Source of the DNA: Dimorphilus gyrociliatus
Taxonomy: Eukaryota > Animalia > Annelida
DNA: 64,000 nt
Assembly (NCBI GenBank): GCA_904063045.1
Contig: CAJFCJ010000008.1
Span: 1,054,001-1,118,000 of the forward strand
Reading direction: 5' to 3'
Positions 1 to 64,000 of this stretch are shown piece by piece. Made by a program: the position numbers and the translations under genes. The notes under the pieces were generated by a model. It searched no databases. It saw only the letters and a list, made by a program, of their open reading frames with translations, and was not told the DNA's origin. Position 1 is the first letter of the stretch. Each line of letters begins with the position of its first letter.

Positions 1-576
1 AAACCTTTCAGCATTGCCTTTCAGATCTAGACAAGTTCCCCAATGTGATCGACCTTGACTTTCACTTTTACGAATTTATATAAATGTATTTTTTATACAG
101 ATAAACGTTTATTTTCTAAGGAATTTAAAATGACTTTAATAATTACGAATTCGAAAATAATTATATAAAGTTTCCTGTTCCGTTTAAAGTTGGTTAACGA
201 TTTCGAAAATTTTGCCGGGAAAAACATTCGAAACAGAGATTGAGTGCATGAATATCATTCTGAATACCATTATCTATCAAACCAATATAGAGGTAACTTT
301 TCGACAATTTATCTTTACTTACAGCGGTTTTTTATCGAAAAGATTTCGTTAAACATATTTAAAAAAAGTGTAGCACGCACATTTCAGAGTGTAATTTTAA
401 GATTAGATATAAATTATGTCAATTTTTTTTTGACAGATCGGAGCCTAAGTGCTCAAGCCTTACATTAATATAAAAAATAACTTCGACTACGACACCTAGG
501 GGCGATATAAATAACGTCACTGGCATTGTCAGAATAACAGTTTCAGACTGATTCTGAAATCCAGTAACGAAATAAC

Positions 577-2426
577 ATGTCTCTTCTAACAATCTTTGAA
601 AATCCTTGGCTGACTGTTTTACTTCCTGTGGCACTATCCGCTACATGGTTAAGATACAAGGGCTTAGATTACATTTTATATAATTATAGATGGGTATTTG
701 TATGCACTTTCTTAATGCCTGCTTCCTTAATATATAATGTAGTTTGGTATGTGAGAAGTTGGATCATCTTCAAAATGAATAGCGCTCCTCACAAACATGT
801 AGAAAAGGTAAAACATGTTCAAAAACAAGTGAAATCATGGAATGAAAAAGGAAGACAAGGACAAATGTGTACAGCTCGACCAGGCTGGATGGCAGTTTGC
901 TTAAGAGAAGGAAAGTATAAGAAAACTTTACAAAATATCGATGTTAACTTAATGGATGTTATTGAAGTAGATGCCGAAAAACAGGTATGTTCCAAGATGA
1001 TTGTACTTTCTAATCTAAATCTCATTTGAATTATCAACAGATCGTACGAGTTGAGCCATTGGCTACCATGGGTCAAGTATCAGCAACTTTAATACCTATG
1101 GGTTGGACTTTGCCTATAGTACCAGAATTAGACGATTTAACGGTTGGGGGTCTCATCATGGGCGTTGGTATCGAATCTTCTTCACACAAGCACGGGTTAA
1201 TGCAACATGTTTGCGAGGCTTTAGAAGTTGTATTGGCTGACGGAAGCGTTGTAAAGTGCAATAAAGTTAATATTTTTTATTGATATCTCATAAATAGCTA
1301 TAATATTCACTTTTCTAAATATCTATCTTTCTCTATCACAACAGAAAGACAATCCCGATTTGTTCTATTCGCTATTTTGGTCACATGGTACACTTGGTTT
1401 TCTAGTTTCGGCCGATATTCGAATTGTTCCTGCAAAGAAATTTGTCAAATTATCCTACAAACCTGTACATACATTTTCTGAAGTTGTTACAGAATTCGAA
1501 CAAAGTACATTAAAGAAAACTGGAAATGATTTCGTTGAAGGATTGATGTATTCAAAGAACGAAGCTGTAATTATGACTGGTATCATGACTGACGAAGCTG
1601 AACCTGATAAGGTGATAATTTGCATTCTATTAATTTCAAAGAGATTCTCAGTCTTTTCTTTCATTTGTAGGTAAATGTAATAAGTCGACACTACAAACCA
1701 TGGTTCTTCAAGCATGTAGAGACATTTTTACAACGTGGTGAAGATTACGAATATATACCATTAAGAGATTATTATCACAGACATACAAGAAGTATTTTCT
1801 GGCAACTGCAAGATATAGTTCCTTTTGGGAATAACTTTGTTTTTAGGGTATTATTTGGTTGGTTGATGCCACCTAAAATTTCACTTTTAAAGCTCACACA
1901 AGGAGAAACTATAAAGAGAATGTATGAAAAACATCAAATAATTCAAGATTTTGTTGTTCCCCTTGATACACTGAGCAAATCATTATTGAAATTCCACGAT
2001 GAGCTTGAGGTAACACATAATAAAATATAGTTAATCATTGTGATAAAAGTATGCCTTTGTCATATATATGTATAAATATATATACATTTTTTTCAGATGT
2101 ATCCAATTTTTTTGTGTCCCTTTAAGTTACCAAAGACTCCTGGTTTCTTAAGATGTTCAAAAGAAGATGAAATATTTGTTGATGTTGGCACCTATGGCAG
2201 CCCAAAAGCACAGCACTACCATGCATACGATACAACAAGAAGACTTGAAAAGTTCGTTCTTAGTGTGAAAGGAATACAAATGCTTTATGCAGATTCTTAT
2301 TTAACACAGGAAGAGTTTAGACAAATGTTTGACCACTCTCTCTATGATAAAATGAGAGCAAAACTCAATTGTTCTGACGCTTTTCCTGAAATCTACGACA
2401 AGGTTAATAGATCAGCAAGAGATTGA
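577..2426 (+). CDS. DHCR24: Delta(24)-sterol reductase (FAD-dependent), 5 exons: 577-984, 1041-1265, 1345-1611, 1671-2009, 2097-2426
   Basis: Spliced translation gives [65 protein letters not shown] and AFPEIYDKV, all characteristic of DHCR24/seladin-1. GT-AG introns of 56-87 bp keep the frame. Confidence 0.96.
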
Positions 2427-3001
2427 TTAAACCTAATAATGATGTAACATTTTAATAACGGAGACTAAATACATTTCCCATTTTTCTCGTAATATAAATT
2501 TTTATTTGATCTCTTTTACGAAAAGTACAGCAAAAAATTTTTATGGACTTTTGTGTTTTCTCATTTTTATTAATAAGAGATAAGTTAAACAGATATCAAT
2601 ATCTGTAAATAGAAAGATAACAGTTGCTTTTTCCCGTATGTAGTTCAATTATGTAATGTTTAGAAAATAGATTCAATTAATAAGTTTATTAGTATTAAAA
2701 TTAACTAATATCATTATCATTAATTTATTTCAAGTGCAAATTATCCAATCCAAGATATTATAATGTTCATTTGCTGATTGATATATGTTTTAAGTGATTT
2801 TTGCAGGTATAGATATTAAGAAACAGAAGAAATGAGTATGTCAATGATACTTGTTTGCACCTATTGGCTTTGTGATTTGTCTGCTAAGAGCATTTTTTTC
2901 TTATTTTTAAATAGCTAATTCTGACAAACATCTTTATTAATACAACTGTAATATTTCAGTCCAAAATATAGGATTTTATTAGAGTTAAGCAAAGTGGGCG
3001 G

Positions 3002-3345
3002 TGCCTACATACTTTTGCATAACATTAACCTAAAAACTGCTGTAACAACGATATCCGGGGGCCGTTTTAATAAGGTCACAGGAAAAATCAGAATAACAGT
3101 TTCAGACTGATTCTGAAATCCAGTAACGAAATAACATGTCTTTTCTGGCAGTCTTTGAAAATCCTTGGCTAACTGTTTTACTCTCTGTATTGCAATCAAC
3201 TACTCGGTCAATGATACAAGAACCTAAAATATATTATATTTAATTATAGGTGGATATTTGTATTCACTTTCTCAATACTTTTTTAGTATGTAACGTAATT
3301 TGGTATATTGAGAAGTTGAGTCGTCCTTAAGTGAATAATGCTGTT
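3002..3345 (+). pseudogene. Decayed partial duplicate of the DHCR24 promoter, 5'UTR and first ~70 codons
   Basis: 3088-3141 is identical to 529-582 (54 nt). Similarity continues with indels on both sides. The copied ATG at 3136 reads [16 protein letters not shown] (vs [16 protein letters not shown]), then frameshifts and stops at 3241-3243. Confidence 0.88.
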
Positions 3346-3965
3346 AATAAAGTTTTAACTTAAACTTTTGTTAGGCTTAAGTGTTTTTATTATTATTAAT
3401 AGGTCACTTGAACAAATGTCAAGACCAAAAAACGAATAATGTCAGCATCTTTGTTATACATTAGTTTGACTGTCCTACACTTATTAACGAAGCCCTTTAA
3501 GCTTTTACTTCACTCTACATGTTATATATGAAGTTTTATTCATTTTTACCAAATATTTTTCACATGTTTTTCTGTTTTTCACATTTTTTGATAATTCCTA
3601 TGAATTTGGTTAATTAATTAATGGATATTCTTTTGAAAAAAAGATTAAATTTAAAAATAGAGGAATAAAAATAAATTTCAAGGAGCAATATATTCAAGTA
3701 TATCGTTTTAATATTTTTTCTATGCTATTTTTCCATAATTGGCATAAAATCCTGTTGAATAATATAAGCTTTCAGTTATTTCATACTCTATGACTTTGCT
3801 ATTCAGAATACCTCTAGTCTTATCAGAAACAATTTATTATATTGTTATTATAGTCAAAATGGCCGCTTTTAATAAATCTATGAACCGACATTTTGATTAT
3901 ATACTTTTATATACTCTTTTTTGACGTCTGACGCAAGGATTTCCTTACTAAGTAATTCGTCTGCT

Positions 3966-4676
3966 ATGGCGTTCGCTTTAAGAAATTGTTTATCGCAATT
4001 ACCAAAAAACTTGGGCTTTGTAAGGTTAGCATGGGTAAACTTTAAGTCAGAATATTAGTTAATAAACGAATAGAATAAAGCATCCATTAAACCGCTTTTC
4101 CAGGGATATTTGAATATAATATTCTACTGTTTTTTAATTTGTATTACTTGACCTTGCCTTGAGTAAGCATTTTTTTTCTTGCAGCCAAGTTCGTTTTATG
4201 TCCGGAGAATGGGGATCTGGAAGTGGAAGGGTAAACAATTGATTTTTTAATAGTAAGTGATGATCTCATTAATAAATTCTAAAGGGTGGAGGCGGTGGTG
4301 GTTCTGTTAGAGATGCCGGTGGATCTTTTGGAAAAATGGAAGCAGCTCATGAAGAGCAATACTTTCGTAAAATGGTACGTTTTTAAAATTTTATAAATGC
4401 TCTTTCAAATTTCTAATCCTTATTAAATTTTTCAACATTATAGCAACAAGAACAATTAAAAGCCATTCAAGCTTCACTTCATGAAGAAATTGAATTCAGC
4501 GAGAAGCAAATTTCTGAATTACAGGTGCAAAGTTGTTTTGAATTCATAGTATTCTTAAGATAAAACTGTTGAATTGTTCAAATTTGAATTTTTTTTAAAT
4601 TGATTATTTGCAGGAAGAAATCGCTAGACATAAAAAGAAGTTGTCTAAACTAAAGGATTTGAAGAAAGACCACTAA
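3966..4676 (+). CDS. ATP5IF1: Mitochondrial ATPase inhibitor IF1, about 5 short exons; not in the ORF track
   Basis: Presequence-like [18 protein letters not shown], then [36 protein letters not shown]...[10 protein letters not shown], matching the IF1 [22 protein letters not shown] motif. Stop taa at 4674-4676. The first donor position is slightly ambiguous. Confidence 0.93.
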
Positions 4677-4771
4677 AAACCCTGGTTTATAAATTCTGTA
4701 TTTCATTTATAGTGTAGTACGTTTAAAGTAAACGTGTGAACTCGAAAATATGGCTACTTGATAAATGTTTG

Positions 4772-5791
4772 TCAAAATTCCAATTTTTTCTTTTGGGATA
4801 CCATATCGGATTCTTCTTTTCCCCTAGAAGCATTTTCTCCTAAATCAGGAGGTAGATGCATACGTTCAACAACAAATTTAGTTCGACGCTGTTTAAATGC
4901 CCAATCTGACGTATCAGGTTGGGGAGTGTGCAAAGAATACGGTGAGCGGGATTTTCGAAGTCTTAAGCAACCATGATAGTCTGCAAGGCCAGCAACTTTT
5001 TTGTCCTTCCGAACAGCATTTAGTTCTAAAGCAAAATCGACAAAGTTTCGAATAGAGTTGCTGTCATCTTCATATATATGCATAGGAATTGTTAGTAGAA
5101 TTGATGTTGGTTTTCCTCTGATAGCATTTCTTAATTTCAAAAGAAATTTGCAAATGTCAATTGAACATAAATTACCCCAAAAAGGGCGCGCAAAGCGTCT
5201 AATAAGTACTCTTGAGGCATTTTCTGAAGGAGTTTCTATGAGTTTTATTAATCGTTCGATCAGAGTGGTTGCTTTATCATCGTCTATAACATCGGAAAAG
5301 TCAACTGCTTCTAAATTTGGCTTTAATTCTCCCGTAATATCCATAGTTTCCGACAAATCATAATAATTTCCAAATCTGGTAGGGCGGTCAACAAATTTAC
5401 CTCCTCCCTTTTGTGAATTTTCATAACGCCATGCAATCTTTAGGTCGGGTTTTGAGTTTTTGTCTTCTTTTACATCAGCTTCGGTATTTGTTTCAATAAT
5501 TGATGGTAACTTTGATAAAATCTCCGAAGGTTTTTCTATGGTATCAGCGATTATCACACGGTGCTGGTTAACAACCCCTTCAGCAATAAAGTATCTTTCT
5601 ATTACATCACCATAGCAGGTAGTTTCATCTTCTTCAACTAATAGAATAGTTCCCAGTGGTAAACCGCCTCCTATTATTGAGTCTATACCGGGAACACCGG
5701 TTGATATTAATAAAGAGTCATTGTACAAAGATCTTTTGGCGCCTTTTATTTGACGAACTGGTCCTCGTCGTTGAAAAGACGTGCTCTGCAT
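4772..5791 (-). CDS. ELP4: Elongator complex protein 4, single exon, 339 aa
   Basis: ISTGVPGIDSIIGGGLPLGTILLVEED, LKIAWRYE, FGNYYDLS and C-terminal MHLPPDLGE match ELP4 (RecA-like fold). Confidence 0.92.
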   Translation of the reverse strand: MQSTSFQRRGPVRQIKGAKRSLYNDSLLISTGVPGIDSIIGGGLPLGTILLVEEDETTCYGDVIERYFIAEGVVNQHRVIIADTIEKPSEILSKLPSIIETNTEADVKEDKNSKPDLKIAWRYENSQKGGGKFVDRPTRFGNYYDLSETMDITGELKPNLEAVDFSDVIDDDKATTLIERLIKLIETPSENASRVLIRRFARPFWGNLCSIDICKFLLKLRNAIRGKPTSILLTIPMHIYEDDSNSIRNFVDFALELNAVRKDKKVAGLADYHGCLRLRKSRSPYSLHTPQPDTSDWAFKQRRTKFVVERMHLPPDLGENASRGKEESDMVSQKKKLEF

Positions 5792-6248
5792 ACTCTTATT
5801 ATCGCTCTTTTCCTGAAACCTATTCTAAGAATAGCTGATAGTGAACAGTTATAAGAAACTTAGGCGAAACAAGTTTTTCAACTTACTGTGAAATTTGTTG
5901 TGCCGTGAGAGTAGATTTTAAAGAGAATTAGACTAATATTTCTCGTCTAATAGTTGATAGAGAAGTAGGCCTAATACTTCAATACCAGTTTTTGGCACGG
6001 TTCTAGTGAAATATTCTCTTGATATGTTGCATGAGAATTTCCAAAGATCTATGTTGAATTGAGATAGAATATAAGTAGTACAAGTTGTATACTTTAAGGA
6101 CAAGTACAAGAATATTAAATAACTTTTCCTGCAGTTGTGAGTATTTATAGTCCTCTGGCTAAAATATTCATAGTTTTAATTGGACTGTAATGTATAACTG
6201 ATTTCAAAGTCATTGTTCATTATAGGCCATATAAAAGCTTGATTCAAA

Positions 6249-8610
6249 ATGTCCCGTTGGGAGGATTTGTACATTTTGTTACGTAGTATGAGAATGGTAG
6301 CAAAGTGTGCATCTGATGAAATTCAAAGGAAAACCTCTCAAAATTGGATGAACTCTTCAATTAGAGTCTCTCTAACAAAAAATTTCTCAAAAGTTGAGGA
6401 TAATATAAATAGTACGATATTCGAAGATAAATTCAAGGTTAATAAGTTAATAAGCTTTTCATTTCAACTCTCTAAAAGACCGTTTCTCTAAAGAATCCTA
6501 TAGATGTCATGAATTCGAATCTTGACTATGCTAAGAAGGCAACGGAAAATATTCGCTATAAAATTAAAAGCAGACTCCCTGCTGATATTGCGCCAAGCTT
6601 TTTAAAAGAAGAGCTACCAGAGGCAGTAATTGTTCAAAATAGTTTGGGCAAAGAAAAAACTGATAGTTCGAGCGAAACAATACCTGAAGATGCTAAAGCT
6701 AATAAGGACGTAAAATTTTCGAGGATGTCTCATAGATATCCACCATCTAAGATTCCTGAGTTTCTAAAGAAAGATCTTCCTTATAGTATACTGGTTGAAA
6801 CGGGTTTGGTTGACGAAACAGAGGAAGAATACAGAAAGAGAACAGCTCAACCTCCTCCACCGACAAAGTCTAATAAAAATTTAACTCCTAGGCAAAAATA
6901 TGAAGCTGCACGTGAGAACAAAAAACCCAAAGTTTTACAGGGAGTAAGTATTTAATCAACACTTTTTGTATTTCTCTTTTGTGCATTCGGACACCCATTA
7001 AGCATGTTTCGTTAAGTTGCTCTAAAACCATTTAATTTTTTTTAGCTTAGTGATAAATCAAAGGAAAGAAAAGTTCCTGGAACCCGCATAGGTCGGATGG
7101 CATCCTTTGGAAGTATGTTCTTTAACATCATTATTAAGCTTAGTTTAATTGATAAATTTATATAAAAAAGTATTTTATGAACTATTTCAGGTTTAGGTGC
7201 CGGATTAGCTTTTGGTGCTGCCTCGGAGGTATTTAAAAGAAGCGTTGGTTTAGGTAAAACAAAGAATAGTGGTAAGATTGAATGATTAATATTAGATTAA
7301 TATTAGAACAATTTAGTAACCTTGAATTACTATAGGCAATGAATCCTTGCTTAAGGAAAATCCTTTCTTATCTGATGCCAATATGGAGAGAATAGTCAAT
7401 ACATTATGTCGTGTTCGTGGAGCCGCCTTAAAACTTGGTCAAATGCTTAGTATTCAAGGTATTAGTTTTAAAAATAAATAATAGATAAATTATAAACTTT
7501 TACATTTCTGTAAATATATATTCTTCAGATGCTTCGTTGATGAGTCCACAATTACAGCTTGTCATGGAAAGAGTTCGCCAGAGTGCCGATTTTATGCCAA
7601 AATATCAATTAGAAAAAGTTATCAGAGAAGAGCTGGGATCTAACTGGAGAGAAAAATTTCAGTCGTTCGATGATAAACCATTTGCAGCTGCTTCAATTGG
7701 CCAAGTTCATAGAGGGACAACTCTAGATGGGAAAGAAGTTGCGGTAAAAATTCAATATCCCGGAGTGTCTTCTTCTATAGACTCTGATATAGAGAATTTG
7801 CTAGGAATTTTAAAGTACTGGAAAATATTACCGGATGCCTTATACGTGGACAGAGTTGTTGACGTAGCCAGAAAAGAATTAAAATGGGAATGCGATTATA
7901 CTAGAGAAGCAGAATGCTCGGAAAGATATAGGAAATTATTAGAGAATGATGATGTTTTCTACGTACCAAAAGTTTTTAAAGACTTGAGTTCAGGAAAAAT
8001 TCTAACAACTGAACTCGTTGAAGGAGTTTCTGTAGATAAAGTAATAAATGAAAATCAGGATACAAGAAATGCTGTTAGTAGAAATCTTCTGAGATTATGT
8101 CTACGAGAGCTATTTGACTGGAATTTTATGCAAACTGATCCGAATTGGTCAAATTTTCTATATGATTCAAAAACTGGCTTGATATCTCTAATAGATTTCG
8201 GAGCGACTAGAGAATATAACAAAAAATTTGTAGACATCTATATCAAAATTATTCGAGCAGCAGCGGACAAGGATCGAGAACAAATATTAAAGCATTCTGT
8301 AGATTTAGGATTTCTAACTGGACTAGAAAGTAAAGTAATGCAGAAAGCCCATTGCGATGCAGTTTTGATTTTAGGAGAAGCTTTTGCAACTGACAAAGAA
8401 TTCAACTTTGGAAACCAATCAACCGCCAAGAGAATACATGAAATTATTCCTGTTATGTTAAAACATAGATTAACTCCTCCTCCAGAGGAGACTTACTCTT
8501 TACATAGAAAAATGTCAGGCTGTTTTCAGCTCTGTTCAAAGCTTTCCGCAAACATCGAATGCAAATCTTTATTTTTCGACGTATGGGATAAGTACAGATT
8601 TGACGAATAA
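6249..8610 (+). CDS. COQ8: Atypical kinase COQ8 (ADCK3/4-like), multi-exon with a long last exon ending 8610
   Basis: [26 protein letters not shown] (KxGQ), [31 protein letters not shown] and [15 protein letters not shown]. Long low-complexity N-terminal region. N-terminal exon edges are approximate. Confidence 0.95.
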
Positions 8611-9120
8611 ACAAAATACAAATTAATATCTAATCTGTAGAAAAAAAAAGAACAAATGTTTTCTCTTCTCTAATTGGACCAATTAAGCTGTTTAAGCCAA
8701 AAACCATCAAACTGTTAAGTATTATAACTATGTGAAAATAATAGAATTAATTTAATACTAGCTGTAAATAATTTGTAAGAATCAGCCCATGCTGTAACTC
8801 GAACTTCTCGTTTCAATGCTAACTGAACAACTGATTTCTTTCTGCTCTTTATAAACAAGATCTAGCGATCAATTTCTCTCGAAAAAAGTATATTCAAGAT
8901 ATATAACAATATATTACTGTAGATAAATTTTAAAGGTATGGGCCTATCCCTTACCCCTACGAAAAAAGCTGTTAAAATTTCAGGCTTATATTATTGGGCC
9001 TATAGTATCAACAGGTAAAGAGTTTTCACAATATAAGATTGGAATAGCCGTATCAAGCGGCTCACGTTTTTTTACCCTCTTCAGATCATTCGTTATTTTC
9101 TCTAAAATATATTTTTTATT

Positions 9121-9804
9121 ATGAGAAAAGGTAAATTCTTAAGCGAAGTTCAACATGAATTAGAAAAACAAAGACAGGCTTGGGGATCCGAAATAAAGAG
9201 ATTAACAGAAGGTGTGACACCGGATAATCAAGAGTCTTCAAAAACTACGTCGCTTATTGACCAATCCTCCGGTAAGCCTGTTTTTAAAGCATTCTTCGAT
9301 GTAAGGGAATTTGATAGAAAGGATATTAATGTCAGAATTGATCACCTCATCAATAAAGTTGTTGTAAAAGCAACTAAAAAGATGGGGGTTTTGACAAGAA
9401 CTTTAACGCAAAAGGCCAATTTACCAAGGTTTTCTGATAATCGAAAATTATCTAAAAAAATTGGTCCTGATGGAATTCTTGAAGTCTCTGTACCTTTATT
9501 ATATTATTTTCCACCTGAAAATGAACCAAAATCGTACGTTTATCGAGTTGATAAGCAGACAGAAAATGGTAAGAAATGCCTTGAAATTGTTGTCAATACT
9601 GGTGAAGGAATAAATCCAGAAGATGTGGACGTTCAAGTTGTCGACGATAATGAGCTAATAATTAGTGGCGAGTCAACAAACGGTGGAAAAAACTTGAGAA
9701 AAAAATACTATCTCCCACAAGGCTGTAGTGTTGATGACATTAGCGCCGAAATTATAGATAAGGATCACGTAACTATTTATATACCTATATATGATAAAAG
9801 ATAG
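9121..9804 (+). CDS. Small heat-shock protein with two alpha-crystallin-like domains (p40 major-egg-antigen type), single exon
   Basis: Two repeats of the HSP20 pattern: FDVREFDRKDINVRI...LPRFSD...DGILEVSVP and TGEGINPEDVDVQV..NELIISG...YYLPQGCSVDDISAE. An N-terminal helical segment precedes them. Confidence 0.75.
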   Translation: MRKGKFLSEVQHELEKQRQAWGSEIKRLTEGVTPDNQESSKTTSLIDQSSGKPVFKAFFDVREFDRKDINVRIDHLINKVVVKATKKMGVLTRTLTQKANLPRFSDNRKLSKKIGPDGILEVSVPLLYYFPPENEPKSYVYRVDKQTENGKKCLEIVVNTGEGINPEDVDVQVVDDNELIISGESTNGGKNLRKKYYLPQGCSVDDISAEIIDKDHVTIYIPIYDKR

Positions 9805-11244
9805 AAGAATACCAATCGATCATTTCCTCTATTGACGATGTAAAACTAAAACTATTTAAAGTCTCGTTCACTTATGTATATGAGATTTTTCTACCTTTTG
9901 TGCTCTTATTTGCAAAAGTCAACTTTTACATATTTTATTTGATATTTACTTTTTGTTAATAAGCCTACGTTAAACAACAGCAAAAAAAAACAAGGTCGCT
10001 ATAACTATAACAACCAGCAAAGATAATAATAATCATAACAATAATAATAATACTAAAGATGACGAAAAGACGTTTATACCGTATTCTTCCTCAGAAAATT
10101 TTAAGTTATAGCCGTGGCTTTACTTAATAAAAGAGATAAAAAGGATATCTATTGGTCTTTTACTATTGTTGTTTACATATGTAATTTTTTGAATAAAATA
10201 CACAAAGAAAGCGTTGCTTAACTTTTAAATTATTTAATATTTTAGTATGTTTCTTCTTTAGTAGTACTTTATTACGTATGTAAATAGTAAGATTAAATGT
10301 AAATATTATGAAATCCTCCTCATAAGAAGATAAAAGATCCATATAAAATATATATAATAATAATTGATATTTCTTATATATTTTCATATTAAAAATTGCA
10401 TTTTTATCAAAAGTATAAAAAGAGTGAAAGTTTATCAAAAATAAAACAGGAAAGAATGTAAAAAGAACTATTCAATAGAACATTGTATAACGATAATAAA
10501 TCTTTGTTAAATACTATGGAAATCATATTCATACAATATAATTAGAGAGCAACCACCCACATTGGTAAATTATCTTTTAAAACAACACATTCAATCTCTT
10601 CGTAATGTATATATAAATACAAGCATAAATTTATATAGATTTTTGAATATATTCAATGATTTCCCGCACGTAGAATTGACTATTAAGTGAAATAATATAG
10701 TTTGTTTTTTGTCTTTCATTTTTAAATATGATATCTTTCTAGTTCAGATATCTTTCAGCCAGGAATTTCTTTATAGACCCTCACAGTTGAAAAACGACCT
10801 ATAAGTAATAAAGGAGAGGCTATTGATATGGTAAAAATAAAATGAATAGAACATTTTTGAAAGTAACTTTTAGAGCAAAACTCTTAAAGAATTTTGTTTA
10901 TTGCATAAGTAAATAGCTTTTTCCCTTGTTGTACTCGGAGGATTTTGCTTTTTTTTTTCTTTTTAGGAAAAATCAACATTCCTGAGCAAAATAAACAATA
11001 TACTATTGTATTTATTGTAGTAAATGTAAATAAATAAACAAAGAGTAATACTGTTTAGAAGGAAAAAAATGAATAGTCTATTATAAACGTTATATAGAAA
11101 TCTATTAGGCCATGTATCAAGTTTTGAACTGCTGTTTAGTATTAAAATTCGTAGCTAGATGTCTTGAACTCGATGTATATTTATTAAACAGTAAAAATAT
11201 TATTGTTATTACGATTACTTGAGTACGTACAGAGTCATTTTATA

Positions 11245-13192
11245 TTATAGCTTACAAAAGTTAACTAGTATGACGTCATCACGAAGAAAGAAAATTCTGT
11301 CATTGTTGCTATTGTATTGGAAGCTGACATAGATTTTTGACTCTTCTTTAAAAGAGTCGTAAACAACATAAATAAAGAATAATTTTCTAAGTTTTTAACT
11401 TATAACTGTATCCTTATTGAAACTTTTAGTTTGATTAAATTTAATAGTATCATCTCTCGAATTTTTAGAAGCGGAATATTCTGTCTGCCTATTCTTCCTT
11501 CGTCGTCTCCTCTTTATCAATATAAAGCTAACCAAAACCAAGATACCAAATAGAAAAATAATACTTATAGTAAATAAAACAGTTAGTACATTGGATTTTT
11601 TATATTCTTTAATGAATCGAGTATCTAAAATTCATGAGAAAAGATCATTTTAAAATGATTGATTATTTATAGGAACAATGATTCTGTATACCATTTTTTA
11701 CGCAATTCTGTTCTAAAGCATTTCCAATAAATCCTGGAGAGCATAGCTGGCAATGATCTCCAGTAATATTTTCTAAGCAAGATAAACACTTTCCTATTGA
11801 AATTAAAAGGAATTTTGATAGTTAAATTAACAGCTTTCTTTCTTAATTGTTAAAGAGCATACCCGAGATCCTATCACATATTGATATTGAGTTATTATTC
11901 TCATTTCCGTTGCAGTTACATTGTGTGCAATGATTATTAGAATTTCGATAAAATCCATTTGCACACGTATCGCACCTGGCTGATCCATATCCCAATTTGC
12001 AAAAACACGATTTGAAACCATGTTCTGGAGAGAATATATATATATATATATATATACATACATATATATAAGAATAATATATATTTGAATAAGACAACAT
12101 TCGTATAAAAGCATACTTGTAATAATACAACTTGAATTCTTTGCTCCCATCTCAGAACAACGGCAAGGTTCACACTTATGCCCGTTATAAATGGTACTAG
12201 CTATACATTTACTGCAATATTTTCCAGAGGCATACCTCTTACATTTACATTTACCAGTTACTACGTCACATTCATTTCTTACAGATCTTTCCTTATCACA
12301 TTGGCAGGCTATTTAAGGAAAAATGACATTGTAATTGGGAATTTATCGTATAAAATCGTTAAGATTAAGAAAATCAAAGAAAACAAATATCTAATTTGTT
12401 CTGATCGATAGCATATTTCTATTTAAAGTGTGACATTAATAAGTATTTTCATCTTAATACCATTAAATGAGTTTAGAATGTTCAATAGGTAAATTGAATA
12501 GAACAAATTAACATATCAAATGCTATAATTCAATTCTTGCATATGATTAAGAGTTATCATTTACTAAAATATAAAAATAATACATACGTTTAACATCACC
12601 ACCGAAACCTAAAGTATTAAATTTAATACGACCGCTGTTTGTTCTATTCTGATTATCGTAATTAGCGATAATAAAGGCAGCATATTTTAATCCTGGTAGA
12701 AGATCTTGTAACGTATAACTGTAGTAATGATTCTTGTTTCTACTATATCTTACAGGGTCAACTATTGACTTGTCAAAGTTCTTATCTGCAAAATCAACAT
12801 CTCCATTAATTCTTTTGCGACATATTTAAAATTTAATGATTTATTATAAAATAAGTTTTAAATAGAAAATTCGATTCTTTTTACCAGAGCACTGTCTGCC
12901 TTTCTCATGACAAAAACATATTGTAAAATTGGAAATATCTTCTGAAATATTTGTATTAAGTTTCCAAGATAAAGTTGTTGTATTGTAACTTGGTGTCGAC
13001 GATGCAAGTTTTATTACCGGGTTTTCTTGAAATATATAAATTAATGCATTATTTAATATTCAATATGCAATTTAAATCAATAAATAGTTGTAATATTTTA
13101 CCTTTGTTCAAAGTGAATGAGCAGCTAAACGGGTCGTCTGACGATGCAACTAACAAAAATACGCACATGCAGATAATGAGAAACAAGTCCAT
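11245..13192 (-). CDS. Single-pass membrane protein: signal peptide, FN3, about 4 laminin-type EGF repeats, TM, short tail (MEGF9-like arrangement plus FN3)
   Basis: ATG 13192 gives MDLFLIICMCVFLLVASS. FN3 signatures TLSW and YTLQDLLPGLKY. Laminin-EGF repeats ACQCDKERSVRNECDVVTGKCKCK..CSKC, SCFCKLGYGSARCDTC and CLSCLENITGDHCQLCSPGFIGNA. TM VLTVLFTISIIFLFGILVLVSFILI followed by KRRRRRK. Six consecutive phase-1 GT-AG introns join these in frame. The last exon and stop are uncertain (11245-11400). Confidence 0.82.
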
Positions 13193-13698
13193 TTTGTCAG
13201 TTGAGTCTAATAAGATCTTAGCACCATGTATTACTTGATAATACAAAAAAATGTTGTAAATTTAGATCATAGTTTACAATTTTCATTGAATAAACAAAAT
13301 GCCCAAACGCTCTGTCTTTTAGAGCTGTAAATCACGTGATCACCGCCATTTTTACTTTGAAAACATGTAAAAGAATATTGAAAGAGTATAAAGTTGATAA
13401 ACTATGATAAAAAAACGAAGAATATTCTGTAATTTATATTATAGACTTAAAAGAAGTTTGTAGCAAACATTTGTTAGTTCAAATAGATATTCTTAAGTAT
13501 ATAGGGAAAGCTTTTAAATATATTTTGAAATTTTCAATAACAAAGAGATACTTAAGTCTGATCTTATTCTAAAACTGTTAATTAAATTTGTCTTTCTATA
13601 AAATAAATGGTTCTAAGAATGATATTATTAATCAATTGATTTTAAGTTAAGTAATAAAAAGATAAGAAAAGTTAAGAAATCAATTGTTCATATACAGC

Positions 13699-13701
<3 letters not shown>

Positions 13702-13738
<37 letters not shown>

Positions 13739-13765
13739 GTATATATTCAATTATACATATATATA
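13702..13765. repeat. (TA)n microsatellite
   Basis: About 15 uninterrupted TA units followed by degenerate TA. Similar tracts at 12034-12070, 48383-48470 and 59618-59655. Confidence 0.95.
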
Positions 13766-13907
13766 TAAATTTATATACAAGTATTAACAATGTATAATAA
13801 AATTTTCAAAGTAACTTTATAATGAATAAATACATAACTTATAGTATTTATCTTGTTCTTAACAGTTATTATCTCCTTAATAATCATTGTTTTTTTGTTG
13901 TTTTTTC

Positions 13908-16900
13908 ATGAGTGATAATAGGCGCTTAGGAATATGTTCTTTTCAAGTTTTACTTACAACAGTTTTTCTAGTTAATTGTATCAGCTAGTAATGTCCAATT
14001 TAATATTAAGATTGTACTAGTAATACTATTACTTACAATTATTAATGCTAATAGGAGTTACTTTTAATATTATCTATAACTAAAATAGAGGCTAAGAGAG
14101 AACAGGCGCACTTGAAGTTATCGGTTATTTATTAGTTTTTTAAAGGAATTTCCCTTTAGCACATCGCCTGATTCTAAATATGAACTTCAGACTAAACATC
14201 TTATTGACACACTTAAAAATAGGGCAATTTCATATACATTTTAAATTACTTGAAATAATATATTCTGCAACTAGACAGAAACTTTTTCCCTTTCATACTT
14301 CATTCTCTTTTCTCCAACTGTACAATAATAACATTGATTAATAACAATAGCAATAGCAACAATAAAATAACTGATTAATCATTGATTAGGTGCGAATAGA
14401 CGAAAAATCTAATTAATGACTTAATCGAACTGTATTTCATAATGATTAATTATGAAAATTAATGACCTAAATGCGATCATTATAATAATTTTAAGAGCTC
14501 TTCTATGCATATGTATAAGCCCTATATCCCATGAGTTTAAGTAATTATTCTATATTTCTATGAATAATTTATAGAATCATATTAGTCTACAAAATGATGG
14601 ATGTATGCAAAAGTTACAAGCCAACATATATAGTTCCATAACTTTAAAAAAAGAACTTTAAATATTACGAAAATATACTAAAGTTTTCATTTCCGGCTCT
14701 AAGAGGTGCCAGTATTTGAAACTATTTAATAAATTCTTAGTCATCCTAGTGGCTTAGAAGAAATTAGTTTGATTCCAATATTGTACCGCCTATTTATATA
14801 CAAACGTGATGATTTTTACTATAATTATAGTAATATAAAGATAATGAATATACTCTACTGTTCATAATCAATTAAAACTTTAATTTCACATGAATGTTTC
14901 TCAAGGGTAATTAACTTTCGATTTTTTACGTTCTATCATCTGCAAAGTTACAAGATAATTCTAGAAAGAAACATTTACTGTAACTCGATTAGAAAGGATT
15001 ATGAAGAATATGATGAAATTTTTCATACTTTTCTATACGTTTTCTTCATCTTTATCGATGATTGTTGGTAAGTGAGAAAGAATTTTGTCTGAAAACTTAT
15101 TTGTATAAACGATACTATAAATGTAATTATAAAGATTTTATCAAGTTTCCAACTTCTCAACCAATACTACCAGAGACGAATATATATCAACATTGTATTG
15201 CGAATGTTAAAGACGCTACGATTATTAGATATAAATGGTTTTTAAACCAAAAACCAATTGAAGAGATTATTTCAAACGCTTCGATATTCGCTAATAACAC
15301 TCTTTACATACCAAATTTTTATGGAAATTTAAGGATAGGAAGTTATATATGTGCTATTCAAATTTCTTTTGATAATTCCGTTATCAATCGCAACAGTCCA
15401 ACAGGATTAGTTCATTATGCATGTAAGTTATTCGATAGTTACTTTTTACTATTAATTAAAAGATTCTAATAATTATTTCATGATATAAATATAGATATCA
15501 ATCAGTTTTCTCAAGATTTAAAACCTTCCAATATTTCAATAAATGTCAATAGTACTTTCACTATAAATTGCATTTCCGGTTATAGTTCGCCTCCTCCTTC
15601 TTTATATATTACAAAAAATAATGTATTATTTACGACTAATGTTGAAACGGCAACATTTGGAGATGTTCTACTAGATGGAAGCACAAGACAAATTTTACAA
15701 TTGGTATTAAAACCTGAAATAATTTATCGGGGTGTTTTTCAATGCGTATCGGAGAATTACTTAACAAAAACTATAATTAAAAGCAACTTAACTTATGTTT
15801 CATACGAAGGTAATTAACTTATTCGAGCTGAAAAAAACATAGTCATTTACGCTGTTCATTTTATTATTGCGTATGTTTGTAGTTCCTCCGTTCAAGCCAA
15901 AATTCCTTTCTATACTCAAAGTACCGAGTTATATAGAGGAGCATACGTCTCTCACTGTTGTTTGTAACGTTACTGGTTTGCCTCATCCTGATATTGTTTG
16001 GCTATACAATAATGAAATTGTTAATTATACTAAATCAAATGTTATAGTTTTGAATAATTCCCTAAAATTTACTCAAATTACAAGAGAAAATACTGGAAAT
16101 TATAGTTGTAACGCGTCTAATTCCATCGGATCTACTCAGTCTAAAATTGCATACATAAATGTTGCATTTTTTGAGGTTATCTTTCAAGTTATACCTAAAT
16201 CTCAGTACGCAGTTTTGGGCTCAAAAGTAATGCTCCATTGTCAGTCACCTCCATCTAACCCTGAAGCAAAAATAGAATGGTACAAAGATTTGAAATTCTT
16301 AGTCTCAGGAATAAATAAAATGTCTTTTCAACTAGAAAATGTAAATTTATCGTATATAATTAATTATTAGATTACTGTAACGTTTCTTTTTCAATTAGTT
16401 AACATATTATGAAGAGGGGAATTATAGGTGTACAGCAACAAATACTTTTCTTGGAATAAGTAGAAGTACACCATCAGTACAAGTAATTATAAAAGGTAAT
16501 TAATTTTATATTAAATTGAATTTTCGTATTTATATCGTTTTATTCAAAAGGAAAACCTGTGGTAACACATCATCCTCAAAACCAAATAGCTAAACAAGGA
16601 AGACTAATTATCTTTAAATGTAGACTTGATTCCAAGCCACTTTCAGATGTATTCTGGTGCAAAACTAAATCGGAGATATTGAAAAGTTGTGATAAAAAAT
16701 TAAAGGAAAGCTCATTAATTGATATCAAGTAATAATCTATTTGTATATTCATCCTTTGGACAAAAAAAGCTAATCTATTCAAATATTAATTCAGAACTAT
16801 AACTACAAATGTACAACTATCAACTGGAAGGGAATTGTCTCGAATAAATTCAACGTTAATATTCAAAAGGCTATTAAAAGATGACGAAGGATATTATTTT

Positions 16901-19900
16901 TGTCAAGCTGAAAATAGATTTGGAACAACAACTTCAAATTTAGCAAATTTGTTTGTCATAGGTTGATAATTCGTTAGTTTAATTTATAATGATGTTTTTA
17001 ACAAAAAACAATTTTTAATTATAGTTTCGCCTGTTATAACTGGAAATCTAGGTCTGATTAAACCAAGAATAGATAAAGATATTGTTCTTTATTGCTATGC
17101 TCAGGGTTCACCAGTGCCAGCTATTTATTGGTACAAAGGTAAATATTCATTGTTATGAATTTCACACAAAAGTTGATAAGAATCATAAAATCAGACAATG
17201 TTCTCTTGGAAAAGAATGATAGAATTGAAATGAAAGATAAACAATTAATAATAAAAAACTTAAAAAGTTCAGATTCTGGAAATTATTCTTGTATGGCTTC
17301 AAATTTAGGTGGTAATACAACAACTTCCGGTTATTTGGACGTATTATGTAAATCATATATTCATATAAAATTTAATCCCTTTAACTTCAATATCATTAAG
17401 AGAGTTTATTTAAAATCTATATAGATCCTCCAATTATAACTAATTCAACAGTAACTCCGCTATTTATAAACTTTTTCGAAGTGGTCAAGTTTAAATGCGA
17501 TTGGTCAAGCAATCCCCAATCAAATATTTTTTGGTATTTTAATGTAAATTCCCCTAAAATAGCCAAGGAAACTAGATGTCTAATTAGTCTATTTAAATAT
17601 ATTAGGGACAAAAGGTTGGCTATAATAAAACATTAGAGTTTATGGCTAATTCTTTGGATAAAATGGGAAAATATACATGTAAAATATTAAATATAATTGG
17701 AGAAAATGAGAAATCTTTCGATTTAATAATTAAAACTCATCCGCAAATAAATTCAATTGATGGTCTTCGAATAATAAAAATTTATTCAACTTTAAGACTT
17801 TACTGCAATACATCCGGTTCACCGAATCCTACAGTTACTTGGTATTTTAATAACGATAAGGTGTAACATTTAAGAGTTCTCACTTTTTCAATTTCTCTCA
17901 TGAAAGTATTGATAATCGTTTTTTCTTTATTCCTTAGCTATTGTCAACTCAAGATAATAAAATTCAAATTAGCGGAAGTAGGGGTGAAAGTTTATCAATT
18001 TTAGTATTAACTATAGACTATACTGGAATTTTTAAGTGTAAAGCCGAAAGTATCTCAGGTATTACTGAAGAGAGTATCAATGTGTTAGTTAGAGGTAATT
18101 AAATTATTCAATTAGATTTATTCAAAGATTAAAAAAGAGATTAATAATAACTAATCCAAGGACCTCCAAACGATCCTAAATTATTGGAAGTTGTACCAAT
18201 CTCATCGTCGTCTATACAATTAATATTCAATGGTAAAGACCAAAGAGAATCTGTTGGAAATACTCGACATATTGTATATTTTAAAGAGTAAATTAATAAA
18301 ATAATTCTATTTCTTTACGCTATTAATTAATTTATTATGACCTAATTAAAGATTATTTGAAGCTAATTTTAAAATATACTATACCGAATACGATTTAAAT
18401 ACAACTTTGGCTGAAATTGAAAATTTAAAACCAGCAAAGAAATATTTATTTAAGATGAGATCTGTAAATGATGTTGGATTTAGTGAATTTTCAGATATTC
18501 TATCGGCAACTACCTTTTCAGCAGGTTTATTATGTGTATTTTAATATATATATACAGCATATAGTAATAATATATTATCTCTTTTATTGTAACAAAAATC
18601 TTTAGGCCCATCAAAACCAACAGAACTTCAAATTGTGTGCAAAACTAGTTCCTGTTCACTAAACTGGAAACTACCGGCTGAAATGAATGGGAAGATAACT
18701 GATTTTGAAATACAATACCGTCGGCAACAATTAGACATTCTTCCAAACTTCCAATCAGGTTGATTGATTCTATTTAAAGGGAGAGTCGTTCAACAGTTTC
18801 TTTTTAAACAGTTTATGAAATCATTAGAATACCCTATGAGGGTAGTAAAATAACAGAATTAAATATTAATGATTTATTACCCTATTCCGCCTATGAATTT
18901 CGAGTTAGGGCAGCAACAACTTTTAACGATACAAAATTATGGGGAGATTTCTCCAAGATAGAAGTAGATACATCCGAAGGAGGTTTGAAAAATTTTCACC
19001 ATTTCGCATATGTCTTGTTTGTTTTCATAATAAAACAAAATATAATCTCTTTATAGTGCCAACAAGCCCTCCGGAAAATATTTACAGACAATTCGTTACT
19101 AAAAATTCTGTAGGATTAAGCTGGCAAGTAAGAATAGAGTTTTTTTTTAAAAAAAAAATATCATAGAATAGATAAGGAATCTTTAATAATAATTATTAAT
19201 TATATAGAAAATATTAAAGGAGAAAAGAAATGGTAAAATTGTTGGTTACGCAATAAGGGTGGAGTTAAAAAATCAAACTATACAAGAGAAAGAAGTAACA
19301 CAAGACATATTTTCAACAATTGTGACTCATTTAAAATCGTTTAGGTTAAATATATTTCTTTTTACGAATGTTTATAATTAATTTTAATGATGAATAATTA
19401 TCATTCGTTACAGATATTATACAATAAAAATTGGCGGAAAGACTAGCGTTGGTATTGGACCATATGCTTCACTATTAATTCAAACTTTAGAATCGATACC
19501 GACTTCTCCACCTGATAAATTTAGACAATTAAATATTACAAAAACTAATTGTACACTTGGTTGGGAGGTACAAAATTAATTGAAATCGCTACGGATATTG
19601 AATATATCTTATTAGAAATATTTTTCCCTTCTTTAATATAGACAGTACCGGAAGAGGAGAGAAATTCGGTGATAATTAGATATCAAATATCGTATATTCT
19701 TATTAAATCTTCCAATCTATTTGATTTTGAACCAACATGGACTCACGAAAGAGTTTCATCTAAAGAATTTAATATAACATTGCGAAATTTGCTTATTTCT
19801 AGTATCTATAATTTTTGTATTGAGGCAATCTCTTCTAAAGGAATAGGACCAAGGGATTGTATAACTTTACAAACTTTAGAAGACGGTATTATTACATTAT

Positions 19901-21612
19901 TTATTCTATTTAAATTTATTTAATCTATATTTATTTTAGAACCCGAGGCTGTTCATAATTTAACTATTCGTAAACTAGGCGATACAAATAATGTTGAAAT
20001 TGGTTGGAATAGTCCTAAGAATTTGAATTCGTTCAACTTTTATTATGTAGTTAATGTCAGCTCTTGTAAGTTTAAGTTAAAAAAAAAAAACTGATATTTA
20101 TAAGCCTATAAAATTAGGCTATAACTAGATATTTTTTCGGCCTTTTATAGCTATATACACCCACTATTGATCAATTCTTCACTAATATTTATTAACGGCA
20201 TAAATAGTCTAACTTATAAAAAAAATTGAATATTTTCCTAAAAAGAATAACAAGAAATACTCTTCTCTTTTCCTTTTACAGCCAATTTAAAAGATGATTG
20301 TGATTTAATACGACAAACTGGAAATACATACTTAAAATTATTAAATTTATGCTGGAATACTATTTTTAACGTATCTGTTTTATGCAAAAATCCTATTGGA
20401 AGTTCTTCGGCCGTTGTGGTCTCTTTATCCCTCTTTGAAGGTTTGTAGGCCTATAACTGGCTAATAATAACAGAAAAGTGAAAAAAAAACTGCTCAGTAC
20501 TTTCCTCTTTAGAGGCCAAGTCTTTAGCGATTTTAACGACTCCGATATTCGTTGAGAATAGGACGTTAGACGTATCGTCTCAAGAGATTACTACTGTAAA
20601 AAGGGTGTTTTCAACTGAATCGGTGAATGCCACCATCTCTGAAAATTCATTCAATCTGGCTGTTTATTTAGGTATCGGTTTTTGCGTTTTATTCGCCCTC
20701 TGTTTCATAATAACACTTATCGCTTGTCTGACGAAAAAGAAGAAGAGGAACTTAAGAAGCAAGTCATACGGTTTATATTATTTTATTGAAATTTTCTCTC
20801 TAACTCTGTTATTAAACAAAAAAAAAAATAACTTAAAAAACAGCTAGTCTTTTTTTTAACGAATTCTTTTATTTCACATTTAAATGTTGTTATTCTCTTT
20901 TTTTTTATATCCAATTACAGTACTTGATAAGAGTAATATAAAGATCACATCGAGGGTGCCAACATTGTTAGTATTTGATCCGAGATTAAGTATAGTTCTT
21001 TTCTGAGAACTTTTATTCTACTAATATATTCTTTAATGACTAATATTATATTTAAATCTCTTTATATTTTTCGTTTATAGGTCAACTACTAATATATTAG
21101 AGAATGCTGAAGGCATAGATAATTCCGAAAGACAATACCCTAACAGATCTAAATTGTGTGTTGTTAGTTCGAAAGACAAATTTGCAGTAGGCCTTGATGT
21201 AAGTTAAAAAATATCAGTCGTCGTCTTTAATTTCCCGTTGACCTTTTACCTTATTTAGAATCCGTTATATAAATCTGATTGGATGAATAGCAGTACGTTT
21301 ACATTATCTGGGTCGGCAGAAATGGAGGAGAGAGATAACGGTCTAGTCAATCCAATTTATTCAGCTGTTTCCTATCCTAGCCCAAATGAAATTGAGGAAA
21401 AGAATAGATATCCTACTCTTCCCTACAGTACAGTAAAAGATTTATATCTCAATCAGAAAGTTACAAACAGTCGAGCTAAGAAGAGAATGAAAAATGAAAG
21501 TGCGGCGGCTATTGCAGCGTCCATAAGTAAGTCGAGCATTCATTTAGGAGATCTAGAAGATGACGATCATTTGGACTCCGTGGTTGTCTTCCAGATGAGA
21601 ACTGCATTATAA
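13908..21612 (+). CDS. Ig-superfamily receptor/adhesion protein, about 8 Ig + 5 FN3 + TM + cytoplasmic tail, >25 exons
   Basis: Repeated Ig motifs (C..G.P.P.I.WY..., D.G.Y.C.A.N..G) from 15130 to 18090. FN3 motifs (SL.W, L.P...Y.FRV.A) from 18160 to 20440. TM AVYLGIGFCVLFALCFIITLIACL then KKKKR. Tail ends MRTAL at 21612. The start exon at 13908 (MSDNRRLGICSFQVLLTTVFLVN) is tentative. Confidence 0.85.
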
Positions 21613-21983
21613 AAGTACGCATTTAAACTCTTTTGTCAGTTCAATTGTGTTTAAATTATTTATCTACAAAAATAAAATGATAAAAAAATTGTAAAATTAA
21701 TTTACAACTTTTTAAGTAGAATCTCTGCTTAAAGAACAAAAAGAGATTTAAATAACAAAGACCTGACCTATTAAATAAAATATTCTATTAAAAAAAAAAA
21801 GAACACTTTGTGATATGTTCGAAATGCAAAATATTACAAAAAAAAAAAATAAGTATAAAAACAAGCCAGAAAAAAAAGAACAGAGTTTAAATAAGGAAGC
21901 AGATTTTTCATTTTACAGTTATTCGAAATAATTTTAAGCACAGTCTCCTTTGGAAAATAAATTGCCCTTTTATATTTCGTTGA

Positions 21984-23202
21984 TTACCTGGGCGACGTTA
22001 CGGATTTTCGAAGTTTAGCAGGAACTGATTGCGCAAATTTCTTAGGGCTTCTTCTCATTGTTGATGTATAGGTAAAATTGTACATGTTATTTGTATCGGA
22101 GAGGTCATCGTCATCGTCATCGTCATCGTCGTCGTCGTCATCTGATGAATTGAACACGTTTCGAATAGGGCTATAATTTTCGAATGATAATCTCTTTTTC
22201 TCTAACACTTGTGACGGTAAACAAGCTGATAGTGTTTGATTGTTTGTATCCTCATCACTAATGAAAAGAGAATCGAAAGAGTCGTGAGAATTTCTTCTGT
22301 TCCTTCTCTCTGGAGTTTCTCGAAGACTTCTACGCTGAGGAACATTCTTTGCTTCTTTAGTTTTCTTCACAGGAGATTTCTTTTTGGGCGTACTTTTCTT
22401 TTGCGTTTTAATTTTGGAAACTTTAGGGGTTTTTGAATTTCTTTTATTGACACTTTTTCTAGCTTGCTGTTTTTTTGGTTTGCAAGGTGAACGATCGTCT
22501 TCGCTGCTTGGTGGTATAGCAACTCGTCGTTTTTTAACAACGGGTGAATTTTCTTCGTCTGAATGACTTGTAATTCGAGCCTTAACTACTCTAGCAGGAA
22601 CTGATTTAGTTGACTTCTTCATGGTATCGTCTGTCTTTTTGGTTTTAGGAGTAGTTTTCTTTTCTATACTCAACTTTGACGTTTCAGGTGTCTTCTCTGA
22701 GACATTTTTTTTTCTCTTTCGGTCTACTTTACTACTTTCAACCATTTGAAGAGGTGACGATTTTCTTATTGGAGGTTCGACAGCTGTATTATGTAGTATG
22801 TTTGCGCTGGTTTTCTTAAATCTTGGCTTCGAAGGTTTCTCTTTTTTAACACTTGCTGGCTTGCGATGATGGCGATCCATTAAGCCTTGCCTCTCAAAAT
22901 CGTCGTACATTTCGCGCCAGTACTTTTGTCGATAGAGGTCGCATGTTTTGTATTTAATCTTGATATCAACAGTTGATCTAAAATATAATATGAAATTAAG
23001 ATTAAACGCCAAGTTTTACAGAAATTGATCGCGATTTAAACTATTTTGAAACTTTTCCTGTTGATAGGAGAGATAAAGCTCAGAGTTTAATAAATATTTC
23101 AGTCGGCTATCTTTGATTTTATTGTAAACGCCCTCTTAAAGATCGGCAAAAAATAATTGTGTACGAGAAAGCTCACCGTCTCTTACGTCCTCGTTTGCTC
23201 AT
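21984..23202 (-). CDS. Uncharacterised Lys/Ser/Arg-rich, probably nuclear protein with a poly-Asp run, 3 exons
   Basis: Long open last exon in the ORF track. Upstream ATG 23202 (MSKRG|QGVYNKIKDSRLKYLL...DQFL|STVDIKIK) joins through two GT-AG introns. Many SPKK/TPKK/SPVKK motifs. No family recognised. Confidence 0.7.
22104..22142. repeat. Coding trinucleotide/hexamer repeat (GTCATC/GTC)n encoding poly-Asp on the minus strand
   Basis: Tandem gtcatc x4 then gtcgtc. Translates to the DDDDDDDDDDDDD run of the Lys-rich orphan. Confidence 0.9.
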
Positions 23203-23729
23203 TGTAAGTCTGAATGATCAAAAAGAAATATAAGTTTTGTAACAGGTAAAGAAAGAACCTAAATCTTGCTACTTCCGTTTCCTGTTATTTTGCAAGAAGT
23301 AGTCAGGTTTCTTGCTCCGTTACCCTATTGCCCGCCTCAATAGGCGGTTGAATATGATACCCAACTTTCTTGAATTGAATAGGCCCCTTTACCGCGGCAA
23401 ATTTAAAATACAATAGTATTATTTATGGTTGCTAATTTGACTAATTATGGAATGCAAGGGTGATTGTTTGAGAACAATAGAATTGTGATAAGGCAGTTCG
23501 CTCCACATGTTACTATTAACAGTTAAAGTTTTATTGATTTTTAATAATTTTTCATTATAAATAGCAACATTAGCAGCTTTTCAATATTACGATGTTTCAT
23601 TTCAATAGATTCATTTAGATATTCAAGACACTATTCAATATTCTCTCCTATGGTGAAGAAGTTTTTACAACATATATAATTTTAAAACTCGGTCGATGTA
23701 GTTTATGAACACTCGCCTCATCAAAAACA

Positions 23730-26656
23730 ATGGGTATTAGCTTATTCTCAAATCCTTCGCCGTTTAGGCATCAAGTTTACGAAGATTTGAAAGGAGCAGG
23801 AAAGATAACAGGGCATCTTTTCGAAGATCCAGAATTTCCTGCTGACTCCAAATCACTTGGAATTCCAAATGAAGACAACGTAATCTGGAGGAGGCCGCCC
23901 GTAAGAGAATATTCTTTTAGACTTATAATTCTGAGTTAGTTGTGTTAGTTATTTCATTTAAACAAAAAAACCTAGGAGTTCTGCGACGATCCTCGATTTA
24001 TCATGGAAGGAGACGATTTCAACGACGCAGTTCAAGGAAAATTCGGAAATTCATGGTTTGTAGGTGCTATAACATGCTTAACTGGAGAGAGAAGGATTTG
24101 GAGTTCTGTCGTTCCCGATCCTAAAGATCAAGAATGGGATAAAGATAAACCGATGAACTATGTTGGAATATTTCATTTTAGATTTTGGAGGTAAAGCATG
24201 AAATAATAAATAAGTATATCGAGTATTTTATAAATATATCATAAAAGATTTGGAGAATGGAAAGATGTTGTTGTAGACGATCGTTTACCAACAATCGATG
24301 GCCAATTGATATTTACATATTCGTGCAAAGAAAACGAGTTTTGGATACCCCTTATTGAAAAGGCGTATGCGAAGTAATACATTTAATATCTAAGAAATAC
24401 TGTTTATCATACCATAAAATCGAACAATTGTTAGCTAGTTGTATTTTTATTATAGACTGTGCGGAAGTTATGGTTCCCTTGATAAGGGTGAACTAGGCGA
24501 AGCTTTGGTTGATTTTACAGGTATAATGAAAATTGAATTTTACTAGCAATTAAGTATCTTATTTAAATTATCTATATCTTTATCAAAAGGCGGAATTACT
24601 GAAACTATTAATATGAAAGATGACGGCTATAAGAATAGTGTTATTAAACAGTCTGTATTATTTGAAGATATGAGAATTGCTTTTAATAACAAATCTTTAA
24701 TGGCAGCCGCAATTCCTGTAAGTTAATTGTGTATAATCTATAGATTAATTTAATGAGATAAGCATTTTAATAAAAAAAATTAGGTGAAAGCATTGGAAGA
24801 AGACAATGAGGATGCAAAAGCTATTGGTCTTGTTATTGGACAAGCATATTCCATAACTGATGTCAGAAAAATATCATTCGAGGGTCGGGGATACTTTCAG
24901 TTCTTGAATAGCGATGATAAATTACAGATGGTTAGACTACGTAATCCATGGGGTGCCAATAAATGGAAAGGAACATTTAGCGACGAGTAAGTAATTTATT
25001 CTATTTAAAATCTAAGTATAAAAATAGAATAAAACTAATAATATAAACAAATTAACCAGTTATTTCAATAATTAAATATCTATATATAACTTTCATCACA
25101 TTCGCCAGTTACATATCTTATAAATGGCCGCATAGAGTAGTGTTCACGTAAGTACTATTCGAAATTGATTTAGAGGATCTGGGTTTAACTTCTTCAAAAA
25201 CTTTGTACGAAAATAATCTTTGTCTAAAAATAATTACTAAATAAAAAAAAAGAAGAGATTAATTGACTTGTTTCCAAGTTATAGTTCTGTTTTTTGTTTG
25301 TCTAACAGCTCTGAAGAATGGAAGCGTATGGATCAGTCATGGGTAAGAAAAAACATTCGACGAGAAGAATCGAAAAAGGATTTTTGGTTGGAGGATTTCT
25401 TAATAATTAAATTAATTGATTAAACAGTTTTTTATGCATCTTAACGTCTTTCTTTCAGGATGACTTTCGAGGATTTTTGCAAACATTTTGTTAATTTGGC
25501 TGTTTGCCGAATTATCAATACAAACATTTTATCTTTACAAAAACGATGGCTTCAATATAACTTACACTCGGAATGGAGTAGAAAAAATAATCGAGCAGGA
25601 GGTTGCGCCAACAATCCTCAAACATTCCTGAAAAATCCTCAATTTCTTATAAGCGTTAATAGAGCAGAAGAAGAGGTTATGGTCTATCTAACACAAAAGT
25701 CAAGAATAGGATACGAAGAAATGAAAAATGAAACTATTGGCTTTACTATAATTAAAGTAGAAGATAACAGACCTTTCAGAATTCATGATCTTAGCCAACA
25801 GGTAATAGAAGTAGCATTATCATCATGTAAATTTTAATAAATGAATATTTTCTATAGGAAGTTATAAAATCTTCAGTTTTCCGAAATTCTCGAAGCATAT
25901 TCATGAGACATATCCTAGTCAAGGGACGCTATATTATTGTCCCGTGTACATTTGAACCGCATGTTGACGGAAACTTTTTACTACGAATATATTCGGGTTC
26001 AGAATTGAGAGCAATGTAAGTATTTTCCTAAATCGATCTGTTGAGGAATGTTTTAAATGAATTATATAAACTAGCGAACTAACTGAAGATAAACCTTCGA
26101 AGAATGTTTGCAATTGTTTATGTGGATGTTTTCACTTTTGTAAATATCCTATAATGGCTACTCAAGTGGCTGTCTTAAAAGCTGTTGAATTAGATATTCC
26201 TGAGAAAATGGGAGGTTCGATTTTAAAATATTTAATTTTATTTTTCTATCATAAAGTATAATTTAGAGAAAAAAACAACAGAACCGTATGTTGTCATAAA
26301 GTGCGAAGGTCGAAAAGTGGTAACATTACCATGTAGAAATAGTTTGTACCCTGAATGGGGTACAAAGGCAATCTTTTATAGAAGATCTCCCATAAATCAG
26401 CCTATTACCTTTGAGGTATGGAATAGTAATTTGATTATAGACCGTTTCCTTGGTCAGGCTGTGTTTGCTCTTACTGAAGATATGGACCGAAAGGTAATGA
26501 ATACATACAATTAAAGTATTTTACACAATATTTTTATTTATTACAAATATACAGGAATTTGAATTGTTCTTAAGCAACCATAAGAAGGAGAATGATTCTC
26601 TTCAAGGGAAAATTTACATAAAGGCAACTAATGTGCGCCATCTAGCTCATATCTAA
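23730..26656 (+). CDS. CAPN5: Calpain-5/TRA-3 subfamily protein (protease core, C2-like domain III, C-terminal C2/T domain, no penta-EF), predicted catalytically dead
   Basis: [86 protein letters not shown] and a C-terminal C2 domain with [17 protein letters not shown]. Catalytic positions read QGKFGNSW and [10 protein letters not shown]. Confidence 0.9.
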
Positions 26657-26788
26657 CAAATTGTATTCAATGACTAAATAAGTATCAGAGAATATATTTT
26701 GCGCAGATAAAGATATAAAAAAAGGAGCAAAAAAGACTCGATTTTCTTTATTTTCTTTTAAGTAAATGTAAAAATATATTACAAACTA

Positions 26789-28566
26789 TTATTTAGAATT
26801 TTTTAATTGTTCGTCTTTTTTGAGCTGTTCAACTTTGTTTATAAACTTTATTATATCTTTACTTAGTAATTCAGGCTCTTCAAAAGCTCCAAAATGACCA
26901 CCTCTTTCCATATGTTCAAAATGAATGAGATTTGCAATTTTTGTTTCCACTCCAAGTTTAGTTATGGGAACAAGTTCATTTGGAAAATCAGCATATCCGC
27001 TTGGCACTTCAATAGGTACTCTAGTAATGCAAAATACAAAGAGTTTTTTAGATTAGAATGATTATAAAAACTTAATTAATAACTTACAAGCTCCAACGAA
27101 ATTGTAAATCTTCATTGCAAATATTTTCTTTATAATATCTTACAGATGATGTAATGCTGTTGGTACTCCAATAAATCATTATATTTGTCAATAGTTCATC
27201 CAGTGTAAATTTTTTTGTTAGTCCACCGTCGAAAAGGTCCTTATATGAACTATTTGTCCAAGTAGAAAACTTTTCCAAGATATAGCCTGCCAATCCGGCA
27301 GGAGAGTCTTGTAGAGCAACACCAACTGTGTCTGGTTTCGTGCCTTGGATATGGAAATAACCAGTTTCCAGTAGTACATTAAAGAACGATCCTATAAATG
27401 TTGTTTTGGCACTGTCAATCTCGTCCAAAAAGGAACTAGGAAACAATTGTGACAAGTAGTATTTGATCAGGGCAGACTTTCTTGCATAAGCAGGTATCCC
27501 CATGTTTACGTGCATACCTTCGATACTATTCGGATAAGCCGCAGACAGTAAACTGGCAATGAGTGATCCCCAATCGCCGCCTTGCACGTAAAATTTCTCG
27601 TATCCAAGTATATGCATTAATTTTCGAAATATGCGAGCAGTTTCAAGAGCATTGAATCCTAATTTATGAATGGAAAACACACGCAAAGTTTATAAATTAT
27701 TTTTTAGTAAATATAGAATATACAACCTTGTCTGTGAGGAGCTTCTGAAAAACCATATCCTGGTATAGATGGACAAATAATGTCGAAGCTTCCATTTTCC
27801 AAAAGTAATGGTATCATTTTGTAAAATTCCCAAATAGATCCAGGCCATCCGTGTATAAGTAAAATAGGCTTCACTGAAAAAAAAGAGATAGCGTTTAGGT
27901 TATATATATTTGTGTTATCAATGTTGAACGTTGGATTTGTATCTAAAGTTCTAGACATACCATTAAAAACGGTACAAAGACTATCTACAATCCAGTTTAA
28001 AAAAGATCAAAGTAATCCTCTATGTTCAGTATAATGGGAAGAGGTGTTATTCTTTTGTTTAATTGTTAGGACACTCATGTTCATAAAGTAGGTCCTTAAA
28101 AGAGTAAAAAGTTTATCTCACCATTTTTAGCTGCAGTTGTTTTTGCTCTTAAAAAGTGAACTTTTATGCCTTCAATTTCAACCTTGTAATGAGAAAATTT
28201 GTTCAATTCATTTTCATATTTCTTAAAATCATAGACATTTTGCCAATATAGTAAAATTGATTTCAAATGTTCTATATTTATTCCATAATGAAACTTTGTA
28301 TCAACCAAGGGTGAAGCAAATTTTGTTTTGCTTAATCTTTCTTTTAGGTCCTTAATCATGTGATCTTCAAACTTAATTTTGAATTCTTCTGGTTGAAATT
28401 TAAGAAAGTTTGGGTAATCTTTCGGTTTTTCTTCCAAAGCCCACCAGCCATCTTCTGCAATTTCAGGTTTTACAGCTGGGGAAAAGCACTTTAATAAACC
28501 TAAACTTGCAATAACTACAACAATACAAAATATTGGAGTAATTAAGAAATTTCGGAGGCAAGACAT
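26789..28566 (-). CDS. EPHX1: Microsomal / juvenile-hormone epoxide hydrolase, about 4 exons
   Basis: N-terminal anchor, HGWPGS oxyanion motif, [10 protein letters not shown], nucleophile [34 protein letters not shown] and [10 protein letters not shown]. Triad and lid tyrosines are intact. Confidence 0.95.
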
Positions 28567-28611
28567 TCTACTATCGCTGTAAAATGAATAAGATACGAAA
28601 TCTAAACGATT

Positions 28612-28646
28612 CGGAAGTAGGTGACAATACAGCGCTATCTAGCGGT
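28612..28646. promoter_or_regulatory. ETS core plus CTCF-like motif in the EPHX1/UBAC2 divergent promoter
   Basis: CGGAAGT at 28612-28618. The minus strand reads CCGCTAGATAGCGCTGT at 28645-28629 (one mismatch to CCGCTAGATGGCGCTG). Confidence 0.5.
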
Positions 28647-29018
28647 GAACACATTATAGTCTTTTTTGCTTTATTTTGCAAAGGTACATTTTGTCAATTA
28701 CGGTTCATTTGAAATTTTTGCAAGTATGAAAACAAATATTTATTTGCAGAATAATATTTTTTAATAATAGTCGATATATTATATTGTACCGGTTTTTCTT
28801 GATCCTGTATTCACATAGTTCAATAATTTCGTCAATTCGATATTCAACTGGAATACTATTTCTGCGAAACGAGTGTTGCTACTCTACCTTTTTTTTAATT
28901 CTTCTAAAACATTAATAAATCTGGTGAGATGTTTCTGATTGAAAATTATTGATTACTTTCAAGAATTTGAAAAAAAATTTACAAAGAATTTTTCCAAGAT
29001 CAGATAAAATTGAATGAA

Positions 29019-30366
29019 ATGTTTACACTACAAGGAAGCTACGGATTTTGTATGAGTTGATTTCTTTAAACATTTTATATGTATAATAATGACATACCTT
29101 TTAAATTAGATAAAGCACCAGTCAGCAAATTTATTTTGGGAACAATATGCATTGGAACAGGAGCAGCTACTTTTCCTTTGAGTAATCATAAAGATTGGTT
29201 TACATTCAATGCAACAGATTTAATTACGTCGTTTTCTGCAGTAAACGTTAGTTTTGTAAATTATCATGATAACTTCTAATAAGATATTAATATATATCCT
29301 ACAGGTATTGAGATATTTTTTGTACAGATTTGTATTTCTTAGTTTGAAGGATGCTTTTTCAGCAAGTATTTTAATTACTCAATTTCGTGTATTTGAGCGT
29401 CGTTATTCGTCTCGATATTATACAGTAAGTATGATTACATCTTATTTATTATATACTAATATCTGTTGGTAAATATAGAATCACCTCATAGCGGTTTCTA
29501 TTCTCTTCTGCGGTTTAGAATTGTTGACTGCAGGAATTCTTAAATATAAATTTGAAACATTCAGCTATAGCCAACTTCCTTCCGGACCGTAAATATTTAT
29601 TCATCCATTTGCTTTAATCACTAATAAATAATTGAAAATAATTAATAGGTGGCAATTGATTTTTCCTCTGTTTATACCCTTTTTCTGGGAAATACCAAGA
29701 GTGCCGATGACAACTTTTATGCACATACCAGTCACAGGCAAAAGTTTTGTTTATATACTTGGTCTACACGTAAGCTAATTCTTTTATATACACAAAAATA
29801 ACTATACACTAAATTTTAACTATACTTTTTAAAGATGTGCAGTACCGACAGCAAGTCAACGCTACTGGCTTTTCTGGGCCTGGTAACATATTTATCTTTA
29901 CTCCCGTTTAGCACTAAAATACAGATATATTTCTTTTAGCTTGTTGGTGTTCTTCACAAAAATAACTTTGGTTACATCAGAACTTTTGTAAAAGTTCCAA
30001 AAATGCTGTCATCTCTTTCAAAGTGGCTCATTGGCAGTTTAATAGAATCTAAACCGCCTGAAAATTTAGATGCCCAGTTTGGTGCAACTTTAGAAATTCA
30101 AGTATTGTTTTGCCATAAATACCAAATAAATGAGATTATTCAACTTTTGTTTTCAGCGGGAAGAGCAAATGGATCGTTTAGAAATGATGTTCAATCGAAA
30201 TCTTATAGAACGAAACCGTCTCATGGGTGGACAAAGAGCTGAACCATCTCAGGAATTGGTAAATCAGCTTGTTGAAATGGGATTCAGCAGAGACAGAGCT
30301 GAAAATGTCCTACGACAAACAGACGGTGATATGAATGCGGCAATGAGTTTACTTCTTGCTCAATAA
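29019..30366 (+). CDS. UBAC2: Ubiquitin-associated domain-containing protein 2 (rhomboid pseudoprotease + UBA)
   Basis: MFTLQGSYGF|YKAPVSKFIL matches the UBAC2 N-terminus. FRVFERRYSSR, LDAQFGATLEIQREEQMDRLE and a C-terminal UBA domain LVEMGFSRDRAENVLRQTDGDMNAAMSLLL follow. Confidence 0.9.
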
Positions 30367-30438
30367 CTCTTTATGTAAAATCAGTCTATTGTTTATGTAC
30401 AAATATACACAAATTAGAAAAACTTTAACTTCAGTAAT

Positions 30439-31451
<1,013 letters not shown>

Positions 31452-31868
31452 GTTGTAGAAACGATATTACAACGACAGAAAATTGTGTGGTAATACTCCA
31501 ATAGCAGAGATTTATTTTTGTTAATTTGTAATTGATAAATTTATGTTTTGCTATAAATTTTATTAAAAATGCCAACGAGCCAAAAATAAAATTTCAAAGA
31601 TAATAAATTATATTAGTTTAGTAAACAAATTAAACTATAAAGATTATTTACTTTTCACACTGACAACAATAGCTATTTTGTGTTACTTGAAAAGGTTTAA
31701 CAAAAGTTATTTCAAATAGAGAGTAAAAACGAAAAATGATAAACTTTTAATTTAAAACATTTTAAGTATTATGGTCTAGAGTAATTTGAACTGTTAGAGC
31801 TAGTGCCAAAATAGGATAAGTTCATTGAAAAAAAACCACTTATGTTAACTTCGCAGTAATTTTAATTT

Positions 31869-31878
31869 GCGCATGCGC
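31869..31878. promoter_or_regulatory. NRF1-type palindrome in the NKAP/TNKS divergent promoter
   Basis: Perfect GCGCATGCGC, 72 bp before the tankyrase ATG, in otherwise very AT-rich DNA. Confidence 0.6.
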
Positions 31879-31949
31879 GAAGATATAACTGTCATAAAAC
31901 TGGTTGGATTTGTGTATTAGTTGGAGAATGTTTTGCTAGCAAAACAAAT

Positions 31950-34900
31950 ATGGCGCTGAGGAGAGGAATAGTAAACTCCGATCAAGAAGTAGAAAGTGAC
32001 AATCATCGCGAACTATTTGAAGCCTGTAAATCAGGAGATGTAATCAAAGTTAAGCGCTTGTGTACCACTCAGAACGTAAATGCCAAAGATACAGCAGGAC
32101 GAAAGTCTACTCCTTTGCATTTTGCAGCTGGTATGAAATTTGTTTACAATCAGAAATTTAGTATTTATCTAAGTATTTCTAGGATTTGGTCGAAAGGACG
32201 TTGTTGAGCACTTGTTAAATTTTGGAGCAAATGTTCATGCAACTGATGATGGTGGATTAATACCTTTACATAATGCTTGCAGCTTTGGACATGCAGAAGT
32301 AAGTTTTTTCTTAAATGCCCAAATTAGTATAAATATTTTTACTGTTTATCTTAAATTTGTAAGGTTGTAACACTACTATTACAACACGGTGCTGATCCAA
32401 ATGCTCGCGATAATTGGAATTATACGCCATTACAAGAAGCAGCAATAAAAGGAAAAATTGATGTCTGTATAGGTGAGTAATTATTAGGGCAAAATTGCTT
32501 TAGCGCAGTCTAATGGGTTCGTTATTTCCAGTTTTATTACAAAATGGGGCCGACCCCAAAATTCAGAATACCGATGGTAAAACTGCATTAGATTCAGCTG
32601 ATCCCGCTGCCAGAGCTGTTCTATCAGGTGAATATAAAAAGGAAGAATTATTGGAATCTTCAAGAAGTGGTAGCGAAGAAAAAATGCTTCAATTAATAAC
32701 ACCGTTAAACGTAAATTGCCACGCCGCTGATGGTCGAAAGGTAAAGTTTTATTTCAATTTATATTTAAGAAAGAACAAGAAATATTGATTTGATTCGATA
32801 TTTTATTAGTCAACTCCACTACACTTAGCGGCGGGATACAATAGAACAAGAATTGTACAAATATTATTACAAAATGGGGCTGATGTTCATGCTAAAGACA
32901 AGGGTGGATTGGTTCCACTTCACAATGCATGTTCTTATGGACATTTTGAAGTTACAGAATTACTATTGAAGGTTAGAATAGGTCAATTAATCTCAAGGGA
33001 AAGTGAATAAACGGTTACATTTAAACAGAAAGGTGCCTGCGTAAACGCTATGGACCTTTGGCAGTTTACACCACTACACGAAGCCGCTGCTAAAAATCGA
33101 GTTGAAGTATGTTCTCTATTGTTAGCTCATGGAGCCGATCCCACCTTAGTTAATTGCCATTCAAAATCTGCTTTGGATTTAGCAACCTCCGAATTGAGAG
33201 AAAGGATTGCTTGTAAGTCATAAATTTATTTTATAGGCTTTGCTCTGAAATAATTTTGTTTTTTCTTTTTATCATTTCGTATTAAGACGAACATCGAGGC
33301 CACATTATTTTAGAAGCTGCCAGACAGGGGGATACCACACGCCTAAAAAAGCATTTATCTATAGAATTTGTTAATTTCAAACATCCATTTACCGGCGATA
33401 CCCCACTAGTAAGATTTTTATTATTTTTGTATTTGTTATATTGAAATATTTATTATAAAAATTCATTAGCATTGTGCGGCTTCATCTGCGTACCAGAAAA
33501 GAAAAGCCATTTCTGAATTACTAATAAGAAAAGGTGCCGACTTGGACGATAAAAATAGGGAGTAAGTTATTATTTGTTTACAATGAATGAAGCACATATT
33601 ATATCTATTTTTTTTACGACTTTCAGGTTTTTGACGCCTCTACATATCGCCACTGACAAAGGTAATTTAGATGTTTTGGACACACTTCTAAAACACAGTG
33701 CCAAGGTCTGTTTTAAATAGGGGTAGCTGCTTTTGAAAAAAGATAAAAAGGATTATTTCTTATACAGGTAAATGCTCTCGATGCCCTTGGCCAGACTGCT
33801 TTGCACAGGGCCGCTACTGCAGGAAATGGACAAGCCTGTCGAATCTTACTCTCATTTAGCGCAGATCCTAGTATTGCCTCTCTCCAAGGATTCACTGCTT
33901 CACATCTTGCACCTGAGGATATACAGAAAATGTTAAGAGGTATGCAAGATTTCTTTTTTTGTCAATTAAACACTAATGCATTTATTTTTCTGTTTTTCAG
34001 AGGACGTTTCAGTTTCTGGTAGTGACGCAGATGTACAATTGCTGGAGGCTGCTAAAACGGGTGATTTAGAAGTAGTTAAGGTAAATTTTTCTTAATGGCA
34101 AGCAAAGAAGTAAAATCGATTCAATGTGTAAATTTTCTCTATAGAGATTGATAACTGCTCATCCGCATGCTGTAAACTGCCGAGATGTCGATGGGCGACA
34201 TTCGACTCCCCTACATTTTGCTGCTGGCTATAATCGAGTTGGTGTTGTTGAATTTTTACTACAGAACGGAGCCGACGTACACGCAAAAGATAAAGGGGGT
34301 CTTGTTCCTTTACACAATGCATGCTCTTATGGACACTTCGAAGTAAATATGACGTAATAGTTTTTCAGATAAGGTGATAAATGATATTCCTAATGTAACA
34401 GGTTACGCAATTGTTGTTAAATCATGGCGCCTCTGTCAACGTAGCTGATTTATGGAAGTTTACACCATTACACGAAGCAGCAGCTAAAGGAAAATTTGAT
34501 ATTTGTAAATTGTTATTAAAGCATGGCGCTGACCCTAACAAAAAGAACCGGGACAGTCATACGCCTTTAGATCTTGTTAAAGACGGTGACCAGGATGTTG
34601 CTGACTTATTAAGAGGTCAATAGAGATTATTTTTTTTCGTATAAAATTAATCAATAACTGTTATGTTTTTTCCAGGCGACGCAGCTTTGTTAGAGGCAGC
34701 AAAAAAAGGAAATCTGCCAAGAGTTCAAAAATTATTGACAGCAGATAATATTAACTGCAGGGACAATCAAGGACGAAACTCAACGCCTCTTCATTTGGCT
34801 GGTACGTATGAGAATATTTTCTTAAGTGTATTATTAATACGAAGAACAAATTTTCTATTCGTCACAGCTGGCTATAATAATGTAGAAGTAGCTGAATTCT

Positions 34901-36689
34901 TGTTAGAACGTGGCGCCGACGTTAATGCTCAAGATAAAGGTGGATTAATACCTTTACATAATGCTTCTTCCTATGGAGTAAGTTGCTTAACTATTAAGTC
35001 CACTATTAACCTTACTAATTTTCTCTTCCAACAATTTTTATAGCACGTAGACATTGCAGCCGTGTTAATTAAATACAAAGCAAGTGTTAATGCCGTCGAC
35101 CGATGGGGTTATACACCTCTACACGAAGCCGCTCAAAAAGGTCGAACACAATTATGCGCACTTTTGGTATGTTAAAACTATAAATTAACACTAGTGTCTT
35201 TCAATATATATATAAAATATTACTATTTTAATAGTTGAATCATGGAGCTGATCCGATGTTGAAAAATCAAGAAGGACACACATCATTTGACTTATCAGCG
35301 GTAATTCAGTAATAATTTTTTTAGTTAAAAACAAAATTAAATGTATTTTTTTTAATTTCTATTAAGGCTGAAGACGTAAGGGCATTGCTAAAAGATGCAA
35401 TGACACCTGGAAACAATACATCTCGTTTGAACGATAATTCTACACTTCAAGCCAGCTGTCTATCTTCTCCAAGCTGCGATTTAGCACCTAGCGGAGCAGA
35501 GTCAAAATTACCGCCTACAATCGCATTGGGCGATACTGGAGATAATAATCTAACAGTTGCAAAATTATTGAAGGCCGCGGGCTTAGAAAGTTTGCAGGAA
35601 ATGTTCGCAAAAGAGCAGATTACGGTCGACGTCTTAGCCGAAATGGGTCACGATGAGTTGAAAGATATAGGTGTAACAGCTTATGGACACCGGTGAGCTG
35701 TTGAATATCATATCATATTTATCACGAATTTAATATTTTTTTTATGTCAAAATTATAGTCATAAACTTCTGAAGGCTGTTGATAAATTTATTCATCACGG
35801 TGTACAAGGCTCTACTGTTAGGTTCCCGTCCGCCACTAACGCTTCTGGTTCTTGTCAAACAACTTTAATTACTTTGAGACTTGATGACCCCGAATATAAA
35901 GCTGTTGATCATCTAGTAAGTTGGAATTTATCATTGTTTAAGTGTTCATATCATCAAATCACTTTATTACTGTGTAGATGCAATCAACAATAAGAGAGCA
36001 CAAAGATAACTGTGGAGGAGTATTTAAAGCGTACAAAATTGCTAAGGTAAGTGCTACACTTATGTTTAAATACACGTAAATAATCATTTGACTTTTTGAC
36101 TAAAATAGATTCAAAGAATTAAAAATAAGAGATTATTGGATCGTTACTATCACCGAAGAGCAGAAGTGGCAGAAGAGAATGAAGGGAACGCAAATGAAGT
36201 ATCCTTATTTCATGGTTCACCATTTGTTAATTCTATTGTTAAGAAAGGATTCGATGAACGACATTCGTATTTAGGTGGCATGTTTGGTGCCGGTAAGAAT
36301 TGATCAAACGTACATTTTTTCTTCAAATTATACATTTTTTCAAATTTATTACTAAAGGCCTCTACTTTGCTGAGAACTCTTCAAAAAGTAACCAATACGT
36401 TTACGGTATTGGAGGTGGAACTGGATGTCCTTCGCACAAAGACAAATCTTGCTACGAATGTGAAAGACAGATGATCTTATGTAAATTAACCCTAGGCAAA
36501 AAGTTTATTCAGTATTCAGCAATGAAAACCGCCCATTCGCCTCCAGGACATCATTCCGTTGTTGGACAACCAACACCGGGTGGTCTAAATTACGCGGAAT
36601 ATGTCGTATATAGGGGCGAACAGGCATATCCCGAATTTCTCATAACATATCTCATTGTGAAACCGGAAGATGATCCGTCCGACAATTGA
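31950..36689 (+). CDS. TNKS: Tankyrase (ankyrin repeat clusters, SAM, PARP domain)
   Basis: Repeated [12 protein letters not shown] / [14 protein letters not shown] ankyrin clusters. SAM motif [25 protein letters not shown] motifs [21 protein letters not shown], Zn site [12 protein letters not shown] and [15 protein letters not shown] (H-Y-E intact). Confidence 0.97.
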
Positions 36690-37062
36690 TCAGTTGTGAG
36701 AGGATAAAGTATTTTTTATCGACTGTGATTACTAAAACTGTCAGACGGAGAAGAATATCTTCAAAACTACCTTTTTTCACTGTATTTGAGAAGAACTTGT
36801 TTTTTTTTTTATTAAGAAAGGCAATTTTATATACTCGTCAAACTCAAAAAAAAATAAAGAGAAACGTCATTAAGGGTCTTTCTTTTGATATATCTGACCT
36901 TTTTTTTAAGTCTGTTTTAGACGCTTTTAGAAATAAAGAAAAACAAAATAACAAAAAGCGTCATATTTAATTGTAAACTTCTTACTTTTTATTGAGTTAA
37001 AAAATTTAATATATTAATAAATGATGTGTTATTAAAAAAAATGAAAAATTGAAAAATTAATA

Positions 37063-39845
37063 TTACAGATCAGTACTGTTTCTTTCTGAGAAGTTGTCAT
37101 CTCCATCGTTGTTATTTTGTTCATCGATGGCATCAAGCTTTATGAGATTACCTCTTTTATTTCGTAAAATCTACATATGACAAACGATTAAATGCATATA
37201 CAGTATATTTATGGCACAGTTATATTTACCTCATTATTCGAACTTTGAGGCTTTAGATTATTACTTGGAAGAGATTTACTTCGCTTCATCTGTTTAAATA
37301 ATCGAAATTAATCTTCATTTTATATACGAAATGACTAGTTTATCTGTTTTTTTGTCTTTTCACGAACCAGTATTCCTTTTAGTTCAAAGATTGCCTCATC
37401 TGGTTTCTTATCCGGTAACGATGGCTGGTGTGTTTTTTTTCAAGAAAAAGAAAAACATAGTTTGATACGAATGTTCTTTATTGTCTTAATGAAGGCAGCT
37501 ATAATTTATTTATACATACCCTTCTGGTAACTTTTTTCAAGGTTTTTCCACTTCTTATCCTTTCCATCATCTCATTGATAGCATCATTCATATGAAGTTT
37601 ACTTTCTAATAGAGATGTAAAAGTAGTTTTGACGTTAATAATTCAAAATATAAGTTCATACCTGGTTCATTCGTTTTCAAGGACTTTTTACTCTTGTTAC
37701 CTTTGATAATATCTACCAACGGCCTATAAACAAAAGAGGAGTGGATTAATTTTTTGTTTTCTCTTCATTTTCAGTAAATTAAACTTACTTAAATATGGCA
37801 ATAGGAGGTGGCGGAGGCAAAGGTGGAATTGGAATATTTGATTTTAGCCTTTGATTTGCAACTTCTAAATCTTTTTCTAATTGTATAATTTCTTTCTGTA
37901 ATTTATCTAGATGCTTTTCACTTTCCTTCTTCTTGCTCTCTTCCGCTTTTAATTCATTTTCTAGTTTTGTTAAAGATTGCTTTTGATTTTCGAAGAGTTC
38001 AGCAATGATTTTATCTGGATTTTTCTTAATTTTTTAAAAGGGAAGACAAAGATTAATTTTAGAATATTTTATAATTAAATAATAATTACATTTGAGGTTG
38101 AAAAGTATACTTCTATTTCTCTAAAATAAGTTTGTATGGAAGTAACAAGCTTTTGTAAAGTGTCAGCTTGATTGTCTGTATGATTATTGATAGTAATATT
38201 TGTATCTGGCGAATCTATAATATGAATTTCATTAAGTGAGCTTGTTGATTCTTTTCTAAGTGCCTTGTTATGACTTTGGCTGGCTTGAACTAATTTTTTT
38301 AGATAGTTTATTTCTTTTATACATTGATCTTTTTCATTTTCGAGCGATACACAATTTGTTTCAAGACTTTTCAAATCTTTTCTTAATAAGTTATTTTCTT
38401 GTTCGCAAGTTTCAATAACCATTTTAAGATCATTAATTTCTTTCCTTTCCCGACTCTTATCCAACTTTTCCATCAATTCACTTATCTATTTAAACAAAAG
38501 CTATAGTTGGTTATGGTTTAATGATAATTAAGATAATACTTCTTTCTCTTTTTGTTGTTTTAACTCTTCTAAACGTAGTATTAAATTATCATTTTCAAAA
38601 AGGGCTTTTTGTAATTGTTCATCCTTTGACGCTTCAAGGAGAATGTGAGCGCTTTGTCTAACAATAGAGTCTCTTTCGGCTTTAAGCTAGCATTATTAAA
38701 AAACAACTGTAGCGTTTTTAGTAATATATTTATTCAAAATGACAACTTACATGAACACTTCTCTTTGCAATTTCTTCTTTCAATTCAGTCTCTCGAAGAT
38801 ATCTCTCTTCCAATTCTTCGTACTGTTTAGCAGCCTTCTTGGACAAGCTCGAAACATGATCTAACGTTTTCTTTAAAGTATCTTCACTTTGTTTTAATTG
38901 ATCTCTTTCATTAGACATTGCTCGCAATTGTTGATATAAATGAGATCTCTCATTGTCAATAACTCGAAATTCGGCATCTTTTTTTGCTAGCTGGTCTTTT
39001 AGATCTATCAAATATACGGTATATATATATAGAAAAAAGCTTCCTACTTTACCTGTTATAAATAATTATATTTACCTTCGATAAGAATATTGAGATGTCG
39101 ATTATCAGGAACATGGTCTTCAGTTTCATTTTTATCAGTAAGATTTCCTAACTCAACTATCGAGAGTTGACTATTATCAACATGTTGCAGTAATAAAGCA
39201 CTTTGACGCTTTAATTGTTTATTTTCTTTATAAACCTAAATGTTCCGCGTTTTATTAATAAAAAGTTTTTTCATAAATTATTAATAGAAAGTCTTAACCT
39301 GACTGGCGTAATTTTCCGCTTTTCTACGACATTCTTCCTCAATTTCATGCCTAGTTTTTAACTGCATAAATGCTTCGATAGCTGGTTCAGCGACTAGATT
39401 ACAAGAAAATACACTTAATAATTAATGTTATATTTGAAATGATACACTATTCATAGATTATAGAAATTAAATACATGTCAACTTGTTGTTCATACAATAC
39501 AGTTCCAAATAGCTAATACATACCAGTTTGTAATTGCTGTAATTTCTTTTCCGTATCCTCCAACCTTGTACAAACTTTTTGATGCTTAAATTACAGCATT
39601 TGTTTTAAAACCATATAACTTCTGAATATGTTTATTTATACATACTATTTCATAATTTTCATTATACTTTGCCAAAAGACTCTCATAGTCAGTAACCCCT
39701 TGATGAATTATATAGTTCGTTTTGTAAATAAATATAATAGACATATTTACAATAATAACAAACCAGCGTTTGCTAGATCTTTTAATGTATTTAATTTCTT
39801 TTCACTTTCTTCATATTTGGTTTTCCAATGTTCTTTGGAATCCAT
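37063..39845 (-). CDS. SHTN1: Shootin-1-like coiled-coil protein with Pro-rich and WH2-like C-terminal motifs
   Basis: EIEEECRRKAENYASQVYKENKQLKRQSAL (cf. EIEKTCRESAEALATKLNKENKTLKRISML), IPIPPLPPPPP, AINEMMERIRSGKTLKKV and EAIFELKGIL. The start may extend upstream to about 40136. Confidence 0.8.
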
Positions 39846-40827
39846 TTTAGTATTTACTTTTCTACGTTTTCGGTTTGTTCTCTCTACGAAAGCATTAAGA
39901 GATCTATTATAGTAACTGTATAATTCTTCCGCTTTTTCTTGAATAAAAATGAACCTGAACGAAATAATTTTCAATCTATATTAGTTCTGTTTCGTTTCTA
40001 GTGCAAAAATTAATAAAAATGTGTATGTGTACTGTAACAGTTAGAGATTAACGATAAATTAGCCTTTAAAAATATGATAGATTTGCTCCTACCTGAAGAT
40101 ATATTTATACCCCCTTTCTTGTTTACTATATTCCATGTGCCATTTAATTGGCACTTTAGAAAGTTGAATTTCAACACGATTTAAGATAAATAAACTAATT
40201 TTATTTTATTTAAAGAAAAAAAAACTTTTAGTAAATTTTTATATGAATAAAAGAGACAAAACACTAGAGAGTGAAGAGCAAACTTATCCTGTTCTATATA
40301 TATTGAATATTAGGCTTACTTGGTCAATTCGCACAAATATCAACGTCGAGAATGACTCAATTACGGACTATCACAGCTTTTAAAGTTCATTCGTTTTTAC
40401 CAACAGAGGGCGTTTTCGTTCAAAAATCGTGACGATTCACGCCTATACACTGTATAATACATATTCAAACTTTATCGAATTAAATAATAATATAGTTTTA
40501 TCAGTGTATCAAATTTATGCTTACGGAATTGAAAAACAGTAGAATACAAAAAATTTGAATGAATCTATTAACTAACATGTTCCTCGATATTCCTTTTTAT
40601 GTGCCAATTCGAGAAAAACATAACACTTCGCTGTTTGTGATCAACATCAATACATATATATAATATATAACAAATCGTTAATATCAGACAGAGAAGATTC
40701 GTAGTGGCATGATAAGTAATGTTCAAAATATAATATAAATTTTAATTAATTTGCAAAATATCTATCAACAATAAAATTCATAATCGTCAGTTTTAATAAC
40801 ACAAGCAGCCTAAAGTTGTTTCATCGT

Positions 40828-43421
40828 TTATAACTCATCCTTTTTCTGAAATAAAAAATATTGATAAGAATACTATTTTTAGCAGAGTTAAGATTTAATA
40901 TCAACTTACCGTATCACTATCGGCTGCTTCTTCAACTTTTTCTGCTACTTCAGGTTTCTTTTCATCAGCTTCGTCTTCTACTTCATCTTCGTTGCCTACT
41001 TCTTCTTCATCATCTTCTTCTCCAGCTTCTTCAGGTTCATCTTCGACCTTTTCATCAAGAGGGACGTTTAATGACAATCTCAACATATGTTCAATACGCT
41101 CTGCAAATCCTGAAGTATCTTGTAAACCATATCCAGATCTAAGGGTAGCTGTTTCCATAAGAACAATAGCTAAATCTTTTGTTGTTTGGTCTTCTTTGTT
41201 CGTATCGACTCGCTTTTTAAGTTCTTTAACGAGGGGATGTCTTGGGTTGATTTCTAAAGTTTTCTTTTGAGTGGCATAGTATTGGTTGCTGGTGTCGCCT
41301 GCTTTTTGGTAAGCTTGAGCTTTCATGATTCTTTCCATATTTCCGGACCATCCGTAGGAAGAGGCGATTAAAGCACATGGTGAAGTGGTCAATCTTTCAG
41401 AAACAACAGCTTTTTCAATTTTGTCCTTAAGAGCATCCTCCTTCAACCAGGTTGTTAGAGATTCAAAATCTTTTTCAATAGCCTCCTTTCGTTCTTTGGC
41501 CTTTTCAGAATCATCGATTTTAACTCCTTCTTTGGCGACGTTCTGGAATTTTTTGTTGTCAAATTCAGGTAGGGCTTGGATACAATACTCGTCAACCGGC
41601 TCAGTCAAGTACAAAACTTCGTATCCCTTTTTCAATAGTCTTTCAACAAATGGTGATTGTTCAACTTCAGCTCTGTTAGAACCAGCAACAAAGAAGATGG
41701 ATTCTTGTTTTTCTTTCATGCGTTCGATGTAATCGGCAAGAGAGGTGACACCATCCTTTGAGTTGGAGGATTGGAATCTCAAGAGTTTTGCCAATCTGGT
41801 TCTGTTGGAATGATCTTCAATAACTCCGAGTTTGATGTTGGTGCTGAATTCTTTCCAGAAAGTTTCAAAATCTTCTTTGCTCAATTTCTTGATCATGTCC
41901 AAAGTCTTACGAACCAATTTCTTCTTAATGACTTTCAAAAGTTTGTGTTGTTGAAGAGTTTCTCTGGAAACGTTCAATGGCAAGTCATCACTGTCGACAA
42001 CACCCTTCACAAAAGACAAATATTTTGGCATCATATCTTCGAAGTTATCAGTGATGAAAACTCTTCTAACGTACATTTTGATTTGATCGATCTTTTTACC
42101 ATAATTTTGGAACATATCATGAGGTGAACTCTTAGGGACGAAGAGGATAGATTTGAAGGTAACTTCACCTTCAGCAACAAAGTGAGTAAAAGCCATTGGA
42201 TTATCGTGATCCTTTGAGAAGGATTTGTAGAATTCGTGATATTCTTTATCTTCAACCTCAGAGGTTTTACGGGTCCAGATAGGTTTGTTGTCGTTCAAAA
42301 GTACCCAATCCCAGACGGTTTTCTCAACAGTCTTCTTTTGACTTTCGTCTTTTTCATCTTCAACTTTTCCGTCTTCATCATCAGATGATGGTTTTGCTTC
42401 TTCAGAATCAGCTTCCTCAACTTTTTCAGTCTTGGAATCCCAAAGGTAAATATTAAAGTTGATAAATTGAGAGTATTTCTTAACTAAATCTTTAATGGTG
42501 TTTTGTTCAAGGAATTCATGAGCTTCTTCTTTCAATAGGAGGGAAATTGTGGTTCCTCTTCCGAGGGTATTTCCTCGTGGATCTTTTGAGATAGTGAAAG
42601 AATGAGCATCAGATTCCCAAATGTGTTGTTCATCATCGTTGTGTTTAGATGTAACAATAACTTTGTCAGCAACTAAGAAAGATGAGTAAAAGCCAACGCC
42701 AAATTGTCCAATCATATCAGTCATTTCTTGTTGGTTTGAGGCTTCACCCAGTTTCGTCAAAAATTCAGATGTTCCAGATTTCGCAATTGTACCCAAATTA
42801 TTTATCAAATCGGCTTTGGTCATACCAATACCAGTATCGGTTATATGAAGCATTCGGTTGTCTTTGTCAGCTTTAATTTTAATAGACAGTTCGTCCATAT
42901 CGCCCATAACACCTTTATCAGTAACAGAGAGGAAACGGATTTTATCTAAGGCGTCAGAGGCATTAGAGATTAATTCTCTAAGGAAAATTTCCTTGTTCTT
43001 ATAAAGAGAGTTGATGATGAGCTTCATCATTCGATCAACTTCTGCTTGAAACGTGTGTTTTTCCGCCTTTTCGCGCAGTTCTTTCATTTGAGCAACATTC
43101 AAACCGTCCAACTTAATAGCTTCCTCTTCACTGAAAGACCGGTCAATAAGTCATAACGTAATTAAATATTTATGAAGATATATACCGTTGAACAACTTCG
43201 TCATCAGTTCTGGATCCGTCACGGCTTTTACCAACGCTTTCTTCAACTGTATCAGCTGAATCTGACGATTCGGCGCTTACCAGTCCTGTGAAATTGGGCG
43301 TTATGATAAAAAGCGTTTTTTAAAGCTGAAATAAATAGAACATAACTAGAAAATGAGATGATTCTTTACCTGACATAAATAGAAAGCCGAGAACGGCTAG
43401 TAGGAGAAATTTTCGTTGCAT
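40828..43421 (-). CDS. HSP90B1: Endoplasmin / GRP94, 4 coding exons: 43421-43371, ~43325-43186, ~43131-40910, 40845-40828 (KKDEL*)
   Basis: Signal peptide [81 protein letters not shown] and LNVSRETLQ. The terminal exon aaa aag gat gag tta taa follows a 64-bp GT-AG intron. Confidence 0.98.
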
Positions 43422-43507
43422 TTTCAATGCAGAATAGTTATTCGTTGCGAATGAAAACTTCTAATATGCCGGCTACTTCGATGGAGGGATTCTCGGTTAG
43501 TAGTAAT

Positions 43508-43652
43508 GCTGACGCGGACCAATCAGCAGCTACCACAAAGTAATCACGTGACGAGTTTTCGACGAATGGGGATCGGCCAAATATAGAAGTCATGAAAGTC
43601 ACGTGACAAAAGGAGTTTTCCTGACTTGTCTACCGCTGATTGGTCCGTCAGC
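43508..43652. promoter_or_regulatory. HSP90B1 promoter with ERSE-like, ERSE-II-like and E-box elements arranged as an inverted repeat
   Basis: CCAAT-N9-CCACA at 43519-43537. ATTGG-T-CCGCG on the minus strand at 43523-43513. ATCACGTGAC at 43543 and GTCACGTGAC at 43598. GCTGAC(GC)GGACCAATCAGC at 43508 is mirrored at 43635-43652. Confidence 0.7.
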
Positions 43653-43911
43653 CTTTTTTTGTCAATACGCCTATCGACCTGGATCAAAGATCTCATTGTA
43701 AATGCTTTAATGGTTTTTACATATGTTCTATATGTAACATGCATATTTACATATATATCTGCTATCTATATATCACATTCAATATTTAATAAATAATAAT
43801 TAAAACTATATGATCCTAACTTTAAAATATTTCTCATCAATAAATTTGAATCAAAAACAAATTGAAATTGAAGAAAGATTATTTAATTGAGCAAGGAGCA
43901 CAGTACAACTT

Positions 43912-46900
43912 TTAATTATTCAAATAGGTTAGAATTGAGTCTTTAATTTCAACATGAACTAATAAGTATCCAAATTGTAGATAGTTCAACTTGGAATCGA
44001 ACAGGGGAACTTTTCTGTGGCCTGTAATATGAAAGTAAAAGAACAATCAGTATCATCTGGGGTTATTCGCCATATTGTAAAAAAAATGGAGAAAGCAAAC
44101 CTTGTTGTAGGCATCTAAATGGTAGAGTATAGTGAGCTAGATCGGAATCTTTACTCGCTTTCTTCACTCGGAAAGACACGTGAGCCAATTCAGGCAATAA
44201 AACTTTAAACGAAAAATGTTCATTCCATTCAGCATATAGTCCTAAAACAAATCAATTATAAATTAAAACATACATCAAAGGGGCGGAGCAGAAGAGGAAT
44301 GATAAGAAAAGGAAATAAAAAAATTATTAGTCGTTTATTACCATCGCATTTTTGTTGTTTTGTCGATCTTCTGTTTTCTTTCAAGTTTTCATAACCATTT
44401 ATATGTACTTGAATAAACAACTTTTCGGTTGCGGGTAGCTGATGACCGCTAATAATCTAAAAATATTGTAATAATTACAGATTTTTTTTTAGTGGTTTAT
44501 AAAAATGAATTAACTGTTTTTACCTTCAAAACAAGAACTTTGTAGTTTTGAATTTTCAGTTCTTGAATATTGGGAGAATATTCAGCTAAAATAAATTCAT
44601 TTTGAATTAATAAATTTAATAATTGATATATATATATATACTGTATAATACCTTTTTGCATAATATCTGGCTTTAGGATATATCCACATCCTCCATTATC
44701 CCTAAATTGTCCCTGGTTTATTTGCATAGCTCTATCAGAGGTCTGATAGTTGAGAGCAACTATTGAATAATAATTGATGTTTAATATATTATAATTGAAT
44801 TTTGTACTCATTCCAACAATCTTTACCCACCTAATTGAGATCCAGCACACCACAATGGAACTGGATCGTAATTGCTGGAGTTGACCCTCTTTCCAGAGGG
44901 GTATATCCTACTAAGTTGTCGTTTATTGTATTTAAGAAATTGTTTTCCTTCATCCTTTAGAATTTTCATAGATCTTCCCTCGGCAAAAGACGACATCTGG
45001 TGCGCATTTTCTGAAAGTTAATCTTCTTATAGATTGTGGCTTACTTTTTCATTTCAAAACATGATTGGACAAGAAAAAATTTTGTCCTACTTATACTTAT
45101 ATATAATAGCTATGTTATATTAAGAAACTTGAATTCCTTAATAAACTTATGAATGTTTAGCCTACTTACGAAGTTTTGCTGAATCTTCGAAAGATTTAAA
45201 GTGAACAGCCTGACAAATGACAATCAAATCCGAAAGTTCCCGAGCAACTTTAACTTTAACCTTTTTCGAATTAGCACTTGATTTTGATGGAGAAAAAATT
45301 GATGCTTTCCTAGAATTACTAGAATTCGAAGAATCGGGTTTAATGGTCGTTTCTTCTGCGGCTGTTGATTCGATTTCTTCTTCTACATTAACTATTTCAT
45401 CGTCGTCATCGTCACTTTCCGATTCGCTTTCTTCTTCGGTTTCATTTTGTAATTTCTTAGCCTATATTCAGTACATGTTAGTAGTTGCTATAGGCAATCA
45501 ATACTTTATAAGATAGAATATATATAGATACATATATAGCTATATTTTTCCTTGGAATTAAAAGACACAAACTATAAAAAAAATTAGTCTATCGATCGTA
45601 ACTTTTCTCCTTTTTTTTTAGTTCTTTTTAAAGTTTGTTGGCGAAATTCAAGTACAAATTAGCTATACACTAGACATAACATATATATGTAGAATAGATA
45701 TACAGTATATACCAAATACTATATATATATAAGCATAAATTACTATATTGAGATTTTTTGTTTGCATTATTACTTTACTTTGTTCTTTACTAAATCAATA
45801 CATAAATTAAGGAATGCAATGAATCATCGTATTTTCAGTACTGACCTTAACTATCACTTTACCCCGTAAATCGTATGGACTAGGTAAGGTATCCGAACAA
45901 CCGCTAGGTAGTTCCGTTAAAAGGTGTTCTATTTTATCAAAGAATAAGAAAATAAACAATCAGGGTTAGATTTCATAGAAAATAAGATATCTAAACATTG
46001 GTTTCTTTTCTATACACTATACACTATGTTCATTACGATCTGAATAGTTTTTGAGTTATTAATTCAAGTGAGTCGGCCCAGCGGCAGAAGTATTTCAACT
46101 ACATATAATAAAAGTATACAGAACATATGCACAATATTCATATATTCTATAGATATATATTAATAGATGTAAGTAAATATTCTGTATTATGTACTGTATA
46201 CAGTACATGTTTAAAGACAGAGTGCATAAAAAAGACTCTAATATATAAAGTTGTTGTACGTTTGTATGATTGTATACATTATACAGTATGTTATTGCATA
46301 CAATATAATATGTAAAGTAGATTGTATGAATAGGTGTTAATTAAATATATATAATAGGTTTTACAGACCTCCAAGCTCTTTCTGTAGCATTTCGGCCATA
46401 ATTTTTTGATTTTCTAAATTACAATGATTCTCAAAGCTGAGTATAACAGGGAAAGGATTACCCATTCTTTCTAATCTTTCCTCCCAGCTATTACCTTCAC
46501 CCTCTTTCGCTTGTCTCTCTTCAAAAGCATACTGTCTTATAGCTTTTATAACATCTACAAAGGGAATTTTTGAGCATAAGGTATGACCATGAGTTATAAT
46601 AGGCTCGTTCTTTCCATCCCAAATATCAACTGCATGACAAGATGAAGATTTAATTATGCTCTTTTCTTAAAATTCTTTTGAAAAGTTAAGAAAACTATGA
46701 TAATGATGAGAAAACGTACGTTCAACACAGCGGCAAGATCTGGTTAGAGCCTTAACGTACATATTGACATCACTTTTACTTTTCAATTGGTCCCCTGTTA
46801 AGTAGCTGTGGAAAAAGTTTTTGCATTTATCCCGATTAAGAGAAGTTAAAAAAAATGGCTACAAAATTCAATATAGAATAAAATTCTAACGTATTGTGAG

Positions 46901-48698
46901 AAGTAGCTATAAAATAATCGGATAAAGGCCTCTTCATGTCTTGATATACGACTGTGAATTCCCTGTTGAAGATATTTTGTTCGTCAGACAGTAGAAATTT
47001 GATGAAGCCATCCTGAGAAAAATTTAAAACAGGAGCTATCCTTTCAGTGTTCCTCATCCATGTTTTTAGAAGGCTAATGGAAAATTTTTCTTTTTGCTCC
47101 TCTTCGATAAAACTTTTAATTTTATCCGTGCTTAGGATGTAATCGTCACCCAAAAGGCGTTCGTATAGTGAGACTATATATGGTATTTGAGTAATTGTTC
47201 TATAGAAATCCGCAAATTTTTGGCAGTCTAAATAATGAAAGTCCTTCCCACGGATGGCTTGTGTCTGTTTTAACGATTGAAAGCTTAAAAGAGATTATAC
47301 TGAGCTTTAGGTATTTCTAGAGGATTATCAATGTTGAGAAATGAATATGCAACTAAGGAGTGACAATACCTTAAAAAATTCTTTCGCACTGTTAATGTCT
47401 ACAGGAAATCCCATATCCTTGTTAATAGTACTAACAGCTAATTCTCTATCCATATATTTGGTACCATCTTCTAAGCGGTTCTTTTCAGCAATTCTTTCGA
47501 ATACTGTTCTCTCAAAATTATTTCTTTTACGCTCGAAATCATAACGAACTAATCTTTCTACACCTAATTTCCAATTATTACATTCTTCTTGATTCTCTCC
47601 GCAAATTGTAACATATTTCTGCCGCCATCCCAAAATGATATTGAAACAATTATCTTTATCCGTCAAACTCGGCAGACTTGCCGCTTTGCACGAACCAGGC
47701 CCAATTCGCGAAATTTTGCCAATGTTAATTATGCCGAATGTACTAAAATTTTCTCCTTGAATAATATTATTTACTTCGATATAACTCAAGTTAGTTTTCA
47801 CTCGATATAGGCCATCATTAGAGTTCTGATTCTCGTCATCGAATCGTAGGCCCAACTGTTCTTGTCTTAGTGTTTGGCCGATATCATGGTCTTTATTAAA
47901 TACATAAATAATATTAGTAGTTATATAAACATAAAGTTAAAAACCTGCCAAAGAGAAAAAAAATCAGTAAAAGACCAAAGCAAAGAATAAAGATCGATTA
48001 ATAAATGTTAAAAAAAGATTGAATAAAACAAAAATTGATTGATATTTAATTAAAGTCAACCTCTATATAAACATATCAATTTCTTAAGTACTAAGAATTC
48101 TGTATTAGATATTTTGTTATCGTTTTTTTTTACATACCTGATTCAAATACAACGTTCCTCCCCTGTCTGACCTTTGGTGCACTCAGATATTCGTAAGAAT
48201 AGATAAAGGCTGCTGCACAGAGAATGGTCGCTATCTTTTTTTTCGAAAAAAAAAAACAATGGCGTAAGTTTTAAAATGGCTAAACGGAATGGAAGTGAGC
48301 AAGAGAAAGAGAGAATACCAGGAGAGACAGGTAGATAGATAAATTGAAAATAAATGATAAATAAACTTATCTATCAATAAATATATATATATATCTATAT
48401 ATAATTATATGGTATATATAGATATTGATGTTTATATATATATATATATATATAAATTTATATATATATTTATTTATAAATATACATCAGCTAATTTCTA
48501 TTTGAGATAACTCACCGTACTTGGAAGCATGTACCAAGAGATAACAGTTAAACATTCACCGATTATAGCAACTCCAATTAATTCTTTGCCATTCTTCTTA
48601 AGTAATTTCATATAAAATATTAGACCAGTTAAAAGAATATGAAGGATTATTAATTTTATAGCAATAAAGCCATACGAGCCATAAAGAAGTTCAAACAT
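43912..48698 (-). CDS. Phosphoinositide phospholipase C, delta-like layout (PH-EF-X-Y-C2) with a hydrophobic N-terminal extension
   Basis: X box [62 protein letters not shown] box [51 protein letters not shown]2 domain ends GHRKVPLFD...YLLVHVEI. Both catalytic His are present. The two 5'-most exons (48698-48516, 48234-48138) were inferred from splice phases. Confidence 0.93.
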
Positions 48699-48747
48699 TA
48701 TTTCTTTTCAAATATTATACTATCTTTTTTTCTTCTTTTATCTTTTT

Positions 48748-48782
48748 TCTCTCTCTCTCTCCCTCACTCTCTCACACACACA
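48748..48782. repeat. (CT)n(CA)n compound microsatellite just upstream of the PLC start codon
   Basis: ctctctctctct ccctcactctctcacacacacac. Confidence 0.8.
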
Positions 48783-50019
48783 CTATTTTAAACGTTTCTG
48801 TCTCTTCGAGTCCGTCGTCTGAGGTAAAAATTGTTTAAATATTAGTCACTTGGCTAATAGATAAAGTCGCGTTTGTAAACGACAAATATAAACCTTTTTT
48901 CACCTGTTGGCCTCGAGACAAAAAGCAGCTATATAATCGCCTTTTAAAAAATGTATATTTAAGGCCGCCTCTATCGTTCTAATCTATTCGATAAAAAAAG
49001 AAGAATTCCCAATGATATCAACGATTTTTACAAAATATATAAATAAAAAATATTACTTCTCCTGTATAATTTATTTAATATATGAATATATATTTAAGAT
49101 ATCTATGTATTTATATTAAGTTGTAACGTACTTCTTAAGAAATCTTTTCTATAAAGGACTGTATGAAATATAAAAGGATACATAGTCTCTGATACTATGC
49201 CCAGTTGCGCTCTCTTACGAGTTTTGTAAATATTATTTCAATCATTGGTCTTGTTTGGTCGTTTATTGTCGAATAGAAACATTTCAATTATAAACTTCGA
49301 GTTGGTCTTAATAGAGATAAAGTATTTTTATAAAATAAAATCTTTTTCTTTCTTTCAAGAGTTGATAATAATAATTAATGGATCCGAACTAAAGTAGGAT
49401 TTTGTGGGAAGAAAAAAGAGTTAGATGTTTTGCAGACATTACAGAGGTTTTCGCTCTTAACATAACTTTTCGATATATGCATTAGGATCTAATATACACA
49501 TTTTTTTTTACCTCTCGGTACGTTCAAACAGTAATATAACTCATTTTTACAAGTTTAAATGAAATAAAAGTATTAAATCTGCATCAGTTTCTCGTTAATA
49601 ATTTTATTACCTATACGAATATACACTACATGTATTTAAAATCAAACACGTAAGCGTACAAAAGCATTTATTTGTATATGTGAATACTGTGTATATAAAC
49701 TATATATACTATATATACTAATATATTTGCAAGTGTTACACTTTGAAATTGATACAAAGTTTGATTATAGGCCTTCAGAATGTTCATACAATAAATAATA
49801 AAAAAAATAAATCAGTTCCGAAAGATAAATTGTCTTATCTTTTAAATAACTTGTTTTATTAGGTTCCTTCAAAATTTTCTTTGATTAACTAACGCATATA
49901 TATTCTATTCTCCGTTTAGAATTACTCTCTCCCTTTACATTCATTTTCTTTTGAGTAGCTAATTGTTTAAAATTTGAAAATTTAATACTTTCTTTATATT
50001 ATAAAGTTTTCTAAGGCGT

Positions 50020-53000
50020 TCATTTAGTTGCTGGTGTTCCTAACATTATTACGCCTGATTCCCTGCCCAGAAATTGAATTGGATTCTTTTTATGAAAGCA
50101 AACGAGTTCGGACAATGTTTGAAAGTTCTGCGTTAGAATAGAATAATATTAATATTTGATAAGAGAAAATTATTATCCAATAATAATTACAGGTTCATCC
50201 AATTTTTCCTCACCAATTGCGAAGTGACCATCTGATTTACGTCTTATTTTTATATTTAGGACCTTATATTTGCATAGGATCATTAGAGTGAAAGGCTGCT
50301 TCTGATTTCCCCCAGTAGATTTTCGGATAAGAAATGATCCGTTCTACAAGATAATCAACGAATTTATACAAATTATTAGGGTCAATCATGTTCAATTTCA
50401 ACCTGATTGATTTTTAAAAGCTTTTCATTGCCGTCTTTCCTAGAAATATCTCCATGATACCAAGGTTGATCTGCTGGTCGCAAAGATGATACTTTTGGTG
50501 GTTGTTTCTTTTTCCTCTCTGACTTTGGAATTTCTGGTAGAGGTCTGTTAGTATTTAGCAAACGGGGCAGTTCTTCTGACGAAATTTTTCTAGGTGATAT
50601 TCTACCTTCGACTATAGGATTTACTTGAAAGTTGTTTTCATTGCCATTTTGTAAACAAGGAGTTTGCCTTTCAGACAGTTTAGTCGGTTCCAAATAATCC
50701 TCCTCACCCAAATTGGGTTTAGTCGGAGCCAAGGGCAGATATTCGAAATTAGGTAAACTTGAACAATGATTATCTATGATAAGTAAAAAAATTGTTTGTT
50801 CAGCTCTTTTCTAATCTTAGATGATATTTCGATGATATTAACAGCGAAGTGTATGTATAGTATAAATGATATTAATTATAAACGGTCAATTATTACGAAT
50901 CATTTATCTCAAGGAGAAGGAAAACATTGATTTTTAATTTAAAACTTGAATAATCTATCCTCAAAATATTTATATCTATGCTATATATTTAATCTCACAA
51001 TTAGTCATTTAGTCATTGCCATGGGAAATTTCCCTCGATATTTTATTTTTTTTTTACTTGTATATTCTAACAGAAAGTTACAAATTTGTTAAATACTTAC
51101 AGCCTGTGTTCGGAATATTAAAGCATGGTGATCTATTGTTAGTGGTTTGAAAAGCATGATTGTCATTCGTTTCAGGCGCTAAACAATATCAATCAAATTT
51201 CTTTGTATCATAAAGTTACAAAAGAAAAGAAAGCTTACGTTGAAGATGTAAATTTCCAGTAATGTTTCTTCTCGGTATTTTCAAGCATCCCTTTCTATTT
51301 ATAATCATTCAAAAGACTTATTAAACAAGAAGCACATAAAGAAAAAGTTATATATTATAATCAAGATTATCATAATATTTAATCTATAAATACCCGATTT
51401 CTTCTTCTACATTCACGTAGGAAGGCATACTTGTTCTTTAGTGTTTTGCATAAAGCTGTCTAATCTTCAACTTTCTAAACTATCGTCATATATGTTCTGT
51501 GCGACGTTTATACTCTGAGTAATAAATCGTTTGAGTCAAATCTAGGTAGTGATATAGGGCTTCTATCACGATTCTTAAGCTCTGGGCCTATATATTCTCT
51601 AGGTTTTTCCAATATGTAAATACCAAATACGTTCTTAAGTATACCCCAAAAACATGATAGGCTGATTATTTTTACTATTATATTTAGAGGTAGGCCCAAG
51701 AAATACGTTACGGATAAGTTTTGTAAGAATACGTGATATGAATCGCTTGGATTTTAATATTTATTATAAAATATATACAAAAATAGTTAGTTTACCGAGA
51801 GATGACTGTAAGATATACATATTTATAAACTTTTACACAATACTCCAAATGTAAATGCTTTTATTCATCGCTAGAATAAAACAATGTATGATTTTATAAG
51901 AATTACAAACAAACTCATTTTTATTCTTATATTCAGCTACTAATTCTTTTATGTAGTAATAGAATATATACCATGAATAACGAATAATCTCAATAATTTC
52001 TATATTAAACAGGAAATTGTGAAGTGCTTCCTATTTTGTAAAAATTCTGGAAAAGAATGATTTTGTCAATATTTGCTCCTTTCTTCTTTGAACTCCAAAC
52101 TAACAATCTTCATTTACTACCCAATCTTGTAGTATAACGGACACATCGTTGGATAAAGATAATGGTTCTTGTCGAAATTTTTCAATCATAGTGGCAACGC
52201 TTGGAAAGTACTAGAGAAAAAAAAACATAAGAATATAGATTCTATTCTCTTGAAAGCAATATGATCAATTTAACCTCTTCATTCGGTTTTTCCTCACCAA
52301 TTGCGTATCCCTCCCAGAGTCTGGGATATGGATTACGGATTCTACGAATTCGTAAATTAAATATTTTCGATTTGTCTTTAATCATAATAGTGTAGGGTTG
52401 GTTGGCTTTTTGAGAATCGCGAATTAAGAATGTACCATCCTGAAATATAAAGATTAACCTTTGAAATAGCATATAATACTCATCAATAAATCATTTATTA
52501 CCTTTTCGTTTTCTAATAGACTGTTTCCAAGGGGCCTTGTTATATTACCGTGGTACCATGGACATAGGTCAATGCTATTGCGTTTTTTGCTCTCTGCTTT
52601 TGCAATAAATGTAGGTTTATTCTCAATAGGTGGCTTTGGTAGTGGCATTCTCTTTCTACTGGAGTCGGATCCCGTGTCGGATGTATTAGAACTTCGATTT
52701 GAGCTTGGGTTCTTGGCTTTTGGTTGTGAAATAATCCTGTTCAGATCCTCTTTGAAAGAATCATCGATACGGTTTCCATTGCTATGATCACTTTGAATCT
52801 GATAAAAAGAAGCTGAGTTTTATATCAACGACATGTGAGACAAGCCTAAAATTGTCCATTTAGAATTTACTAACGGAGGTTTGGCTAATATCTTTAGCTA
52901 CCGACAACTCGGAAGCACGTGGTGTCAACCTTGTATCTGAAAGTCGGGGCTGTCTGCTATGAGTTATTGGAGGTGGTGATGGTGGTCGATTGGGATTGCG

Positions 53001-54410
53001 AAGCACTGGAAGCTCTTCATATTCAGGACTTGGAACTTCTTTACAGGGCTCAAAATTGTCATTTTCTGGTGACAAATAACCTAAAAATATAATAACAATC
53101 ATGTTTAAATTAACAGTTTAGAAAGTGATATTAAAGTTGAAGATTTTACCCTCAGATTCTGAAGAGGAGTAGCGAACTCTAGACTGAGGTTGCCTGTTTG
53201 GCCGGGGTGGTAGTTGAGGTGGTGAAGAAGGCGGGGAAACGTTCATATTGGCCTTTTTTTCTTTATTCTGATCGATACTAAATGGGAAAGAATTGTTAAT
53301 AGTATATATATATATTAGCATATAAGAATTTTATAAAATATACAACATATTCTGGACGTGCAAGTAAAGAATTATAGGAAAGAGAAAGACAGTAAAAACA
53401 ACACAACTACGAACAAAATTTCTTTACCTTTGTAACTCTTTTAAGCTCTTTTTTGAGTGAAATACATAAGAAAATATTCATAAAGTTACCGACTGGTGTC
53501 TGACTATTTTTTAAAGGCTCAATTTTCTTCCTTTTTCAGTGTTTAACGAAATGTACAGGCCAAATCTTTATTACACACAAAAAAAGATTTGAATATGTGT
53601 AAAATACTCCCCATTCTTCAAAACTTATTTATGTGTACAGAAATTTGCTATGCTATATATATATATATGTTATATATGCTATATATATTTAGCATTCAAA
53701 TTGAAAAGGTCGAGGTAACGATTAACTTTAACAACAGCACATTTAACTAGCGTTAAAAAGAAAAAATATTTTCATTAATACACAAGACAATTAATATTTT
53801 AACACAAGTCTTTGTTGATTAAAAGTCAAATGATATTTATCAATTTTTCTATTTAAAGAGATAATTCTCTAAAATGTTATAGATTTACATAATCACTTCT
53901 AAATCTCTTTTATATTAATATTTACCTTAAGAGCTTATTTAAGAACAAATCTCCGAATGTTACACTAATTCTCCTGCCAAGTCTAATGCCAATTTCTGTT
54001 AATTTTGATTTCTTTCTCTTTCGCACTTTCTCATTTTCTTTTTCAGATTCTTTTGGCTTTTCTTCTGTTTTTTCTTCTTTTTTTGACCAATTCCAAAGTG
54101 TTAAGCCGCTTGTCCGTCTTCTAGTTGGAAATTCTAATGATTCATACTGAACATCTTCAAACGATGAACTCTTACGTATTTCATTTGCAATTTGAATATC
54201 ATCAAAAATCTTTAATAATCCCTGAACATTTCCAATCGAATTTGAGCGACTTAATTTTTTCTTTAATGTTTTCTTTCTTTCCTCTGTTATTGTTACAACG
54301 TGCATTGATTCAGTAGTCTTTGGTAAATCTATTAAAGTTCTTGTTGGTTCTATATGGGATATCCTCTTAACTTCATCGTAGTTATTTTCATATATTTGAT
54401 TCTCATCCAT
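50020..54410 (-). CDS. BLNK: BLNK/SLP-76-family adaptor with Tyr motifs, Pro-rich linkers and two SH2 domains
   Basis: C-terminal SH2 PWYHGDISRK..NGSFLIRKSTGGNQKQPFTL..FAIGEEKLDEPNFQTLSEL. Internal SH2 PWYHGNITRP..DGTFLIRDSQKANQPYTI..YAIGEEKPNEEYFPSVATMI. Motifs IYEN, YDEV, YESL, YEEL and YLEP. Middle exons (about 50750-52050) are not fully resolved. Confidence 0.8.
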
Positions 54411-55206
54411 TAATAAAATTGTTCTTCGGTTCTTCGACTATAAACTATATAGAATAATGAAAAAAAACTTGATTGATAATGTTGAATGCAGAAAATTAGT
54501 CCTGTTTCTCTAAATACTAAAGCTCTTATGATTTTGGGTTTTGTTCTAAGAATATACATCTGGGAATTATGAACTTTTACTATCTTTCAACTTTGACAAC
54601 AATTTTTTTTCATATTAGAGAAAGCATAAATTATCGATTCTATTCTTTAAACAATATAACGGCTACTTTGTTATCGTTTATCTACGCAACGATTCAATAT
54701 GTTATAATTGAATATTTTATATTGTTTCTAGAAGAATTTCTACTTCTAGAATCTTAATCCTGATAATAACACTAAAAAAGTAATAAGAAGTAGATAATTA
54801 ATTGGTAAAAAATATATTCAAAAAACACCTTTTCGAACAAAATCTCTAATAGGTATCGAGTTAGTTAGTAGAGCTTGCACATCAGATATAAAATAATAAA
54901 AACTAACCGCGTCAATCGTGAGGTAATGATTGATAAGAGTTTAAATATAGCTCATAAAACAAAAATGTCACGAGTCTAAAGTAAAGTTGAGAAACAATTA
55001 GATGTTAATTCTGTATATTCAACTTTAATTATCTTCTCTTTTGTTTTTTGACGATAAATATTAAAAGAACGTAGTTTTTGATGCAATTGTAAAATCTATT
55101 TTTAAATTTCCCCTCTATTTCTAGCTATAAGTAACGAAACGATTTTTATTCATATTAACATTTAGATTTGCTTTTTCACTTAGTGAAGTTGATGACTACA
55201 ACGAGC

Positions 55207-55215
55207 ACCGGAAGT
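55207..55215 (+). promoter_or_regulatory. ETS consensus site upstream of the BLNK-like gene
   Basis: Perfect ACCGGAAGT between the MRPL43 3' end and the BLNK-like 5' region. Confidence 0.35.
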
Positions 55216-55458
55216 TTACTATCTCAACAAACACTCTTATATTACAATCTTAGTTCTATAAATATTTCTACTCTATATACACATTATAGTAATATTTATG
55301 TTTTACGGTTTCTTAACCTAAATTGAATAGCAAAATCATATCAAGTTATTCAAAGTCTTTAGCTTCTGAGATGCAAAAAAGATTGTTTTTTAATTCTATT
55401 CTTATGTATTTTCCTCTCAAGAAAAGTTATGTAAAAATGTAATGTAAACATAAAGCCA

Positions 55459-56212
55459 TTAAGTTGTTTTCTTCATATCTTTTTCTCTTAAGTTTTTAGC
55501 TAATTCCAGTAACTTTTCGGTCGCTGTTAACTCATCTCTTTTCATTTCCAATAATTTTTTGTCAGTGTAATCTGAAATGTTCATTGAAGAATCTTTATTC
55601 GTCCAAGGTGTCCATACTCCTTGGATTGAGGGTGAATCTGTATGTTGGCTTTTTCGTAATCGTACAATTTCAATGCCTGATCTCGTTCTCAGATGTTCCA
55701 ACCATTTCATGATATCATCAGGATTTAGGCAATTAATATTTTTTACAACAGTGTTTCCATTTAAAAATTCGGCCACGACTCTAGCAGTGTGATGTCTTCT
55801 CGGTTGTATATAAACTGCTGTACCTGGATTTTCTCTTGAGAAGTCAATAAGATGCTTTTCTATGTAGTCTCTGAGAATAAAAAAGTTATTAAGTTCACAT
55901 TCTATGTAGAAAACATTTTTCTGGTTTATAAATTTTTCTATATTGACCTTCAGTTTTATGCATTAGCTTAAAACATTCCAAGTGTCAATTTTTTTGCAGT
56001 TTATATATTTACTACGAGCACCATGCCTTTGGCAGACAACTTTCAAAAATTTTATATTGATAATCAACGAATCTAAGTTACCTTGTGCCTCTGCTTCCAC
56101 CTGAAGATTTACAAAATTTAAATGTTAATCTTTGCAGTTGACATACATATCGGCCAGCTCCATTCTGCAGGACGCTTTTTACAAAATCACTTGGTATTGC
56201 TCGACCGGACAT
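55459..56212 (-). CDS. MRPL43: Mitochondrial ribosomal protein L43, 2 coding exons
   Basis: [29 protein letters not shown]|[44 protein letters not shown]. Confidence 0.95.
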
Positions 56213-56957
56213 GCTGCGACCTTCACCTAAATTAGTATTATAATTATTTTCGTATTTTTTTGTAAATAAAAAAAATGCATCAGTTTATTCATGTGTTCTT
56301 TATCATTCAAATAATTTTAATTAACTAATGGTAAAATTATGTTTCTGAACGTAAAAAAGAAGAGTAATGTAGCCCCTCTGACATCTGGCGGTAAAAAGTT
56401 AAGGAGGTGGGGAGTGAAGTGCTTTTCAACGACAAAAACAAAGTCATAACTTTTTCATTCAACGATGAAATAAGAGAGAAAAAATAAGATACACAGAAAC
56501 AGTACCATGGGAGGGGTATAGAAGATGCCTGCAGTCAGGCTGAGTGAGTGGAGAAAGGCTATTGAAACATTATAATTAAGGTGAAAAGGCCCCTATAAGA
56601 TATAATTAGTTCAATTTACGTTAAATAAGTAAACTAACAAGATTTTACTTAATTAAGAAAATGGATGGATAAAAATAAAAAATTTAAAATTACTTTTAAG
56701 TAGCTTAATTTTAAAAGTATAGATAAGGAGAATTATAAGAATTTAAATTAATTAGTTTCTAATTTAAACAGCTCTTTATCTAAGAAATTACAAATTAAAC
56801 TTTATATAAGAAACGAACAAAAACAATTTTCCTTTCTAGTTTCAATGTTGTTTGATTATTTTACTACTATTAGAAAATATATTTTATATAGAGGGCGCTG
56901 TTCTATAAAAAATGACTCAGATATTATAGCAAGTTAAAATTCTTATTGAAAAGAGGA

Positions 56958-57433
56958 ATGGCGGCCACTACGGCACTGATCGTACAAAGGATTAATTTGG
57001 CTAAAGATACTCAATGCTTAGGTTGAAATTCTTCACATATAGATTTAAATATATTCATTTATAAATATACTAACAAAAATTTACAATTTATACATTATAT
57101 CTCACTTTATAAGCATAGTATATCAAACTTTTTTTTTCAGATCTGAACAATTGTGATCTTGTTAAAATTCCCGATGCCGTTTATTTTTTATTAAAAGGCA
57201 CACCCATTTATGAAATTAATCTATCCGATAATCTATTAGAAAAAATACCTGAAAAATTTTATAAAGCATTTAATTTGTTAAAAAAGTTAAAGTTAAAAAA
57301 TAACAAATTAAAAAGTTTAGGTAAATTAGAGTTCTTGAATAAACTCGAAGAATTAGATATTAGAAATAATGAATTTGATGATGAAACAAAACAATATCTG
57401 TCAACAATTTCTGATTATAAAGTTGAATATTGA
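56958..57433 (+). CDS. LRRC20: Small leucine-rich-repeat protein, LRRC20-like, exons 56958-57021 and 57141-57433; absent from the ORF track
   Basis: MAATTALIVQRINLAKDTQCL|DLNNCDLVKIPDAVYFLLKGTPIYEINLSDNLLEKIP...LKLKNNKL..LEELDIRNNEF. The phase-1 GT-AG intron fits. Confidence 0.8.
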
Positions 57434-58101
57434 AAATAATATTTTGTGTTTGTGAGCATGATTATTATTGGTTGGCTTTCTTATGTTTAAAAGAAGGAAA
57501 TAAACTTAAAAGTATGCCTATGAATAGTAAAGAATATAATAGAATTATAATCAACTTCATATCATAGATGATATCTGGCTTTGTAATAGTAGATCTGGAT
57601 ATTTTCACATACAAAAACAATTATAATTTATATAGCTGAAACTGGCTCTTTGGAAAGAGACATTTTCTAATGGAAACAAGATTATAGGATATGATCATTC
57701 GAATTATTTAATAAATCTATAACAAATAATAATGTTGTCAGCTATTGATAAAGTGTACATTTTCGTTTACCATGATGCAACAAAGTTAAAGCAACAAAAA
57801 AAACGTCGAACTATTTCTCAATGCTGATTGGCTGTTAAAAATATCAACTTGTAAATAAGAAAGATGGCCGAGCGGAATTTTAAATAGCGACGTGTTTCAT
57901 CCTTACTGCAGCTGTTTAGTTGGGCAATAAGAAATGAATATAGTGCCACATGCGACAGTAAGTTTTGATTATTTATTAGGAAAATACATCGTAATTTACT
58001 AATTACTGTAACATATTTATTTATCATTATCATGGTACTGTCAATATACTATGTATTCACTAAAGATTTTCTTGAGTCAACTAATACTGTGTTTCCAGCA
58101 G

Positions 58102-58845
58102 ATGATGTCGCAACCAAAAGCCATGAAATGCGTAGTTGTCGGCGATGGAACAGTGGGAAAAACATGCATGTTAATATCGTATACTACTGATAGTTTTCCG
58201 GGAGAGTATGTTCCTACTGTGTGAGTAATATAGCATCACTTGGCTTAATCATACTCCGTATAATAGCTTTGATCCTTTATGACTCTGTTTTATTTATCCA
58301 GATTTGATAACTATACAGCATCTCTAATGGTTGATGGAATATCTGTAAATTTAGGTCTTTGGGATACAGCAGGACAAGAAGATTATGACAGATTAAGACC
58401 TTTATCATATCCACAAACCGACATCTTCCTTATCTGCTTTAGCGTTGTCAGTCCACCGTCTTTCGATAATGTTACGACCAAATGGTGCAAAGAAATTAGG
58501 CACCATTGTCCAGACGCACCAGTCGTTTTGGTTGGTTAGTAAGAAAATATTCATACTTTATCTATCTCATTAAGTCTCTGGTTTATAACGAATCTACATT
58601 TTACAGGCACAAAAATAGATTTGAGGGAAGATAAAGGAACATTATCGGAATTATCTTCGCAAAACCTGCAGCCAATAAAAAGGGAACAGGGCGTTAAACT
58701 AGCTTCGAAAATTCGGGCTGTAAAGTACATGGAATGTTCAGCATTAACGCAAAGAGGACTGAAACAAGTATTCGAAGAAGCGGTTAGAGCTGTATTATCA
58801 CCTCAGCCGCAAATTAAACAGCAAAGAAAATGTACATTACTCTAG
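58102..58845 (+). CDS. Mtl: Rac-like Rho GTPase of the Mtl/MIG-2 (RhoG-related) clade, 3 exons
   Basis: [89 protein letters not shown] and CAAX box CTLL. Confidence 0.93.
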
Positions 58846-59610
58846 GAATTATTTAGTTTGGAAATTTTTTTCGTGCTATATACAGTATATGTTGCTAGTC
58901 GAGGAGTATTTTCGTTTTTTTTTTCTGCCGATTTTTCGGTAACAAAAAGTTATTTTTTATCAATTTTTGTTTGTTTGTTTATTATTTAGAATTTTGCTTC
59001 AAAAGCGTAAATGAGAAATGCTAAAATTAGATCTTTCTTCTTCTTTTTTATACTTAAAGTATACAAAACTATATATATATATAGTATATACAATCTGTTT
59101 ACCTACAGATGGAGCTGAATATCTCTTTTTAATTAAATTTGTTCTCGATTGTGATACTAGTCTATATATCGTCGTGTTTAATTATCTTGTCACTGTAAGC
59201 AAATGCACAAAAATTCGTTTGTAAACGAAAAAATTGGTTAGTAGAATGAAACTTAAAAAAAAATATTCTTTTTTTTTCTCGCTTCAAAACGCAAAGTTTG
59301 TATTTTATGCCAGGAGATCACAACTACTTCGTTTTTTTTAAATAAACAGTTGCATTGTTGTTGCAAAAAAAAAATAAAGTAATTTTTCGAGTAACAGTAT
59401 GAGTTGAATTAGAATAAGAACGAGAGAGAAAGGGAAGAAGTGTTCGTGTCTATCACTCTCTATACATTGACGTCGCAAACGAAGGGAAAATTTTTTCACT
59501 CAAGTTATCATATAAACTATGAGTACTAGATGGCAATACACGTATTGGTTCTCCTTCTTAAAGCTTTGCAGAAGAAAATCCATCTAATAAGTAACATATA
59601 TATACATATA

Positions 59611-59645
<35 letters not shown>

Positions 59646-59746
59646 GTATATATATTTAGATACAAATAACATTTTTCCCATAAATTTTGTGGTAGCACCT
59701 CAAAAGGAGAGGAAGCAATTGACTTTTCTTTTATTTAGCAGTTTGT

Positions 59747-60813
59747 TTATGTAAAAAGAGTATGAGAAACATGGCTGAAAAAGAAAAATTGAGATACTTA
59801 GCTGTTATTAAGTTAGGCAGTAAATTTGAAAGCACTTACTTCCTATAAACGTCACAAACACCAACTGGTACTTATTCAGTTTGAATAACACAGGTCCAGA
59901 TTCCTCGCCTTTCGATGACTCGACGTCGCAAAAAAAGACGATAAAACCTGAGATTAAAGAAGCTACAAGGGCGAAGGCACTAAATAAATCCGTTTGCCCA
60001 ACTTCTGACCGTTTTTCCACATTAACTAAATGATCAATAAATTGACAAAACGATTTACTTGTTATTTGATGAACATGTATATCAATATGTAAGTTTTGTT
60101 TACCTGTCAGGCTATCGCTTTCTTTGGGTTTTGTGGTTTTTTGACTCTTATCAGCATTAGATTCATTATCAGTTGATAAAGAATCTTTATCTTTGTCATA
60201 GACAACTCGACATGAAATTTTCTCTTCACCTTTTAAAGAAAAGAGGAAGGATATATTTTAAACAAAAGGGATATGGCAGCAAAGAGTAACAAATTTGTCA
60301 GTTCTATTAAATTTTCCAATGTATCAAAAAGCAAACTTACTAAGCTTATTTTGTTTACTATCCACCCGCATGAGTAGTACAGAATCATATTTTCCAATAT
60401 TATATTCGTTGATTTGCATATGTCGTACTTCTCTATTTAATCGAAAAAACATAGTTTTTTATTATTATTATAATAGATAGGTCATGAAGTTGAAAATAGA
60501 AATAGTGTCCAACTTACAATAAAAATGTGTTTCGAGGTGGAACATGAAAAAATTGTCTGGACAACTGCAGCCTTTTTTTAGAACTTACTGAAGCTGTATG
60601 AATGTTATAGATTACGTTATTGTTTTCGGTTTGTAGAACGTAAAAACATTTACAGTGTTCTATAAATAAATTATCATATTAATAAACACCTTGAAAGTCA
60701 AATCTTGCATTCGACGGATTCATTACACGAATAGTTTGGACGCTGCATGATTCGGACGATTTAACGTAGAATAGAATTTCCTTTGGTAGAGCCACAAATG
60801 TTTTGTCTGTCAT
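59747..60813 (-). CDS. MSP-domain ER membrane protein, MOSPD1/3-like, 6 exons; almost absent from the ORF track
   Basis: ALPKEILFYV..QTIRVMNPSNARFDF..LEVRH (cf. FPTELIFY..LTLYNPYEFALKF..IVIRH). Two C-terminal hydrophobic helices end LVFVTFIG|TMFLITLFT. Exons 60813-60690, 60593(or 60659)-60518, 60432-60341, 60229-60104, 60025-59840 and 59775-59747 all join in phase. Confidence 0.8.
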
Positions 60814-61179
60814 CGTTCCTTGACCACTCTATTCAACATACGAAAATTTATTATTATTTCATAATCCAATGAAAGTATCTGTCAATTAAATTAGTATCAA
60901 CCTAAAAATCGTATTACATAATAAAAGTTTGTTGATTATCTTTAGGCTATAAACATTTCAATCGCAATAGCCTAATAAAGACAAAGAACATACTGATTTC
61001 TCTACTTACTGAAAATTATAAATCGTAATTTCTCTTGTCTTGCTTGAAACAAGCATTTGTTGATTTGAACGATTCCGTTAACGAGCTAAGCTTCTACTAA
61101 ATAATGATTGCAAGTTGTTTATTTACATCTGCAGATTTATTTCTTCGTAATGTTCAGCGACCTCGTTGTACAATAATGC

Positions 61180-61240
61180 AATGGCGGATACAGTATTTTC
61201 AAATGGCGTAAGATGTTTTCGTTAATGGCGGCCATTTTTG
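61180..61240. promoter_or_regulatory. Cluster of YY1-like ATGGCG/GCCAT motifs at the probable MOSPD-like promoter
   Basis: caATGGCGga, aaATGGCGta and taATGGCGGCCATtttt within about 60 bp. The last reads AAAATGGCCGC on the minus strand. Confidence 0.45.
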
Positions 61241-62049
61241 AATTATTTGTGAAGTCAGCATTAGAAGAAGGAATTTAAAATAATATTTTTCACAGAATAT
61301 TTTGCCTTTTTTTTTTAAAGTTTACCGCTTACTTTCGATTTGTAAAATATATTTAAATTATATTTACTTCGTACATAGGTTAAAAAACGATCAATACTAT
61401 TTTATAAATAAATGTATTTACTATAGCGTATATATAAATGTTATAAAATACAATAAGATGTCATAAATTAACAAAAATTCTTAGATGATTATTCCATATT
61501 GTACGTATCTAGGTTCTAAAAACAATATGTTGCTCTATTTTTCTGAAACGTAAATTATAATTATCCTTGTCCATCATTGATGGCAAAAATAAAAGAGAGG
61601 ATAACAAAATTGAAAGAATATTTTTAAAAGTAATATAAAATAAAGAGAATTTTCAATCAAAGACCTGTATGTGACACAAGGCACGCAAATTGAATTTTTC
61701 CTAGCCGTTACAATTAATGATCTGGGAAATGCCATGACTTGGACGTGACATTCTGTAAAATTATAATATCTTCATAGGAAAAACTTAATATAATGTAAAA
61801 GGCGAAAAAGAGAAAGAGAACAGAAAGATAAAATGAGTTAATGATGAAGAAAATGCATATGAAATTATGCATAGAAAAGACTTTGTTATTAGAAATAAGG
61901 ATGTTCATTATAACTAAAGAGATTTTTTTTTGAAAAGAAAACGAAATCTCATTAAACGATGAGCGATAAAGAATATACTTTGGAAAGTGGCACTGCGGCG
62001 AATCTTTGCAGTTCGCGTGCCTGTCAGCCAGAGGATTTTCATTCGCCCG

Positions 62050-63921
62050 ATGCGCTGCCCTGTGAAAATCGAACATTTTTCTTTTTTTTCTATAGCCACA
62101 TCTATAGCCCTTTCCATATGGACTATGTGCGAAAAAAGTTGGCTTTTGGGATATAGTACTTCGGATAAAACAGGCTCGGATTTAGTATTTGCTAAATTGT
62201 CTCCATGGTACTTGTGCGTAAAAGATTTAACGGAGACCATTTCTTGTTTTCGAATGTATGATTGGTACGATTCAAAACTTGGTAAGAAATCGAAACATAT
62301 CTTGACTGTAAATCGTTACGTATAGTTTAAAGAATTAATAAATAATATAGGCTTATCTTGATTACAGCTGGCCTTACTGCAAATCAGCATTTGGAATATT
62401 GGATAATCGGAGTTCTATTCATTACACTCATTCCTTCTGCCTTAGCGTCGTGCAAGTGCTCGTTTGTTAAACGATTTGACGAAGAGAGCAGAAGATTTTT
62501 ATTCATTCTTTTAGCATTTTCATGTAAGTCTCTTTTGTACAACTATATTTGCCATTTTTCCACCGTTGTAAGTCGATTTATCAAATTCATGGTTGGTTGA
62601 TGAAGCGTATTTGATAAAAGAAAGATTCTCCTCCATACGACTCATGCCTTGATATACCATTCAGTTTTCCTACTACTTTTTATACTCTTAAAAAACCATT
62701 GTCTTTTCCTTTTAATTCAATATAGACCCTTCCAATCTCCTTCTCCCCTTTCCGTTATTGGAATCTTTCATTAAATCTCTGGACTTAGCTTTCTTTTGGT
62801 TAATAGAAGACCTGCTAGCCAAGTTTAATTAGTGTTCGGAATCATTGTCCATCTTTAACGTTATAGGGAGGGAAAAAAACAACGTTTATATAGGCTTAAA
62901 TAGGAAATTTTTGGACTGATTAAAAAGGCATCATTAAATATTGCAGTCGATTTATACGTTCAATTTTTTTCTCCGTCAAATCGATCTTCGATTTGACGTT
63001 TTTTTTCAAACGATTAGAGATGGAAATTGCGTTTTTTCCGATGGACGAAAGAAAAAAGTGAATTCCGTGCGCATCGGTACAATAACGCCCGAAAGCCATA
63101 AAGGGAGTAGACGCCGCGGTGGATTAGAGCGGTTTGCTAGTGATAATTTGTGACGCCCGTAGCGCAGGAATGTTGCTGGCGGGAAATTAGACGATGGTCT
63201 GGGGCTTTTTCTAGAATCAACATATGGCATATAACGATAGTTTAAAATGTATAATGAGGCTTTCCCTCCCTTTGAAGTCCTGTGGGAAGCGTGATTACAA
63301 TATAAACTAATTCTTGACTGAAATGACGTCACAATTACAAGAGCCTTTTTCATTTCGTTGTAAACTTTTGAAGTTAGTTGTAAACGCTTTCCTAAGTATC
63401 GACGAATTCCATGATCAATATATTTATTCAATTAAGATACGTCCCTGATGATAAGACATACAAGATCCTCTATCCGTATTTCAATTATCCAGGGATATTT
63501 TAAATAGTAAGAACTCAGTTAGATCTGTAGGAGATCCTATCAAACAAAAGTCTTTTATCCCTATTGCCAAATAACTGATTACTTGTCCTATTTTTTCCAC
63601 ATAAATAAACAAATTATTTTCACTATCTCTTCAGCTCTCCTTACTTTGGCATCCATTATCGTATTCATCGTGACCTGTCAAAGAGGGGTTCAGGACCTAA
63701 CAACCGGAAAGAAGTTATCCAAAACCTTTAATTGGCCATTCTACATCCGTATTCTCGCGGGTCTCTTTTCCCTGGCCGCGCTCGTTTCTTGTCTAATCAA
63801 CGATATCCGATTGAGAAGACGTTCTGCCGATGAGAACGAATGCGACCCGGAAACGGTTACCTTTTTACAGGTAGAAGATGGAATTGACAAAGCGGAGTGT
63901 AACGAAACTGTACAATTATAA
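62050..63921 (+). CDS. Claudin/PMP22-superfamily tetraspan protein, exons 62050-62281, 62368-62523, 63635-63921
   Basis: W31 ... SPW-YL-C-x9-C in loop 1 (variant of W-GLW-C-C). Four hydrophobic segments and FNWPFY before TM4 (cf. YGWSFY). Phase-1 GT-AG introns fit. The start ATG is tentative. Confidence 0.72.
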
Positions 63922-64000
63922 TTTATGTATACAACAATTAGCTGATCACACAGTTTGTGTATAGTTACTTATTAAAGAAGGAACACGATGAAAAATAAGA

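Follow-up and report, generated by a model that had tools for sequence, protein, structure and literature searches.

Animal phosphoinositide-specific phospholipases C (PI-PLCs) are regulated largely by being brought to the membrane, and in PLC-delta1 a basic loop of the PH domain serves this recruitment. To our knowledge, the animal PI-PLCs that have been studied well (beta, gamma, delta, epsilon, zeta and eta) are without exception soluble enzymes. A locus of the annelid Dimorphilus gyrociliatus, contained in a stretch of 64,000 nucleotides (contig CAJFCJ010000008.1, positions 1,054,001 to 1,118,000; hereafter the window), raises the question of whether an animal PI-PLC may instead be held at the membrane by helices of its own, encoded by two short exons at the 5' end of the gene. 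Answering it requires that these exons are coding, that they belong to the PLC, that the encoded segments can span a membrane and that the PH domain has lost its usual recruiting surface.

The window is AT-rich eukaryotic DNA (GC 26-37%), with a local GC content of about 26% around exons 1 and 2. Tracing the exons with the help of open reading frames, splice motifs and the sequence of a related species resulted in a PLC gene of 14 exons on the minus strand, all bounded by GT-AG, with a coding sequence of 2613 nt as the sum of the exon lengths, corresponding to 870 codons and a TAA stop at 43912-43914 (Table 1). The ATG of exon 1 is preceded by an in-frame TGA four codons upstream, and no ATG was found in the 484 nt upstream of it. 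A preliminary description of the locus had held that the exon starting at 47890 (exon 3) cannot begin the protein, and indeed its first 145 codons are devoid of Met, the first in-frame Met being residue 146. Its proposal for the two upstream exons was likewise reproduced: the translations agree with 61 residues from the ATG for exon 1 and 32 residues plus one base for exon 2, the donors acg/GTGAGT and cag/GTATGT are found, as is the AG of each acceptor (48235 and 47891), and both exons join exon 3 in phase. Skipping of exon 2 would break the frame of the 14-exon coding sequence. Introns 1 and 2 measure 281 and 247 nt, respectively, compared to a median intron of 66 nt in D. gyrociliatus, a species from which trans-splicing and operons are reported to be absent (PMC7854359).

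Table 1. Features of the PLC gene and its upstream region in window coordinates; a slash marks the exon boundary, and identity refers to the related species.
Feature	Position	Strand	Remarks
Identical block	48828..48923	-	96 nt, identical in the relative; 130-225 nt upstream of the start codon
Exon 1	48516..48698	-	ATG, 61 codons in all; ends in phase 0; donor acg/GTGAGT
Predicted TM helix 1	48609..48671	-	residues about 10-30; conserved K15 and H20
Basic loop KLLKKNGKE	48582..48608	-	net +3; AF2 turn at residues 36-38; predicted cytosolic
Marginal TM helix 2	48525..48581	-	residues 40-58; conserved E48
Exon 2	48138..48234	-	97 nt (32 residues + 1 base); phase 0 to 1; acceptor aaaaaaaag/, donor cag/GTATGT
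Weak third hydrophobic segment	48184..48234	-	head of exon 2; followed by basic SAPKVRQGR
Exon 3	47370..47890	-	PH-like domain and first EF-hand region; 173 full codons
Acidic stretch	47811..47840	-	position expected for the PH beta1-beta2 loop
Exon 4	46891..47264	-	EF-hand-like domain and start of X domain (..SHNT); PF09279, 37.2 bits
Exon 5	46720..46805	-	X domain (YLTGDQL..CRCVE); PF00388, 30.4 bits; 96% identity
Exon 6	46369..46629	-	X domain (LDIWDG, ITHGHT, SFENHC) with insertion of ~20 residues; PF00388, 74.7 bits
Exon 7	45846..45928	-	end of X domain
Exon 8	45170..45461	-	strongly acidic X-Y linker and start of Y domain
Exon 9	44831..45010	-	Y domain; PF00387, 66.1 bits; PDB matches are PLCs
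Exon 10	44652..44759	-	end of Y domain; PF00387, 48 bits
Exons 11-14	44585-44524, 44456-44342, 44241-44101, 44021-43912	-	C2-like C-terminus, TAA stop

The catalytic part of the protein was readily recognized. Pfam assigned EF-hand_like to exon 4, PI-PLC-X to exons 5-6 and PI-PLC-Y to exons 9-10, so that the EF-hand-like domain of PLCs (PF09279) lies directly before the X domain. The X-domain motifs SHNT, CRCVE-LDIWDG, ITHGHT and SFENHC were present in an alignment to PLC-delta1, and the Y-domain motifs MSSFAE and LSRIYPSG align to PLC-gamma1/delta1. Equivalents of the H/N, E/D, H, E, S, R and Y residues were all found, bearing out the earlier claim of an intact catalytic site. The best PDB match of the EF/X exons was PLC-delta1 (E 1e-17 and 6.8e-13, the latter for exon 4), followed by cephalopod PLC-beta and PLC-zeta. 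Exons 11-14, scanned one by one in pieces of 35-46 residues, yielded no Pfam match, and their resemblance to the C2 domain of PLC-delta1 was seen by eye. No SH2/SH3, RA/CDC25 or beta-type C-terminal domain was found; the TAA directly follows the C2-like exons, and the X-Y linker consists of one acidic exon. To judge from this catalytic core, the gene belongs to the delta type of eukaryotic PI-PLCs. It is not the only such gene in the genome, as contig C31 carries a canonical PLC-delta (about 157.8-159.2 kb) with matches to PH_12 (53 bits), EF-hand_like (47.6 bits) and the X domain (207.9 bits). Since a canonical PLC-delta is also present, the gene in the window is, by sequence comparison, an extra and divergent paralogue.

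A full HMMER search with exon 3 retrieved one related ORF (P0001, 69% identity) in addition to an unrelated repeat protein. The related ORF is located on Logan contigs of another organism (hereafter the relative), where the gene order is the same, the PLC being followed by an HSP90/GRP94 gene. All 14 exons could be mapped to the relative with AG and GT at the expected places, and the exon lengths are the same in both species except for +3 nt in exon 8 and -6 nt in exon 12. Exon 1 shows 83.6% protein and 83% DNA identity without indels over 183 nt, retaining the ATG and the GT donor, and exon 2 shows 90.6% protein and 93% DNA identity without indels over 97 nt, retaining the AG acceptor and the GTATGT donor. 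These identities fall within the range of the catalytic exons (83-96%) and above that of the PH-like exon (72%). Substitutions at the first, second and third codon positions numbered 10, 4 and 17 in exon 1 and 1, 1 and 5 in exon 2, and Nei-Gojobori dN/dS values were 0.136, 0.207 and 0.215 for exons 1, 2 and 3, respectively, with a dS of ~0.7 for exons 1 and 3 and 0.2 for the short exon 2. Introns 1 and 2, on the other hand, required 102 and 177 gap columns. Because the two exons are free of indels and have kept their ATG, splice sites and lengths at low dN/dS while the introns around them are rich in indels, exons 1 and 2 are, on this comparative evidence, real coding exons under purifying selection, apparently constrained at least as strongly as the remaining PLC exons.

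Searching for further carriers of the extension, as the preliminary description had suggested, yielded this one related species with exons 1 and 2 but no other organism. Word-based searches with exons 1, 3 and 4 returned either nothing or only the same relative, a metagenome scan with the exon-1 alignment gave no match, and no copy of exon 1 was found elsewhere in the D. gyrociliatus genome. In an Atlas search, exon 1 was matched by nothing other than generic small membrane proteins of bacteria and phages, all of them below the recognition threshold and thus uninformative. Among the organisms found, the N-terminal extension therefore appears to be restricted to this worm and one close relative.

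The region upstream of exon 1 looks like a promoter and 5'UTR. Its longest exact interspecies match is the 96-nt block listed in Table 1, which contains CAGGTG, an E-box-like motif, and has TATATAGC before it; the block is likely a core promoter or 5'UTR element. It was also considered as a non-coding RNA, a possibility that was discarded because Rfam gave no match and neither strand showed a signal of folding (z = -0.7). An AATAAA at 49267 could end the upstream gene.

Regarding the encoded segments, the extension contains at least one stretch of 19-21 residues with an insertion dG near or below 0, namely helix 1, for which the Kyte-Doolittle mean was 2.36 and the summed Hessa dG -0.2 kcal/mol (-0.17 for 19 residues, and -0.06 in the relative). 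Helix 2 scored 1.89 on the Kyte-Doolittle scale and +1.7 kcal/mol on the Hessa scale, and the third segment, which is identical in the relative, +3.2 kcal/mol. Helices 2 and 3 are thus marginal by hydrophobicity and carry charged residues. Hence, all three hydrophobic stretches noticed in the preliminary description do exist, but only the first is clearly of transmembrane grade. AF2 modelled exon 1 as a two-helix hairpin with helices at residues 2-35 (pLDDT about 85) and 39-57, at a mean pLDDT of 78. The orientation of membrane helices follows the positive-inside rule. In view of this rule, the net +3 loop between helices 1 and 2 and the basic stretch after the third segment, the enzyme body would be cytosolic with one or three spans, whereas two spans would put it on the wrong side of the membrane. 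We infer one clear anchor helix accompanied by two marginal ones, with the topology predicted accordingly from the charge distribution.

The assignment of the PH-like domain was less clear. Pfam PH (PF00169) scored 15.1 bits on exon 3 of the window, below the cut-off of 25.1 bits, and exactly this cut-off value on exon 3 of the relative, and the match (exon-3 residues about 44-114, profile positions 38-104) covers only the C-terminal two thirds of the domain, making the PH assignment marginal. HMMER and PDB searches revealed no sequence match of the exon-3 PH region to any PLC, the PDB search with exon 3 giving 0 hits. In BLASTP against the PH exon of the C31 paralogue, the similarity was not significant, with only the C-terminal half aligned sensibly (E = 11). 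The Atlas features of exon 3 lay nearest to PLC-beta PH_14/EFh and PLC-delta clusters (0.88), which we take as a lead only, and the AF2 model of exon 3 (pLDDT 41) was not usable for a fold search. The charge of the region is more distinctive: among the first 45 residues of exon 3, K+R and D+E count 4 and 7 in the window and 3 and 8 in the relative, as opposed to 10 and 4 in the canonical C31 paralogue, which keeps a basic PH loop (..IKVRANSRHYNR..) where the gene in the window is acidic. The preliminary description had identified a charge-reversed PH loop, and the 12 residues concerned are indeed found at 47846-47811 in a region that is acidic in both species. Their equation with the beta1-beta2 loop of PLC-delta1 is plausible by eye but builds on the marginal Pfam PH match and the charge counts. 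With the loop position taken from this eye alignment, the basic PI(4,5)P2/IP3-binding loop that is a hallmark of PLC-delta1 appears to be missing, and the PH-like domain would presumably no longer bind PIP2. Many PH domains do not have the basic motif, and the acidic start is therefore unremarkable by itself, becoming interesting only together with the anchor.

Several other explanations for exons 1 and 2 were weighed against a membrane-anchored PLC. The preliminary description itself had cautioned that AT-rich DNA readily gives hydrophobic ORFs, and both the low local GC content and the A-rich acceptor of exon 2 would be compatible with a chance origin of the two exons. Yet chance is excluded by their indel-free conservation, the bias of substitutions towards third positions, dN/dS values of 0.14 and 0.21 and the retention of ATG and splice sites at a dS of ~0.7, and a comparably hydrophobic 19-residue window was found in only 4 of the 69 ATG-ORFs of at least 60 aa in the six frames of the whole window; we regard this explanation as effectively refuted. 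The related worry that the exon-2 acceptor is spurious was eased by the relative, which has aaaacag/ at the same position. Alternatively, exons 1 and 2 could form a separate small membrane-protein gene of about 96 residues just upstream, with the PLC starting elsewhere, for instance at Met146 of exon 3, resulting in a PH-less, zeta-like enzyme, or in an undetected exon. Reading through the exon-2 donor does lead to ..ESGM and a stop three codons past the donor in both species, an ATTAAA-like motif lies within the 247-nt interval between exons 2 and 3, and the link between these exons is a prediction from sequence. However, codons 1-145 of exon 3 form an open frame that has no indels and is under constraint despite lacking an ATG, and the exon-3 acceptor lies within a stretch of 59 nt that does not differ between the species, the 40 nt before the acceptor likewise being identical. 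Moreover, the interval varies from 247 nt in the window to 424 nt in the relative and is rich in indels as expected for an intron, whereas the GTATGT donor is preserved and phases 0 and then 1 fit in both species. When positions 49600-47891 were compared with the relative, no other conserved block with coding features was observed upstream of exon 3, and exons 1 and 2 appear to be the only conserved candidates that would provide the Met-less exon 3 with an in-phase start in both species. Since skipping of exon 2 breaks the frame and neither trans-splicing nor operons have been reported (PMC7854359), a separate gene is in our judgement quite unlikely, and we infer that exons 1 and 2 are spliced to exon 3 of the PLC.

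Even so, the form carrying the extension might be only one isoform, with an alternative promoter or first exon, unrecognisable by conservation, giving rise to a soluble PLC as the main product. Introns 1 and 2 both exceed the species median and could hold regulatory elements, but in 49600-47891 conservation, an ATG and a phase-1 donor were seen together in no ORF other than exons 1 and 2, and a transcript skipping exon 2 would be out of frame, making this explanation very improbable. It is also conceivable that exons 1 and 2 are true 5' exons of the PLC while the hydrophobic region fails to act as a stable multi-pass anchor. It might then be a secretory signal, cleaved or uncleaved, making the PLC lumenal or secreted; it might form a monotopic hairpin; or it might be buried as a helical bundle within a soluble protein. 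The marginal helices 2 and 3, the residues K15, H20 and E48 and the Tyr/Glu-rich ends would suit such an arrangement, as would the hairpin modelled by AF2, which would leave both ends on the same side. On the other hand, the first segment, with 21 residues and a dG of about 0, exceeds the length of a typical signal-peptide core, the K-rich flank following it corresponds by established rule to the pattern of a reverse signal anchor, and both the PI(4,5)P2 substrate and the Ca2+ regulation of PLCs are cytosolic. For these reasons we find this explanation unlikely.

We therefore favour, as the rather likely interpretation, a divergent and lineage-restricted delta-type PLC with a membrane anchor of ~93 N-terminal residues supplied by the first two coding exons; the gene itself is probably a lineage-restricted variant of the delta-type PLCs. 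In such an enzyme, one clear and two marginal transmembrane helices would form the anchor with the short N-terminus lumenal or exterior, and the KLLKKNGKE loop as well as everything after the last helix would reside in the cytosol. The body composed of the PH-like, EF-hand, X, Y and C2-like domains would then be placed permanently beside the cytosolic leaflet that holds the substrate. As the basic loop used for recruitment seems to be lost from the PH-like domain, tethering would be expected from the helices, and activity may still be gated as in other PLCs, through Ca2+ and through the X-Y linker with its strongly acidic character. The proposal in the preliminary description that a transmembrane anchor replaced PH-based targeting was thus supported in part: both upstream exons code for protein, show conservation and fit in phase, and the catalytic site has kept its residues, but the replacement itself is deduced, and the PH fold is only marginally detected.

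A hydrophobic N-terminus is a feature not seen in the studied animal PLC isozymes, and our literature search found no paper on a transmembrane animal PI-PLC, nor on a PLC in Dimorphilus. Whether this gene encodes the first animal phosphoinositide-specific PLC that is an integral membrane protein, with a three-helix anchor, buried K15, H20 and E48, a lost PH loop and a permanent tether in place of a lipid-sensing domain for targeting, is in our estimation evenly balanced. In a protein of this kind, the polar residues within the helices might serve to link the enzyme to a partner in the membrane or to a signal. If true, a tethered delta-type PLC would represent an evolutionary experiment on regulation by recruitment. 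It would then be of interest how activity is curbed without a recruitment switch, the very acidic X-Y linker and Ca2+ being candidates, and what the PH domain does after PIP2 binding has been lost. With the extension found in only this worm and one close relative the scope of the idea is limited, and D. gyrociliatus, being culturable and having a compact annotated genome, makes it testable.

Rat PLC-delta1 (PDB 1DJX, 1QAS family) is among the known enzymes most similar to that of Dimorphilus. Both proteins share the order of parts, PH-like, EF-hand-like, X, Y and C2-like, the equivalents of the catalytic His/Asn, Glu/Asp, His, Glu, Ser, Arg and Tyr, and an acidic X-Y linker. In contrast to PLC-delta1, the Dimorphilus enzyme has the extension of ~93 residues with one to three predicted transmembrane helices and an insertion of ~20 residues in the X domain, and its PH-like domain starts with acidic residues where PLC-delta1 has the basic PI(4,5)P2/IP3 loop. 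PLC-zeta, the second or third PDB match of the EF/X exons, is similar in having a delta-like core and no PH-based targeting. However, PLC-zeta is soluble and has no PH domain, whereas the Dimorphilus enzyme keeps a PH-like domain and adds a hydrophobic N-terminus. Outside animals, the PI-PLC of Trypanosoma cruzi is N-terminally acylated, and a PI-PLC-like protein of T. brucei is said to have a transmembrane segment. Word-based and Atlas searches detected no sequence relation of exon 1 to the trypanosomatid PI-PLCs, which belong to another kingdom and have other domain sets, and the T. cruzi enzyme uses a lipid modification rather than helices. The trypanosomatid enzymes provide a non-animal precedent for a PI-PLC held at the membrane by its N-terminus instead of by a PH domain.

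Upstream of the start codon of the delta-type phospholipase C (PLC) gene lies a block of 96 nt that is identical in the related species, and this identity, kept despite a synonymous difference of about 0.7 per site between the two species, places its conservation above that of any nearby coding exon. The block contains CAGGTG, which may be read as an E-box or as a CTCF-like motif, and just upstream of it on the minus strand TATATAGC is found at approximately 48931-48938. Neither an Rfam match nor a folding signal was detected for the block. It probably serves the PLC gene as a control element, belonging either to the promoter or to the 5'UTR. The two simple repeats near exon 1 showed no conservation in the related species (see table).

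Features of the PLC gene and its surroundings, with positions in the window
Feature	Position	Strand	Location or remark
96-nt block identical in relative	48828-48923	minus	interspecies comparison
(GT)n/(GA)n microsatellite	48735-48785		presumed 5'UTR of PLC gene
(TA)n runs	48380-48480		intron 1 of PLC gene
59-nt block identical between species	47871-47929		spans intron 2/exon 3 boundary
~20-residue insertion in X domain vs PLC-delta1	46460-46520		exon 6; between YAFE and NPFPVILS motifs
HSP90-family gene	40901-43111 and 43320-43427	minus	736-residue single-exon body plus short upstream ORF
Exact interspecies match, 39 nt	49199-49237		
Exact interspecies match, 34 nt	49277-49310		AATAAA close by at 49267-49272
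Upstream gene, ORFs	~50173-50732	minus	SH2-like start WYHGDISRKDGNEKLL, then further strands

Within the gene, the identical 59-nt block includes a CTAAT branch-point-like motif and, in the window, a short out-of-frame ATG..TAA mini-ORF, ATGATATCGGCCAAACACTAA, the TAA of which is altered in the related species.

The two shorter exact matches are possibly where the upstream gene has its 3' end. This gene is distinct from the PLC gene, and a Pfam scan of its first ORF gave no match at E<0.01. On the other side, the short ORF preceding the body of the HSP90-family gene resembles a signal peptide, thus suggesting from sequence that the gene is GRP94/endoplasmin-like. An HSP90 gene likewise follows the PLC gene in the related species (contig L010, 7010-9343, Pfam HSP90).

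The genome of D. gyrociliatus carries approximately seven further PI-PLC-X loci, located on contigs C2, C9, C13, C15 (two loci), C31, and C3. The locus on C31 is of the canonical delta type, and one of the two on C15 (1270007-1271721) also has an EF-hand_like match. Compared with PLC-delta1, the PLC of the window differs in carrying the X-domain insertion encoded by exon 6, which PLC-delta1 lacks.
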